Below are positions 1 to 64,000 of a stretch of 64,000 nucleotides of DNA, one piece after another. The notes under the pieces were generated by a model. The model was not told the DNA's origin, ran no database searches, and saw nothing but the letters and a program-made list of their open reading frames with translations. The stretch spans positions 1,984,001-2,048,000 of the forward strand of contig OY760142.1 in the NCBI GenBank assembly GCA_963663225.1. Direction: 5' to 3'. The translations under genes and the position numbers were made by a program. This DNA comes from Nitrospirota bacterium (GTDB lineage: Bacteria; Nitrospirota; UBA9217). Positions within the stretch are counted from its first letter, which is position 1. Every line of letters starts with the position of its first letter.

Positions 1-1
1 C

Positions 2-886
2 GAGAGGATTATTATCACCAATGGCACTTCAGGAGCGTTCCTCCTGCTTTTTTCCGTCCTTTTGGAGCGGGGGATGACCCTCGCCCTGTCTGATCCCGGT
101 TACCCCTGTTATAAAAATTTCGCCGCACTTTTCGATGCAGCAGTGCGCACCATTCCGGTATCCGCAAAAACACAATTTGAACTTACCCGCACTGACCTCG
201 AGTCAGGAGGCATCCCGGATTTACTGATCATTTCGAACCCGGTAAACCCGACCGGCACGGTATATCGCGGGGATACCATGATGTCCCTGGAGCGAACCCT
301 TGCGGAGAACCGCGGAATTTTTATCGTCGACGAAATTTATCGAGGGCTCTCTTATAGGGGGGAAATACGCACCGCTCTTGCGCTGTCCGACCGTATTATC
401 GTGGTGGACGGATTTTCGAAGGTATTTGCCATGACCGGCTGGAGACTCGGCTGGATGGTCGTGCCGGAAGAACTGGTGCGGCCCATTCAGACGGTGGCGC
501 AAAACGTATTTATTTCACCGCCCACCCTGTCGCAGCATGCCGCGGTAAAGGCATTTGAGTCCACCGCAGAAGTTGACTCCATGCGAAAATTCTATAAAGA
601 ACGAAGAGATTTTCTGCTCCCGGCGCTGAAAAAACTCGGTTTCCGGATTCCGGTGGACCCTGAAGGAGCGTTCTATATCTATGCAGGGATTGAGCACTGG
701 GGCATCGACAGCCGAGAATTTGCCGATCGCGCATTGCGGGAGGCAAAAGTTGCACTTACGCCGGGATACGATTTCGGCTCATTCGGGGCGGGGAACCATG
801 TGCGATTTTCCTATGCAACGGACGTGCAAAAGCTGAAAACAGGCTGCGATCGTCTTGCCGCGTGGCTTCCGACCCTGAAACACTGA
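2..886 (+). CDS. PLP-dependent aminotransferase class I/II (5' part lies outside the window)
   Basis: Frame is open from base 2 (ERIIITNGTSGA). Motifs NPVNPTG, DEIY, GFSKVFAMTGWRLG (PLP lysine), GAFY and VRFSYA. Confidence 0.92.
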   Translation, partial: ERIIITNGTSGAFLLLFSVLLERGMTLALSDPGYPCYKNFAALFDAAVRTIPVSAKTQFELTRTDLESGGIPDLLIISNPVNPTGTVYRGDTMMSLERTLAENRGIFIVDEIYRGLSYRGEIRTALALSDRIIVVDGFSKVFAMTGWRLGWMVVPEELVRPIQTVAQNVFISPPTLSQHAAVKAFESTAEVDSMRKFYKERRDFLLPALKKLGFRIPVDPEGAFYIYAGIEHWGIDSREFADRALREAKVALTPGYDFGSFGAGNHVRFSYATDVQKLKTGCDRLAAWLPTLKH

Positions 887-1032
887 GCAACGGATGATCA
901 GGCACTTCACTTCATAAGTATTCCTGGATAGCCTTCCCGAGATATCGCCATTCATATTTTTATGTTTATGAAGTCATGCCGTACGCGGCAGCGTTGCTGA
1001 AGAGGTTTTTTGAAATAATCTTGTGACCGCCG

Positions 1033-2961
1033 TTATTTTTTTAGCCGGTTCAGAAAACTCCTGAGATTTTCCCGGTCGTCCGTGATGCTGCACGTTGGGA
1101 TGGATTTTAAAAACCACTTGCCGTAGTTTTTTGTCATGATCCGGGAATCGAGCACTACGACCGCCCCCCAATCATTTTTGGTACGTATGAGCCTGCCGAA
1201 GCCCTGGCGGAACAGGAGGGTGGCCTGGGGCACTTGATATTCAAAAAAGGGGTTTTTCAGCCGCTCCATTCTCGCCTCGACAATCGGCTCGTCGGGCACG
1301 GCGAACGGCAGTTTTGCAATTACCACGCACTGGAGTGAATCGCCCGGGATGTCAATCCCCTGCCAGAATGACGCGGTGCCCATGAGTACGGCGTCGGAAG
1401 CCTGTTTGAACTGTTCAATCAGCCGGTACGCAGGCATTTCTCCCTGGCAGAGAAAACCCAGCCCCGGCAGTTTCTTTCGCAATGCGTCCGCGCTTTTTCG
1501 CAGTTGGCCATAGCTGGTAAAAAGCACCAGTGTTCTTCCCTTTGTTATGGACAGGACGGATGTCAGCTCTGCTTCAAACCTTTCCTGAAATCCTTCTTCC
1601 TGTTGATCCGCAAGCCCGGATGCAATATACAGCAATGCCTGATTCTCGAAATCGAAAGGGGAGTCAAGCCTGAGCTCCTGCGGAGCATCGAGGCCCAGAC
1701 GGTTCTTGATATACGTGAACGTGCCGCCGGCGGAGAGTGTCGCCGAGGTAAGCACTATGGTGTCTGTTTTCTCGAAGAGTTGTTCCCTCAATGATTCTGC
1801 GATATCAATGGGTGATGCAACGAGCCGGTACCGGCTGTTTTCCCGTTCTGCCCAATAAACGAGCCCTTCCGCGCTGTGCGCGAGATTTATCCGTACTGCC
1901 GTGGCCATCGTTTGTGCTCGTGCGGCAAATGCCTTGATTTCAAGCTCCTCTTCCTGAGTCTCCGCCGAGAGGTTCAGCAATGCATCACTCATTTCAAGCA
2001 GCGGGCCGCTCAAGATATCCGGCACGATGTTTGTCGTTTTTATTCTAAGATATGGCTCCTCACGCAAAAGCGGGTGCAGGTTGAAAAAGAAATTGTCCGC
2101 GACAATCCTGAGTCCGTCCACCATGCCCCTCAGATGCTGCAGTTCGCTGTCCTGCGCGGTGAGTCGGGTCAGCAGTCCTTTGCGCGTACGGTAGCTGAGA
2201 AGGGAATCAAGAAGATAGCGCACCGAATAATTGGTGACTTCCACACCAAGGTAGTCGGTTGCAACATCCTCTAACTGGTGCGCCTCATCGAAGATGACCG
2301 CTTTATAGTAAGGAAGAATATTGCCGCCTGTCGCCATATCGGCAAAAAAGAGATGATGATTGGCCACAAGAATTTGCGCCTGCTGTTCAGATGCCCTGGC
2401 TTTCTGGTAATAGCAATCCCTGAAAAAACCGCACTCTTTCCCAAAACAGAGGTCTGCCTGCCGGCATGCTTTTGCCCAGAGGCCGGCGGCAGGCTCGAAT
2501 TCAAGCTCGCTTCTCAGTCCGGTCCGCGTTCGGGTGGACCACGCAAAGAGGCGGTTCAACCCGTCCAGTTCGGACTGCTCATACAGATCGCCCATACGCA
2601 GATGGTCAAATCGGCGGAGGCAAAGGTAGTTTTCACCTCCCACGCAGAGACTGAAGCGAAAGTCTCCCAGCACTTTCCTGAGAAAGGGCAGGTCCTTATC
2701 TACAAGCTGCTGCTGGAGCGCCTTCGTATACGTGGCAACCACGGCCCGGCAGCCCTCGTGCCGCACCCAGTGGATCAGAGGGGCGAGATAGGCGAGGCTC
2801 TTGCCCACGCCGGTGCCTGCTTCAACGATCAAATGCGTTTTTCGATCAAGGGCGTGCTCCACGGCCTCCGCCATGGCGGCCTGCTGGGGCCGGTGTTCGT
2901 AGGCCTCTCGCATGGCCCTGCTGATCAAACCTGTCGTGCCGAATACCTTCAACGCGTTCAT
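1033..2961 (-). CDS. dinG: DinG/YoaA-family ATP-dependent Fe-S DNA helicase
   Basis: EAGTGVGKS Walker A, NYLC...C...C...C Fe-S cysteines, DEAH, TSATL, FWQGIDIPG, QGFGRLIR. Start set at the second ATG (2961), just after a -10 element; the ORF track starts at 2979. Confidence 0.9.
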   Translation of the reverse strand: MNALKVFGTTGLISRAMREAYEHRPQQAAMAEAVEHALDRKTHLIVEAGTGVGKSLAYLAPLIHWVRHEGCRAVVATYTKALQQQLVDKDLPFLRKVLGDFRFSLCVGGENYLCLRRFDHLRMGDLYEQSELDGLNRLFAWSTRTRTGLRSELEFEPAAGLWAKACRQADLCFGKECGFFRDCYYQKARASEQQAQILVANHHLFFADMATGGNILPYYKAVIFDEAHQLEDVATDYLGVEVTNYSVRYLLDSLLSYRTRKGLLTRLTAQDSELQHLRGMVDGLRIVADNFFFNLHPLLREEPYLRIKTTNIVPDILSGPLLEMSDALLNLSAETQEEELEIKAFAARAQTMATAVRINLAHSAEGLVYWAERENSRYRLVASPIDIAESLREQLFEKTDTIVLTSATLSAGGTFTYIKNRLGLDAPQELRLDSPFDFENQALLYIASGLADQQEEGFQERFEAELTSVLSITKGRTLVLFTSYGQLRKSADALRKKLPGLGFLCQGEMPAYRLIEQFKQASDAVLMGTASFWQGIDIPGDSLQCVVIAKLPFAVPDEPIVEARMERLKNPFFEYQVPQATLLFRQGFGRLIRTKNDWGAVVVLDSRIMTKNYGKWFLKSIPTCSITDDRENLRSFLNRLKK

Positions 2962-3084
2962 GGGCCTGTAGATTAACATGGCGGAAATGAGAATGCAAAT
3001 TCAACCGGTACTGCCTGATTTTTTTGTGATTTTCCCGCCTTTTTCTTGCACTAATCAGTCTCTTGTGTTAGTATAACCGGCGGT

Positions 3085-4110
3085 ATGCGGACAGTGATCA
3101 GGCTTTTTATTCTTTTCATGCTGGTAACGACTGCTGATGCGTTGTCAGCTGAAAAAGGATTGGTTGTAAAAAATGTGCGGTATTTTTCCTATTCCGCATT
3201 CACGCGGATTGTCCTCGAAGTGGAGTCCGCGTCACCCTATGTGCTGAATAAGACCGCAGACGGCAAAGGCCTCATGTTTGCCGCCTATAACATGCCTCTG
3301 GAGATACAGTCGCATCTGCCGGTCATCAAGGACGGCGTGGTGCGCGGATTGGAGTCGGTGCAGGACGCGGGCAGGAACACGATTATTGTGCGTCTTGATT
3401 CTGCGGCGGGAGAGATCAAGGACTTTGTTCTGCATTCTCCCGACAGGATTGTGCTGGATATCGCACGGGGAGCCGCACCCGCTTCCCCTGTTTCATCATC
3501 AGTTCAGGGGAAAAAAATGATTACCGTTGTGCTCGATCCGGGGCATGGCGGCAGAGAAACAGGCATACTTACGGCACAGAGTATGGAAAAAAACTTCACG
3601 CTGAATGTGGCGTTGGCAGTCAAAAAAAATCTCAGCAGAAACCCGCGGTTTAGGGTGCTGCTGACCAGGGAAAAAGACCAGTTGCTCTCGCTGGAAGAAC
3701 GGGTGGTTGCCTCAAACGCCTCAGAGGCCCAGTTCTTCATCAGTATTCACGGCACAACAAGCGCGGCTGCGCAGGTCTACCTGCAGGATTTTTTTGATGA
3801 TACGCCGGTGCAAGCAATCAAACCCGGGGGTGGCGATTTTCTCGGGTTTGAAATCGGAAGCGAACAGCAGCAAATGCTGTGGGGCAGGCAGCAGGCGGCT
3901 CACGTACGCGAAAGCGGAATGCTGGGCCGGAGCATTGCAACACAACTTGTAGGCAAGGACACCGCAGAGCCCGTTCAGGCACCGCTTGCAGTACTCAAGG
4001 CCGCGGATGCGGCGGCGGTTCTGGTCGAATGCAGTATGATGCAGGATGGACAAAAAGCCGCCGAAGCCATTGCGGAGGGGATTGAGCGCTATGTCAGACA
4101 GGGCAAATAG
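3085..4110 (+). CDS. N-acetylmuramoyl-L-alanine amidase with signal peptide and AMIN domain
   Basis: Signal peptide, AMIN-like PDRIVLDI, Amidase_3 motifs VVLDPGHGG, EKN, LLTR, SIH and VLVEC. Confidence 0.88.
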   Translation: MRTVIRLFILFMLVTTADALSAEKGLVVKNVRYFSYSAFTRIVLEVESASPYVLNKTADGKGLMFAAYNMPLEIQSHLPVIKDGVVRGLESVQDAGRNTIIVRLDSAAGEIKDFVLHSPDRIVLDIARGAAPASPVSSSVQGKKMITVVLDPGHGGRETGILTAQSMEKNFTLNVALAVKKNLSRNPRFRVLLTREKDQLLSLEERVVASNASEAQFFISIHGTTSAAAQVYLQDFFDDTPVQAIKPGGGDFLGFEIGSEQQQMLWGRQQAAHVRESGMLGRSIATQLVGKDTAEPVQAPLAVLKAADAAAVLVECSMMQDGQKAAEAIAEGIERYVRQGK

Positions 4111-4696
4111 AAGCGCCAGCAACCGCCAGTTGTTTATCGGAGGAATTTTGGTCATCGCTGCGGCCATAAGCGTGGGCGCATATCTCGGATGGCGCATGAA
4201 TGCTTCGTCAGCAGTAGGGCCGGCCCCGCGCCCGGTTCTACAGGATCAGTCATTTTCCGCACAGATGCTCCGGCGCGATGTCCCCTTTACCGTGACGCTC
4301 TATTATCCCGTCAATGGTTTGCTCTCAACGGGCTCGGCTGCGGTAAAACGGCAACCGGATACGCAGACGCAGGCGCGCGATGCCCTTGCGGCGCTGCTGG
4401 CTGATCAACGAGCGTCACTGGTCTCCGTACTGAAAGACGTACGGCTCCAGGAACTTTATCTCGATGCGTCCGGCACGGCATACGTTGATCTCGTGCCTAA
4501 TTCGCAGAAAGAAATTACGGCGTCAGTAGGGGAGGAGATTCTTGCGCTGTACGCCATAGTGGACACGCTGACCCTGAATTTTGAAGAAATCAAACAAGTT
4601 CTGTTTCTTCTGGACGGAAAAGAAGTGCGAACGATTGCCGGACACGTGGATCTATCGGTAAAGTTCGCAAAACGAACTGATTTGATAAGACAATGA
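4091..4696 (+). CDS. GerMN-domain membrane-anchored protein
   Basis: N-terminal TM helix, VTLYYP, TAYVDL, E..ALYAIVDTLTLNFEEIKQVLFLLDG and GHVDL. The amidase-GerMN-murI gene order is typical. Confidence 0.85.
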   Translation: MSDRANRSASNRQLFIGGILVIAAAISVGAYLGWRMNASSAVGPAPRPVLQDQSFSAQMLRRDVPFTVTLYYPVNGLLSTGSAAVKRQPDTQTQARDALAALLADQRASLVSVLKDVRLQELYLDASGTAYVDLVPNSQKEITASVGEEILALYAIVDTLTLNFEEIKQVLFLLDGKEVRTIAGHVDLSVKFAKRTDLIRQ

Positions 4697-4845
4697 GGTG
4701 AAGGAGGGCTTTCTGCCGCAAAAGCAGAGAACTCGAGTAGAGACAGTAGCTCTTCCGAAAAAGAGTAATAGCTTCGTGGTTGTCGGTTGAAATCGCGGCT
4801 GCTGTTTTCACAGCACCGGTTACGGTAGAAAGTGTTCGGTTTATC

Positions 4846-5670
4846 ATGCAAAAAGCAATCGGAATATTTGACTCGGGTGTTGGCGGACTGACCGTACTCA
4901 AAGAGGTTGTAGCGAAGCTTCCGGATCAGAATATTATTTATCTGGGGGATACGGCACGCGTGCCGTACGGCATACGGTCGGCCGAGACGGTGACTCGCTA
5001 CAGCTTCCAGAATACCCGGTTTCTGCTGTCGCTGGATATCAAGATGCTTGTGGTTGCCTGCAATACGGCATCAGCCGTCAGCCTTGACGCGGTGCAGAAA
5101 GAGTTTCCGCTCCCCGTTGTCGGTGTTCTGGAGCCGGGGGCGCGAGCCGCGGTGGCTGCGACCGCTTCCCGGAGAGTTGGCGTGATCGGAACCGAGGCCA
5201 CCATCAGCAGCGGCGCCTATGAAAAAGCGATAAAGCGCCTTGCACCTGATATTGAGGTGCACAGCCTTGCATGCCCGCTGTTCGTCCAGCTGGCGGAAGA
5301 AGGTTGGACGGACAATGATGTTGCTGAGCTCGTGGCCCAAAAGTATCTTTCCCCGCTGCGCGGCACGGGCATTGATACTCTTGTGCTGGGCTGCACGCAT
5401 TATCCATTGCTCAAATCAGTGATCGGCAAGGCGGTGGGACCGGAGATCAAACTGATCGATTCCGCCTCGGAAACGGCCAAAGAAGTTGTATCGGTTTTCG
5501 AACGGCTGGGATGGAAATCGCAGGCTGAAGGGGTGCGAAAATTTTATGTAACGGATACTCCTGTGCGGTTTGAAAAGATAGGGAAGCGGTTCCTTGATGT
5601 TGCACTTTTGCAAGCGGAGCAGGTAAAACTGAGTGAATTTGAGATGCAATCAAAGATCAAATGTTGTTAA
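4846..5670 (+). CDS. murI: Glutamate racemase
   Basis: IGIFDSGVGGLTV, GDTARVPYG, VACNTAS and LGCTHYP. Confidence 0.97.
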   Translation: MQKAIGIFDSGVGGLTVLKEVVAKLPDQNIIYLGDTARVPYGIRSAETVTRYSFQNTRFLLSLDIKMLVVACNTASAVSLDAVQKEFPLPVVGVLEPGARAAVAATASRRVGVIGTEATISSGAYEKAIKRLAPDIEVHSLACPLFVQLAEEGWTDNDVAELVAQKYLSPLRGTGIDTLVLGCTHYPLLKSVIGKAVGPEIKLIDSASETAKEVVSVFERLGWKSQAEGVRKFYVTDTPVRFEKIGKRFLDVALLQAEQVKLSEFEMQSKIKCC

Positions 5671-5766
5671 GTGTATTTTGCTATAAAATTTGTTAATGAA
5701 TGTGCGGCCCCCGGATGTATTGTCGCGTCCGGCTTTCATGCCGTGGCTTGTACGAGGTGGAGCAGT

Positions 5767-6594
5767 ATGGAAACTGAATGTGCACATGTCAAAAAGGTCC
5801 TTCCCAAATATCTGCGGGGCCATTTGTTTAAATTCGAGCGGATCAAGATTGAGCGCCATCTGCAGTCTTGCATCGTCTGTCATTCTCAATATGAAGCACT
5901 GAAAAGAGCTGAAGAAACCAGAAGATTTTTAAAGGATGTTACGCCTCCTGAAGGAATCCTGCAGATTATAAAAGAAGGGGTGGCCGGCCTGTCGAGATTG
6001 AAATTGATTCTGTATCGGCCGCTTTGGATTTTTGGCATAATCGTAATTGGACTGACGGTGTATTATTTTTTCAGCAAACCGCGACAACTGGATGTGGAGC
6101 TTGAAAATATTGCCAAGACGGCCCCGACCTCTTCCGCCCCGGCATCCTCTTCCACCGTACCGCCTGCAACCGCTCCTGCAACAGTGTCTCCACCTGCTCA
6201 TCCGGCACCGCCGGCGACCGAGCCGTTGCTTATTACGTTGGCAGTGACTGATGACAAAGCGGCGATACGGCACATCAATGATATTATGCGGTCGCATGAC
6301 CAGCTTAGGAAGTTCAAGTTTACCGATACGGTCCGGGAAATTTCCGGCAGCCTTGCTGACAAGGAATTGCTCGCTTTTTTCAAACATATTCAGTCGATTG
6401 GGAAAGTCAGCTATAACCGTAAGCAGTTCGAAACATTCTCCAGAGCACAGGCGGTTCCTTTTATCATGAAACTGACGGTGGTGCCGAAAACTCCGGAAGA
6501 AGCAAGGCCCTCTGAACGGCAGCATTCAAAACCTGCAGAGACAGGCAGCGCTGCTCCATCTGCCGGGACCGGCACTCAACCTGCAGAGCGTTAG
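5767..6594 (+). CDS. zf-HC2 (anti-sigma-type zinc finger) membrane protein
   Basis: C...L..YL.G.L...ERHLQSCIVC (HxxxCxxC), one TM helix, a Pro/Ala linker and an extracytoplasmic domain. GGAG SD precedes ATG 5767. Confidence 0.75.
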   Translation: METECAHVKKVLPKYLRGHLFKFERIKIERHLQSCIVCHSQYEALKRAEETRRFLKDVTPPEGILQIIKEGVAGLSRLKLILYRPLWIFGIIVIGLTVYYFFSKPRQLDVELENIAKTAPTSSAPASSSTVPPATAPATVSPPAHPAPPATEPLLITLAVTDDKAAIRHINDIMRSHDQLRKFKFTDTVREISGSLADKELLAFFKHIQSIGKVSYNRKQFETFSRAQAVPFIMKLTVVPKTPEEARPSERQHSKPAETGSAAPSAGTGTQPAER

Positions 6595-6622
6595 CATACG
6601 GCAGCCTGCCGCACGTCGTGGA

Positions 6623-8002
6623 ATGAAAAGGATCCTGGTCGAAATGGCCTCTGAATCGTCGTACCAGAAAACAGTCAAGTATCTGTATGATCTTCAAAAG
6701 CACGGAATAAAGCTTTCATTATCAAACAGCCAGAAGCTCATGGATGTCCTGGGAGATCCTCACCGGAAATTTATTTCCGTGCATGTCGCCGGAACGAACG
6801 GCAAAGGGTCAACGGCTGCATTTCTGGCAAGCATTCTGGGTGCGGCTGGTTACCGCGTGGGGCTTTATACTTCGCCGCATCTGATTGATTTTACCGAACG
6901 GATAAGGGTCAACAATGTTCCGATATCCGAGGACGCAGTGATAAGGCTGACGCAGCACGTAAGGAGCCTCGGCAATCTTGGAGAGTCGGGAGAAAACACA
7001 TACGGGCTGAACCCCACGTTTTTTGAAGTGACGACTGCCCTTGCTTTCGCATATTTTGCTGAGCAAAAAATTGATATCGGCGTGATTGAAGTGGGGATGG
7101 GGGGACGGCTTGACGCCACGAATGTCATTACCCCGCTGGTGTCGGTGATTACGAACATCGATCTGGAACACCAGGAATTTCTCGGAACGACGCTGGGACT
7201 GATCGCGCAGGAAAAAGCGGGCATAATAAAGACCGGTATCCCCGTGGTCACGGGCGCGGTTCAGACTGAAGCAATTGATGTCATAGAAAGTACGGCGGCA
7301 GCGAAGCAGGCTCCGGTCCATCGGTTATGGGTTGATTTCAAACCCAAAAATACCGAACCGGGTCCTCCACAGGTTTTTGACTACCAGGGGGAGGGCACTT
7401 TTTACCGAGGTCTGCGTATCGGCATGCTTGGCGCATATCAAGTGGAAAACGCGTGCCTCGCTGTCCGGACGATCGAGCGCCTTCAAAATGCAGGCATGCT
7501 GATCGATGAGGCTGCCGTGCGTCGCGGACTCGAACAGGCGCGCTGGGAAGGAAGAATGGAGCGGGTAGGAACACACCCGGCAGTCTACCTGGACGGTGCA
7601 CACAATCCGGCATCGGCAAAAAAACTCGCGGAAACGGTCCGACAGATAAAAGGATCCTTTCAACGGATTATTCTGGTTATCGGCGTTCTTGGCGATAAAG
7701 ACTACCGGAGCATGGTCACGGAAATTGTTCCTTTGGCGGACCACGTGGTGGCGACCAGGCCTCAGTACGCACGGGCGTTGGATCCGGAGCAGCTTGAACA
7801 AGAAATAAAAAAACTGCATAATTCTGTCGAGAGAACGGACAGCATTCAGTGTGCGATTAAGAAGGCAATGCATAGTGCTTCGCCCGGCGATCTCGTGCTT
7901 ATTACCGGTTCGCTCTATGTGGTGGGAGAAGCGCGGGCTCTTTTTCCTGCCGGTGTTTCCGGCGCAAACCGATCGGGTGCGCTGGCGGGATTGAAGGGCT
8001 GA
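6623..8002 (+). CDS. folC: Bifunctional folylpolyglutamate/dihydrofolate synthase
   Basis: HVAGTNGKGS, YTSPHL, EVGMGGRLDATN, LDGAHNP and TGSLYVVG. Confidence 0.96.
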   Translation: MKRILVEMASESSYQKTVKYLYDLQKHGIKLSLSNSQKLMDVLGDPHRKFISVHVAGTNGKGSTAAFLASILGAAGYRVGLYTSPHLIDFTERIRVNNVPISEDAVIRLTQHVRSLGNLGESGENTYGLNPTFFEVTTALAFAYFAEQKIDIGVIEVGMGGRLDATNVITPLVSVITNIDLEHQEFLGTTLGLIAQEKAGIIKTGIPVVTGAVQTEAIDVIESTAAAKQAPVHRLWVDFKPKNTEPGPPQVFDYQGEGTFYRGLRIGMLGAYQVENACLAVRTIERLQNAGMLIDEAAVRRGLEQARWEGRMERVGTHPAVYLDGAHNPASAKKLAETVRQIKGSFQRIILVIGVLGDKDYRSMVTEIVPLADHVVATRPQYARALDPEQLEQEIKKLHNSVERTDSIQCAIKKAMHSASPGDLVLITGSLYVVGEARALFPAGVSGANRSGALAGLKG

Positions 8003-8014
8003 AAAAACGGATCC

Positions 8015-10123
8015 ATGATGAATAGAAAAAACATCGAGATGCTGATCACTAATATGAAAAACATACCCTTCGGCATTCTTTTTTTGCTTGTGCTCGCCGG
8101 ACTGTTTTGTCTCCCCCGGCTTGCTGTAAGTCAGGAATTTTCAAAGGCAGGTCCTGTCGCGATAACCGCCGACAAGCTTGATTATGATCGTATCGCGGAT
8201 GTCTACACCGCTGCAGGGCATGTTAAAATCGAGTACGAGGGCATGCGGCTTGAAGCAGACAAAGTAGTATTGAACAATAAAACAGGCGAAGCCATGGCCG
8301 AAGGCAAGGTGTTCCTGCAGGATAAAGGAGACTCCACCCGGGCCGACAGCCTGCAAGTGAATATTAATACGCGGTCCGGCGTCATGTACAAAGGTGAGAT
8401 TTTCAAACAGAAAGAGAATCTTCACGTAAAGGGAGACGTGATAGAGCGGCGGTCGGAAACCGTTTATCATGTAGAAAAAGGCGCAATCACGACCTGCGAT
8501 GAAAACGAATGGTATCTGAAGGCGAGCGAGCTTGATGTCGACATGGACCGGTACGCCACCGCAAAGGGCGTATCTTTTAACATGTTGGGGCTGCCGATGT
8601 TTTATACCCCCTACTTTCTCTTCCCGGTAAAAAGGCAGACCGGATTTCTGGTCCCCATGGTCGGCAACAGCAGTCTTGACGGTTTCAGTATTCAAAATGC
8701 GTTTTTCTGGGCGATATCAGACTACAAGGATATGACGGTCTATTCTGATTACCGGGCTAACACAGGGCACGGTACGGGCCTAGAATTCCGATATATGAAT
8801 TCCATAGAATCATCCGGCCAGATTTACGGAAAATTTTGGAACATGTTTCGTACAAGCGAAATCCGCGATGCACGGTTTGGACATGAGACAAATGAATCAC
8901 GATGGGAACTTCTGCTGAAACACCGCGAAGAATTTACGGAGGACTTTTCAGGAAGCCTCGATGTTAACCTTGTGAGTGATCAGCATTATTACTACGATCT
9001 TGATAAACAGCTGGAAAAAAAGTCCAGGCCCTACCTTGACTCGAATGTTTTTTTCACGGAGCGATGGAACACCTCGATACTGTACCTCTTAGGCCAGTAC
9101 TCTACGGACCTTACACAGTCCAATCGCAACACGATTCAGAAACTGCCGGAGATCCGGTATACAATGTTTGCGGAGCCGCTGTTCGGGCCTCTCTATTTCA
9201 ACTTCGATGGGTCGGCGGTCAATTTTGTGAGGCAGGAGGGGGACGGCTTGCGGCGGCTGGATTTAAATCCGAATTTTGCCGCGGTATTTGGAAGCAACGG
9301 CCTGAGCCTCATGCCCCGGGTGGGAGCGCGGGCAACACTGTATGATCGAAAGGATCCGAATGCTTCAACCGACACGGCAACAAACCGCTCCTATCTATAT
9401 GCCGGTGTAGATGCGAACGCCCGTATTTCGCGCATCTACGGCAGCGATCGGGAAGAAGGAATCGGAAAACTGAAGCACTCGATAGAACCGACCGTGTCGT
9501 ACACATACATTCCCCATACCAAGACGTCAGATATCCCGCGTTTTGATGCTGTTGATTCAGTGGTGTCTGCGAATACGGTAACAGTTTCATTGATCAACCG
9601 CGTTACGGCACACTACAAGGAAACTAAAGAAAATTCGAATATCACTAATTTTGACCTGCTTGTCTTTAAACTGTCGCAGGGCTACAACCTGACTGCCATG
9701 GACACAACAAGCCATCCCTCGGTTTTTCAGGGCGACTTGTATATCAATGCCCCCAAGTTTTTTTCCTTCTCAGGAACTGGAAGTTATTATCCCGATCTCG
9801 GCCATGCATCGCATACTGAAACTGCCAGCTTTACGACGGATTCTGTTAAACTCAATCTTTCGTACCAACACTCACGGTCGCTGCCACTGGCAACTTCCGG
9901 AGAATATCTTATTCTCGGAGGCGAATTAAAATTCGGTAAATGGAATTTTGCGGCAAACTACTCTCAGGATTTGGTGAATAATATTACAAACCAGATAGAA
10001 TACCGGGTGCGTTACAGTGCTCAATGCTGGGGAATTACTGCCGCATTTGTTCATTCTCCGGGCGAGTCTCGTTTTACGGCGATGCTGGACCTCAAAGGTC
10101 TTGGCGGCGGTTTTGCCAGATAA
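8015..10123 (+). CDS. lptD: LPS-assembly outer-membrane protein
   Basis: OstA-like N-domain (ITADKL, ITTCD), PYFLFPVKRQTGFL, QKLPE, HSIEP and a C-terminal QCWG barrel end. Confidence 0.9.
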   Translation: MMNRKNIEMLITNMKNIPFGILFLLVLAGLFCLPRLAVSQEFSKAGPVAITADKLDYDRIADVYTAAGHVKIEYEGMRLEADKVVLNNKTGEAMAEGKVFLQDKGDSTRADSLQVNINTRSGVMYKGEIFKQKENLHVKGDVIERRSETVYHVEKGAITTCDENEWYLKASELDVDMDRYATAKGVSFNMLGLPMFYTPYFLFPVKRQTGFLVPMVGNSSLDGFSIQNAFFWAISDYKDMTVYSDYRANTGHGTGLEFRYMNSIESSGQIYGKFWNMFRTSEIRDARFGHETNESRWELLLKHREEFTEDFSGSLDVNLVSDQHYYYDLDKQLEKKSRPYLDSNVFFTERWNTSILYLLGQYSTDLTQSNRNTIQKLPEIRYTMFAEPLFGPLYFNFDGSAVNFVRQEGDGLRRLDLNPNFAAVFGSNGLSLMPRVGARATLYDRKDPNASTDTATNRSYLYAGVDANARISRIYGSDREEGIGKLKHSIEPTVSYTYIPHTKTSDIPRFDAVDSVVSANTVTVSLINRVTAHYKETKENSNITNFDLLVFKLSQGYNLTAMDTTSHPSVFQGDLYINAPKFFSFSGTGSYYPDLGHASHTETASFTTDSVKLNLSYQHSRSLPLATSGEYLILGGELKFGKWNFAANYSQDLVNNITNQIEYRVRYSAQCWGITAAFVHSPGESRFTAMLDLKGLGGGFAR

Positions 10124-10147
10124 GAGGTAGCGAAGGAGGGGAAGTCT

Positions 10148-10468
10148 GTGTCTCATGAAGTTGTCGTACTGATTACTGCTGCGAATCAAGAAGAAGCCGC
10201 ACAAATCGGGACAACCCTCGTCCATGAACGTCTTGCCGCGTGCGTTAATATTGTACCCGCGGTGCGCTCCCTGTTTATCTGGAAAGGAACAATGCAGGAT
10301 GAACAGGAGACCCTTCTCCTCGTGAAAAGCAGACGACCTCTTATGGAGCAGCTTGCCGCGCGGGTGAAGTCCCTCCACTCTTATACAGTGCCTGAAGTGA
10401 TTGCCCTTCCCATTGTCAGTGGGTCCGAGGAATATCTAACATGGCTGAACGAATCAACGAAACCGTGA
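10148..10468 (+). CDS. cutA: Divalent-cation tolerance protein
   Basis: ERLAACVNI, S.F.WKG, HSYTVPEVIALPI and YLTWL. Confidence 0.95.
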   Translation: MSHEVVVLITAANQEEAAQIGTTLVHERLAACVNIVPAVRSLFIWKGTMQDEQETLLLVKSRRPLMEQLAARVKSLHSYTVPEVIALPIVSGSEEYLTWLNESTKP

Positions 10469-10754
10469 AAGCGGAGTTGAGGCTTCCAGTCACCCCTATC
10501 AGGAACCGCTAAAGTTCTCTTCGCGTGTACCGAAAAGAATATTATAACAGCCAGATAGATGACAGTTTTTTGCAAAAAAAATTGTTTGTTTATTATATTT
10601 TTTTTGGTTATTCTATATATTGATACTTTAAAACAAAACATACAATGTGTTGTGGGATATCAGTGCGGATAGTAGGTAGAAAGTAAGAAAATATTGACAT
10701 TTACCAGCTGTTTATGATAGCTTTAATTGGTTATTTGCGTTTTTTGGAGGATTG

Positions 10755-11690
10755 ATGATCGCAAGAAAGCCAAGAAATAATAAGAAAAAAGAATATTTTA
10801 CCTTTATGTTCCTGCCCGGCCCGAACAAGCGGGTGCGTACACTCAGCATATCCAAATCTGTTCTTAAGAGCGTGGTTCTTTCTTTTCTGGGCGTCTTGGT
10901 GTTTTCAAGCTACCTTATTTACGAGTACAATGATGTAAAAGATAAAGTGTGGGAACTGCAGACTGTTCGTGAAGAGTTAATGCAGCAAAAGGCGCAGGTG
11001 CAGGGTTTTGCGCTCAACATGCTGGATTACAAACGACAGATGTTCTTGCTCAGAGATTTGGACACAAAACTTCGCCGAGCCGTAAGCCTGGGCCCGAGGG
11101 ACAAAGCTCAGCAGGTGCTGGGTATTGGAGGCCCTGATGAACTTGGTTTGCACAACCTGGCTTCACTTGGCGAAAAAAAGCAGGAAGAAGCGCTTAAGGA
11201 AATGCACCAGGAGTTGACGCAGCTCAAGGGTGCCGCTGCAAAACAGGAAACAAGCCTCCAGATGCTCATCGAATATTTCGAAGATAAACGCTCATTATAT
11301 GCATCCACGCCATCCATATGGCCGGTGCGCGGTTGGGTAACGTCTCCTTTTGGCAGCAGAACCTCGCCGTTCAGCGGAATACTTAAATTCCACGAAGGCA
11401 TTGATATTGCCGCCCAGACGGGAACGCCGGTCATGGCGCCCGCGGATGGCGTTGTGATGAAGGCCGGTTTTACCAGCGGTTATGGAAATGTGGTTGAGAT
11501 CAGTCACGGGTATGGTATTAAAACAGTATATGCCCATAACTCACGTTTGCATGTCAAAGAAGGACAGCGGGTCAAGCGTGGAGATGTTATTTGTTATGTA
11601 GGGGACACGGGTTCCAGCACGGGGCCGCATCTCCACTATGAGGTCCGCTTGAATGGTTTGCCGGTAAATCCTGTAAAATATATGAATTAA
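10755..11690 (+). CDS. M23-family peptidase with TM helix and coiled coil
   Basis: TPSIWPVRGWVTSPFG, HEGID, YAH and STGPHLHYEV. Confidence 0.92.
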   Translation: MIARKPRNNKKKEYFTFMFLPGPNKRVRTLSISKSVLKSVVLSFLGVLVFSSYLIYEYNDVKDKVWELQTVREELMQQKAQVQGFALNMLDYKRQMFLLRDLDTKLRRAVSLGPRDKAQQVLGIGGPDELGLHNLASLGEKKQEEALKEMHQELTQLKGAAAKQETSLQMLIEYFEDKRSLYASTPSIWPVRGWVTSPFGSRTSPFSGILKFHEGIDIAAQTGTPVMAPADGVVMKAGFTSGYGNVVEISHGYGIKTVYAHNSRLHVKEGQRVKRGDVICYVGDTGSSTGPHLHYEVRLNGLPVNPVKYMN

Positions 11691-11880
11691 GAAGTACAGA
11701 ATCGAACATCCATCCTCTTCAGATTATCACCGCTATTCATGATTGCATAAACTCTTAACAGTAGCCGGGGATAGAGCGTAATCAAGAACTATACGCTTAT
11801 CCCTTAACTATATCGATTCCGCAGGAGTGGCAAAACACGGGTCATTGCCTTCGGAAACTGGCAAGGAGGGGGTTGGCATT

Positions 11881-12087
11881 ATGTCTACAGGGAAAGTGAA
11901 GTGGTTCAATGAGTCAAAAGGATATGGGTTTATCGAACCGGATGGAGGTGGACGCGATGTGTTTGTGCACTTCTCGGCAATTCAGGGAGATGGATACAAA
12001 ACACTTTCGGAAGGGCAGGCGGTTGAATTTGAAGTAATCCAGGGCGAGAAAGGCCCTCAAGCATCAAATGTATTAAAGGCATCCTGA
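11881..12087 (+). CDS. cspA: Cold-shock protein
   Basis: [24 protein letters not shown] and [16 protein letters not shown] upstream of ATG 11881. Confidence 0.96.
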
Positions 12088-12154
12088 TCGTTTTTCCCGA
12101 CGATATGCCTATACTTTATGGGAACTGTGGCCCGGTTACCTGCGTACATAATTT

Positions 12155-12190
12155 AAACCCCGAAGATTCTTTCGCTCTTCGGGGTTTTTT
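12155..12190. terminator. Intrinsic terminator between the convergent csp and arsR genes
   Basis: AAACCCCGAAGA-N9-TCTTCGGGGTTT followed by a T-run. Confidence 0.85.
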
Positions 12191-12255
12191 GTGCGCTTGG
12201 CCTAAGCTTTTGCTGTCAACAGATACCAAACAGAAAACATTAGTTGTCTTGTTCG

Positions 12256-12588
12256 TCAGACGCCTGCAACAACTTTTCTCTTTGCGGCATGCTGTTCAAA
12301 AAGTACTTCCTTCATCAGGGTGCACGCATCAATGACTTTTACGTTGGCAACCCGATAAAAGATATTCACCCCTTCCCGCCGTGTGGTCAAAATACCTTTG
12401 TGCCGCATAACAGCAAGATGCTGAGAGACATTTGCCTTTGATGCTCCGAGCGCTTCCACCAGCTCTGTGACCGTTTTCTCATGGTGCTTCAGGACGCTTA
12501 ATATTTCTATTCTCTTGGGATTCGTGAGGGTTTTGCAGAGCTCGGCCTGCATTTCGTATATCGCCTTGTCAGTCAAAATATTTTTCAT
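12256..12588 (-). CDS. ArsR/SmtB-family regulator (BigR/SqrR-like two-Cys pattern)
   Basis: AELCKTLTNPKRIEIL, ANVSQHLAVMR, RREG..IFYR, and a second Cys in DACTL. Confidence 0.9.
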   Translation of the reverse strand: MKNILTDKAIYEMQAELCKTLTNPKRIEILSVLKHHEKTVTELVEALGASKANVSQHLAVMRHKGILTTRREGVNIFYRVANVKVIDACTLMKEVLFEQHAAKRKVVAGV

Positions 12589-12819
12589 GGAGACTTTTTA
12601 CACTTACCGGGTACATTTGTCAAGCAACAAATAGCCAAATAGAAGGTCGTTTTTAATCTGGAATTCCCGGTATGAACAGCATCAATCGAAACGTAAACAC
12701 AAGGTAAGCAATGACCTTTTTCGTACGAATAGACAACGATTATTTGCTTGAATTCCCCGGTAAAAATGATAATATCAAAATGCTGATAATGTCACAAGTG
12801 TTATATGGAGAGAAAATAG

Positions 12820-15456
12820 ATGATAGGCGGTATTCTAAAAAAAGTATTTGGCACGCAGAATGATAGAGAACTGAAACGAATTCAAGCGTACGTTGAGAAG
12901 ATCAATGCTCTCGATTCTGAATTTTCACGTCTGACTGATGCGGACTTGCGGGGCAAGACCGATGAATACAAGAAACGGCTGCAGCAGGGAGAAACGCTCA
13001 CGGATCTTCTTCCCGAAGCATTTGCCGCGGTGCGTGAGGTTTCGAGGCGGACGCTCGGTATGCGCCATTTTGACTCTCAGCTTGTGGGCGGCATTGTGCT
13101 GCATGAAGGCAAAATCGCCGAGATGAAAACCGGTGAAGGCAAGACGCTTGTCGCCACTCTTCCTGTCTACCTGAACAGCCTGACGGGCAAAGGGGTGCAT
13201 GTGGTTACCGTGAATGATTATCTCGCCCGGCGCGATGCACAGTGGATGGGGCCCGTTTACCAGTTCCTCGGCCTCTCCGTGGGGGTGATCGTCCACGGAC
13301 TTGAAGACGAAGAACGCCAGCAGGCCTATGGGTCTGATGTGACCTACGGCACCAACAACGAATTCGGTTTTGATTATCTGCGCGACAATATGAAATTTGA
13401 CCTCAAGGATTATGTCCAGCGCGAATTGAACTTTGCCATTGTCGACGAAGTGGATTCCATCCTGATTGACGAAGCCCGGACCCCGCTCATCATTTCCGGT
13501 CCGGCGGAAGATTCAACCGACAAATATTATAAAATAAACCGCATTATTCCGAGCCTTAAAAAAGATACCGACTACACGATTGAAGAAAAAACCAAGACCG
13601 TGGCGCTGACCGAAGACGGCAATATTAAGGTAGAGCGCATGATCGGTGCGGGGAATCTGTATGATCCGGCAAACGTGGAACTCGTGCACCATGTACACCA
13701 GGCGCTGAAAGCGCACGCGCTGTTTCACCGCGACGTGGATTACGTCGTCAAGGATGACCAGGTCCTGATTGTTGATGAGTTTACCGGCAGACTCATGCCC
13801 GGCAGGCGCTGGAGCGACGGCCTCCATCAGGCCATCGAAGCCAAGGAAAATGTCAAGATCGAGAATGAGAACCAGACATTGGCATCGATTACGTTCCAGA
13901 ATTACTTCCGGTTGTATAACAAGCTTGCTGGAATGACAGGCACTGCGGAGACGGAGTCCGCGGAGTTTGCAAAGATTTACAACCTCGACGTGCTGGTGAT
14001 TCCCACCAACATGCCGATGATTCGGGCGGACAATCCCGACTTTATATACAAGAGCGAGACAGGAAAGTTCAACGCGGCCATCAACGAGATCGAGGAGCGG
14101 CATAAAAACGGCCAGCCCATGCTGGTTGGCACGATCACCATCTCCAAGTCCGAGATACTTTCCGCGATGCTCAAGAAAAAGGGCATCAAACATACGGTGC
14201 TGAATGCCAAATATCATGAGATGGAAGCCGAGATTGTGGCGCAGGCAGGCCGATATGGTGCCGTTACCATTGCGACAAACATGGCGGGCCGCGGAACGGA
14301 CATCATTCTCGGCGGCAATCCCGAAGGGCTTGCGCGCCAAATGCTGAAAGGCAAGGAATATACCGCGGAAGAATGGAACGCAACGCTTTCTTCGCTGAAA
14401 GACCAGTGTGCTGCAGAAAAAGAGAAAGTAAAAGTCGCGGGTGGCCTTCATATTCTGGGTACTGAGCGGCATGAGGCGCGGCGCATCGACAACCAGTTGC
14501 GCGGACGGTCCGGCCGTCAGGGAGACCCCGGGTCATCGCGATTCTACCTTTCTCTTGAAGACGATCTGCTCCGTATCTTCGGGGCCGACCGGATCAAGGG
14601 ACTTATGAGCCGGCTCGGCATGGAGGAAGACGTTCCTATTGAGCATGGCATGGTGTCCCGTACCATTGAAAATAATCAAAAGAAGGTGGAGAACCACAAC
14701 TTCGAGATACGAAAACATATTCTTGAATACGACGACGTGATGAACCAGCAGCGTAAAGTCATCTATGAACAACGGCGCCAGATTCTCGGTGGTGAAGATC
14801 TTAAGGAAGAAGTTCTCGGACTTGCAGAAGACATGCTCGAAGGCATGCTCGGATTCTACTGCCCCGAAGACGCCTACCCGGAGACGTGGGATATCACGGG
14901 CCTGCGGGACGCGCTCGCAGCCAAGTTTTCCTATCGTATGACGGATATAGACCCGCAATCTATGGAGCGCGGCGAATTATACGAAAAACTTTGGGAGGCG
15001 GTCAAACAGAGTTATGACGCCAAAGAGCAGCAGATCGGCACCGAGTTGATGCGGCATTTAGAGAAAGTCTTTATGCTCCAGGCAGTGGATCAGCAGTGGA
15101 AAGACCACCTCCTTGCCATGGACCATTTAAAAGAGGGGATCGGGCTGAGGGGCTATGGCCAGAAAGACCCCCTGATAGAATATAAAAAAGAGGGCTTCGA
15201 GATGTTCGAAGAAATGAAGCTGCGCATCGTGGAATCTACGGTGGAGAACCTCTTCCGCATCAAGGCTGCTGCAAAAGAACAGAGCCAGGAAATCGAACGG
15301 CGCCAGCGGCGTCAGATGGAGAAACTGAGCTTTGTCGGTTCCGGCGACGCAGCCCCGCAACCGGCCCAGCCTGTCCATGCAGGCCAAAAAGTCGGCAGAA
15401 ACGACCCCTGCCCCTGCGGGAGTGGTCTGAAGTACAAAAAGTGCCACGGAAAATGA
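12820..15456 (+). CDS. secA: Preprotein translocase ATPase
   Basis: [41 protein letters not shown] and SEC-C motif [17 protein letters not shown]. Confidence 0.99.
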
Positions 15457-15495
15457 ACTGATAGTAAGATGATCGTTTTATGACATTGACTTTTC

Positions 15496-15529
15496 AATGC
15501 GGTCCCCATGTTCGGAGGCCGCATTTTTT
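15496..15529 (+). terminator. Intrinsic terminator after secA
   Basis: AATGCGGTC...GGCCGCATT stem followed by a T-run. Confidence 0.75.
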
Positions 15530-15868
15530 GTTTGCGGGGCTTTACAGAGCGTCTGGTTTCATTTCTTGGTCTTACTAACCTCCGTAAATCATCATATATT
15601 GTGCGCAGCGGGGAATAAGATAAGGATTCTTTTATGAAAAGGGACCTCTCTGTATTATTCCTATTACAGGTTCCGGCGTTGGCGTTCAGTGGTAACTAAA
15701 ACGTTCGATGTCGCACAGGGTAGACCATTGCCAATCTTTTATGTGTAAAGCCATAAATACTTGTAGATTATAGGATGCCTTTGTTGTATAATTAAATAAC
15801 ATTACGATACGAACTTTTTGGATTGCATCTGATCTGATATCCGATCCGCCTGAGCCTGGGGGTGTGAC

Positions 15869-16051
15869 ATGTTTATACCGCTAGAGCAGTGCCAAATCTA
15901 CAAGGATGGTCAATGGATTACGGTGGCAGCTTCGGACTGCATGTGTTTCACCTGCGATGCTCCGTGTTCTCCTTGTGAAAAAGACTGTCCGGGGCCGACG
16001 AAGGAATGTAAAAAGAAACAAGACGCAGTAAAAAACGGCAGGCTTCCTTGA
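15869..16051 (+). CDS. Small Cys-rich hypothetical protein (8 Cys in 60 aa)
   Basis: GGGGGTG SD, upstream TATAAT and the cluster CMCFTCDAPCSPCEKDC. Confidence 0.55.
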   Translation: MFIPLEQCQIYKDGQWITVAASDCMCFTCDAPCSPCEKDCPGPTKECKKKQDAVKNGRLP

Positions 16052-16210
16052 TTTTATTTACAAACGGAGCTAAAGAAACCGAAGAAAATGCAGCTAAGAT
16101 AACTGCGGAGCTTTTCGCCGACGTTCTTTCAACTTTGGGTACGAATCTCACCTGGACACCGGCATGTGTGCATAGATTTCGACCACCGGTGTCTTATTAT
16201 GGAGGTGACG

Positions 16211-16681
16211 ATGATATCGCCGATCGGACCACCTGCTAGCCTGTTTTCCTACTTTCAGACCGATGCTGTTGCCAGGAACAAGTCAGCTTCCCCCGCAGAT
16301 ACTATGGCTGTTCAGGCCTCCGCGGATTCAGAAAAAACCGCAGCCATAGGCCCGAACGAGTGCAAAACCTGAGCGTCGAGAAAGTACAAGGATCGGTCAA
16401 ATGATCCTTCCGTTTCGTTTCAGACGCCGACGTCGGTAGCCCCTGAACTTGCCGCGAGTGCTGTGCGCGCCCATGAGCAGGAGCATGTTCAGCACAATGC
16501 ATTAAAAGCAGAGAGCGCCGGTATGAAAGCGACCTCAATCGTACAGATACATACCGCCGTATGTCCTGAGTGCGGCAGAATTTATGTGTCTGGGGGGACC
16601 ACTATCACGACCTTTTCACCTGACCAATCCTTCACTCCAACGGACTCTTCCAACGGAATGCTCGTCAATATCCGCGTATGA
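16211..16681 (+). CDS. Candidate selenoprotein, 156 aa, CxxU...HExxH...CxxC (in-frame TGA at 16370-16372)
   Basis: GGAGGT SD before ATG 16211. ORF-track pieces 16166-16372 and 16463-16681 share a frame and join as ECKT-U-ASRKYKDRSNDPSVSFQTPT...AVRAHEQEH...CPECGRIYVSGGTT. A SECIS-like hairpin follows the TGA. Confidence 0.78.
16388..16409 (+). promoter_or_regulatory. Putative bacterial SECIS element
   Basis: AAGGATC-GGTCAAAT-GATCCTT: a 7-bp perfect stem starting 15 nt after the UGA, with a loop starting with GG at +23. Confidence 0.7.
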
Positions 16682-17021
16682 GCGCGGCAGCGTCCTGTGT
16701 CACGAGATGCATCCATCGGGTTCCAAGTATCTCACACGTGTTTACAAATTGAATTGCCTGGAAAAATAACCTGCCTGTTGCAGGCAAATCTTCTTCTCAA
16801 CAATATGCACGGACGTCTTCATGAGTTGAGCTTCTTGAGCCCTGCAGGGCGGGCGGAGGGTTTTGCCGACTTGCGGACTTTTATGTCTGATACGAAAATA
16901 TTATGTAGAATCTGTTTTAAAATACTGATAGACTTGTTGCCGAAGATGCATAATAGCCGCTATGCTTTTTACACGGAACCTATTTGAATTCTCATTATTT
17001 ACTATGACGGGGAGGCAAGGC

Positions 17022-17384
17022 ATGTTTGGGATGGGAGCCATGGAGTCTATCGCGATTATTCTGCTGGTTGTGCTGATAGGGGCCGCAATCTGGTTGACTT
17101 TTTTCCTTAAAAAAAAATATCCGAACAATATCTGGATTGGGTTTATTCTCAGTTTTTTGCTGCCTCCCATCGGTCAGTTGTACATCGCGGGGGCGCTGCC
17201 ATGGATCACCGCTTTATTTGTCTGCTACGTTTTTTTTCAGGGCTTTCGCATAACGATAGCCACGGCATGGCTGTTGACCGCGGCGGTTTCGGGCATAATC
17301 ATGTGTTATAGACTGCTCCAGCAAAAGAAATCACCGGAGAATTCACCGGTGAAATTGCCAGCGAAAAAAAGCAAAAAAAAATAG
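17022..17384 (+). CDS. Hypothetical membrane protein (about 4 TM helices)
   Basis: GGAGG SD, hydrophobic segments and a Lys-rich tail. Confidence 0.7.
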   Translation: MFGMGAMESIAIILLVVLIGAAIWLTFFLKKKYPNNIWIGFILSFLLPPIGQLYIAGALPWITALFVCYVFFQGFRITIATAWLLTAAVSGIIMCYRLLQQKKSPENSPVKLPAKKSKKK

Positions 17385-17387
17385 GGT

Positions 17388-18002
17388 GTGCCGATTATGG
17401 AGTTGATAATGCCTCGGGTCCGTTTAGAAAAACAACTTCGATTTATGGTGGAACTGGACAAGCTTAAACGTATCGTTCGTCATACCAGGCTTACCGATCA
17501 TTCCCGCCTGGAGAATGACGCCGAACACTCCTGGCATATGGCTGTTTACGCGTCATGGATGGCGGAATATGCAACAGAGAAAATGGACGTGCTGCGGGCG
17601 GTAAAGATGTGTCTCATCCACGATGTTGTTGAAATTGATGCAGGGGACGCATACGCATACGATGCTGCTGCCAATGTGGGCAAAGCCGAGCGTGAGCGCA
17701 AAGCCGCAGAGCGAATTTTTCACCTGCTGCCGGAAGACCAGTATCTTGAGATTCGATCCCTCTGGGAGGACTTTGAGGAAATGAAGTCTCCCGAAGCGAG
17801 GTTTGCCGCGGCTCTTGACCGGCTTCAGAGCGTTCTGAACAACTACCATGCCGGCGGCGTTATCTGGAAAGAACATGGCATAAAAGAGAGCCAGATCCAG
17901 TCGCGGATCGGGCCGGTGCGGAGCATCACTCCCGCTCTCTGGGAGTATTTACAAGAAATCGTGACGGACGGTGTTCGCCGGGGGTGGATTGCGCCAGGGT
18001 AA
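17388..18002 (+). CDS. HD-domain phosphohydrolase (HD_3 / 5'-deoxynucleotidase-like)
   Basis: ELDKLK, ENDAEHSWH, LIHDVVEIDAGD and PEARFAAALDRLQ. Confidence 0.9.
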   Translation: MPIMELIMPRVRLEKQLRFMVELDKLKRIVRHTRLTDHSRLENDAEHSWHMAVYASWMAEYATEKMDVLRAVKMCLIHDVVEIDAGDAYAYDAAANVGKAERERKAAERIFHLLPEDQYLEIRSLWEDFEEMKSPEARFAAALDRLQSVLNNYHAGGVIWKEHGIKESQIQSRIGPVRSITPALWEYLQEIVTDGVRRGWIAPG

Positions 18003-18017
18003 GAGCCGTCCTGCTTT

Positions 18018-18689
18018 TTACCTGGAGCCGGTTCTTTTGTCGTCGAATGACAGGGCCTGTTTCGGGCAGGCCACCACGCAGGTTCCGCATTTGATGCAGT
18101 CGTTGTCACGAACTACGCCAAACTCCCTGTCTGATGAGGGCGCAAGCTGCATTGGACAGGTTTTATCGCAAGCCTTGCAGGAAATACAGCTTGCCTGTAT
18201 TCTGAGCGGCTCCTTTCCATCTGAAAGCCAGTTTGCAATGGTCCCCATGGGGCATATATGGCACCACGTCCGGGGATGTATGGCGATACCGAGAACAATT
18301 CCGACTGTGGTTGTTACCGTGAGAATTATGACGAATGCCCTCCCTATGTTGTCAACATGCGGCCAGGCAAAAAAGATTTGCATGCCGAGCACTGAAAAGA
18401 GCAGGGCAATGACCGCGATGCGGGCACCGGTTGAACGGAAAAAGGGCGGTATCGTGCGCTTGCTGCTCAACCGGTCAAGGAAGAGATCGTAAAAACTTCC
18501 CCGCGGACACATCCAGTCGCACCATGCCCGCCCGCGATACGCGGCAATACCGAGTGCCCCCGCCATGCATCCCAGCAGCAGAAATCCTAGTTTGGGATAG
18601 AACCAACCGCCGATAACAACGAGGGGCAGGCCGAACCAGGTGTAATGTTGAAAGTTTTTTCTTTTTTGTCTGAACTCTGCAAGGGTCAT
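18018..18689 (-). CDS. Membrane 4Fe-4S protein (NapH/YccM-like)
   Basis: TM helices, two Cx3CP motifs (WCDWMCPRG, WCHICPMG) and two ferredoxin motifs (CISCKACDKTCP, CIKCGTCVVACP). Confidence 0.88.
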   Translation of the reverse strand: MTLAEFRQKRKNFQHYTWFGLPLVVIGGWFYPKLGFLLLGCMAGALGIAAYRGRAWCDWMCPRGSFYDLFLDRLSSKRTIPPFFRSTGARIAVIALLFSVLGMQIFFAWPHVDNIGRAFVIILTVTTTVGIVLGIAIHPRTWCHICPMGTIANWLSDGKEPLRIQASCISCKACDKTCPMQLAPSSDREFGVVRDNDCIKCGTCVVACPKQALSFDDKRTGSR

Positions 18690-19087
18690 TTTTTTCTACT
18701 CCGTTGTTTTTTTTGCATGTACGCGAGAAACGTTTCCATGTCGCATTTTCCCGTTTTTTTCTGAAATTCAGTGCATTCACCAAGAGACTGCAAGTCGTTT
18801 TTAAAGACGTCGCTATTCTGAAGTTCCTCGCGCAGGAGCGCGAGCAATCGCGCCTGCAGGCGGGGAAGTTTTTTCTTGATGCGGTAAAACGTCATTTTCC
18901 CCTCTCTGCGGTCATCGAGGAATCCGGCCTTGTAAAGAAGGGAAAGGTTCCTGGAAACAAGCGGTTGGATCATGCCGAGCGCACCCATGATCTGGCAGAC
19001 GCAGAGTTCTTTCTGGGAAAGGAGCAGCAGAATCCGCATCCGCGACGTATCCGCGAGGAGCTTGAATATATCGGAGGCAAGACGCAT
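18686..19087 (-). CDS. ArsR/SmtB-family metalloregulator
   Basis: FKLLADTSRMRIL, ELCVCQI metal box, VSRNLS.L and RREGK. Its stop overlaps the start of the 4Fe-4S gene (ATGA). Confidence 0.9.
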   Translation of the reverse strand: MRLASDIFKLLADTSRMRILLLLSQKELCVCQIMGALGMIQPLVSRNLSLLYKAGFLDDRREGKMTFYRIKKKLPRLQARLLALLREELQNSDVFKNDLQSLGECTEFQKKTGKCDMETFLAYMQKKQRSRKK

Positions 19088-19195
19088 TAACATATATATA
19101 TACAATTATATGAAAAAGTCAAGGGGTTTTCAGCAAAATAATTTGCTTTTCGCGGCATAATCGCTATAATAATTCCGGAGACTACTCATTTTCCT

Positions 19196-20005
19196 ATGAA
19201 AATCGCCGGTATACAAGTCAGCGCCGGTCCCGATGTGGACCGAAATATCGAACGCGCGTTGGAAATGGCCGAGGTGGCAATCGAAAAGAACGCCAGGACC
19301 ATCTGCTACCCCGAGTTGTTTCTAACCGCATGGTTTCCACGGACGGAAGACCCCTCCTGCATATCCTGGGCGCGTCATGCCGCATGCGAAACCCTGACGC
19401 CGTTTCGTGCATTTTCGAAAGAAAAAAACGCTGTTTTGATCGTTCCTTTTTTTGAATATTCTGAAAACAAGTACTATAACAGCGCGGCAGTTTTTGATTC
19501 AGGCGCGCTTCTGGGGACATACCGGAAGCTGCATATCCCCAATCTCTCTCTCTACCGGGAGCAGTTCTATTTTTCCCCCGGCGACATGGGGTTCCCGGTT
19601 TTTGCAACCTCCCAGGGCAGAATCGGGGTCCAGCTCTGCTGGGACAACCTGTTTCCCGAAGGCACCCGCATTCTTGCATTGAAGGGCGCTGATTTTATTT
19701 TTGCGCCCACCGCTGCGTCGGTAAGCACGCATACCCTGTGGGAACGGGCCATCTGCGCGAATGCTTTTGCCAACAATACGTTCATTTTCCGGGTCAATCG
19801 GGTAGGGAAGGAAGAAGGCATCTCCTTTTACGGCAGAAGCTTCTGCGTGAACCCCTGGGGAGAAATGACCTCGGAGCTCGCCGGCAGCAAAGATGCGATC
19901 GTGATTGCGGACATCGACCTTGCGGATCGCGACGCGGCGGCCGAGACCTGGGGCTTTCTGAAGAAGCGCCGTCCCCGGGAATACGGCGATCTGGTTCAGG
20001 AATAA
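19196..20005 (+). CDS. Carbon-nitrogen hydrolase (nitrilase superfamily, N-carbamoyl-amidohydrolase-like)
   Basis: Glu-Lys-Cys triad motifs PELF, YRKLHIP and QLCWD, plus E.FYFSPGD, VNRVG.E and RRPREY. Confidence 0.9.
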   Translation: MKIAGIQVSAGPDVDRNIERALEMAEVAIEKNARTICYPELFLTAWFPRTEDPSCISWARHAACETLTPFRAFSKEKNAVLIVPFFEYSENKYYNSAAVFDSGALLGTYRKLHIPNLSLYREQFYFSPGDMGFPVFATSQGRIGVQLCWDNLFPEGTRILALKGADFIFAPTAASVSTHTLWERAICANAFANNTFIFRVNRVGKEEGISFYGRSFCVNPWGEMTSELAGSKDAIVIADIDLADRDAAAETWGFLKKRRPREYGDLVQE

Positions 20006-20166
20006 CAAGGTACGACGACCTTCCGGCTTCCCGCGTGTTTTTTTTCGATGATGGCACCTTTCCTTTCTGTGTTTGATTTTTGCCGAGCGCATTATTTTGC
20101 CACAATAAACGCCTTCCTTTTTTTTAGCATCACCAGACACGAAATAAAATTCAAGGGAGCTCATTC

Positions 20167-21195
20167 ATGAAGGCAATGGTTTTGAAAAAACTCTCTTCTA
20201 CTTTTGAAAACAATGGTCCTCTCGAATTTGTCCATATGCCTGTTCCGTCCCCCCGGAAAAACGAGATTCTGTTAAAAGTTTCAGCCTGCGGGGTATGTCA
20301 CACCGAGCTGGATGAAATTGAAGGTCGGACTCCGCCCGCTGTACTGCCGATGATACTCGGCCACCAGATTGTCGGACGCGTCCAGGAATCGGGAGCAGGA
20401 GCGCGCAGGTTTAAGAACGGGGAACGGGTGGGAATTGCCTGGATACATTCAGCCTGTGGAACATGCAAATTCTGCCTCGAAGGACGGGAAAACCTTTGCC
20501 GTGATTTTAAGGCCACCGGCAGGGACGCTTGCGGCGGATATGCAGAGTATACTACCGTTCCGGAGCGCTATGCGTACGCAATACCTGAAGGTTTTTCGGA
20601 CTCACAAGCCGCACCGCTGCTGTGTGCTGGTGCAGTAGGGTACCGGTCTTTGAATCTGACAGGAATCCGTGATGGAGAAAAGATCGGGCTGACCGGTTTT
20701 GGCGCTTCCGGCCATCTGGTTCTTAAAATGATACAGCATGAATTTTCGAACACCAGCGTGTATGTTTTTTCCCGGACCGAGGCAGAACAGCAATTTGCTA
20801 AAGAACTCGGAGCGGTCTGGGCGGGCAGCCCGGAAGAAGAGACCCCGGAAAAGCTGAAAGCGATCATAGACACGACACCCGCGTGGCGACCGGTTGTTGC
20901 GGCGCTGAAGAATCTCGAACCCGGCGGCAGGCTGGTCATCAATGCAATCCGCAAGGAGGAAACTGACAAAGACGCCCTGCTTGCTCTCAATTACCAGCGC
21001 GATCTCTGGATGGAAAAGGAAATCAAAAGCGTGGCAAATATCACGCGAAAAGACGTAGAAGAATTTTTGAAACTGGCTGCGGCAATTCCAATCAAACCGG
21101 AAATTCAGGAGTACCGGCTTGAGGATGCAAATATTGCGTTGCGTGAACTAAAACAACGAAAAATCCGGGGCGCAAAAGTATTGCTCATTGCATAA
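20167..21195 (+). CDS. Zinc-binding alcohol dehydrogenase family protein
   Basis: CGVCHTELD, GHQIVG, CGTCKFC...ENLC, APLLCAG and GFGASG. Confidence 0.92.
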   Translation: MKAMVLKKLSSTFENNGPLEFVHMPVPSPRKNEILLKVSACGVCHTELDEIEGRTPPAVLPMILGHQIVGRVQESGAGARRFKNGERVGIAWIHSACGTCKFCLEGRENLCRDFKATGRDACGGYAEYTTVPERYAYAIPEGFSDSQAAPLLCAGAVGYRSLNLTGIRDGEKIGLTGFGASGHLVLKMIQHEFSNTSVYVFSRTEAEQQFAKELGAVWAGSPEEETPEKLKAIIDTTPAWRPVVAALKNLEPGGRLVINAIRKEETDKDALLALNYQRDLWMEKEIKSVANITRKDVEEFLKLAAAIPIKPEIQEYRLEDANIALRELKQRKIRGAKVLLIA

Positions 21196-21244
21196 GGGGT
21201 ATTCTACCTGCAGATATGGTCGGTGCACCTGCTGCTTGATGGTC

Positions 21245-21470
21245 TCAAGGACACTGATTGTTTATAAAACAGTAGGGATCTCTGTCTTCAAAGATATTCA
21301 GATTATGGCTGTATGCACTGGCTAAGCACCCTCCACATACCGGGTGCATAGTGCAGGACCTGCATGCAGCACTGCCTGAACGATACTTTCTGGCCTGTTC
21401 AGAATCGTAAATATCGGCAAGAGTCTGTTTCAAATTGACCGGAAACTCTGGTCCCAGCGGACATGTATTG
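21245..21470 (-). pseudogene. C-terminal remnant of a radical SAM/SPASM maturase
   Basis: Reads ...TLADIYDSEQARKYRSGSAACRSCTMHPVCGGCLA...DRDPYCF (Cx2Cx5Cx2C...DPYC SPASM tail). There is no room upstream for the radical SAM core. Confidence 0.7.
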
Positions 21471-21494
21471 ACGCGTCGTGTAATTATTCATACC

Positions 21495-22316
21495 TCAAGG
21501 AAGGATCTTGTTGATGTCTTTTTCCGCATAGTTTTCCCGGCGCCACCGGTACGGTAAATCTATGATGGCGCCCGGATTACGTATCTCGTGCAACGCGCGG
21601 AAAGCTTCAGCAAGAATGACGCGATGTTGTGCAGGCTTGAACGGCTCACCGAGCGGATGTCCGAAAGGCCATCTGACAAAAACGGTTCGCGGAGGCTTGA
21701 CTGCTTCGGAATATTTACGGACAATCGAGATGCCTATCGTCGGGATGCCGGCTTTTTCTATCACCCGCTGTATCAGTCCGACGGACTGATTACAAATGCC
21801 TCAGGCGGGAGTCAACAGAACAACATCCACGCTGTCCGCCTTTAGTTTTTGAGCTATTTCAGGTGCGCTCGTCCTTGTCAGAGTCTGGATGTGGCGGCCG
21901 GTGATATGACCCATAAAACCATAGTGAGTGTCTGCTATTCGGCCAATGAGCCCTTCCTGCTCGAATTCTTTCAATCGTTCAAGTGGAAACACGATGTTGA
22001 TGTCTTTGTCGGCATCAGCGTGGTCATAATAATCGTGCGTGATCTTGAGACTGGAAAGGGGTCTCCTTGCATCGAGGGCTCTGTAGGAAGGGTCTCCATC
22101 ATGGTCTGACATATTGAAAGGTTCCTGGTCAATATGCTGTACACCGGACGTCGTTACAATAGCTATTTTTGAACTTTTAAGGCTTTTTATAACGGGAGTC
22201 CAGGGGATATCAAGCGAAGTCAATGGATCGTAAGCGTCTATGAATTTTTTCGCCAGCGATGGGAACCGAGTAATTACTTTTGCGATGAGTTGATTTTTAA
22301 GTCTCGCAAAGTCCAT
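21495..22316 (-). CDS. Glycine/betaine/sarcosine/D-proline reductase selenoprotein B family (PrdB-like), 273 aa, UxxC (in-frame TGA at 21803-21801)
   Basis: GGAGG SD before ATG 22316. Motifs PWTP, AIVTTSGV, GDPSYR, HDYYD...DINIVFP, VDVVLLTPA-U-GICNQSVGLIQRVIEKAGIPT, KPPRT and PFGHPLGEP. The two ORF-track pieces are in frame. Confidence 0.9.
21769..21794 (-). promoter_or_regulatory. Putative bacterial SECIS element
   Basis: On the minus strand: UGA-GGCAUU-UGU-A-AUCAGUCC-GUC-GGACUGAU-ACA, an 8-bp perfect upper stem with the loop G at +19. Confidence 0.78.
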
Positions 22317-22419
22317 GTTTGGACCTCCAATGGAAAAGGTTTTTAAATCCAAAAATTCCACCAAAATGCCGGATGCTGTGCTGGGCCAATGTTTGCTCTC
22401 TGCGCCTGCTCCTGCGAAG

Positions 22420-23427
22420 TTATCTTCGCTCCGACCGTCCGCCTCCGTGCGGACTGCTGCCCTCTCTTCCTCCGCCCGGGAATCCACCTTCACGGCCTCC
22501 GCCGGGAGCCGGAGTAAATGTTTTCCCTTCTCTGCTCATACCGCCAGACGGACCGCCCTGCCTGCTACTTTCAGGAACAGGGGTGAACGTTTTATCTCTG
22601 CCTGTCAATTCACGTTCCCGGAAACCTCGAAAAACTGCATTGCTGCCTCCACGAGCACCGGTGATGATAAAGCGCTTTGACTTCTGCGGTACGCCTATTC
22701 CGCCATACGTTCGTCCATTGAACCTTTTAATCGGATCTATTCTGAAGACCCTGTTTGCGCGACGATCAACGAAGTGGTTTGAAATGATTTCCACCCGCCC
22801 GTGTACATGGACGACTCTGTGAAAATCAACCAGAATAAAATATCCGGGAAACCAGAAATCCCACCACCAGAAAGGATAGGGAATCCACGTATAAAGATAG
22901 AAATAATCCGGCGGCGGAGCGTAGTAGGTTACTATTGGCGGGCCCTGTTCAGCATAGTAGTTATTCACCACGGTAGTTCCTTCAGAATTGTCATAGTGCG
23001 GGCTTGTCTGAGCAGTTTGCCCAGGAGGCGTTCCTTGTTTTACTGCAAGGCTTAGTCCTGTTGTAACTTTCTGGAATCCCCGCAATGCCTCGTCTTTTCC
23101 GATATCCAGCCGATTTGCATCTGCAGCGTCTACAACAGATTGCCTCAACTCTCCGATGATGTCGGGTGTAACCGGGTAATCTGCAATCCATCCGTTTCTG
23201 GGGGCAATGCCTACGTCTGCCAGCCTGTTTTCGGCTTCGGTTTCATTTGCCGCTGTTGGGAGATTAAGCGCTTCAACCAGCTTGAGTGCAAGATCTCCTT
23301 CACGCACCAGGGGTTGGGCTATCGGAGGTTTTATCTCAGCAGGCTGCATCGGCTGGGCATATGTTCCTGCGGGTATTAAACACAAAACAGCAAAAGTTAT
23401 GAGTAAACGTTCAAACGACTTTTTCAT
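22420..23427 (-). CDS. Exported hypothetical protein with a Tyr/Pro/Trp-rich core and a Gly/Arg-rich tail
   Basis: GAGGT SD, signal peptide, PLVREGDLA..L, GIAPRNGWIADYPVTPD, YYAPPPDY and WIPYPFWWW. Confidence 0.75.
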   Translation of the reverse strand: MKKSFERLLITFAVLCLIPAGTYAQPMQPAEIKPPIAQPLVREGDLALKLVEALNLPTAANETEAENRLADVGIAPRNGWIADYPVTPDIIGELRQSVVDAADANRLDIGKDEALRGFQKVTTGLSLAVKQGTPPGQTAQTSPHYDNSEGTTVVNNYYAEQGPPIVTYYAPPPDYFYLYTWIPYPFWWWDFWFPGYFILVDFHRVVHVHGRVEIISNHFVDRRANRVFRIDPIKRFNGRTYGGIGVPQKSKRFIITGARGGSNAVFRGFRERELTGRDKTFTPVPESSRQGGPSGGMSREGKTFTPAPGGGREGGFPGGGREGSSPHGGGRSERR

Positions 23428-23763
23428 GTGCCACCTCGGAGTCGAATTATTTGAATCTTTGGTATCATAAGGCATTTTTCTGTGTTTATGAGCCTGTTAT
23501 TTTTATAGCACTTGCCGCAAATCCTGTCAATTTGCTCACGATAAAATAATAATTATGAAATTAATATATCGAAAAAGCGGCATGACAAGGAAGTAACGAA
23601 ATAGATAAGCAGACATCAACGGTTTGTTCTGAATGCAGATGGCGATATCGTTAAGTGGATTAATATTTGTCTACTTCTTTAAAGCAGAATATTCCAGGAT
23701 GATGTATATTATTATAAGCATAAAAATGTTTAAAAATATTATTTATGCATGCCGAAAAAGGGC

Positions 23764-23819
23764 TTGACAGGGTTGTCATTTTATCATAGTATTTTACCGC
23801 AACAGATAAGATATCTTAT
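23764..23819 (+). promoter_or_regulatory. Sigma70 promoter with a downstream palindromic operator
   Basis: TTGACA-N17-TAGTAT (23764-23792) and a perfect palindrome ATAAGATATCTTAT (23806-23819). Confidence 0.7.
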
Positions 23820-23865
23820 GACAGATTTATTGTGTTTAAAAATAGAGAGAAGGAGGAAAGTTGAG

Positions 23866-25140
23866 ATGGCACAAAAGGGTTTTATAAAAGTATTCTTGAG
23901 TGTTGTATCACTGGTGCTGCTTCTTGGTTTCTCGGTGTCTGCACAGGCACAGCAGAAAGTCATCAAAATTGGTGCTGTTTATCCTTTAACCGGCAATATT
24001 GCCTCAACAGGTCTGGACAATAAGAGGGGTGTTGATCTAGCAGTAGATATCATTAATGGCAAGTATGATCTTGACCTCCCCCTGGCAAAAAGCGAAGGTC
24101 TACCGAATCTTGGCGGTGCAAAGATCGAAATTGTTTATGCCGACACCAAGGGCGACCCCAAAAACGGCATGTCTGAGACCGAACGTCTTATTACCCAGGA
24201 AAAGGTTGTCGGTATAATCGGCGCTTACCAGAGTTCCGTGACAAAGACAGCCAGCCAGGTAACAGAAAGGCTGAAGATTCCGTATGTTTGCTCGGATTCC
24301 TCTTCTCCTACCTTGACGGAAAGAGGGTTTAAGTATTTCTTCAGGGTAAGCCCTCATGATGCGATTTTTGCTCATGACCAATTCCAATTCCTGAAAGACC
24401 TCGAAAAGAAAACCGGACAAAAAGTTAAAACCATTGCCCTGCTTTATGAGAACACAGAGTTCGGCGCCAATGTGGGCAAGGCCGAGAAAAAGTATGCTGA
24501 GCAGTATGGATACAAGGTCGTTGCCGACGTGACCTATGCTGCGAACGCGACTGACGTGACGAGCGAGGTCGGCAGACTGATGAGCAGCAACCCGGACGTT
24601 TTACTGCATGCTTCCTATATTACCGATGCCATTCTGTTTACCAAGACCTTTAAGGAAAGAGGGTTCCAACCGAAAGGCATCCTGACGATGGCGGGTTATA
24701 TCGAACCGGGTTATCTTCCGGCAATCAAGGCAGACGGGAATAATATTATGGTAAGATCCACCTTCGCCCTTGATCTTGCAAAAAAGAAGAAACTTGTTGC
24801 CCAGGTCAACCAATTGTTTAAAAAGAAATACGGCATAGATATGAGCGAAAATGCTGCCAGAAGCTTCATGGCACCCTTTGTCCTTGCAGAAGCCATCAAC
24901 CGGGCTAAGACAACGGAAGCAGAAGCCGTGGTAAATGCGCTCCTTGCGACCAATATCCCCGGCAAGCAGATCATCTATCCCTGGAAGGGAATAAAATTTG
25001 ACCCCCAGTCACACCAGAATATTTACGCACAGGGAACACTGGTGCAGATTCTGAATCAGGAATATGTGACGGTATGGCCGTTTGATGCGGCGGCCAAGCA
25101 AGTTGTATGGCCTTTCCCGGCATGGAAAGGCAGAAAGTAG
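23866..25140 (+). CDS. Liv-type ABC transporter substrate-binding protein
   Basis: AGGAGG SD, signal peptide, IKIGAVYPLTG, GAYQSSVT and YFFRVSP. Confidence 0.92.
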   Translation: MAQKGFIKVFLSVVSLVLLLGFSVSAQAQQKVIKIGAVYPLTGNIASTGLDNKRGVDLAVDIINGKYDLDLPLAKSEGLPNLGGAKIEIVYADTKGDPKNGMSETERLITQEKVVGIIGAYQSSVTKTASQVTERLKIPYVCSDSSSPTLTERGFKYFFRVSPHDAIFAHDQFQFLKDLEKKTGQKVKTIALLYENTEFGANVGKAEKKYAEQYGYKVVADVTYAANATDVTSEVGRLMSSNPDVLLHASYITDAILFTKTFKERGFQPKGILTMAGYIEPGYLPAIKADGNNIMVRSTFALDLAKKKKLVAQVNQLFKKKYGIDMSENAARSFMAPFVLAEAINRAKTTEAEAVVNALLATNIPGKQIIYPWKGIKFDPQSHQNIYAQGTLVQILNQEYVTVWPFDAAAKQVVWPFPAWKGRK

Positions 25141-25152
25141 AATGTTCCTTGT

Positions 25153-25190
25153 GGTCGGCAGCAGGACGGATATCCTCCTGCTGCCGGACC
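25153..25190 (+). other. Intergenic GC-rich hairpin after the binding-protein gene
   Basis: CGGCAGCAGGA-N9-TCCTGCTGCCG with no U-tract. Likely an mRNA-stabilising element. Confidence 0.6.
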
Positions 25191-25207
25191 GCAGATGAGG
25201 TTGATAT

Positions 25208-26068
25208 ATGTCTAATGAATTATTGCAGCAACTTATAAACGGTTTACTGATCGGATTCATGTATGCGCTGATAGCCATCGGGCTGACTCTTGTCTGGGGC
25301 GTCATGAATATCGTGAATTTTGCCCATGGCGACTTCCTTATGGTCGGGATGTTCTCCTCTTTCTGGCTCTTTACTTTGTATGCAATCGATCCCATTTTTT
25401 CTATTCCGATATGTTTTCTGCTCATGTTTTTGCTTGGGGTAGGCATTTATCGATTTATTGTGAGCAAAGTAATGAAAGGCCCCATGCTGGCGCAGGTGGT
25501 TGTCACCTTCGGAGTGAGTATTTTTGTCGCGAATCTGGCTGTTTATTTCTGGACCCCGGATTTCCGGCTTCTGCCCGCGACGATTCTTCAGGGAACATGG
25601 ACTCTCGGGGATATCGACTTCAGTGTTCCGAAAACCGTTTCCGCCATCGGGAGCATCGTTACTTCTTTCTGCGTTTATCTTTTTTTGAAGAAGACGAAAA
25701 TGGGAAAGGCAATTCTGGCAACGGAAATGGACCGCGAGGCGGCTTTGCTCATGGGAATCAACACGGAACGTATTAACTCGATTTCCTTCGGACTCGGGTT
25801 GGCGCTCGTGGGTGTTGCCGGTGCGTTTCTTTCCACATATTATTACATCTACCCGCAGGTGGGAGGGCAGTTCGGAACTCTCGCGTTTTGCATCGTTGCA
25901 CTGGGCGGTTTCGGCAGTATCGGGGGGGCATTCATTGCCGGGATACTGGTAGGTCTGGTTCAGACGCTGGGAGGGTTCTTTTTCGATCCAGCGTACAAAT
26001 ACGCTATTGTGTTTATGATCTATCTTATTACAATGTGGATAAGACCGCAAGGTCTTATGGGGTGGTAA
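25208..26068 (+). CDS. livH: Liv-type ABC permease
   Basis: YALIAIGLTLVWGVMNIVNFAHG and LGGFGSI.GA. Confidence 0.92.
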   Translation: MSNELLQQLINGLLIGFMYALIAIGLTLVWGVMNIVNFAHGDFLMVGMFSSFWLFTLYAIDPIFSIPICFLLMFLLGVGIYRFIVSKVMKGPMLAQVVVTFGVSIFVANLAVYFWTPDFRLLPATILQGTWTLGDIDFSVPKTVSAIGSIVTSFCVYLFLKKTKMGKAILATEMDREAALLMGINTERINSISFGLGLALVGVAGAFLSTYYYIYPQVGGQFGTLAFCIVALGGFGSIGGAFIAGILVGLVQTLGGFFFDPAYKYAIVFMIYLITMWIRPQGLMGW

Positions 26069-26071
26069 CGT

Positions 26072-27037
26072 ATGTTTCGTTTAACAGCTCGACAGATTGT
26101 GCCAGGAGTCATTATTCTCCTATTACTGCTAGCCTTTCCGCTGGTTGTCCAGGCGACATTTCCGATACATGTCATGATCCTCGTGTTCCTGTTCGGCATG
26201 CTCGGAATCGGCTGGAATATCATGGGCGGCTATGCAGGGATGTTTTCATTCGGGCAGGCGGCTTTTTTTGGAATAGGAGCCTATACTTCGTCCTTCCTCT
26301 CAATGACCTTCGGGGTTAATCCCTGGATAGGGCTCGTAGTCGGCGGAGTGGTTGCTGCACTGGTTGCTGCGGCAATCGGATATCCCTGCTCCAACCTTCG
26401 CGGCCACTATTTTGCTATCGCGACTATTGCCTTTGCTGAAATTGTAAGGGTTGTATTCAATAACTGGAAACTGGTAGGCGCCGCAGAAGGGCTATCCCTG
26501 CCTATGGTGGATGAGTCTCTTACCAACTTTATGTTCCACACTTCGAAGCTTCCTTACTATTATATTGCACTGGCTTTTCTCATTATCTCACTGATCGTTT
26601 GCTATTTTGTCGCCACCTCAAAAATGGGCTACTATTTCCGGGCTATCAAGGAAAGCCATGATGTCGCGGAGGTCCTGGGTGTGGATGTCGTCCGCTACCG
26701 GTTGATCGCTATCATGATAAGCGCATTTCTGAGTGCGGTAGCGGGAACGTTTTACGCACAATACATACTTTACATCGATCCCGAGAGCGTCATGCTTATG
26801 GCAATATCGGTGCAGATCGTTTTGATTACCATGCTCGGCGGCGCGGGCAGCATTATGGGGCCGGTGATTGGCGCGGCTGTCTTGATCCCCATCGCAGAAT
26901 ATACGCGTACCATGCTCGGCCATAAAGGGACCGGCGTGGATATGCTGATATACGGTTTTCTCATCATGCTCATTTCGATGTACCAACCCGCGGGAGTCTG
27001 GGGTTTTCTTTCTAGGATAGGCAGGAAAACAAAATGA
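26072..27037 (+). CDS. livM: Liv-type ABC permease
   Basis: WNIMGGYAGMFSFGQAAFFGIGAY, LRGHYFAIAT and LGGAGSIMGP. Confidence 0.92.
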   Translation: MFRLTARQIVPGVIILLLLLAFPLVVQATFPIHVMILVFLFGMLGIGWNIMGGYAGMFSFGQAAFFGIGAYTSSFLSMTFGVNPWIGLVVGGVVAALVAAAIGYPCSNLRGHYFAIATIAFAEIVRVVFNNWKLVGAAEGLSLPMVDESLTNFMFHTSKLPYYYIALAFLIISLIVCYFVATSKMGYYFRAIKESHDVAEVLGVDVVRYRLIAIMISAFLSAVAGTFYAQYILYIDPESVMLMAISVQIVLITMLGGAGSIMGPVIGAAVLIPIAEYTRTMLGHKGTGVDMLIYGFLIMLISMYQPAGVWGFLSRIGRKTK

Positions 27038-27774
27038 ACAAAGCGCTATGCTTAGACGTCAAAGGGCTGTCGATGTGGTTCGGCGGCCTTGCGGCCAACA
27101 ACGATGTAAGCTTCTCCGTGGCCGAAGGAGAAATTGTCAGCATCATCGGACCGAACGGCGCGGGCAAATCCACGCTGTTTAACTGCGTCACCGGATTTTA
27201 CAAACCGACCAGCGGTAGTGTAACGTTTTACGGCAAGGAAATCAGCCGCATGGGGGCCGATAAAATCTGTAAACTGGGAATAGCGCGCACCTTCCAGATT
27301 GTACAGGTAATCAGCGATATGACCGTCCTTGAAAACGTAACAACAGGAGCATTGTTACGCTATAACCGGGTCAAACCGGCCAGGGAAAAGGCAGAAGAAA
27401 TTCTCGCTTTTACGGGATTGCTTGAGAAAAAAGACTATCTGGCACCATCACTTACCATCGCGGATAAGAAGCGGCTTGAGGTCTCCATGGCATTGGCCAC
27501 CCAACCGCGACTGCTGATGCTTGATGAATCCATGGCAGGCCTCACCAAGGTAGAGCTGAACCAGATCATCGATCTGATCAAAAAAGTGCGTGACAGCGGG
27601 GTGACGCTGGTTGTTGTGGAACACGTGATGGAAGCCGTAATGAAAATATCAGACCGAGTCGTCGTTCTGAATTCCGGCAAAAAGATCATGGAAGGAGCAC
27701 CGAAGGAAGTGGTCTCCAATCCTGAAGTTATTCAAGCTTATTTAGGGGAAAAATACCGTGCTGTCTCTCAATAA
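27034..27774 (+). CDS. livG: Liv-type ABC ATPase
   Basis: FGGL.A, GPNGAGKST, GIARTFQ, LDE and AYLG. Confidence 0.93.
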   Translation: MNKALCLDVKGLSMWFGGLAANNDVSFSVAEGEIVSIIGPNGAGKSTLFNCVTGFYKPTSGSVTFYGKEISRMGADKICKLGIARTFQIVQVISDMTVLENVTTGALLRYNRVKPAREKAEEILAFTGLLEKKDYLAPSLTIADKKRLEVSMALATQPRLLMLDESMAGLTKVELNQIIDLIKKVRDSGVTLVVVEHVMEAVMKISDRVVVLNSGKKIMEGAPKEVVSNPEVIQAYLGEKYRAVSQ

Positions 27775-28462
27775 TATATCCGTTGGTTATAAGGGTCTCC
27801 TGGCTGTCCAGGATGCCTCATTTAAGATCAATGACGGGGAGATCGTGAGCCTTATCGGTTCAAACGGTGCCGGGAAATCGACCATCGTTAAGGCCATCTC
27901 CGGTCTTTTGCATCCTCAAAAGGGTGAAATTACTTTCAAAAACATACCGATTCACAAGACGGCTCCCTTCGATATCGTAAAGCTGGGCATTTCCATGATT
28001 CCCGAAGGGAGAAGGCTCTTTGGAAGATTGTCCGTGCTGGATAATCTCTTGATGGGTGCGTACGCGATTTCATCCAAGTCGGAAATTGAAAAAAACCTGC
28101 AGACGGTCTTCGAGTTATTTCCCATTCTGAAGGAAAGACAAGCGCAACGCTCCCAAACCTTCAGCGGCGGTGAGCAGCAGCAGCTTGCCATCGGACGGGG
28201 TCTTATGTCCAACCCGTCGCTGCTTGTGCTGGATGAGCCTTCTCTGGGACTCAGCCCAAAACTGGTTTCGGAAATATTCCGGATTGTCAAGGAAATCAAT
28301 GCCCGGGGTGTCACGATCCTGCTCGTCGAGCAGAATGTTTTCGAAGCTCTGGAGATTTCCCACCGCGCCTATGTTCTCCAAACAGGACACATTGTGATGG
28401 AAGGAAAAAGCCAGGAACTCCTGCAAAGCGATCTCGTGCGGCAGGCCTATCTTGGCATGTAG
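27758..28462 (+). CDS. livF: Liv-type ABC ATPase
   Basis: GSNGAGKST, PEGRRLF, SGGEQQ, LDEPSLGL and LLVEQN. Confidence 0.93.
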   Translation: MLSLNNISVGYKGLLAVQDASFKINDGEIVSLIGSNGAGKSTIVKAISGLLHPQKGEITFKNIPIHKTAPFDIVKLGISMIPEGRRLFGRLSVLDNLLMGAYAISSKSEIEKNLQTVFELFPILKERQAQRSQTFSGGEQQQLAIGRGLMSNPSLLVLDEPSLGLSPKLVSEIFRIVKEINARGVTILLVEQNVFEALEISHRAYVLQTGHIVMEGKSQELLQSDLVRQAYLGM

Positions 28463-28487
28463 TCCGTTCTGATTGAGTGAATCAGGT

Positions 28488-29774
28488 ATGAATTTCATCA
28501 TGAAATATGGGAAAACAGGATTGTCTCTTGATCTTCCTGATACTCTAGAGCCGACTGTTATCCAGAAGCAAGTAATGCCTGTTTTGCAAGACCCCGAGAA
28601 TGCCGTCCTGTCCGCTTTTGCAAATCCCGTACAATGCAAGACACTCCGCGAGGAGGCAGCAGGCTCCCGCAGCGCCTGTATTTTAATCTGCGATATTACG
28701 CGGCCGGTGCCGAACAAACACATTCTTCCTCCCCTGGTAAAAGAGCTGATTGCGGCGGGGATGAACCCCCAGTCGATCTCGATCCTTGTTGCAACGGGCC
28801 TTCATCGGCCGAGCGAAGGCGATGAACTTCGTGAACTGGTGGGAAGCGACTGGGTCATGAATACCGTCTCTGTCGCGAACCACTACGCCCGCAATAGTGA
28901 GGACCACGAATATATCGGAACGACCACGACCGGCATCGAAACAAGGCTCGACCGCCGGTTTCTGAAAGCAGAACTTCGCATTGTCATCGGGCTTGTGGAA
29001 CCGCATTTCATGGCAGGATATTCCGGAGGAAGAAAGATCGTGGCCCCCGGCGTTGCTTATGAAAAGACGATCCGGTCCTTTCACTGCGCAAAGATTCTTG
29101 AGGATTCCAAATCCGCAAGCTGTGTCTTAGAGGGAAATCCGCTGCACGAGACGCAGATGGAAATTGTGCGGATGGTAGGAAAGTGTTTCGCCATCAATAC
29201 CGTCATTGACGAAGACAAAAAAATGTCTTTTGTGAACTTTGGAGAGATCGAACAAAGTCATCTAGAGGCCGTATCTTTTGTACGACCGTATGCAATTATT
29301 CCGGTCCATCGCAGGTTTAAGACAGTTTTGACCAGCTCTGCAGGCTATCCCCTCGATAAAACATACTATCAGACAGTCAAAGGAATGGTGGGCCCCGTTG
29401 ATATTCTGGAGCCCGGCGGAGATATTATCATTGTTTCCGCATGTTCAGAAGGCGTCGGATCGCCTGAATACGCAGAGGCCCAGTTGTGTCTTGTGAATCA
29501 GGGACCAGACAAATTTCTTGATGAAATTTTGGAGAAACGGTACGCAGCGGTTGATGAATGGCAGACGGAAATGCAGGTCAAGGCCATGAAGAGGGCAAAT
29601 ATTTATTTGTATACCGAGGGGTTAACAAAGGAAGAACGGTCCATTACCGGGGTTTCCCTGATTCCGTCTCCGGTGGCCGCGATCATGGATAGTGTTGCGC
29701 GCCATCGTGATAACCGTATAGCCGTAATTCCCGAAGGACCGTACGTGGTTCCTATGTTTATACCATCTCCATAA
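28488..29774 (+). CDS. larA: Nickel-pincer-dependent lactate racemase family (LarA superfamily) hydroxy-acid racemase/epimerase
   Basis: DITRPVP, ATGLHRP, EPHFMAGYSGGRK, GNPLH and GYPLDKTYYQTVKG. Confidence 0.9.
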   Translation: MNFIMKYGKTGLSLDLPDTLEPTVIQKQVMPVLQDPENAVLSAFANPVQCKTLREEAAGSRSACILICDITRPVPNKHILPPLVKELIAAGMNPQSISILVATGLHRPSEGDELRELVGSDWVMNTVSVANHYARNSEDHEYIGTTTTGIETRLDRRFLKAELRIVIGLVEPHFMAGYSGGRKIVAPGVAYEKTIRSFHCAKILEDSKSASCVLEGNPLHETQMEIVRMVGKCFAINTVIDEDKKMSFVNFGEIEQSHLEAVSFVRPYAIIPVHRRFKTVLTSSAGYPLDKTYYQTVKGMVGPVDILEPGGDIIIVSACSEGVGSPEYAEAQLCLVNQGPDKFLDEILEKRYAAVDEWQTEMQVKAMKRANIYLYTEGLTKEERSITGVSLIPSPVAAIMDSVARHRDNRIAVIPEGPYVVPMFIPSP

Positions 29775-30062
29775 ACTGCATACTCTCTTCAGATGCAGTT
29801 GTTTTCCCCGCGATGCTGCCTGTCTCAATACTCGGCGCCTTTCCTTTCTTTCAGAACATCTTTTTCAATATCCCATGATGACATTTTTGTTAAAACGATG
29901 TTTGTATACTGCTGTTTAGATAGAAAAAATAGTTTTTTCGCGCTGTAATGCAATGCAGTATTGTGCAATTTTTTGTTGCTAGAGGCCATAATTTTGTGTA
30001 ATATATAAGACTAACTTTTTTATTACAAAAACACACGAATCTCAGGAAAGTATAATCTGGTA

Positions 30063-31211
30063 ATGAAGGTAGCACAGAATATATGGAAGAGCGGTAATAG
30101 CCTTATGTCCTCTGCAGACGGCCCCCTCAATACGTCTGCCCAACTTGCTCTTGTTTTTGGGTCAAAACCCGTTTTAGAAGAACGGTTCTTCTATCAGAAG
30201 ATGCGAAGCCTCTATCCGAACGCTCACATTTTAGGGTGTTCAACCGCAGGAGAAATACAGGGAACGCAGGTATATGATGATTCAGTGGTAGCAACTGCGA
30301 TAACCTTTGAAGCCACGCGGATTGAAAGAGCGCGGATTACTCTGAAAGAAGTAGAAAATGCATTTCAAGCCGGAGAAAGACTTTCTCACGCACTAGCAAA
30401 AGACGGACTGGTTCATCTATTCGTTTTATCGGATGGATTGAACATAAACGGCAGTGATCTTGTCCGGGGTCTTACGCAGCACCTCCCAAAAGATATAACC
30501 GTTACCGGAGGACTGGCCGGCGACGGCGACCGCTTCAAGAAAACACTCGTATTCTGTGATGGAGATCCGGAAACAGGAACAATTGCCGCCATCGGACTGT
30601 ACGGAAGCAATCTGCAGGTCGGGTACAGTTCCCGGGGAGGTTGGGACCCTTTTGGACCTGAGCGGCTGATTACCCGCTCGCAGGGAAATATTTTGTATGA
30701 ACTGGACGGCCGGTCCGCGCTCGAACTTTACAAAAAATATCTTGGGGAACATGCGAAAGGGCTTCCGGGATCAGCTCTTCTTTTCCCCCTTAGCCTTCGT
30801 ACGCCGGGAAGCAGAGAAACCGGGGTTGTCAGGACTGTACTTTCCATAAATGAAGAAGACCAGAGCATGATTTTCCCTGGTGACGTCCCGGAAGGGGCCT
30901 ATGCGCGTTTTATGAAGGCGAATTTCGACCGGCTGATAGACGGCTCTATCAATGCGGCCAAAAGCTGCTACGGTGCCGTGGGATCTGCACCGCCGGATCT
31001 TGCGATACTCATCAGCTGCTTCGGCAGAAAGATGATCTTAAAACAAAGGACAGAAGAAGAAGTGGAAGGTGTGCGGGATGTTTTTGGGGACAATACGGTG
31101 CTTACGGGTTTTTATTCCTATGGCGAAATCTCACCATTCACTTCAAGCGGGAGTTGTGAATTGCATAATCAGACCATGACGATTACAACGTTTACGGAGC
31201 GCGGATCATGA
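30063..31211 (+). CDS. FIST-domain sensor protein (NosP-like)
   Basis: GCSTAGEI, SDGLNINGS, GGLAGD, ISCFGRK, GFYSYGEI and LHNQTMT. Confidence 0.92.
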   Translation: MKVAQNIWKSGNSLMSSADGPLNTSAQLALVFGSKPVLEERFFYQKMRSLYPNAHILGCSTAGEIQGTQVYDDSVVATAITFEATRIERARITLKEVENAFQAGERLSHALAKDGLVHLFVLSDGLNINGSDLVRGLTQHLPKDITVTGGLAGDGDRFKKTLVFCDGDPETGTIAAIGLYGSNLQVGYSSRGGWDPFGPERLITRSQGNILYELDGRSALELYKKYLGEHAKGLPGSALLFPLSLRTPGSRETGVVRTVLSINEEDQSMIFPGDVPEGAYARFMKANFDRLIDGSINAAKSCYGAVGSAPPDLAILISCFGRKMILKQRTEEEVEGVRDVFGDNTVLTGFYSYGEISPFTSSGSCELHNQTMTITTFTERGS

Positions 31212-33256
31212 ATCAGATGCACAGTCTCCTGAAACGACAGCTCAAAAAATTTTTCAATAGTACGTACCCTGTTCCACAGGAGTGGGAGCCGTTTATTAAT
31301 GCAATCAACAATGCCTATCGGGAATTCGATGAAGACCGTGCACTCCTTGAACGTGCCCTCGAACTCAGTTCTCAGGAGCTGATCGAGGCCAATTCCGAAA
31401 TGCGGGCCATTTTTGAAGCTCTTCCTGATCTGCTTTTCAGATTTGATCACGATGGAAGAGTTATTGATTACAAAGCGGGGAGAGTAAATGATTTATACTT
31501 CTATCCTGAAAAACTAATCGGAAAGCGTATTCAGGATGTTCCTCCTGCGCATGTCGGAAGCAAGTTCCTGGAGTGCATCCGGAAAGTTCAGGATACAAAA
31601 GCAATACAAAGCTTTGAATATTCATTGCCGATACAGGACCGGGAATGTTTTTATGAGGCAAGGCTTCTGCCTCTCATTGAGGACCAGATCATTGCCATCG
31701 TACGGAACATTACCGCCAGAAAAAAAGCGGAACTGGCCCTGAGACAAAGCGAGGAGGAATACAGAACGCTTGTTGAGAATATCAACGCGGGCATATACAG
31801 GAGCAGTCCGGATGTATACGGACATTTTATACAAGTAAATAACGCCATGGTAAAAATTTTTGGCGCTGCTTTTGCAGAAGATTTGATAGGGTGCTGTGTT
31901 CTTGATTTTTATAAAGACAAAGAGGCACGAAATGCTTTCCTGCAGGAAATAGATCAAAAAGGCTTTGTAAAAGACAAGGAATTGTACCTGCGGAAACAAG
32001 ATGGAACACCCATCATCGTATCCTGCACGGCGGCAATTCAGTATGATGCATTCGGCAGCAAGCGCTGGATTGATGGCGTCATGGAAGATATCACGGAGCA
32101 TAAAAAGATTGAAGAAGAGATTGCCAAAACGTCCAAACTGGAATCGCTCGGCATCCTGGCCGGCGGCATTGCGCATGATTTTAACAATATTCTCACCGCA
32201 ATTCTAGGCAATATTTCCCTGGCAAGGATGAAAACGGAGCAGGGGGGCGTTGTTTTCTCCTGTCTGGACAACGCAGAAAAGGCTTCAATACGGGCGCAAA
32301 CCCTTACGCAGCAACTACTGACATTTTCGAGAGGTGGAGCGCCGGTTAAAAAAGCGTCGTCCATCAACGATCTTCTCCGTGATTCCGCAAATTTTGTCAT
32401 AACCGGTTCCAATATCCGGTGCGATTTTCATATTCCTGATGATCTTCCGGCCATCGAGATTGATGAAGGTCAGATCAGCCGGGTTATTCACAATCTCGTT
32501 ATCAATGCGCAGCAGTCCATGCCGCAGGGTGGTGTGATTCACATACAGGCTGAGCGTATTGCAATCACCAGTACATCTGACAACCCTCACGGGCTTCCGC
32601 TACAAGATGGAAACTACGTAAAAATAAGCATTCAGGACCAGGGGATTGGAATACCGGAAGAATATTTGGGAAAAATTTTCGACCCCTATTTTACCACAAA
32701 GGAGAAAGGCTCCGGACTCGGACTGACCACAAGTTATTCCATCATGAAAAGGCACGGTGGACATATCGCCCTGCAGTCAACAGTCGGCACCGGGACGACG
32801 TTTTTTCTTTATTTGCCTGCATTGCACGAGGGTGCGGTGACAAAAAAGAAGGAACAGCGATCCCAGACAAAAGGACACGGGAAAATACTGCTGATGGACG
32901 ACGAGGAAATTATCAGAGACGTCGGCGGAGGGATGCTGCGGTACCTGGGATACGACGTTACCGTTGCTAAAAATGGTGCGGAAGCAATTTTTCTGGCAAC
33001 CGATGCGATGAAACGCGGTGAGAGTTATGACGCAATTATCATGGATTTAACCATCCCCGGTGGCATGGGCGGAAAGGAGGCTGCATCCCGATTGCAAGCG
33101 CTGGATTGTTCGTCGAAGATAATTGCCTCGAGCGGTTATTCCAACGATCCGGTATTGTCAGAATATAAGAAGTACGGTTTCTGCGCGATTGCACCAAAGC
33201 CATATGGCATTGAGGAATTAAGAAATATCCTGCATCAGGTCATTACAAAGAATTAG
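31208..33256 (+). CDS. PAS-PAS hybrid sensor histidine kinase/receiver
   Basis: LAGGIAHDFNNIL H-box, DQGIGI, FDPYFTTK, GSGLGL and receiver ILLMDDE...MDLTIPG. ATGA overlap with the FIST gene. Confidence 0.93.
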   Translation: MNQMHSLLKRQLKKFFNSTYPVPQEWEPFINAINNAYREFDEDRALLERALELSSQELIEANSEMRAIFEALPDLLFRFDHDGRVIDYKAGRVNDLYFYPEKLIGKRIQDVPPAHVGSKFLECIRKVQDTKAIQSFEYSLPIQDRECFYEARLLPLIEDQIIAIVRNITARKKAELALRQSEEEYRTLVENINAGIYRSSPDVYGHFIQVNNAMVKIFGAAFAEDLIGCCVLDFYKDKEARNAFLQEIDQKGFVKDKELYLRKQDGTPIIVSCTAAIQYDAFGSKRWIDGVMEDITEHKKIEEEIAKTSKLESLGILAGGIAHDFNNILTAILGNISLARMKTEQGGVVFSCLDNAEKASIRAQTLTQQLLTFSRGGAPVKKASSINDLLRDSANFVITGSNIRCDFHIPDDLPAIEIDEGQISRVIHNLVINAQQSMPQGGVIHIQAERIAITSTSDNPHGLPLQDGNYVKISIQDQGIGIPEEYLGKIFDPYFTTKEKGSGLGLTTSYSIMKRHGGHIALQSTVGTGTTFFLYLPALHEGAVTKKKEQRSQTKGHGKILLMDDEEIIRDVGGGMLRYLGYDVTVAKNGAEAIFLATDAMKRGESYDAIIMDLTIPGGMGGKEAASRLQALDCSSKIIASSGYSNDPVLSEYKKYGFCAIAPKPYGIEELRNILHQVITKN

Positions 33257-33330
33257 AATTGCAGAATACGCAGAGAGTTCGGAACGTCTCCTGAAGCCGA
33301 AAGGGATGAAAAAATTGCCGGGAAAAATAA

Positions 33331-34008
33331 TTATGATTTTCCCGCTGTGCAGAGTTCTTCTTTTTTGAGCTGAAGCGGCGCGACGTCTTGCTTCCAGATG
33401 TCAATTGTCTCGGTGATATGCTGCCACATCCAAGTCCTTGCTCTTTCCGGTTCCTGTTTCCGGATGGCTTTAAAAATTTCCCAGTGTCGCACTGCTGAAC
33501 GATCGACAATGGTCGGAATTCTGTTGACGATAAAAAGCTGATATTGCAGCAGATTCCTTATATTGCTCAAAGTTTTAAAAAGAATGCGGTTTCCTGCAGC
33601 CTTCGCTATCGCATAATGAAATTCCACATCTTTTTCACTAAATGATTCTATATCACCTTCCGCGACACTCCGGTCCATGTCTTTTAACAGTGATTCAATT
33701 TCAGAAAGAGTTTCTGCCGTGCAATTTTGAGCGGCCATCATGGCGAAGTAGGATTCTAAAGTCCTTCTTGCTTCCAGAAGCTCCTCTATAATCGGTGCGC
33801 CATGCGTTGCGAACACGCCTTTTCCATGACAAATTTCCAGTATGCCGAGGGTTGCGAGATTTTGCACCGCCTCGCGCACAGAAAGAACACTCGTTCCGCT
33901 CTTTTTTGCCAGATTCTCCAGAGAGGGCAGCTTATCCCCGGGCTTGATTTCACCCGTAACAAATGCATCAAGAAGATTCTTAATTACGATGTCTCCAGCC
34001 TTAATCAT
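33331..34008 (-). CDS. GntR/FadR-family transcriptional regulator
   Basis: KPGDKLPS...LA...SVREA, GKGVF and an FCD domain (EARRTLE, DVEFH, H). Confidence 0.92.
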   Translation of the reverse strand: MIKAGDIVIKNLLDAFVTGEIKPGDKLPSLENLAKKSGTSVLSVREAVQNLATLGILEICHGKGVFATHGAPIIEELLEARRTLESYFAMMAAQNCTAETLSEIESLLKDMDRSVAEGDIESFSEKDVEFHYAIAKAAGNRILFKTLSNIRNLLQYQLFIVNRIPTIVDRSAVRHWEIFKAIRKQEPERARTWMWQHITETIDIWKQDVAPLQLKKEELCTAGKS

Positions 34009-34014
34009 TGCTCT

Positions 34015-34043
34015 ACTATAATTTTCTCGGCTTAAGACGTCAA
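34015..34043 (-). promoter_or_regulatory. Sigma70 promoter of the GntR gene (leaderless geometry)
   Basis: TTGACG-N17-TATAGT, then 6 nt, then ATG 34008. Confidence 0.7.
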
Positions 34044-34113
34044 GTTTTTTTTATATCAGAACCGTGCTTTTTATTATCCCGGGTTGCTTTCACATCAACA
34101 CGACCGAGTTGCA

Positions 34114-35817
34114 TTAGACTTTAAAGTGGTCGACGGTGCTTTTGAGCTGTCCGGCGAGTCGTGCAAGTTCGGACGAGGCCTGGGCAATCTGCTCGGACCC
34201 TCCGGATATCTGTTTGGCGCCGTTCGCCACAGCCTGAATGTCACCCGAAATCATCTCCGAAGTCGCCGACATCTCTTCCGTGGACGACGCAATCTGCTGC
34301 ACCATGTTCTGGAGCGTATTTACGCTCGTAACAATCGATTCGAGCTGCGTACCGGCCTCCGTAGAAAACTTCAGACCGACCTCCACCTTTTCATTGGTGG
34401 TCGCCATGGTCGCAACCGTGGAATCGACTTCTCCCTGGATCGCCCCGATCATCTGGCTGATTTCCGACGTGGCATTGGCGGTGCGCTCCGCAAGCTTCCT
34501 GACTTCATCGGCAACAACGGCAAACCCGCGGCCCTGCTCTCCGGCACGGGCAGCCTCAATGGCAGCATTCAGGGCAAGCAGGTTGGTCTGATCGGCTATA
34601 TCATTGATAACACTGACGATTTTACCGATCTGCTTGGAGCGGTCGCCCAAAGTCTGCACCACCGCAGTGGATTTAGCCACGGTTTCCGAAATGGCCTTTG
34701 TCTCCTCAACCGACTGGCCCACAATGTTTGCGCCTTTCTTTGCAATTCCGGAGGTATTGGCTGCTGACGTGGAAATCTCCGAAGAGTTTTTCGCAACATC
34801 CACAATCGTCTGGGACATTTCCTCGGCTGAAGTGGCAATCTGGGTCGCCCGGTTGCTCTGGTCGCGCATGGTCTTGGTGATTTCTTCGGCGTTCGCACTC
34901 AGTTCTTCGCTTCCTGATGCCACGCTGGCTGAAGCGGTCTTGATCTCTCCTACCAGATTCTTGAGGCTTTCGGTCATGCGCTGCATCTGTGCATACACGC
35001 CGGTATGCACCTTTCCATTGTCAAATCGCACCGTCAGGTCTCCGTCGGCGATTTTACCGGCAATGTTCGCAAGCTCATCCGGCTCCCCGCCAAGCTGCGC
35101 CATGGTCTTTCTGAAGGTCATCGACGCCGCGCCGACCGCCACCAGTGCGGCAATCAGGGCGGAAAGAAGGAGAACAGTAATTACTCTTCTGGTATCGGCA
35201 GCCTGTTTCTTCTCCTCTTTCGCGATAATGGCTTCCAGGTCATCCACGTAATTGCCGGTGCCCACAACCCATCCCCAGGGCTTGAATTCAAGGGTGTAAC
35301 CGCGCTTTAAAATCGGGATGTCGCTCCCCATCTTGGTGAAATAATAGTCAATGAATCCACCACCTTCTTTTCTGCCGCTCTCTATGAATTCCTTCACAAA
35401 GTATTTTCCCTTTTTATCCTGCAGGTTGATCCTGCTCTTCCCCTCAAAATCCTTTTTGCCGAGCAGAACCACGTTCACGCCTTCAATCGTGTCAGCCCAG
35501 AAATACCCTTCCTTCCCGAACCGGAGCCCCCGCAGCACATTCGCGGCAAGGGTTTTGGCCTGCTCCGCTTTCAGCTCACCCTTTTCCTGGCGATCATGAA
35601 TGTTCTGGAGCATCGAAACCGCGGTTTCAACCTCCGATTTGGCAAGAGCGTCGTAGTCGGCAAACAGGTTCTTTCTCAGTTCCGCGATGCTGTCCTTCGC
35701 TCCCGAATAGCTCTGATAGGCTGCTATGCAGCAGAGCAGTACGGCCACCAGCACGCAGCTTAAGATGGTGGTGAAGGCCAGCCTCTTAGCAAAGGTCATT
35801 TTCCCAATTTTATTCAT
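34114..35817 (-). CDS. Methyl-accepting chemotaxis protein with sCache_2 sensor and HAMP domain
   Basis: Two TM helices, GYFW...[11 protein letters not shown] Cache motifs and [40 protein letters not shown]. Confidence 0.96.
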
Positions 35818-35949
35818 TATACACTCCTCACTTTTTTTACGGCGCCGGAAGGGGGGCCGGAATTTTTCTCGTGGTGATAACAGCGCAACTATTTGTTATC
35901 TTGTGCATTATTTAATGCATACTCAGCACAACTCCGCTTCGTGATCATT

Positions 35950-35976
35950 TTATCGGCATTCCAACCGAAAACTTAA
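35950..35976 (-). promoter_or_regulatory. Sigma28 (FliA) promoter of the MCP gene
   Basis: Minus strand TTAAGTTT-N11-GCCGATAA versus the consensus TAAAGTTT-N11-GCCGATAA. Confidence 0.85.
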
Positions 35977-36330
35977 GGAATATTATGAATACAAATATGA
36001 CATGTATCAAAGCATGTTCCCTTTATGCTGTTTCGTCACGTGGCATATTGCCTTTGCTATGCATATCTGCGGAAGCTGCGGGGTTCGTAAAACAGGATTG
36101 TTCTCCGGCTGTTTAATCGGGCATGCAATTCATGCTTATATGCAGGATCGTTTTGCCTTGACGTTCTTTTGAGATTGCCCTATCATTATGTACATATTGC
36201 GATGACAAAAGGCAGTGCATATTCATAGAATTATTCAAAGCTTGTGCACGCCGAAACCGGTTGCAAGCCATATAAATGACATTGTTCAACCAGCCTTGGA
36301 TGTAGGTGCTAAGAACCTTCGGGAGGCTTC

Positions 36331-37089
36331 ATGAACGTCGTTTCCTTTAGCGGCACTGATCAGGGCAAAAGAAGAAGCAACAATGAAGATGCTTACCTGC
36401 AGAATGACGGGCTGCTTCTCTATGCTGTCGCAGACGGAATCGGCGGTAATGCAGGCGGCGAAGTGGCAAGCCGTATTGCCGTTGAAACGGTTGAAGAGAC
36501 GATAGCAAACATCCTTCGAAACGAGAGTACAGTTCCTCCATCGACCGCCATTAGTGATGCTGATCCACAGTTGTCCTTGTTGCAGCAAGTAATTACTCTA
36601 GCAAATCAGAAAATCCTCAGGAACAGTTTTCAGCATCCCGCCCTTTCAGGCATGGGGACGACGCTCACCGTTGCGTTCTTCAGAAGGAATCACCTCTTTA
36701 TCGCAAACATCGGCGACAGCCGGGCGTATCTCTTCCGGTCAGGGACGCTGAATCAGTTGACTGCGGATCACTCCTTTGTGGCGGAGCGTGTAGCGTCCGG
36801 TCTGCTGACACCTCAAGAGGCAAAACTGAGCCCGTATCGCCATGTGATCACGCGGGCGTTGGGAATAGACGACATGATTCGGGCCGATATTACGAAGCAT
36901 GCACTGCAGCGGGATGACCTGATTCTGCTTTGCACGGACGGACTGACGGAAATGCTTGAGGATTCAGAGATACAACATATTCTCTCTGCATCGCAGGATA
37001 CGGTTGTGCAAGAGCTGCTGGCTGCTGCGAATGATCGGGGCGGTGTGGACAATATCACAACAGTGGTTGTCAGAGTAAAAGAAGTTTGA
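36331..37089 (+). CDS. PP2C-family Ser/Thr phosphatase (Stp1/PrpC-like)
   Basis: RSNNED, VADGIGG, GMGTT, IGDSRAY, DHS, LCTDGL and GGVDNIT. Confidence 0.94.
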   Translation: MNVVSFSGTDQGKRRSNNEDAYLQNDGLLLYAVADGIGGNAGGEVASRIAVETVEETIANILRNESTVPPSTAISDADPQLSLLQQVITLANQKILRNSFQHPALSGMGTTLTVAFFRRNHLFIANIGDSRAYLFRSGTLNQLTADHSFVAERVASGLLTPQEAKLSPYRHVITRALGIDDMIRADITKHALQRDDLILLCTDGLTEMLEDSEIQHILSASQDTVVQELLAAANDRGGVDNITTVVVRVKEV

Positions 37090-37180
37090 TGTCTTGTGCA
37101 GATAATGCATGAAAGCGGTATTTTCTATTTCATAAGCCGCAGTCCGGCACATTTCCTGTGGCCGATTGCTGCTTTTTGAC

Positions 37181-38470
37181 CTACCGCTCTCGTATCATCT
37201 CTGCAACGCATTCGATATGATAGGTATAGGGAAACATGTCAACAGGCTGAAGACGGTTGAGCCTGAAACCGAAAAGATGGAAGTATTTTAGATCGCGCGC
37301 GAGCGTGGATGGATTGCACGATACATAGATGATCTTTTGCGGCACAAACGCAAGGATGCGTTCGAGCGTTTTTAGCGTTGCACCGGCACGGGGCGGGTCA
37401 AGCACGATGACATCAGTCTTCATTTTCCTCTGGAGCAGCATTTTAAGCCCTTTTTGCATATCGTCAGCGATGAACTCAGTATTTTTAAGACCGTTTAATT
37501 CGGCGTTTGCGGCAGCATCCTCTATAGCGGAGTAGCCTGATTCAATGCCGATTACGGACCCGGCCTTTTGGGCGATTGGCAGCGCGAAATTCCCGATGCC
37601 GCAATAGAGATCGAGCACCGTTTCGCTTCCGGACAGCGCGGCGAACTCCATGACCGTCCGGACCATATTGATGTTCTGTTCCCAGTTGACCTGAAAAAAG
37701 TTCCCTTCCGTGGCGTGAAACGTCAGTCCTTCAAGTTCAAGCATAAGGCGGTTTTCACCGTGCACAAACGCTTTTTTCTTCCGGGCAAAGCCGGTTATGC
37801 CGATCACTTGGGGCGCTATCTTGACAAGATCGGCAAAGAATGCTTCAGGAAGTGAAAAAGACTCTTCGTCGCTGAACAAAAGAATGTGAACCTTTTCTTC
37901 AGGTGTTGCATTAATATGGATTTCCCTGAGCGCTGGAAGTTGAAACGACAGAGATCGGACGGCATCCAGGGTTTTATTAATAATCGGATGGATGAGAAAG
38001 GCGTTTTTGACTTCGATCAGATTGTATGTTCCCTGCCGGAAAAAACCGATCTGCTGTTTTCCATCCACGGTTCGTACGTTGAACTGGGTGCGCAGACGGT
38101 AGTGTTCGGTGCGTGGTGAGGGGAGAATGGAACGTGGCTGCCTCGGCTCCATGCCCCCGATTCTCTTGAGGCTGTCCAGGAGGATGTTCTGTTTAAACTG
38201 CAGCTGGGCGGGATATGCGATATGCGGCCAGGTCGCACCGGTGTACCGTTCTTCTGCTGTATGCGGTTGTAAGATCCTGTCTTTCGACGGAGTGAGAACG
38301 TTCAGGAGGTCCGCCTCAAAGATCCCTTTTCTTTTTCTGCGGACGGCAATAGTTACGCGCTCGCCCGGCAGAACGCCCGGGACAAAAACCGCTTGGCCTG
38401 TTTGGAGACGACCCAAACCGCTGCCGCCATACACAAGCTTCTCAATAAGGATTTCCGCCTGTTCGTTCAT
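37181..38470 (-). CDS. rlmD: 23S rRNA m5U methyltransferase (RlmD/RlmCD family)
   Basis: TRAM domain, FFQVN, DLYCGIG, LDPPRAG, YVSCNPSTLARD and DMFPYTYHIE. Confidence 0.92.
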   Translation of the reverse strand: MNEQAEILIEKLVYGGSGLGRLQTGQAVFVPGVLPGERVTIAVRRKRKGIFEADLLNVLTPSKDRILQPHTAEERYTGATWPHIAYPAQLQFKQNILLDSLKRIGGMEPRQPRSILPSPRTEHYRLRTQFNVRTVDGKQQIGFFRQGTYNLIEVKNAFLIHPIINKTLDAVRSLSFQLPALREIHINATPEEKVHILLFSDEESFSLPEAFFADLVKIAPQVIGITGFARKKKAFVHGENRLMLELEGLTFHATEGNFFQVNWEQNINMVRTVMEFAALSGSETVLDLYCGIGNFALPIAQKAGSVIGIESGYSAIEDAAANAELNGLKNTEFIADDMQKGLKMLLQRKMKTDVIVLDPPRAGATLKTLERILAFVPQKIIYVSCNPSTLARDLKYFHLFGFRLNRLQPVDMFPYTYHIECVAEMIRER

Positions 38471-38817
38471 TTGAGCAGCTTCTGCACCGTCTCGCGAAGT
38501 TGCGTTGTATCGGCGGATTTCACAATATAGGCGTCTGAACTCCAGCTGCCGAAGTCCTGTTTATATTCTTCATACGCAGTGCAGATAATGATGGGAAGGT
38601 TGGGGTCCTTTTCCTTCATCCTGCGCAGCGTTTCAATGCCGTCCATGTCAGGCATGCGCATGTCAAGCGTGACGATGTCAAACTTTTCGGATGCCATTTT
38701 TTCGAGCGCCTGGGCGCCGTTCGAGACGGTTGTTACGGCGAGGCCCATTTCTTCAAATTCCACTTTGTAGAGTTCTCTGATGTTTTCTTCGTCATCGATA
38801 ACAAGAATTTTTTTCAT
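38467..38817 (-). CDS. Single-domain response regulator
   Basis: KILVIDDE, LDMRMPDMDG, CTAY and YIVKS. Confidence 0.93.
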   Translation of the reverse strand: MKKILVIDDEENIRELYKVEFEEMGLAVTTVSNGAQALEKMASEKFDIVTLDMRMPDMDGIETLRRMKEKDPNLPIIICTAYEEYKQDFGSWSSDAYIVKSADTTQLRETVQKLLK

Positions 38818-38848
38818 GGTCCCTCCTTGGGTCTCATCGCAATGGATA

Positions 38849-41233
38849 TTACGCTTTTTGCTGCACAGAACACGGCAACTTGAATGTAAAGACCGCTCCC
38901 CCTGGTTCGTTGTTGCGCATTTCGATCCGCCCTTTATGGGCTTTTATAATTCTGTTCGTGATCGGCAGGCCGAGCCCCGTGCCGCGGGGTTTCGTGGAAT
39001 AGTATGGATTAAAAATATTATGCATGACTTTTGCGGAAATCCCGGGCCCGGTATCCGCAATTTCGATGGCGGCTTCTCCGGTTTCCTGCACGAAGAAGGT
39101 TTTAACGGAAAGCGTGCCGCCATGCTCCATGGCTTCTATCGCATTTTTTATGACATTGATCAGCGCCTGTTTCATCTGCTGAGTGTCTATCGTCAGACAG
39201 GGCAGCGAAAAGGAAAGATCGTGGATGACGTGGATACGGCGTTGCGCAAATTCCAGTTCGTACAACATGAGAATGTCACGGATAATATCGTTGATGTTTG
39301 CTTCGGATGACTGGAGGGATGCTTCCTTGATATAGGACAGATTATCGTGAATGATCCCTTCAAGACGAGCTACTTCACTGAGAATAATATCGATATATTT
39401 TTTATCTTCGCCCTGTTGCAGCTTTTGGGCAAGTCGTCTGGTAAATCCGCCGATGGAAACAAGAGGATTTCTGATCTCATGCGTAATTTCTGCGATCATG
39501 GCGCCGAGGGCCGCCATTTTTTCAGACTGGACGAGTTGCTCGTGCAGGGTCCGCATATCTTTATTCATCGTTTCGAGATTGGTGTGAATAATGGCATTTT
39601 CGATGGCAAGTGCCGCCTGATGAGCAAACAAGGTGAAAAAGCGGATGTCACCGTCGGTGATGGGGCGCCTGTTAAACATATTGTCCACCAGCATGACGCC
39701 GATGACCCTGTCTTTTGCCACGAGTGGAACGGTTGCAAAACTTTCCGCCTGGAGCGTTTCTCTGAGTTCTTTTGGTACGATGGGATTTGAACCCGCATCA
39801 ACAATATTATACGGCCGTTTATTGAGCGTGGTAAGCGCCAGAACGCCTTCTTCAGGCGCCAGCGGAACGCGGATGCTTCTCGCCAGGGTGTTGAGCGCTG
39901 ATTCCCGGTGCTCGAAAAGTTCCCCAGTTTGAATCCATTCCAGAAGGTTTTTATGTTTGGTCGTTACTTCGCTCCAGTCGCGGCCAGCCTCTTCCCACGT
40001 TGTCGGCCCGATGCCCATCATCCCCTGAAGGGTGTTGGTGCGCTCGTTTGTGAGGAGCAGGAGCGCTCGATTGAAGCCAAGGCCGCTGCCGCCCATTGTG
40101 GCCGCGGTCAGAATAATTCTGAGAAGACGGTCCAGATTCAGCGTCGTGCTCATGGCCGTGCCGATATCGTAAAGGATGGAAAGCTCCTGTGCCCGGGTCC
40201 GGGCTTCGATGGCTAGGATTTCCATGCGTTCATACATGACGGCATTTTCGACTGCCGTGGCGGCTCCGGCTGCAACAGTGGTCAGAAATTGAAGGTCGGC
40301 TTCCTGAAAGGAACGTCCCTCCTGTTTGTGATAGAGCGTGATGACCCCGAGTACCTTGTCCCGGAACAAAAGCGGTACACTGATGACGGACAGTTCGTTT
40401 AAACCGGTTGTATCCGGCAATGAAACATCTTTGACCGCGTCCGGGATCAGAACAGATGTTTTTTCCCGCACGACCCGTTCAGCAACGGTGCTGCCTATTT
40501 TGGCGTCAAACATTGCTACAGCATCTCCAATAATGCTGTAGGATGAGAACATCTTATGCGGTGGTATTTCCGGAAGATTCACGAGTCTGATGGTGCAACC
40601 CTGGGCGCGGATCGATTCCGTACTGTTTTTTGCAACGAGAGAAAGTATCTGGTCAAGATCAAGAGTGGATGTGAGCGCCATGCTGATCCGGTAAATAGTG
40701 GCGAGTTCGGTCAAGCGGTCCTGCACATTTTGAAAAAGTTGCGTGCTTCTGATCACGCCTGCCAACTGGTTTGCCGTGGTGGTGAGAAGGGTGATGTCGG
40801 ATATGGCGGGGCTCCACGAAGGTGCAGAGAGCGCAAAAATAACCCCAAGGCAACGGTCTTCATCCAGAATCGGGGCAGCGGCAAGAGATTTAAATTTCTC
40901 AATTCCCGATATGGGAACATAGGAGAATCGGGTGTCGGAAAAAGGGTCTTCAAGGGCCAGAGGTACTCGCTGTTCCGCCACCCATCCCGCGATGCCGACG
41001 CCGATAGGGAATGTAATTTTACCCACGGCTTCCTGGTTCAGACCGGTTGCAGCCGCGAGCGTTAATGTTTTGCCCGTGCGGTCAACCAAAAATATGGAGG
41101 CGCCGTCCTTGTTCATTCCCTGCGCTACAACCTCGACAATCCGCTGGAGTTTCCTGGGAAGATCATCGGCAGAGTTCGATATCCGGCTTATATCGCTCAG
41201 GATGCTCAGTTCTATTTTTTCTATTGTTTCCAT
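38849..41233 (-). CDS. Triple-GAF sensor histidine kinase
   Basis: Three GAF repeats, THEIRNPLVSIGGF H-box, NAIEA, DTGPGI and GTGLGL. Confidence 0.92.
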   Translation of the reverse strand: METIEKIELSILSDISRISNSADDLPRKLQRIVEVVAQGMNKDGASIFLVDRTGKTLTLAAATGLNQEAVGKITFPIGVGIAGWVAEQRVPLALEDPFSDTRFSYVPISGIEKFKSLAAAPILDEDRCLGVIFALSAPSWSPAISDITLLTTTANQLAGVIRSTQLFQNVQDRLTELATIYRISMALTSTLDLDQILSLVAKNSTESIRAQGCTIRLVNLPEIPPHKMFSSYSIIGDAVAMFDAKIGSTVAERVVREKTSVLIPDAVKDVSLPDTTGLNELSVISVPLLFRDKVLGVITLYHKQEGRSFQEADLQFLTTVAAGAATAVENAVMYERMEILAIEARTRAQELSILYDIGTAMSTTLNLDRLLRIILTAATMGGSGLGFNRALLLLTNERTNTLQGMMGIGPTTWEEAGRDWSEVTTKHKNLLEWIQTGELFEHRESALNTLARSIRVPLAPEEGVLALTTLNKRPYNIVDAGSNPIVPKELRETLQAESFATVPLVAKDRVIGVMLVDNMFNRRPITDGDIRFFTLFAHQAALAIENAIIHTNLETMNKDMRTLHEQLVQSEKMAALGAMIAEITHEIRNPLVSIGGFTRRLAQKLQQGEDKKYIDIILSEVARLEGIIHDNLSYIKEASLQSSEANINDIIRDILMLYELEFAQRRIHVIHDLSFSLPCLTIDTQQMKQALINVIKNAIEAMEHGGTLSVKTFFVQETGEAAIEIADTGPGISAKVMHNIFNPYYSTKPRGTGLGLPITNRIIKAHKGRIEMRNNEPGGAVFTFKLPCSVQQKA

Positions 41234-41243
41234 AGCAGGGATA

Positions 41244-42692
41244 TCAATCAGATTTTTTTAATGCTTTCCGGTATATTTTTACATACTCCCGGGCCGAGTG
41301 CTCCCAGGAAAAATCCTGCTTCATGCCGTTCTGCATCAGGCGTTTCCACGCTTTCCGTTCCTGATACAGGGTGTTGGCATGCTGAAGACAGCGCGCAAGA
41401 GCGGAGGCGGAATATTCTTCAAACAACAAGCCGGTCCCCAACCCTGTTTTTGGATTATATGCTGCAATGGTGTCTGCTAATCCGCCCGTTTTGCGGACAA
41501 TCGGAACGGTGCCGTAGCGCAGTGCGATCATTTGTCCGAGGCCGCACGGTTCATACCGGGACGGCATAAGGAACATGTCGCATCCTGCATAAATATTTTT
41601 TGCCATCTGGTCGTTGTACTGCAGTATGATTCGCATCCGGTTCTGGTAACGGCCGGCGGCCTCCGTCAGGAGGTCGTGATATTTTTTGTCACCGGTTCCG
41701 AGGATGGTCATTTGTATATCGAGCGTCATGATTTCCGGAAGAGCACCGACGAGAATATCAAGGCCCTTCTGATCAACGAGACGCGTGACCATGCCGAGAC
41801 TGGGGACATTGGATTCAGGAAGGCCGACTGCAGCTTGCAGCGTCTGCTTGCAATAGTGCTTTCCGGAAAGTCGTATCGGACTGAATGTTTTAGGAAGAGT
41901 ACGATCGTGAGCCGGATCATAAACAAGATAATCAATTCCGTTTATAATTCCGTAAAGATCCGCCGATCGCTTCGTCAGCACGCCTTCAAGCCCATAGCCG
42001 TATTCGGCTGTCTGAATTTCACGGCTATAGGTTTCACTGACCGTCGTGATAATGTCAGAATACACAAGGCCCGCCTTGAGGAAATTGATTTTATCCCAGA
42101 ATTCTATGCCCTCGTGAGTAAAGAGGTCCCATCCAAAACCGGTCAGGCGCAAGTCTTCTTTGGGGAAAAGTCCCTGATATCCCAGGTTGTGCACTGTGAA
42201 GATCGATTTTGCACGGCGCAATTCCTTGTTGTTCTGATAAATTTTTTTCAGGTAAAGCGGTGCGAGGGCGGTCTGCCAGTCATTGCAGTGAATGACGTGG
42301 GGGGTGAAGTTCAGATTGCGGCAGAGCTCCGGTATCGCGCGGGAAAAAAAGATGAATCGTTCGGCATTGTCCGGGTAATCGGCGTTTGTCGTGCCGTAGA
42401 GTTCCGGACGATCATAGAAAATATCCTTCCCGATAAAATAGACGATAACGTTTTTCCCAAGGGTTCCTTGAAAAACGTCGCAGCGCTCCTTCCACGCACC
42501 GAGCGGCACGGAAAATTCCGCAATATGCCGGAGCCCGAAGGCCGCAGGGTTTACCTGGCGGTAGCGCGGCATCACGACGCGAACATCGTGGCCGAGAGAT
42601 GCAAGCGCTATCGGAAGGCTTCCGGCAACATCAGCGAGGCCGCCGGTTTTAGCAAAAGGAGCAACTTCTGATGCGGCAAAAAGAATTTTCAT
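41244..42692 (-). CDS. glgA: Glycogen synthase
   Basis: MKILFAASEVAPFAKTGGLADV, HCNDWQT, RLVDQKG and PSRYEPCGLGQ. ATGA overlap with galT. Confidence 0.97.
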   Translation of the reverse strand: MKILFAASEVAPFAKTGGLADVAGSLPIALASLGHDVRVVMPRYRQVNPAAFGLRHIAEFSVPLGAWKERCDVFQGTLGKNVIVYFIGKDIFYDRPELYGTTNADYPDNAERFIFFSRAIPELCRNLNFTPHVIHCNDWQTALAPLYLKKIYQNNKELRRAKSIFTVHNLGYQGLFPKEDLRLTGFGWDLFTHEGIEFWDKINFLKAGLVYSDIITTVSETYSREIQTAEYGYGLEGVLTKRSADLYGIINGIDYLVYDPAHDRTLPKTFSPIRLSGKHYCKQTLQAAVGLPESNVPSLGMVTRLVDQKGLDILVGALPEIMTLDIQMTILGTGDKKYHDLLTEAAGRYQNRMRIILQYNDQMAKNIYAGCDMFLMPSRYEPCGLGQMIALRYGTVPIVRKTGGLADTIAAYNPKTGLGTGLLFEEYSASALARCLQHANTLYQERKAWKRLMQNGMKQDFSWEHSAREYVKIYRKALKKSD

Positions 42693-43684
42693 AGCTTGAT
42701 TTCCCGCAGGAACTTGGCAGTGTCCTCGGGTGGCGTGGGGTTTATATAAAAGCCCGATCCCCATTCAAAACCGGCAACGTTTGTAAGTTTGGGCATGATT
42801 TCGATATGCCAGTGGTAGTAATCATTGCGCTCATCCCTGAAGGGGGATGTGTGGACTACATAGTTGTAAGGGGGATTCGAAAGAGCCCGGTCGTTTCTTC
42901 GCAGAATGTCCTGGAGCATCCCCGCTAGATCGTGAAAGTCTTCGTTGGATGAATAGGAAAAACAGGAGACGTGGTTTTTCGGAAGTATCCAGGTCTCAAA
43001 TGGAAACCGGGGCGCATACGGCGCGAGCGCGACAAAACGTTGCGTCTCCGATACCATTCGCGTGCCTGTTTGCATTTCCTGCCGGATGATATCGCAGAAA
43101 ATGCAGCGTTCTTTCATATCATAGTGCCGCTTGCTTCCGTCGATTTCGTCCTGCACCTGGATCGGGATAATAGGAAGGGCGATGAGTTGAGAGTGCGTGT
43201 GTTCAAGTGTGGCGCCCGCCAGAAGTCCTTCATTTTTGAAAATGAGGGTATACTGAAAGCGCTTGTCTCGCTTCAGGTCCTCCATGCGGTCGCGGTAGGC
43301 GCGGAACATGTCCTGGACAGCCTGCTGCGGCAGGGATGCCAGCGTAGCATCATGGTCGGGGCTTTCGATGATTACCTCGTGAGCGCCGATGCCGTTCATC
43401 TTGTCGAAGATGCCCTCTCCCTGTCTGTTTAAATCGCCTTCAACCTGGAGCGCCGGGAATTTGTTCGGTACGACGCGAAGCCTCCATCCAGGCCCGTTTG
43501 GCTGGCCGGAATCCCGATAGGCAAGGACCTCGTTCGGCGTCGTGCGTTCATTCCCCGCGTCGAAGGGGCAGAATCCGCCGGTTTTTTTTCCGCGCTGGTC
43601 GTGAAAATCCGTGGGCCGTTTACCGCGTTCGGATGAGATGATTACCCAGCGACCGGTAATGGGGTCTTTACGTAGCTCTGGCAT
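42689..43684 (-). CDS. galT: GalT-family nucleotide-sugar/hexose-1-phosphate nucleotidyltransferase
   Basis: ELRKDP, CPF, VPNKFPAL, HEVIIE, GATLEHTHSQ (HxHxQ) and GFEWGSG. Confidence 0.92.
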   Translation of the reverse strand: MPELRKDPITGRWVIISSERGKRPTDFHDQRGKKTGGFCPFDAGNERTTPNEVLAYRDSGQPNGPGWRLRVVPNKFPALQVEGDLNRQGEGIFDKMNGIGAHEVIIESPDHDATLASLPQQAVQDMFRAYRDRMEDLKRDKRFQYTLIFKNEGLLAGATLEHTHSQLIALPIIPIQVQDEIDGSKRHYDMKERCIFCDIIRQEMQTGTRMVSETQRFVALAPYAPRFPFETWILPKNHVSCFSYSSNEDFHDLAGMLQDILRRNDRALSNPPYNYVVHTSPFRDERNDYYHWHIEIMPKLTNVAGFEWGSGFYINPTPPEDTAKFLREIKL

Positions 43685-43817
43685 ACATTCTCCTCATATT
43701 GCCGGCAGTGCAACAGCCGCATTTTTGTGAAAATATTGAATGCCCTACTCTGTTCGTATTATATCCGTCCTGTATGGTGTTGTCAAAAAGACTCTTGGTA
43801 TGTTATGATGAAACGGT

Positions 43818-44282
43818 ATGGCAGGTAAAATAGACAAGCTTTCAGTAACGCTCGGGAAAATTCTGCGTGCCCGTGGTCTTGGCGGCCGTCTGCATGAATA
43901 TCGCATCATCGAAAAATGGGGACAGATGGTAGGCACAGTGATTGCGCGGCATGCACAACCCCACCTGATACGGGGGAAAAGGCTCACGCTTATTGTGGAC
44001 AGCCCTGCCTGGATGCAGCAGCTTTCACTGCTCAAACAGGAAATTATTGAACAAGTGAATAAGAACCTTGGCAAGGACACGATACAAAGTATTATTTTGA
44101 AATTAGGTGAAATTACTTCACCACCGGTATCTCAAGAAAAATTATCAAAAAGCGGCAGCCTCAGCCGGGAGGATGCCGCACAGATTGAAGCCTGTCTCCA
44201 GGGAATACGCGATCCTGATGTTAGACAGGCTATCCAGAAGGTAATGGAAAAGGATTTTTTGAACAGAAAAAACATTCTGTGA
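43818..44282 (+). CDS. DUF721/DciA-family protein
   Basis: W..MVG..IARHAQP, L..VDSPAWMQQL and K..II..VN..LG. Confidence 0.85.
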   Translation: MAGKIDKLSVTLGKILRARGLGGRLHEYRIIEKWGQMVGTVIARHAQPHLIRGKRLTLIVDSPAWMQQLSLLKQEIIEQVNKNLGKDTIQSIILKLGEITSPPVSQEKLSKSGSLSREDAAQIEACLQGIRDPDVRQAIQKVMEKDFLNRKNIL

Positions 44283-44572
44283 CAGAGAAACAACGACAGA
44301 ACTTCATGCTGGCAACGATGTATTATTGCTTTTGAGCGGCAATTTAGACCGGCCATAGGACATTTTAAAAACATAGAAATACTGTTTTTTTTGTTGTTTT
44401 TTTATAAAGTTGTATGCTAAAATGAACTTTAGAAAATTTTTATTGGTTTAGACTTTAAAAATATTGCCTGTTTTTATCTGCCATCAATCATTGCACCGTT
44501 TTATGGTACGTGCTTTCTTAGGGCTGAGGGCGACGCAAACAAACGATTACGACAAGCAGGAGGGGAAACAAT

Positions 44573-46345
44573 ATGCAGTGGAAGATGGTAACCGATCCTT
44601 TCGATAATATTGGCCTGTCCGCACTTTTGGCGGCAATACCTATTCTCTACCTGTTCTGGGCGTTGGCCTATGTACGTATGAAAGGGCACTGGGCTGCCAT
44701 CAGTGGAACCATCATTGCTATTCTTGTCGCCATCTTTGGCTACGGAATGCCGGTGGAGCTCGCAATGGCATCCACCTTCTTCGGGAGCCTCTTCGGACTC
44801 TGGCCGGTGGGATGGATCGTGGTCACTGCAATTTTCCTGTTGAGCCTCTCCATCAGGACTGGTCAATTTGAAATCATCAGAAACTCTCTTGCTGCGGTTA
44901 CGGCCGACCGCCGCATGCAGGCGCTGTTGATCGCTTTTTCATTCGGGGCCTTCATTGAAGGAGCCTCGGGATTCGGAACGCCTGTCGCGATTACCGGCGC
45001 AATGCTGATTGGACTCGGCTTTGAACCACTATATGCAGCCGCCATCTGTCTTCTTGCAAATACCGCCCCGGTGGCATTCGGCGTCATCGGTATCCCTGTC
45101 ACGGTTGCCAGCCAGGTTTCCGGCGTTGACCTGACGGCCCTCAGCCAGTTGGTGGGACGCACGCTGCCGTTTTTAAGTCTCATTATTCCCTTCTATATTG
45201 TCGTGCTCATGTCAGGCTGGAAAAAAGGAATGGTTGTCTGGCCTGCCTGCCTGGTGTGCGGCGGTTCATTCGCAATAACCCAATGGTATGTTTCCAATTT
45301 TATCGGCCCGCAGCTTACCGACATCGCCGCCGCCCTTGTTTCGATCGTCTGTCTTACGGTCTTCCTGCATAGGTGGCATCCGGAGGAAGTCTGGACTTTT
45401 GAACACGAGCCTGATGCAGTCAGCAGAGAGGAACTGAAGTATTCAGGGGGGCAAGTATTTAAAGCATGGGCTCCGTTTATCATAATGTCGGTTTTTGTGG
45501 CCGCCTGGGGTATCGGACCAATCAGATCGGTTCTTGATTCCTTCGGCATGGTGAAATTAGAAATCCCCATGCTCCATAATGCGGTTATTCGGGGCGGTGT
45601 TCCGATGGCGGCAGTTTACAATTTCAATATTCTGAGCGCGGCTGGCACCGCTATGCTGTTTGCGGCCATTTTTTCTATCCCCGTGATGGGCGCGTCCATG
45701 GAAACTGTTGTGAGCGTTGCCAAGGAAACCATTGCAAGACTCCTGTGGACCATGGTTACTATTGCGTCCATTCTCGGTTTCGCCTATATCATGAACTTCT
45801 CGGGAATGGCGGTTACTCTTGGTTATGCGTTCGCCCAAACAGGAATTTTCTTTCCGTTCTTCGCCGCGTTCCTGGGATGGCTGGGAGTGTTCATGACTGG
45901 GTCTGACACGTCATCCAATGCGCTGTTCGGAAAACTGCAGGAAGTTACCGCCCGGGCAATCGGTGTGGACCCTGTGGTCACCGTTGCAGCCAATGCATCG
46001 GGCGGGGTATGCGGAAAAATGATTTCTCCGCAGTCGCTTTCTGTTGCAACAGCCGCGACGCACTTGGTAGGACGGGAAGCGGATATTCTGCATTTGACGA
46101 TCAAGCACTCGATCATTCTGACCGCTTTGATTGGTGTTTTTGTGTATCTTCAGGCATACGTCCTTACCTGGATGATTCCCGTGTATGAGAAAGCCGCCGT
46201 TGCTGCGCCGGCCGCAACAGCAGCCGCTGCATCAGCGTCGCAGACGGAAGGGATCATCTATTTGTCGGTCACTCTCGGGATAACGATTATTTTGATTATT
46301 TCGGCAATCAGTGCGGCAGGCTCTCGGTCGAGATCTGCTGCCTGA
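44573..46345 (+). CDS. lctP: L-lactate/glycolate permease
   Basis: DRRMQALLIAFSFGAFIEGASGFGTP, ANTAPVAFG, GSDTSSNALFG and GKMISPQS. Confidence 0.94.
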   Translation: MQWKMVTDPFDNIGLSALLAAIPILYLFWALAYVRMKGHWAAISGTIIAILVAIFGYGMPVELAMASTFFGSLFGLWPVGWIVVTAIFLLSLSIRTGQFEIIRNSLAAVTADRRMQALLIAFSFGAFIEGASGFGTPVAITGAMLIGLGFEPLYAAAICLLANTAPVAFGVIGIPVTVASQVSGVDLTALSQLVGRTLPFLSLIIPFYIVVLMSGWKKGMVVWPACLVCGGSFAITQWYVSNFIGPQLTDIAAALVSIVCLTVFLHRWHPEEVWTFEHEPDAVSREELKYSGGQVFKAWAPFIIMSVFVAAWGIGPIRSVLDSFGMVKLEIPMLHNAVIRGGVPMAAVYNFNILSAAGTAMLFAAIFSIPVMGASMETVVSVAKETIARLLWTMVTIASILGFAYIMNFSGMAVTLGYAFAQTGIFFPFFAAFLGWLGVFMTGSDTSSNALFGKLQEVTARAIGVDPVVTVAANASGGVCGKMISPQSLSVATAATHLVGREADILHLTIKHSIILTALIGVFVYLQAYVLTWMIPVYEKAAVAAPAATAAAASASQTEGIIYLSVTLGITIILIISAISAAGSRSRSAA

Positions 46346-46556
46346 TTACTACTTTTGTTAGGTGCTAAAATCGGACCACGGTCCGCAGTCCGGTCTCCGG
46401 ACAAATGTTTTCGGCAAGGAGATCATTCAGCGGCAAGACCATATTAAAAACACTCAGGATGCGAGCTTCAACAGACAGTATTCCTAATCCAGTACGTAAT
46501 ATTTCCATTCGTTGCCACGTGTAACGAGGTGTGTATTCAAAGTGGGGGAGGAGAAC

Positions 46557-46922
46557 ATGGATCGGCAGGACATATATGTTAAGACCGATAAAGCTTCCGA
46601 GGAGATACAGAACAGAAAGTACAAATTGTCTCAGGCATTACGCTCGCTCCTGATCATGATTGACGGCACAAAAACTATCGGCTCCTATGTGACCCAGGCT
46701 GTAGCGCTCGGAGACGTTACTGCAATGCTTCAGGAGTTGGAACAGCAGGGATTTATCAAAAAAAGTACGGATGCTCCCAGACCCCTGCCGACCAGCATGC
46801 CGGGCGGAAAAACTTCACCAGGAACAGGCCAGGAAAAGGGACCTGCGAAAACCGGCGGCGGCATGATAGATCTGGGCACCTTGTTCACATCGGGAGACCA
46901 GGACAAAAGCAAAAAAAAATAA
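46557..46922 (+). CDS. Hypothetical winged-helix-like protein with a low-complexity tail
   Basis: GGAGGAG SD and the pattern KT....EI..R...L....RSLLIMIDG...L.EL..QGFI. Confidence 0.7.
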   Translation: MDRQDIYVKTDKASEEIQNRKYKLSQALRSLLIMIDGTKTIGSYVTQAVALGDVTAMLQELEQQGFIKKSTDAPRPLPTSMPGGKTSPGTGQEKGPAKTGGGMIDLGTLFTSGDQDKSKKK

Positions 46923-46985
46923 ATTTTTACCTTTCAGCAGGACTGCTCCGATATCTGTAAATTATCTGCTCAAAACTGCAAGCCG

Positions 46986-47033
46986 CACAACAACCAGAGA
47001 CAAGAAAGTTTTTTCTTGTCTCTGGTTGTTGTG
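46986..47033. repeat. Perfect 22-bp inverted repeat with a 4-nt loop
   Basis: CACAACAACCAGAGACAAGAAA-GTTT-TTTCTTGTCTCTGGTTGTTGTG. Confidence 0.9.
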
Positions 47034-47331
47034 ATTTGTACTTCCAAATAGTTACATCCACGTATCTTCCTCCCTTAAAAATATCAAAAATTAATATCTC
47101 TTTTACGACAAACATTTTAGTTGCATGCATTCCCCTCAATATGATTATTATTGGAGTATTCGTATAATTCATATTATAAATATAAGATTTGTAATATGAA
47201 CCGCAATTAATTGTAAATTAATGAATTGTTCATAGCAGGAGCGGGCTGCTATAATCTATTTTATAGCGACATTAAAGCACTAAAAACGGTTGAATACTTT
47301 ATAATACTAATGAATCAAGCTATTAAGCCAT

Positions 47332-47347
47332 TGGCATATTTCTTGCT
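47332..47347 (+). promoter_or_regulatory. Sigma54 -24/-12 promoter of the hydrogenase operon
   Basis: TGGCAT-ATTTC-TTGCT with exact GG-N10-GC spacing. Confidence 0.7.
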
Positions 47348-47589
47348 CAAAAAGTTTATTAGTAAAGTTCTTTTTTTTGTTATTATTAGTATATAATTAT
47401 TTTAGCTATTTGATAAATGTATTTATCTGAAGAGAAATGATTAGTTTTACCTATTTGACAAATATATTTCTTGATGCTAAAAATACTAAAATTTTTTTTA
47501 TGCAGCAGAGGTGAATAGATAATGACCGTTCATTTGCTCTGCATTATTTTTACTTAAGACACCGGCGTTTATTTTTGAAGGAGGAAGGT

Positions 47590-48699
47590 ATGGGAAAGAA
47601 AGACGAAGTCAGTAATCAGTTTCTTGAAGCTCTTGAATTCCGTGGAATCAAACGAAGAGATTTTTTGAAATTCTGCGGCGCAACCGCGGCTCTTATCGGC
47701 CTTTCCGAATTGCATGCACCTCATATTGCAGCAGCCTTGGAGAAAGCTGCGAAAAGACCGCCTGTCATATGGCTTAACTTCGGGTCCTGTTCGGGATGCA
47801 CCGAGGCTTTTGTCAAAGCATCCTATCCGACTGCAGCAGATGTCATTCTGGATGTGCTGAGCGTGAATTACAACGAGACCATCATGGCTGCGGCCGGTCA
47901 CCAGGTCGAGGAAGTGCTCGAGCAGAACAGAAAGGCGGGAGGTTATATCCTGATCGTTGAAGGCGGAGTGCCGACGAAAAAAGGATATGGCACAATGGGT
48001 GGAAAAGAGATGTTTGATGTTCTGAAGGAAATGGCCGGACCGGCCATAGCTGTGGTTGCGGTGGGCAGCTGCGCTACCGATGGAGGAGTGCCTGCAGCCA
48101 AACCGAATCCAGGCCAATACATCGGCACCGGTGCTGCTCTTGAAAAGCTCGGCATTAAGAAACCGCTTATCAACCTTGATCGTTGCGCGCAGAATCCCGA
48201 GTATCTTGTCGGTGTGGTCGTCAATTATCTTCTTCTGAAGAAACTTCCCGAGCTTGACAGCCTGGGCAGACCTACCATGTACTATGGTCAGACCATTCAT
48301 GATAATTGCGAACGCCGCGCGCATTTTGACGCCGGAAGATTTGTGGAAAAGTTCGGCACGAAGGAAGAGGCGCTCCAATATTGCCTTTATAAAGTCGGCT
48401 GCAAAGGCCCCATGGTTTATTCGGCATGCCCCAAGATTCAGGACAACGGCCATACGAGCTGGTGCGTCAAGGCGGGAGCTCCCTGTATCGGCTGCGCGGA
48501 ACGCGGCTGGGCGGATAAGTTTGCTGGATTCTATGAACCGCTTCCGGGTGTCAAGATACCTGGCCTGGGCGGCGTTGAAGCAGGCGCCGACAAGTTGGGC
48601 GCGGTTGCAGCAGTTGCAACTGCCGCAGGTATCGCAATACATGCCGTTGCAACAAAAGCTTCAGGCAGGACCAAAGGACATGACGGAGGTGAAAAATAA
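47590..48699 (+). CDS. hyaA: [NiFe]-hydrogenase small subunit, Tat-exported, with a C-terminal anchor
   Basis: KRRDFLK Tat motif, CSGCTE, GSCATDGG, HDNC.RR, CLYKVGCKGP and APCIGC. Confidence 0.93.
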   Translation: MGKKDEVSNQFLEALEFRGIKRRDFLKFCGATAALIGLSELHAPHIAAALEKAAKRPPVIWLNFGSCSGCTEAFVKASYPTAADVILDVLSVNYNETIMAAAGHQVEEVLEQNRKAGGYILIVEGGVPTKKGYGTMGGKEMFDVLKEMAGPAIAVVAVGSCATDGGVPAAKPNPGQYIGTGAALEKLGIKKPLINLDRCAQNPEYLVGVVVNYLLLKKLPELDSLGRPTMYYGQTIHDNCERRAHFDAGRFVEKFGTKEEALQYCLYKVGCKGPMVYSACPKIQDNGHTSWCVKAGAPCIGCAERGWADKFAGFYEPLPGVKIPGLGGVEAGADKLGAVAAVATAAGIAIHAVATKASGRTKGHDGGEK

Positions 48700-50291
48700 T
48701 GGCCAGGATTACTGTTGATCCACTTACCAGAATTGAGGGACACCTGAAGGTTGATGTCGAAATCGAAGGTGGAAAAGTAAAAGACGCATGGATGTCCGGC
48801 ACAATGTTCCGAGGTTTTGAAATTATCCTGCAGGGCAGAGATCCCCGAGACGCCTGGCATATTGTTCAACGCATCTGCGGTGTCTGTCCGACCTCTCACG
48901 GGCATGCCTCTACCATGAGCATGGACGATGCCTTCAAGGTAAAACCGCCTGACAATGGACGGATTATCAGAAATATCGTTGAAGGCGCCCAGTTTGTGCA
49001 CTCGCACATTCTGTGGTTCTATCATCTGAATGCCCTTGATTATGTTGACATTGTATCGGCACTCAAGGCGCAGCCCCGCGAAGCTTCGCTTAAAAAAGTG
49101 CAGAAGAAACTGAAGGCATATGTTGACTCAGGTCAGTTGGGGCCCTTTGCAAACGCATATTGGGGACATCCCGCATACAAACTGCCGCCTGATCTCAACC
49201 TGCTTGCAGTTGCACACTATCTCGAAGGGCTTGAAATGCAGGCAAAGGCCGCGCAGGTCAGCGCTCTGTTCGGCGGGAGAATGCCTATGACCATGACGAG
49301 CCCTCCGGGCGGCTCCAATCATGTGCCGAGCGTTGACGACCTGAAGAACTACCTGTTCCGCGTGAAAGAGCTTCAGGACTGGATTGACAATACGTTTATC
49401 CCCGATGTGCTCGCAATTGCACCGTATTATCTGGATCATGCGGCAATTGGAAAAGGACCTGCCAACTTCCTGTCATGGGGCGTTTTCGAAGATGCATCTT
49501 TTGATCCTAAGAAACGACTCTTCCCCAGAGGTGTGCTGCTTGCCAAGGACTTCCCGAAAATTCATGAGGCAAAGCCGGAGGATGTTACCGAGCACGTGAC
49601 CCGCGGATGGTATAAGAACGGCAAGCCGTTGAACCCCAGCGTCGGCGCGACCGAACCGGAGTTCACGGGATATGATGCAAACAAAAAATACAGCTGGTCC
49701 AAGGCGCCACGCCTAAACAATAGACCCATGGAGGCAGGAGCCCTTGCGCGCATCCTTGTAGCATATGCTGGCGGCAACCACACGGTGAAGAAGACCGTTG
49801 ACGATGTACTGGCAAAACTCGGACAAGCCGGAAAACCGCAGGTTCTGATGAGCGTTCTCGGGAGAATTGCAACGAGGGCCCTGGAAGCAAAGATCGTAGC
49901 GGACAATATGTACCAGTGGGGCATCGATATGATTGAAAATATATCGAAAGGAAATACCGCAGTGTACAATGACTACAAAATTCCTGATAAGGCACGGGGA
50001 GTCGGCCTTTGGGAAGCACCGCGCGGCGCCCTCGGGCACTGGATTGATATCGAAGGAAAGAAAATAAAAAATTATCAGGCAGTGGTTCCGTCGACATGGT
50101 ACTGCTCTCCCCGTGATGATAATGGGGTACGCGGCCCGGTCGAGGAAGCTCTTGTGGGCACCAGGGTTGCAAACCCCGAGAAGCCGCTCGAGATTCTCCG
50201 GGTGGTCCACTCGTTCGATCCTTGTCTTGCCTGCACCGTGCATGTGATCCATCCCGAGTCGAACCGGATCATGGCCTTTAAGGTCAGCTAA
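48699..50291 (+). CDS. hyaB: Group 1 [NiFe]-hydrogenase large subunit
   Basis: DPLTRIEGHL, RGFE, L1 motif QRICGVCPTSH, EAPRGALGHW, L2 motif SFDPCLACTVH and a cleavable tail. Confidence 0.96.
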   Translation: MARITVDPLTRIEGHLKVDVEIEGGKVKDAWMSGTMFRGFEIILQGRDPRDAWHIVQRICGVCPTSHGHASTMSMDDAFKVKPPDNGRIIRNIVEGAQFVHSHILWFYHLNALDYVDIVSALKAQPREASLKKVQKKLKAYVDSGQLGPFANAYWGHPAYKLPPDLNLLAVAHYLEGLEMQAKAAQVSALFGGRMPMTMTSPPGGSNHVPSVDDLKNYLFRVKELQDWIDNTFIPDVLAIAPYYLDHAAIGKGPANFLSWGVFEDASFDPKKRLFPRGVLLAKDFPKIHEAKPEDVTEHVTRGWYKNGKPLNPSVGATEPEFTGYDANKKYSWSKAPRLNNRPMEAGALARILVAYAGGNHTVKKTVDDVLAKLGQAGKPQVLMSVLGRIATRALEAKIVADNMYQWGIDMIENISKGNTAVYNDYKIPDKARGVGLWEAPRGALGHWIDIEGKKIKNYQAVVPSTWYCSPRDDNGVRGPVEEALVGTRVANPEKPLEILRVVHSFDPCLACTVHVIHPESNRIMAFKVS

Positions 50292-50302
50292 AGGGGGACG
50301 AT

Positions 50303-50944
50303 ATGGAAAAAAACATGATCAAGGAATGGAATCGCGCATATATCATTGACCACTGGGTCAGGGTCGTCGCCATGGTGGTGCTTATTTTCACCGGTTTGTA
50401 CATCCAATGGCCGTTTATATCCGGTGGACCGGACAGTTTCATTATGGCCTGGATGCGGTTTTTCCACTTTGTTGCAGCCTATGCTTTTGTTCTGGGTCTT
50501 GTGGTTAGGGTGTATCTGGCATTTCGTTCCACGTTTGATGCGGACTGGAAGGATTTCAATGTCATTCAGGCCATCAAAAATATTCCAGACATAGCCGGAT
50601 ACTATCTGTTCATCAAGGGATCACACAAAGACTACAGAAAATACAATCCCTTGCAGGCGCTCTCGTACCTTTTTACGGGCGCGATGATAATCTTTTCCGC
50701 ACTGACCGGGTTTGCCATTTACCATGGCAATGTATTCGGGATCATTCCGGCAGAGACCGGATTCCGGTGGGTCATAACGCTTCTCGGCGGCGAGTCCTAC
50801 ACGAGGATGTGGCACATTATTACGATGTGGTACTTTATCATCTTCATGGTGATCCACGTCTACATGAGTATTATGATCAACTTTGTGAATAAAGATGGAA
50901 CATTCATGTCGATCTTCACTGGGTATAAACTGAAAAAACATTAA
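50303..50944 (+). CDS. hyaC: Ni/Fe-hydrogenase b-type cytochrome subunit
   Basis: HW...TGLYI, RFFHF, KYNPLQ and RMWH...IHVY (four heme histidines). Confidence 0.92.
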   Translation: MEKNMIKEWNRAYIIDHWVRVVAMVVLIFTGLYIQWPFISGGPDSFIMAWMRFFHFVAAYAFVLGLVVRVYLAFRSTFDADWKDFNVIQAIKNIPDIAGYYLFIKGSHKDYRKYNPLQALSYLFTGAMIIFSALTGFAIYHGNVFGIIPAETGFRWVITLLGGESYTRMWHIITMWYFIIFMVIHVYMSIMINFVNKDGTFMSIFTGYKLKKH

Positions 50945-50987
50945 TACACTATGGACTCTGATGAACAATGAACAGATGCGGGGAGGC

Positions 50988-51464
50988 ATGAACATGCCTC
51001 CCCGAAATATTTTGATTCTCGGTGTCGGCAACCTGTTGCTTACCGACGATGGCTTCGGTGTTCACGTTGTCAATGCCCTCAAAAGTCACACCTTTCCCGA
51101 TACGGTAAAACTGCTTGATGCGGGCGTAGTCAGCCACCAGTTGATTCCCGTACTTCATGAAACCGATCTCCTGATTGTCGTGGACGCTGTTGAAGCCGGC
51201 GATATCCCCGGTTCGCTGTTCAAATTTTCGCCGGATGACCTGCAGTTCAAGTCGGGCCAGATGTCTTCTCTGCACCAGCTTAGTCTGACTGATGTTCTGC
51301 AGATGACAGAACTCACGGGGAAAAGGCCGGAAACGATTATTATTGCGGTTCAGCCTAAAAGCGTTTCCACCTGGTCGCTGGAATTAAGCGATGAGGTAAA
51401 GGCAGCCGTCCCAAAGGCCATAGAACTCGTGTTAAATGAGCTAAAGAAAGCCGGAATCTCGTGA
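50988..51464 (+). CDS. hyaD: Hydrogenase maturation protease
   Basis: ILILGVGNLLLTDDGFGV, LDAG, VVDAV, SLHQ and VQP. GGAGG SD before ATG 50988. Confidence 0.93.
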   Translation: MNMPPRNILILGVGNLLLTDDGFGVHVVNALKSHTFPDTVKLLDAGVVSHQLIPVLHETDLLIVVDAVEAGDIPGSLFKFSPDDLQFKSGQMSSLHQLSLTDVLQMTELTGKRPETIIIAVQPKSVSTWSLELSDEVKAAVPKAIELVLNELKKAGIS

Positions 51465-51580
51465 AACATGTAGGATCATTCTCTCAGTTTTTTTCCTCGC
51501 TGACGATCTCACCGAAGCACAAATTCTGCAATCAATAATTATTTTCTGATATAGTTCAGGCATTGGATCAAGGAAAGCGC

Positions 51581-52207
51581 ATGACATTTCAGACATGGAC
51601 GGCTTTTGCAGTTGCAGCAGGCATAATACTGATAGTGCCCGGTCCAACGGTCATTGCGGTAATCAGTCATGCCCTGACACAGGGACGCAAGGCAGTCGTA
51701 CCGCTCATGATTGGTGTAGTTCTCGGTGATTTTACTGCTCTGACGCTCTCTTTGCTCGGGCTCGGCGCTGTTTTTGCGGCCTCAGCAAGACTTTATTTCG
51801 GTATAAAACTACTGGGGGCCATATATTTAATATTCCTCGGCTACAGACTTTGGCGTATCAATCCTGAGAATAGGGGAGCAAGTGCTTCAATGAATATGGT
51901 TTCCAGAAAGAATCTGGTTGGCGCCTTGTTTACTGTAACGGCACTGAACCCGAAAAGCATCGTCTTTTTTATGGCTTTTCTCCCGCAGTTTATAACCCCT
52001 GCGTCAGACGTGTCTCTCCAAATTGTAATATTGGGAGGAACATTTTTAACGCTTGCAGCACTGAATGCGGCGCTGTATGCATCTTTTTCCGGATATCTGC
52101 GGGGAAAAATTCAAAATAAAGAAATATATCGATGGCTTAATCGTTGCGGAAAGGCGGTGCTGATTGCAGCGGGAATTCTTGCAGGAGAAATACATCGCTC
52201 GATATAA
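51581..52207 (+). CDS. LysE/RhtB-family exporter
   Basis: PGPTV, G..YL..LG..LW and LNPKSIVFFMAFLPQFI. Confidence 0.92.
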   Translation: MTFQTWTAFAVAAGIILIVPGPTVIAVISHALTQGRKAVVPLMIGVVLGDFTALTLSLLGLGAVFAASARLYFGIKLLGAIYLIFLGYRLWRINPENRGASASMNMVSRKNLVGALFTVTALNPKSIVFFMAFLPQFITPASDVSLQIVILGGTFLTLAALNAALYASFSGYLRGKIQNKEIYRWLNRCGKAVLIAAGILAGEIHRSI

Positions 52208-52307
52208 ATGCCAACCCGACAGAGAAAAAACGACAGAGGTATGCGAAGAAACGTAACAGAGCCGATAAAAGGTGTTTTTCTGGGGAATATGGTTGAGGAT
52301 GTTTAGT

Positions 52308-53789
52308 TTATTTGCCGGCGGCTTTGATGGCCAGTTTGATTTTTTCAGACTTTGGGTCACGTTTTAAGGCATTTTGATACACTACCAATGCTTTCGGTTT
52401 AAGCCCGTCCTTCATGTAAAAGTTTCCCAACTCCAGGTAGTAATCAATATGGGATGGCGCCAGTTTAATGGCTTTGACGAAAAATTCTTCAGCTTCGTGG
52501 CGTCTGCGCGGCATGTGTGCAAGAGAGAGGGCCTGGTAATAAAGATATTCAGCTTTTGACGGATCAAGACGCACTGCCCCCCGGAACGCCTCTTCAGCTC
52601 CCCAAAAATTCTGCACCCGAAACTGCTTCATCCCCTCGGCAAACTGGGCGATGGCGGCAGTTTTGTTGATTTCCTCCAAGTCCATCGGCTGTCTGGTTTC
52701 CTGACCATACTTTTTGATTCCACTGGCAAGATCAAGATTGTACTGGTCGCGTTTTTCCTTGATCCGGAGTATGTGGTATGCTTCATTAATGCTTTCAAAC
52801 AGCGTTTTCATTTTCTGCTGTATGTCTGCATACTGAGGATCGGTGTATCGATCAGGGTGGTAAAGCTTGGACAGGGTATAATACGCTTTTCTGATTTCCT
52901 GTGGTGTCGCACTGTGCCCCACCCCGAGCACTTCGTAGTAATTTTGAATATCAAGGCTGTCATATGCGTTCTGGAGCAGCTCTTTGTTGACCGTTGTTTC
53001 CGTTACGACAACATCAGGTGCTGTATCATCAGAAGATCGCTGCTCGTCACGAAACAGAAATTCTCTCTCGTCCTGATCTTTTACTGCGCCCTTCTCCGCC
53101 AGTTTGAGGGCAAGAAGTATGTATAATGCGCTGAGCGTTTTCAAATCGCCGAGGTTGGATGCATTGCAAAGATCCTGGATGCTGGATTTTCCGTCAATGA
53201 GCGAAAGGATTGTGCGCTCTGTGGGATCGAGATCAGAAGCCTGAAAAGAGGGGGAAGGGTCAGAGGCTTTTCTGATAATGGTGTTCATCGAAGGAAGTGA
53301 AGCGCGAATATTCTGCCAATCGAGGCTGCGGATTCCTTCCAAGATAAGCTCTGCGGTGTTCATTTGGAAAGGGACAATTTCGGCGCCGGCCAGGACACCA
53401 TCCTCATAGCGGTACCGGCCCTCCCGCCAGGAAAAAAGATTCAGGATGTTCCGTTTTGCCTGCAACTTTGTTTGGGCAACCAGTTCCTGGGGGGTAAGAA
53501 TTCCCATTTCAAACAGGATGGAGCCGATCTTCTTCCCATTTTTTGCCTTTGTTTTTGAAGCCTTGTCAAGGTGGTCCTTGGTTATCTTTCCTGAGCTCAA
53601 CAGGTATTCTGCCACTGAATCATCGTCAGTATTAGATGAAACGAATATTATTTCGCCCTGTCTGAAAAAAATTTTGACTACTCGTGTCTCATGCTCAAAA
53701 AAGACGGTCCCTGTCTTCCGGCCTTTCCGGAGTTCCAGAATAAGCCAGGGCAGGGTCATGTATTGTATGTCACCAGTGGACGAAAGCAT
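52308..53789 (-). CDS. DUF4388 - DnaJ - TPR multidomain protein
   Basis: RKTG.V...KIFFRQGEII (DUF4388), J-domain NYYEVLGV...KLYHPD and C-terminal TPR repeats. Confidence 0.85.
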   Translation of the reverse strand: MLSSTGDIQYMTLPWLILELRKGRKTGTVFFEHETRVVKIFFRQGEIIFVSSNTDDDSVAEYLLSSGKITKDHLDKASKTKAKNGKKIGSILFEMGILTPQELVAQTKLQAKRNILNLFSWREGRYRYEDGVLAGAEIVPFQMNTAELILEGIRSLDWQNIRASLPSMNTIIRKASDPSPSFQASDLDPTERTILSLIDGKSSIQDLCNASNLGDLKTLSALYILLALKLAEKGAVKDQDEREFLFRDEQRSSDDTAPDVVVTETTVNKELLQNAYDSLDIQNYYEVLGVGHSATPQEIRKAYYTLSKLYHPDRYTDPQYADIQQKMKTLFESINEAYHILRIKEKRDQYNLDLASGIKKYGQETRQPMDLEEINKTAAIAQFAEGMKQFRVQNFWGAEEAFRGAVRLDPSKAEYLYYQALSLAHMPRRRHEAEEFFVKAIKLAPSHIDYYLELGNFYMKDGLKPKALVVYQNALKRDPKSEKIKLAIKAAGK

Positions 53790-53897
53790 AAGGCACCTAG
53801 TTGGAAAAATAATATAGCATTTTTTGGCAGTTTATGCACGTTTTTTTGATCTGGGACCATAATGTGCGATGATAGTGCACATCTCGACAGAAAACAG

Positions 53898-53926
53898 TTG
53901 ACATCTTCTATGAATTTATTTATAGT
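53898..53926 (+). promoter_or_regulatory. Sigma70 promoter upstream of the PilZ gene
   Basis: TTGACA-N17-TATAGT. Confidence 0.75.
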
Positions 53927-54099
53927 TTAAGCCTAAGACTTTATGATGAGGTCATGCAAGAGACAGTGCGATGTTTGTCATTTTAAAACCCGGGAAGAAA
54001 TCTATGAGCATGACGGAGCAGGATGAGGTGTACAATATAAATACATACGATAAGAATTAACGGAGATACACACTACTTAATTTAAAGAGGGATACCGGT

Positions 54100-54435
54100 A
54101 TGGCTCTTTATGGAATTAATAAGAGAAACGGCGGACGAGCAAAAAGGGAGCTTGCCGCAGGGGTGAAAACAGGCAATGACCTCAAGCAGGTCTACACGAT
54201 TGATTTTTCCCAGGGCGGTGTAAAGATCGGAGGCGCAAAGCTTCAGCTTCCGCTGGGTGCCCCCGTGGAACTTTTTTTGGAAAAAAAGGGTGAAAAAATC
54301 CCTTTTCTAGGGCGCATCGCGAGAAATGACGGAATATATCACATCAACCGCATCGGACGCGATGCAAATGCTTTTTTTGTCAAAATTACGGATGAACGTT
54401 TTTCTGCATTTGTTAAAGAAGCCTACCAAGTGTGA
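54100..54435 (+). CDS. Single-domain PilZ protein
   Basis: KRNGGR (RxxxR) and DFSQGG (DxSxxG) c-di-GMP-binding motifs. Confidence 0.82.
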   Translation: MALYGINKRNGGRAKRELAAGVKTGNDLKQVYTIDFSQGGVKIGGAKLQLPLGAPVELFLEKKGEKIPFLGRIARNDGIYHINRIGRDANAFFVKITDERFSAFVKEAYQV

Positions 54436-54553
54436 CACTCCTGCTGCAAAAACATTCTTCTCGCCAATAAATAGTGATCCCTTCCCAATACAGGATGTTT
54501 TCAACGTGGCAGGCCAAACGACATGATTATTGTTCAGAGGCCGCTTGGAGGAT

Positions 54554-55939
54554 CTATTTCTGCAAGCCGAGTTTTTTCCTGAGGGTCAAACGATTAATGC
54601 CGAGCAGACGTGCTGCTTCAGACTGATTCTCCCTCGTATATGACAAAACATACTCAAAGAGAAGCGTATCCAATTCATGATGGATTTTTTCATAGATATT
54701 CCGCTCTTTTTTGTCGAGTGCTTCTTTTAACGAGCTGATAAACGATTCTGGAATGATACCGGAGAAATCCGGTTGCTGTTTTGGAATGACATAGGCCCCC
54801 AGATCCCTGATTTCGTGGGTCGTGAGAAAATCAGTTTTGCACAGTGCAATGGCGGATCGGATTGTATTTTCCAATTCGCGGATATTTCCCGGCCAGTCAT
54901 AGTCGAGCAGTTTTCTTAGGAATGTTCTGGTGACCCCCTTGATCGGTTTTTGTGCTGTGTGGGAGTGCCGGTAAAAAAGACACTGAACCAGCGAGGCAAT
55001 GTCTTTTTTCCGGTCCCGGAGTGGTGGGACGTGGATCGAGGCAACACGCAAACGATGATAGAGGTCTTCGCGGAATTTTCCCTCCCGTACCATGGCGGTC
55101 AGATTCCTGTTGGTAGCGGAAATCACGCGCACATTCACGTGGACTTCCCGTGTGCTTCCCACCGGATAAAAAGTCTGGGTCTGGAGAAAGCGGAGCAATT
55201 TCCCCTGCAGCGACAGCGGCAGCTCTCCGACTTCATCGAAGAATACACATCCTGCGTCTGCGGTTTTCAACATGCCTTCTTTTGTTGCAACTGCACCGGT
55301 GAATGCACCCTTTTCATGGCCGAACAATTCCGACTCAAGCAGAGTGTCGGGCACGGCGGCTGCATTAATTACAACGAACGGCTTGCCGAACCGGGAGGAA
55401 AGCTGGGCAATGGCTTCAGCCACAAGTTCCTTGCCGGTGCCGGTTTCTCCGGTGATCAGTACGGGGACCTCTACCTGCGCAACGCGGGCGACTTTCTCGC
55501 AAAGACTCATTACCAGTGATGATTGGCCGACGATTACGCACGTGGCTGCAGGAGCAAGGGTGTCCTTCGCGATTGTTATTGGGTTTTCCAGTTCTTTTTT
55601 CAGCTCGGACAATTGTTCCAGAAGTTCGGCTATGCGTTCTTTTTTAAACGGCAGCTGCAAAATCTCATAGGCACCCCATGTGGCGGCTTCCATGACTGGG
55701 GTGGTTTTTTCCTGGGCTGTTGTAGCAATAACGAATAGTTTGTTTGCATACTCCTTGATATGGTGTGCCCCGATGGTATCCAGGTCAAAAAAAATGCACG
55801 ATATATCAGGGGTCAATGAGATGTTTGATTGTTGTGACCGCGCGAGCTTGTAACCTTTCGGAAGAACATCAGACAGTTTTCTCGCAAAATTTTCAGTGTC
55901 TTCGCTTACAGCCAGAATTTTTTGCATGCGGTTTTCCAC
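54554..55939 (-). CDS. Sigma54-dependent enhancer-binding protein with a degenerate receiver domain
   Basis: GETGTGKE, ESELFGHEKGAFTGA, FREDLYHRL, WPGNIREL and a Fis-type HTH. Confidence 0.94.
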   Translation of the reverse strand: MENRMQKILAVSEDTENFARKLSDVLPKGYKLARSQQSNISLTPDISCIFFDLDTIGAHHIKEYANKLFVIATTAQEKTTPVMEAATWGAYEILQLPFKKERIAELLEQLSELKKELENPITIAKDTLAPAATCVIVGQSSLVMSLCEKVARVAQVEVPVLITGETGTGKELVAEAIAQLSSRFGKPFVVINAAAVPDTLLESELFGHEKGAFTGAVATKEGMLKTADAGCVFFDEVGELPLSLQGKLLRFLQTQTFYPVGSTREVHVNVRVISATNRNLTAMVREGKFREDLYHRLRVASIHVPPLRDRKKDIASLVQCLFYRHSHTAQKPIKGVTRTFLRKLLDYDWPGNIRELENTIRSAIALCKTDFLTTHEIRDLGAYVIPKQQPDFSGIIPESFISSLKEALDKKERNIYEKIHHELDTLLFEYVLSYTRENQSEAARLLGINRLTLRKKLGLQK

Positions 55940-56036
55940 CTCCCTCGTCTATATAAAAAATATACAATATATATAAAAAATAATCAACTGCTTCTCGTGT
56001 GGTTCGTCTTTGTCCTTTTTTTTCGAGTAGTTCTGC

Positions 56037-56052
56037 TGGCATGCGTGTTGCT
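56037..56052 (+). promoter_or_regulatory. Sigma54 -24/-12 promoter of the metY operon
   Basis: TGGCAT-GCGTG-TTGCT with exact GG-N10-GC spacing. An enhancer-binding protein gene is divergently adjacent. Confidence 0.82.
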
Positions 56053-56076
56053 ATATTTGGGTAAAGCGTTCGATGA

Positions 56077-57423
<1,347 letters not shown>

Positions 57424-57426
57424 GCT

Positions 57427-59181
57427 ATGAACCTTGAACAATCGCAGGCTGTTGTCCTTCAAGAAAAACAGGATATCATGGAATCCGGGACTCAGTTCAT
57501 TACCTTTTCATCCTTGAAACTTGAGAATGGAGAAGAACTGTCTCCAATAACTCTTGCGTATGAAACATATGGAAACTTGAATCAACGCAGGGACAATGCG
57601 ATTCTCATTTGCCACGCCCTGACGGGAGATGCGCATGCTGCCGGTATAAGCAAAGAAACGGGAAAAAACGGCTGGTGGGACGACATGATCGGTCCGGGGA
57701 AAGCCTTCGATACGAACAGGTATTTCGTTATCTGTTCGAATGTGATCGGCGGATGCAAAGGGTCCACCGGACCATCATCGGTGAATCCACTCACCGCAAA
57801 GCCGTATGGGTTGGATTTTCCCGTTATCACGATCGGAGACATGGTTAATGCGCAAGTGAAGCTTGTGGATCATCTCGGCATCGGCAAGCTCCTGTGCGTG
57901 GCAGGTGGTTCCATGGGCGGAATGCAGGTTCTGGAATGGATGGTCTCCCATCACGAACGGGTTCGGAGTGCAATTCCGATATCAACTGCCGCACGGCATT
58001 CACCTCAGCAAATTGCCTTCAATGAAGTGGGCAGGCAGTCCATTATGGCTGACATAAACTGGAAAGATGGAAATTATTACGACGCTACTGCGCCGGGCAG
58101 GGGCTTGTCCGTGGCCCGGATGCTCGGACATATCACGTATATGAGCGATCTCTCCATGCAGGAGAAATTCGGCAGACGATTCCGGGAGAATCGAGAGTCG
58201 TTCAAATTTACAGCAGATTTCGAGGTAGAGGGATATCTGCACTATCGGGGACACAGCTTTATCGAGCAATTTGATGCCAACACCTATCTGTTCATTACGA
58301 AGGCCATGGACCGTTTCGACGTTGCACGCGGTAAAAGACTTCCCGATGCATTTGCGCGTGTAAAGGCAAAAGTGCTGGTGATTTCCTTTAAATCGGACTG
58401 GCTGTATCCCTGCTATCAGTCCGAAGCTCTTGTGAAAGCGTGCAAGGCGGCCGGCGTGGATGCCACATTCTGTGTTGTTGATTCCAACTACGGGCATGAT
58501 GCTTTTTTGATAGAGACGGAAGAAGAAACGCATCTTATCAAACATTACCTGGAAGGCGTCAACCGGGAAAACGGTATTGTAGTTTTCGATGTCGACGAAC
58601 CGGTATCCTTGAACCATCAGATAATCCTCGATCTGGTTCGCCCGGGGTCTTCGGTCCTGGACCTCGGGTGCGGTGACGGCGCGTTGCTTTCTCTTCTGGT
58701 TCAGGAAAAGAATGCGAAGGCCCAGGGCATCGAGAAAGACAGCAAGGCGATATACAAATGCGTGGCGAGAGGATTGAGCGTTTTTCACGGCGATCTTGAT
58801 GTCGGTTTGGTCGAGTATGGTGACAAAACGTTCGACTACATTATCCTGAACGAAAGCCTGCAGCAGGTCGCTTACCCTGATCGGGTTCTTACCGAAGCGC
58901 TGCGGGTCGGCAAGGAAGTAATCATCGGTTTTCCGAATTTTGCCCATATAGCGTCGAGATCGCATATATTTTTCAAAGGGAGATCGCCGGTCACCCTGTC
59001 GCTGCCGTACGAATGGCATGAAACCCCGAATCTGCACTTCCTAAGCATTTCGGACTTTATCGCATACTGTAGAAGGAGGAACATAAAAATTACCACGTCT
59101 GCCTTTATCAGCAAAAACAGGACGATACGATGGTTACCGAATTTGTTCGCACAAACAGGACTGTTTGTTATTACGATCTGA
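57427..59181 (+). CDS. metX: Homoserine O-acetyltransferase MetX fused to a MetW methyltransferase-like domain
   Basis: CHALTGD, GGCKGSTGP, GGSMGGM and GHDAFL, then in the same frame VLDLGCGDG, FPNFAH and LPYEWHETPNLH (MetW). Confidence 0.93.
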   Translation: MNLEQSQAVVLQEKQDIMESGTQFITFSSLKLENGEELSPITLAYETYGNLNQRRDNAILICHALTGDAHAAGISKETGKNGWWDDMIGPGKAFDTNRYFVICSNVIGGCKGSTGPSSVNPLTAKPYGLDFPVITIGDMVNAQVKLVDHLGIGKLLCVAGGSMGGMQVLEWMVSHHERVRSAIPISTAARHSPQQIAFNEVGRQSIMADINWKDGNYYDATAPGRGLSVARMLGHITYMSDLSMQEKFGRRFRENRESFKFTADFEVEGYLHYRGHSFIEQFDANTYLFITKAMDRFDVARGKRLPDAFARVKAKVLVISFKSDWLYPCYQSEALVKACKAAGVDATFCVVDSNYGHDAFLIETEEETHLIKHYLEGVNRENGIVVFDVDEPVSLNHQIILDLVRPGSSVLDLGCGDGALLSLLVQEKNAKAQGIEKDSKAIYKCVARGLSVFHGDLDVGLVEYGDKTFDYIILNESLQQVAYPDRVLTEALRVGKEVIIGFPNFAHIASRSHIFFKGRSPVTLSLPYEWHETPNLHFLSISDFIAYCRRRNIKITTSAFISKNRTIRWLPNLFAQTGLFVITI

Positions 59182-59323
59182 TGCGGAGGATTTTGAAGAT
59201 AATGCTGTTTTCTTCTCCGGGAGAACCAGTGCGGCACCGGAAAACCCTTCTGGAAAAATAAAAATACATACGGTATAATATTTTTTTACATCAGGTATTT
59301 ACTTTTTCAGGAGGAATGAATTC

Positions 59324-60484
59324 ATGAAGGTTTATTTCGACAACAATGCGACTTCCCCGCTGGCTCCCGAAGTTCTGGACGCCATGCTGCCTTTTTTCAA
59401 GGACAAATACGGCAATGCGTCATCCGTCTATTCGCTGGGGCGGGAAGCAAAGAAATCACTGGAGAGCTCACGGGAAACTCTTGCCGGCATCCTGGGCGCG
59501 AACCGGCCGGACTGCATCTGCTTTACCGGATCCGGATCGGAAGCAGACAATATGGCACTCCGGGGAGTTGCCCGCGCGCATGCGCAGAAAGGGAAGCATA
59601 TCGTCACTTCAACGGTGGAGCACCATGCCATTCTGAATACCTGCAAATATCTCGAAGAGCATGGTTTTGAAGTGACCTACGTAAAACCTGATGAATCGGG
59701 GCTTGTGAGCGCTGAAGCCGTGGCCACGGCTCTCCGGAGCGACACGATACTCGTTTCCATTATGCATGCCAACAATGAGGTCGGGACGATCAATCCGATT
59801 TCAGAAATCGCAAAGATTGTAAAAGCCCGCGGCATCCTGTTTCACACTGATGCCGTGCAGAGTTTCTGCAAGGTTCCTGTTAGCGTGGATTCGCTTGGCG
59901 TTGACCTGTTGTCCCTCTCCGCCCATAAGATACACGGGCCGAAAGGAGTCGGCGCTCTGTATATCCGGGAGGGAGTCCAGATTCCGCCTCTTGTGTACGG
60001 TGGACATCAGGAAGGAAACCGCCGGGCCGGGACCGAAAATATAGCCGGGATTGCCGGCCTTGCACGGGCAGCGCAGCTGGCGACAGGCAGCAGAGAACAG
60101 ATCATTCAAAAGATGAAGACCTTACGGGACAGGCTGGAGAAGGGATTGCTGCAGACAATACCGCACACAAAACTGAACGGCCATCCCGTGCACCGGTTGC
60201 CGAATACCCTGAACCTGTCTTTCCCGTTCATTGAGGCGGAATCTCTGATTCTTGACCTGGATATGAAAGGAGTAGCGGTTTCATCAGGGTCAGCATGCCA
60301 GTCCGGAACCGGAGATCCTTCTCATGTCCTTTTGTCCATGGGGATTGCTCCGGAAATATGCCGCGGCTCCCTGCGGTTTTCGCTGGGGTCTCAAAGCACA
60401 GATGAAGAAGTTGAATACGTTCTGAATACCCTGCCTGCCATTGTTGAGCGGATCAGATCGATGTCGCCTCTTGCTCCGATGTAA
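59324..60484 (+). CDS. nifS: Cysteine desulfurase (NifS/IscS, class I)
   Basis: YFDNNATS, EHHA, HANNEVG, HTDAVQ, SAHKIHGPKG and SSGSAC. Confidence 0.94.
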   Translation: MKVYFDNNATSPLAPEVLDAMLPFFKDKYGNASSVYSLGREAKKSLESSRETLAGILGANRPDCICFTGSGSEADNMALRGVARAHAQKGKHIVTSTVEHHAILNTCKYLEEHGFEVTYVKPDESGLVSAEAVATALRSDTILVSIMHANNEVGTINPISEIAKIVKARGILFHTDAVQSFCKVPVSVDSLGVDLLSLSAHKIHGPKGVGALYIREGVQIPPLVYGGHQEGNRRAGTENIAGIAGLARAAQLATGSREQIIQKMKTLRDRLEKGLLQTIPHTKLNGHPVHRLPNTLNLSFPFIEAESLILDLDMKGVAVSSGSACQSGTGDPSHVLLSMGIAPEICRGSLRFSLGSQSTDEEVEYVLNTLPAIVERIRSMSPLAPM

Positions 60485-60543
60485 GTGATCGGGGGAAACG
60501 CTGCTGAATGACGCGGTGAGGCGGGTTTTTGAAAGGATAGAGT

Positions 60544-61479
60544 ATGCCGAAAATTTATTCAGATGTAACAAAAACCATCGGGAACACTCCTCTGGTGAGA
60601 ATCAATAAGCTTGCACAGGGCTTGCAAGCCGAGGTGGTGGCTAAAGTCGAAAAAAACAACCCGCTCGCAAGCGTGAAAGACCGCATCGGCCTCGCGATGA
60701 TCGAAGCGGCTGAAGAAGCAGGGGTGATCGGCAGAGACTCGGTGATCATCGAACCTACAAGCGGCAATACCGGCATCGCATTGGCGTATGTTTGCGCCGT
60801 CAAAGGCTACCGGTTGATCCTGACCATGCCTGATACCATGAGCAAAGAACGGAGGGCTCTTCTGAAAATTCTCGGGGCGGAGGTGGTCCTCACGGAAGGC
60901 GCCAAGGGCATGAAAGGGGCCATTGAAAAGGCGGAGCAACTGTCAAGAGAGCATAAGGGGACATTCATACCACAGCAATTCAAGAACTCGGCAAATGTGG
61001 ATGCGCACAGAAGGACCACCGCCCTGGAAATATGGAACGACACGGATGGAAAAGTAGACGTTCTCGTGGCAGGCGTCGGGACCGGGGGGACCATCACCGG
61101 CACTGCCCAGGTCCTGAAGCAGAAGAAACCTTCTTTTAAGGCAATAGCCGTCGAACCGAAGGATTCTCCCGTTCTTTCAGGTGGCAAGCCCGGACCGCAC
61201 AAAATACAGGGGATCGGCGCGGGGTTTGTCCCCGATATTCTGCAAATGGATCTTCTTGACGAGATCATCCAGGTTTCAAATGAGAACGCAGGAATATTTG
61301 CCCGGAGAGCCGCGAGAGAGGAAGGCCTTTTGGTCGGGATATCGTCCGGCGCGGCGCTGTGGGCCGCGCTCGAAGTGGCAAAACGGCCTGAAAATTTTGG
61401 AAAACTGATTGTTGTTATTCTGCCTGATACAGGCGAACGGTATTTGTCGACGTGGCTGTTTGAGGAATATATGCAGTGA
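60544..61479 (+). CDS. cysK: Cysteine synthase A
   Basis: [35 protein letters not shown] and DTGERYLST. Confidence 0.97.
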
Positions 61480-61508
61480 AGAAAAGAGTCCGGTAAAAAA
61501 AGACGGGC

Positions 61509-63266
61509 TTATGTAATGAAAATCCTGATCCGGGTCCCTGTTCCGGGAGTGCTTTCAATCTGGAGATCCCATCCGTGGGCCTTTACTAAATGCTTTACTA
61601 TCGCCAGGCCGAGTCCGGTTCCTCCCATGTTCCGTGAACGTCCGGCATCCACCCGGTAGAACCGCTCGCCCAGCCGCGAAAGGTGTTTTGGCGGGATCCC
61701 GATTCCGGTGTCTTCCACAAAGAAGTAAGTTCTTCCATTTTCCTCGGACGCACCAAGCGTCACTCCGCCTATTTCCGTAAACTTGACCGCATTGTCCACA
61801 AGGTTGGTCAGTATCTGGATCAATCTGTCCCGGTCTGCCTCAATTGTTCCAAGATTCTGCATAATGGCAGTTTTCAGGTAGAGGCCTTTTTGTGCGGCCT
61901 TGTCCTTGAGCACTGCCAGTACGGCCTCCGCAGCGTCGTCAAAAATGACCGGTGATTTTTCAACTTTCGTCACCCCTAGTTCAATTTTGGATATGGTCAT
62001 AAGATCGTCCACGAGGCTGTTGATCCGCTGGCTGTTGGCCTTGATGGTCTGAATGAATCGTTCGGCATGCTCTCTGTCGCTTATGGCGCCTTCCAGAAGG
62101 GTCTCTGCAAAGCCGTGAATGGCGGTGATCGGCGTTTTTATTTCATGGGAAATGTTTGCGACAAAATCCTTCCTTACCTGTTCGAGCTTTTTTAACTGCG
62201 TGATGTCATGGAATATGGCGATGAAGCCGGAAAGCGCATTTTCGCCGCGGTACTGAAGCGGAGACACCCGTACGATGCAGTAGCGCTCCTGAGGATGATC
62301 GAGTGTAAGTTCTGTCATACCTGCCGTCTGTCCATGCCGGACCTCATCCAGAAGCTGCAGAAACTCTCTGCTCCGCACCACTTCAACGAATTGCTTTCCT
62401 TCCGGAGGAACATCGCCGAAAAAAAGCCTGGAGGTCGCGCTCGAAAATCTGATGATTTCTTTCGCATCACTGATGAGCAGCGCATCAGGAATACTGGTCA
62501 GAATTGCGGCAAGCCGGTCGTTTTCCTCTTCGATCTGGTGGATGTTCTTTTTTAATTCGACAGACATGGTATTCAGACTTTCGGCAATCTCGGCGAATTC
62601 TCCGGAGCTTCCCAGAAACAGCTTTTTGCCGACTTCGCCCCGTGCGACTCGGCCGGAAAAATCACGGATCTGTCCGGTCAGCTTACGGATGCGTTCGATT
62701 TGCCACGCTGAAAACATGCCAGCCACCAGCAGAACGAAAAGAACAACGGCGAGTATCTGCATTTTGAGAGCATTGATTGCTTCATCCACCTTGTGCAGGG
62801 GAACGCTCAGTCTGATGTAGCCCGTCGGGTTATTCTGGTGTGTGATTTGCCTGGCCACGTAGAGAAAATCGCGTTTTACGGTATCGCTAATCCGTATTGC
62901 CATGCCCGTGCCGGTCATCTGCGCCTGTTGTATTTCCTGCCGGAGGCCGTGATTCTCCATCATGGACGAGGCCATATCGGAATCGCCGAGCACTTTTCCG
63001 TCGAGGTTGACAATGGTTATGCGTGCGCCGCTTTCTGTTTTGAGTTCTTTGCAGACTTCATCAAGGGTTGCTTTGGGTGTGAAAGAAACGGTCCGCGCGA
63101 TCAGGGCCGCCTGCACCAGAAGGTTTTCCTTTAGGTCGTTGATATGCCGTTCCCTGACGGTATCGGCAATGTATAATTGCACAGATATGACCGCCAGAAG
63201 CATAATAAGTGCGTACAGGACAAATATGCGTTTGAAAAGGCTCGGCCGGCCGGTTTTATTCAACAT
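61509..63266 (-). CDS. phoR: Phosphate-regulon sensor kinase
   Basis: Two TM helices, MENH..R.EI Cache, HAMP, PAS, RKDFVANISHEIKTP and ERFYRVD.GRSR..GGTGLGL. Confidence 0.9.
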   Translation of the reverse strand: MLNKTGRPSLFKRIFVLYALIMLLAVISVQLYIADTVRERHINDLKENLLVQAALIARTVSFTPKATLDEVCKELKTESGARITIVNLDGKVLGDSDMASSMMENHGLRQEIQQAQMTGTGMAIRISDTVKRDFLYVARQITHQNNPTGYIRLSVPLHKVDEAINALKMQILAVVLFVLLVAGMFSAWQIERIRKLTGQIRDFSGRVARGEVGKKLFLGSSGEFAEIAESLNTMSVELKKNIHQIEEENDRLAAILTSIPDALLISDAKEIIRFSSATSRLFFGDVPPEGKQFVEVVRSREFLQLLDEVRHGQTAGMTELTLDHPQERYCIVRVSPLQYRGENALSGFIAIFHDITQLKKLEQVRKDFVANISHEIKTPITAIHGFAETLLEGAISDREHAERFIQTIKANSQRINSLVDDLMTISKIELGVTKVEKSPVIFDDAAEAVLAVLKDKAAQKGLYLKTAIMQNLGTIEADRDRLIQILTNLVDNAVKFTEIGGVTLGASEENGRTYFFVEDTGIGIPPKHLSRLGERFYRVDAGRSRNMGGTGLGLAIVKHLVKAHGWDLQIESTPGTGTRIRIFIT

Positions 63267-63945
63267 AGTAGCCCACGCCTCTTCGCGTTTTTATATACAC
63301 GGGATCCGCGGGATCGTCTTCTATCTGGGTCCTCAAGCGTCTGATGTGCACGTCGACGGTCCTGGGCTCAACAAATGTTTCGTCTTTCCATACTGCATCA
63401 AGCAGTTGGTCGCGGCTGAACACCCTGCCCCTTCTTTCCACCAGATACACCAGAAGCTTGAATTCCGTGGCGCTGAGGTGAACAGGGGCTTCACGCTTCT
63501 GCACGCTGTATCGTTCCATGTCGATGCTGAGGTCTCCGAGGCGGATCACTTTTTCCGGTGTCGTCTTTTTGCCGGTCCTTCTGAGAACGGCGTTAATACG
63601 GGCTATAAGCTCCTTGGGGCTGAAGGGCTTTGTTATATAATCGTCCGCACCGGTTTCCAACCCGCGGATTTTATCCGTTTCATCTCCTTTTGCCGTAAGC
63701 ATGATGATGGGAAGGTGCTCTGTTTTTTGGTTCTGTCTGAGGATGCGGCAGAGCTCTAAACCCTGGATGCCGGGAAGCATAAGGTCAAGCACGATGAGAT
63801 GAAAGTCGTTTTTTTTGATCTGCAGCAGAGCGTCTTCGCTGTCTGCAGCCGACGTGACCGAAAAGCCCGCTTTTTTGAGGTTGTACGAAACCAGTTCAAC
63901 AAGATCCGGCTCGTCATCTACGATGAGAATGTTTTTATTGTTCAT
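63256..63945 (-). CDS. phoB: OmpR/PhoB-family response regulator
   Basis: ILIVDDE, LDLMLP, GADDYITKPFSP, RTVDVHIRRLR and TRRGVGY. Overlaps phoR. Confidence 0.92.
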   Translation of the reverse strand: MNNKNILIVDDEPDLVELVSYNLKKAGFSVTSAADSEDALLQIKKNDFHLIVLDLMLPGIQGLELCRILRQNQKTEHLPIIMLTAKGDETDKIRGLETGADDYITKPFSPKELIARINAVLRRTGKKTTPEKVIRLGDLSIDMERYSVQKREAPVHLSATEFKLLVYLVERRGRVFSRDQLLDAVWKDETFVEPRTVDVHIRRLRTQIEDDPADPVYIKTRRGVGYYVE

Positions 63946-64000
63946 GGTGTCATAGTACCGATTACTGCAACGGCGCTGCAGAGTGTGTATAGATTATTGA

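Follow-up and report, generated by a model that had tools for sequence, protein, structure and literature searches.

Positions 16211-16681 of the forward strand of the window, the window being the whole stretch of 64,000 nucleotides that was analysed, form one reading frame from an ATG at 16211 to a terminal TGA at 16679-81, the sole interruption of which is an in-frame TGA at 16370-72. A preliminary description made from the letters alone had joined two 'short ORFs' into a single frame broken by one TGA and had pointed out the motifs ECKT-U, VRAHEQEH and CPEC. Translation bears out the single frame, and all the motifs are present as described in the product of 156 residues (C51-K-T-U54, V85RAHEQEH92, C118PEC121), the N-terminal 'MI.P(I/V)(S/G)' of which agrees with the starts of the homologues in the alignment. 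The features of the locus are collected in Table 1.

Table 1. Features of the putative selenoprotein locus, in window positions, with the evidence for each.
Feature	Position	Strand	Evidence
Sigma-28-type promoter remnant, TAAA-N15-GCAGCTAA	16071..16097	+	Alignment of three upstream regions
Shine-Dalgarno GGAGG, 5 nt 5' of ATG	16201..16205	+	Sequence read directly
Putative selenoprotein gene, 156 codons plus TGA stop, Sec at codon 54	16211..16681	+	Translation; homologues align over 99% of length
First knuckle, C51-K-T-U54	16361..16372	+	C51 invariant, C54 nearly invariant (A2); AF2 short helix 52-55
In-frame TGA inferred to be read as selenocysteine, U54 in C51-x-x-U54	16370..16372	+	Cys column in homologues
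bSECIS-like hairpin, core stem 16388-94/16403-09, two outer pairs past a 2-nt bulge	16386..16413	+	Fold
V85-R-A-H-E-Q-E-H92, HExxH motif within helix 78-102	16463..16486	+	Invariant residues; AF2 helix
Second knuckle, C118-P-E-C121, at a beta-hairpin tip	16562..16573	+	Invariant columns; AF2 hairpin 105-117/124-137

A family search retrieved 860 proteins at E<=0.01. Among the 120 matches listed, none carries a Pfam domain and every source name is 'hypothetical', and scans of the protein against Pfam, NCBIfam, PADLOC and PHROGs returned nothing above noise. Residues C51, C54, H88, E89, H92, C118 and C121 are invariant in an alignment of 35 sequences, and H88, E89 and H92 are so across the 112 sequences of alignment A2. 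The homologue consensus given in the preliminary description (ECxTCxxRKYxDxSxDPxVSFxTPT...HExEH...CPECGRxYVSGG) agrees with that of alignments A1 and A2. No conserved gene neighbourhood was found across 119 loci, the commonest neighbour cluster being present in 10/119. The commonest neighbours encode a histidine kinase/DegV fusion, MatE, Tex, DUF975, DUF4349 and BioY, and have no common theme.

The pairing of TGA with Cys at codon 54 is observed directly. The preliminary description had placed a Cys opposite U54 in the homologues and had proposed to look for TGA in the same column of other genomes, and both were found. Column 54 is Cys in 34/34 aligned homologues, with conservation on both flanks, and at the genome loci (n=85) codon 54 is TGA in eight and TGC/TGT in 74, the addition of locus L048 bringing TGA to 9/85. 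Within the same taxonomic family, three genomes (G004, G002 and G021) have one TGA each and one (G001) has Cys, and TGA was also found at this column in Desulfocapsa, Smithella, Nitrospiraceae and Myxococcota-labelled MAGs. A metagenome search, which employed a degenerate pattern and did not impose the hairpin, yielded 41 contigs with TGA at the codon-54 column, of which 38 run on into HExxH, while nine of the 41 carry a second TGA at C121 (CPxC) followed by the conserved GRxYVSGG. The TGA-bearing loci with a complete core number 45 and are spread over three or more parts of the tree.

The hairpin that follows the TGA has a core stem of 7 bp (AAGGATC/GATCCTT) and the loop GGTCAAAT (= GGUCAAAU) at 16395-16402. 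It had been described as a stem with a G-starting loop lying 23 nt downstream; the stem and the G-first loop are borne out, but the 23 nt lead to the first G of the loop and not to the start of the stem, which, given the stem position, lies 15 nt past the TGA. The bSECIS model (PMC13188914, Fig. 2 legend) specifies a loop of 3-9 nt, a stem of 4-16 bp, G in the first two loop positions, a distance of 16-37 nt from the UGA and an MFE <= -7.5 kcal/mol. These published constraints are met, and with them the claim of a bacterial SECIS geometry: stem length is 7-8 bp and loop length 6-8 nt, the loop opens with GG/GU, the spacing amounts to 22-23 nt, and the 30-nt hairpin segment folds at -9.3 kcal/mol.

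As a single fold the hairpin is modest (66-nt fold of -20.5 kcal/mol, z -2.29, with 7/200 shuffles folding equally well), and its weight therefore comes from the comparison with relatives. Its conservation is seen directly there, as 7/7 core positions are paired in six of the eight Sec forms and 5 and 6 in the others (series 7,7,7,7,7,5,6,7), whereas the 74 Cys forms have a mode of three paired positions and never reach seven (none paired in 1 form, one in 4, two in 13, three in 28, four in 20, five in 7 and six in 1). An Arg codon (CGG) follows D61 in 8/8 Sec forms vs 1/74 Cys forms. Compensatory changes in the stem occur in two loci (L019 and L023). The covariation count is weak, with 3/7 pairs never varying and both sides changed in only three cells, so that it is the difference between Sec and Cys forms that carries the argument from the hairpin; the D-x-S-x-D-P codons by themselves already favour part of the stem. 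In a second group of Sec forms (DVS/DGS type) the hairpin is a different one, ACCAGG/CCUGGU with a loop of 14 nt, a poor fit to the consensus bSECIS model. The pairing downstream of the second TGA is for the most part imposed by the V-S-G-G-T codons; its 5/5 positions are paired in 25/102 Cys forms too, and the energy of the whole segment does not distinguish Sec121 forms from Cys121 forms (-16.1 vs -16.1 kcal/mol).

The components for selenocysteine insertion were searched for in the host genome, and selA, selB, tRNA-SeC (anticodon tca) and selD were all found, which answers the check on selA/selB/selC/selD that had been proposed. The host selD is itself of the Sec type, with an in-frame TGA at the known Sec position. 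The second, well-known selenoprotein type that had been reported nearby is a GrdB-like gene (21495-22493, minus strand) with a TGA (21801-03) at a known Sec position. SelB and tRNA-Sec would decode the UGA at 16370-72 as selenocysteine, and the hairpin, the G-first loop of which begins 22-23 nt past the UGA, would direct the decoding.

The region upstream of the gene and the distribution of the family provide a functional lead. The two closest relatives (G004 and G002) have a perfect TAAA-N15-GCCGATAA at the aligned upstream site, and the same sigma-28 consensus precedes the flagellin and flgM genes in the host genome. The -10 element of the window carries two substitutions with respect to GCCGATAA, and FliA control of this copy is therefore uncertain. 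The motif GCCGATA, looked for 100-400 nt before the CxxC, occurs in 20/107 upstream windows in the sense and in 3/107 in the antisense orientation, with 64/2384 in background windows. The count for the distinct upstream windows of Sec forms is 16/33 sense vs 0 antisense, and in many of them a TAAAGTT-like -35 lies at the appropriate distance as well. Cys forms, mostly Bacillota, are not enriched in GCCGATA (4/74 vs 3), nor are SigD-type motifs enriched 5' of them.

Members of the family occur almost exclusively in genomes that encode the flagellar export gate FlhA. A match to FlhA is present in 18/21 gene-positive vs 24/180 gene-negative genomes of the Oscillospiraceae, three of the 21 gene-positive genomes having none. 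In the taxonomic family of the host, the gene occurs in 5/8 FlhA-positive vs 0/29 FlhA-negative genomes; a further comparison gave FlhA in 5/5 gene-positive vs 15/56 gene-negative genomes, and the figure for the lineages tested was 5/5. The Fisher p-values calculated for the association ignore kinship among genomes and, since related genomes are not independent, overstate it. The sigma-28 promoters of the Sec forms and the confinement to FlhA genomes together make a late gene of the flagellar regulon the most likely identity of the locus, its role at the flagellum being inferred.

A real selenoprotein of this kind might instead serve general redox or metal homeostasis, with the flagellar link arising by phylogenetic hitch-hiking, and this is the alternative that survives best, unlikely as it is judged to be. 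It gains from the same data, in that there is no flagellar gene neighbourhood, the Cys forms lack the motif enrichment, the -10 element of the window is degenerate and kinship inflates the co-occurrence statistics; in addition, CxxU selenoproteins are mostly redox proteins according to PMC13188914 (section 7). It does not readily accommodate the co-occurrence with FlhA in two distant lineages, its persistence inside one genus, two genomes of which (G003 and G005) have neither FlhA nor the gene, or the strand bias of the -10 element in the Sec forms, many with a -35. The reading preferred here, which is held with high confidence, is that the stretch is one selenoprotein gene of 156 residues in which UGA 16370-72 encodes Sec and which is tied to the flagellum; selenium insertion is inferred, there being no labelling, MS or RNA data, and the run labelled RNA-Seq being probably DNA.

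Far less probable is that the TGA is a real stop, leaving either a pseudogene or a 53-residue peptide with a downstream ORF from a GTG at 16463. The ORF listing does give two ORFs (16166-16372 and 16463-16681), and gene callers gave C-terminal fragments of ~90 residues for four relatives (P0047, P0050, P0072 and P0078). However, residues 55-84 (RKYKDRSNDPSVSFQTPT...), the best-conserved part of the family, fall in neither ORF, and the TGA recurs at exactly the codon-54 column in lineages only 45-65% identical. A strain 97% alike has 23 differences in 701 nt and none of them within 16329-16603, and the truly broken copies (L111 and L116) differ in that their frame is lost ~36 codons past the TGA.

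Only a very slight chance is left to a reading of the UGA as Trp, Cys or Gly through an altered code or near-cognate decoding. The inserted residue cannot be distinguished computationally, which leaves such decoding formally possible, but the gene itself terminates at TGA, the full Sec machinery is encoded in the genome along with two genes, selD and the GrdB-like gene, that have TGA at known Sec positions, and Cys is the only residue with which the TGA pairs, the Cys forms lacking the SECIS-type hairpin that comes after the TGA. That the true codon is TGC/TGT, misread in sequencing or assembly, is a possibility which the preliminary description had raised; no supporting evidence was found, and it can practically be discounted, since contigs from runs of three other studies (X5, X6 and X18) span codon 54 with the TGA unchanged, and three other genomes and the 41 metagenome contigs have TGA at the same column.

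The 2026 compendium (PMC13188914) lists 119 prokaryotic selenoprotein families or subfamilies, none of which gave a match to the read-through protein at E<=1 in Pfam-A and NCBIfam 20.0. When the 112 members were scanned, no listed selenoprotein family was present among the best 25 of the 42 Pfam families matched. The comparison was made by Pfam/NCBIfam identifiers, every listed family having a model identifier, and those entries for which the only identifier is of the cd or PTHR kind lie outside the scan. The suggestion that the selenoprotein family had not been described before holds to the extent that it is not identifiable among the 119 listed; 'hypothetical' sequences in the supplements of older papers were not compared. 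As far as the identifiers allow, this appears to be a new selenoprotein family, absent from Pfam, NCBIfam and the latest compendium.

Current annotation splits the gene into two 'hypothetical' fragments, and the Cys/TGA column combined with the hairpin provides an annotation rule for calling such genes correctly. The sigma-28 promoters and the co-occurrence with FlhA supply a functional lead for a family of more than 800 members that previously had none, and a connection between selenium use and motility genes was not found in the literature searched.

The AF2 model of the read-through protein has pLDDT >90 across residues 50-140. Residues 1-49 are predicted to form a disordered N-terminal region, after which comes the conserved core, in the order C51xxU54, RKYxDxSxDPxVSFQTPT, a long HExxH helix and a long beta hairpin tipped by C118PxC121; the protein closes with a short tail that is likewise conserved. 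The two knuckles may make up one four-ligand site of the zinc-ribbon or rubredoxin type, inferred to be metal-binding or redox-cycling; Sec occupies the second position in the first knuckle, and some relatives have it there in both. A separate metal site is probably provided by the HExxH helix, metal binding again being inferred. A PDB sequence profile search had a best E of 1.7, and Foldseek searches of the PDB with the AF2 models of both the read-through protein and PF12118 gave no match at E<=0.001. HU/IHF-like Foldseek matches were discarded as weak (TM<=0.23).

PF12118 is the SprA-related family, the 'putative metalloprotease CJM1_0395 family', to which the preliminary description had likened the HExxH motif. 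In both, a short motif near the N-terminus and a linker of low complexity precede a long helix with (V)RAHExxH, behind which comes a beta hairpin whose tip motif is followed by G(R/K)xY(V/I)xGG, and their AF2 models have the same helix-plus-hairpin core as judged by secondary structure, without superposition. The likeness is only weakly supported: hhalign against PF12118 aligns 52 columns with E 1.8e-4 but a probability of only 48%, HMMER profile-to-sequence scores are at most 16 bits, and a Pfam match to PF12118 was found in 0/112 members at E<=0.1 and not for the protein itself. PF12118 has GPDG in place of CPxC, lacks the first knuckle and has a further pair of C-terminal helices with ALAPADPSxQD, of which there is no counterpart in the read-through protein, which ends ~20 residues past the hairpin. 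No PF12118 member was found in the window's own genome. In the samples compared, PF12118 and the read-through family are both recorded only in FlhA-positive genomes, notwithstanding the three gene-positive Oscillospiraceae without an FlhA match. A sigma-28 motif precedes only 2/7 PF12118 genes, with ACCGATAA, and is not counted as support. A distant kinship is possible on these sequence comparisons and has not been shown.

The SprA-related member of C. jejuni reaches the supernatant only with a flagellum, according to PMC5223770. A joint reading of the locus, tentative and rather doubtful as a whole, would make the product the first bacterial flagellar selenoprotein, a small, late, FliA-dependent protein exported through the flagellar type III gate like CJM1_0395, with the disordered N-terminus guiding an export that is itself inferred. 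Next to the HExxH it would carry a Cys2Sec2/Cys3Sec metal or redox centre, in the exposed ligands of which anaerobes would have exchanged S and Se on several occasions.

The zincin metalloproteases similarly have an invariant H, E and H within a helix. In the read-through protein, however, no third-ligand helix could be identified and the domain is much smaller than known zincins, and no zincin fold was present among the best Foldseek matches for its model or that of PF12118.

The Cys4 zinc-ribbon/rubredoxin-type knuckle domains (e.g. Rpr2, FYDLN_acid) share with the family two CxxC knuckles, a second knuckle CPxCG at the tip of a beta hairpin and four Cys residues that are kept or lost together. 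Sub-threshold Pfam matches to Rpr2 (81/112 members) and FYDLN_acid (73/112) all lie under the curated cut-offs. Unlike the zinc ribbons, the read-through protein has a 60-residue insert with the HExxH helix between its knuckles. A four-Cys site of the ribbon type is usually taken as structural, and Sec as a ligand in a zinc-ribbon/rubredoxin-type Cys4 site is unusual. With Sec in one or both knuckles of such a site, the family is thus a natural system in which to ask what selenium does there.

Among the selenoproteins listed in PMC13188914, the nearest in kind are the 'FmdB family putative regulatory protein' (UxxU, two Sec) and the 'dual CXXC motif small protein', which also have Sec motifs of the CxxC type but are unrelated by sequence. 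Members with two Sec residues occur in the read-through family as in a few of the families listed in PMC13188914. Like the known bacterial selenoproteins of that compendium, the family pairs an in-frame UGA with Cys, has a CxxU motif, carries a hairpin that conforms to the bSECIS model and is found in a host that has selABCD.

By all the computational criteria in use, the segment 16211-16681 qualifies as a selenoprotein gene, the insertion of selenium itself being inferred. As proposed in the preliminary description, the two short ORFs that a gene caller would recognise (16166-16372 and 16463-16681) constitute one frame broken by a single TGA, and translation of the 156-residue read-through product yields the expected motifs C51-K-T-U54 (within ECKT-U), V85RAHEQEH92 and C118PEC121. 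The 755-nt gap between secA (12820-15456) and the gene (window 15457-16210) holds only short ORFs and is conserved in two related genomes, G004 and G002.

Features of the selenoprotein locus and its surroundings (window coordinates)
Feature	Position	Strand	Details	Basis
Selenoprotein gene	16211-16681	+	ATG 16211; end TGA 16679-81; sole interruption TGA 16370-72	Direct translation
GGAGG at Shine-Dalgarno position	five bases upstream of ATG 16211	+		Sequence
bSECIS-like hairpin	AAGGATC 16388-94; loop 16395-16402; GATCCTT 16403-09	+	Loop GGTCAAAT	Sequence and RNAfold
Sigma-28-type -10 element	16090-16097		GCAGCTAA in host; GCCGATAA in the two closest relatives (L015, L016)	Upstream comparison
GrdB-like selenoprotein gene	21495-22493	-	TGA 21801-21803; 5 kb from the family gene; split by gene callers	

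The host genome (G000) is equipped to decode Sec, as had been supposed: selA and selB are adjacent, a tRNA-SeC with anticodon tca lies at C1:3214210-3214308 and selD shows a TGA where its own Sec belongs. Another tRNA-Sec match from Rfam (48.9 bits, 144 nt) adjoins selD (522565-523479) at G000:C1:522308-522451 (-); ARAGORN called no tRNA there. The nearby selenoprotein of a well-known type was likewise recovered in the GrdB-like gene, which reads ...LLTPAUGICNQS... through its TGA and corresponds upstream of it to positions 213-345 of the 347 in Pfam GRDB.

Contigs of three other studies span the TGA of the family gene. One is identical, a 20.7-kb metagenome contig has 23 mismatches over 701 positions, all of them outside 16329-16603, and a 190-nt contig carries seven differences, none at the TGA. 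Since the TGA, and not the TGC or TGT expected of a misassembly, is kept in all three, both an assembly error and a recent lesion are ruled out.

No Pfam-A or NCBIfam model matched the read-through protein above noise. A protein search retrieved 860 proteins at E<=0.01 (best match 62% identity across 99% of the length), whose source-given names, among the matches listed, are all 'hypothetical'. C51, C54, R57, D61, S63, D65, H88, E89, H92, C118, P119 and C121 are invariant in a 35-sequence alignment, in which all 34 homologues carry Cys opposite the TGA with conservation on both sides of it, as predicted earlier; a 112-sequence alignment is concordant. Four matches of about 90 residues begin precisely at V/M-SFQ(T/S)PT and are downstream fragments of further TGA-bearing genes.

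The TGA at residue 54 is not confined to the host. The gene occurs in five of 61 related genomes, with one TGA each in the host, G004 (95% identical), G002 (83%) and G021 (64%, a different genus) and a Cys form in G001 (same genus as the host, 66% identical, non-syntenic). A scan of species genomes identified 554 relatives in Bacillota, Thermotogota, Spirochaetota, Ignavibacteriota, Thermodesulfobacteriota, Nitrospirota and others. The column-54 codon in 85 loci was TGC in 38, TGT in 36 and TGA in eight; three loci were missed by the search pattern, one of which (L048) also has TGA. MAGs under the labels Desulfocapsa, Smithella, Nitrospiraceae and Nitrospirota are among the TGA forms. With only the conserved residues and the TGA at column 54 fixed and the hairpin left free, a degenerate DNA pattern retrieved 41 metagenome stretches, 38 of which reach HExxH, the others being two broken copies and one truncated by the contig end. 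In nine of the 41, a second in-frame TGA lies exactly at C121 (CPE-TGA-GRxYVSGG), with conservation persisting beyond it. Among metagenome Sec forms, L111 and L116 depart from the family frame some 36 codons past the TGA (...AVTRGRC*) and continue into unrelated sequence, being probably disrupted or insertion-bearing copies, and in L117 the second knuckle reads CSEC, Ser replacing a Pro that is otherwise invariant.

A quick ML tree (112 distinct cores, only 86 columns) placed the window gene, with good support, in a clade of 28 rows comprising 22 single-Sec, two double-Sec and four Cys forms. Sec forms occupy at least two further places, and the well-supported branches cannot be reconciled with fewer than three Cys/Sec switches. 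The family appears to be undescribed, and within it Sec has several times replaced the second Cys in one knuckle or in both.

The downstream hairpin has the bacterial SECIS geometry ascribed to it, satisfying all the constraints in the Fig. 2 legend of PMC13188914 (loop 3-9 nt, stem 4-16 bp, G among the first two loop nucleotides, distance to the UGA 16-37 nt, MFE <= -7.5 kcal/mol). RNAfold extends it by one G-U pair and two outer pairs; the energy of the 66-nt fold (-20.5 kcal/mol, z -2.29, 7 of 200 shuffles equally good) is by itself unremarkable. The hairpin is kept at the same place in all eight genome-derived Sec forms, with compensatory stem changes in two loci (L019, CAGGATC/GATCCTG; L023, GTGGATC/GATCCAT). 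Of the seven homologous stem positions, 7, 7, 7, 7, 7, 5, 6 and 7 are paired in these eight forms, whereas the 74 Cys forms have a mode of three and never reach seven; mean folding energies are -9.1 and -5.3 kcal/mol, respectively. The CGG Arg codon directly after D61, the source of the loop GG, is present in 8/8 Sec forms as against 1/74 Cys forms. Covariation is thin, as the 25 distinct sequences of this hairpin type have three invariant pairs and both-side changes in three cells only. In a second Sec group (11 distinct forms) the stem is displaced (ACCAGG/CCUGGU) and encloses a large loop. Past the second TGA, a GUCUC/GAGAC stem is gained in five of eight distinct forms through a Thr-to-Glu change; an alternative stem there is mostly dictated by the V-S-G-G-T codons and is present in Cys forms too.

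A 2026 review (PMC13188914) gives, in its Table 1, 119 families or subfamilies of prokaryotic selenoproteins, all of them tagged with InterPro-type identifiers. Because no model of Pfam-A or of NCBIfam 20.0 (June 2026) matches the present family, it lies outside the selenoprotein families that such models define, in line with its proposal as a candidate new selenoprotein; the supplements, and entries identified by cd or PTHR numbers alone, fall outside the comparison. No selenoprotein family was present among 25 of the 42 families listed for the 112 members, and full-text searches returned nothing relevant linking selenoproteins with SprA-related proteins, or selenoprotein/selenocysteine with flagellar and zinc ribbon.

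The SprA-related protein CJM1_0395 is reported in PMC5223770 to be detected by proteomics in C. jejuni supernatants only with an intact flagellum, and three flagellar tests were therefore applied to the selenoprotein family. The host possesses FlhA, flagellins, FliA and FlgM, and its genome contains nine perfect TAAA-N14-16-GCCGATAA sites versus two for the reversed pattern, some immediately preceding flagellin genes and flgM. In G004 and G002, a perfect TAAA-N15-GCCGATAA lies about 115 nt ahead of the family-gene start codon. The host copy agrees with them in the -35 element and in spacing and, judging from its altered -10 element, may be expressed differently or weakly. GCCGATA is found 100-400 nt ahead of the CxxC codon in 20/107 distinct windows in sense and 3/107 in antisense, against a background of 64/2384 (binomial p ~1e-11). 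The Sec forms account for 16/33 in sense versus none in antisense, and the Cys forms show no enrichment (4/74 versus 3). When a -35-like element is also demanded, the counts become 16 versus 0.

FlhA was found in 5/5 family carriers drawn from five lineages and, among 201 Oscillospiraceae genomes, in 18/21 carriers versus 24/180 non-carriers. All five carriers among the 61 host relatives fall within the 20 FlhA-positive genomes; within the host taxonomic family the gene is present in 5/8 FlhA-positive versus 0/29 FlhA-negative genomes, and the two congeners without flagellar genes also lack it. The p-values of such co-occurrence are too strong because related genomes are not independent. No flagellar gene neighbourhood was found around the family loci. 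The flagellar association is new and backed by two independent kinds of evidence; it is weaker for the window copy because of the degenerate promoter. One of the three Oscillospiraceae exceptions, G312, in which no FlhA was found, has an in-frame TAA within its family copy (G312:C95:4205-4561), which may be a decaying gene of a non-flagellated lineage.

In an AlphaFold2 model from the 112-row alignment (pLDDT >90 over residues 50-140, residues 1-49 disordered), a short helix marks the first knuckle, HExxH sits on a helix of 25 residues, and CPEC forms the tip of a long beta hairpin. Neither Foldseek (threshold E<=0.001) nor a sequence-profile search returned any PDB match. Family members show sub-threshold Pfam matches to the split zinc-ribbon families Rpr2 (81/112) and FYDLN_acid (73/112). 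How the four-Cys/Sec site works is a matter of inference, and it may be a zinc ribbon, an iron site of rubredoxin type or a redox switch.

The resemblance to SprA-related proteins (PF12118) noted earlier is only weakly supported. No Pfam match to PF12118 was obtained from the family, and profile-to-sequence scores do not exceed 16 bits; with seven PF12118 proteins of other Nitrospirota, hhalign spans VRAHExxH to GRxYVSGG at a probability of only 48% (E 1.8e-4). The model of one PF12118 member (pLDDT 86) found no zincin-like PDB match with Foldseek, and the label 'metalloprotease' is unsupported. Among 151 genomes from the phylum, nine carry PF12118, and FlhA is present in every one of them (FlhA overall 90/151). 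In the Nitrospirota samples, the selenoprotein family was found only in taxonomic family f1 and PF12118 only in f11, f13, f16 and f18, a separation that would be compatible with a role common to both. The PF12118 model shares the HExxH-helix and hairpin core of the selenoprotein family and differs in having GPDG at the hairpin tip, followed by two extra helices; kinship is plausible, though unproven. The position of Sec and the flagellar link set this new bacterial selenoprotein family apart from most such families.
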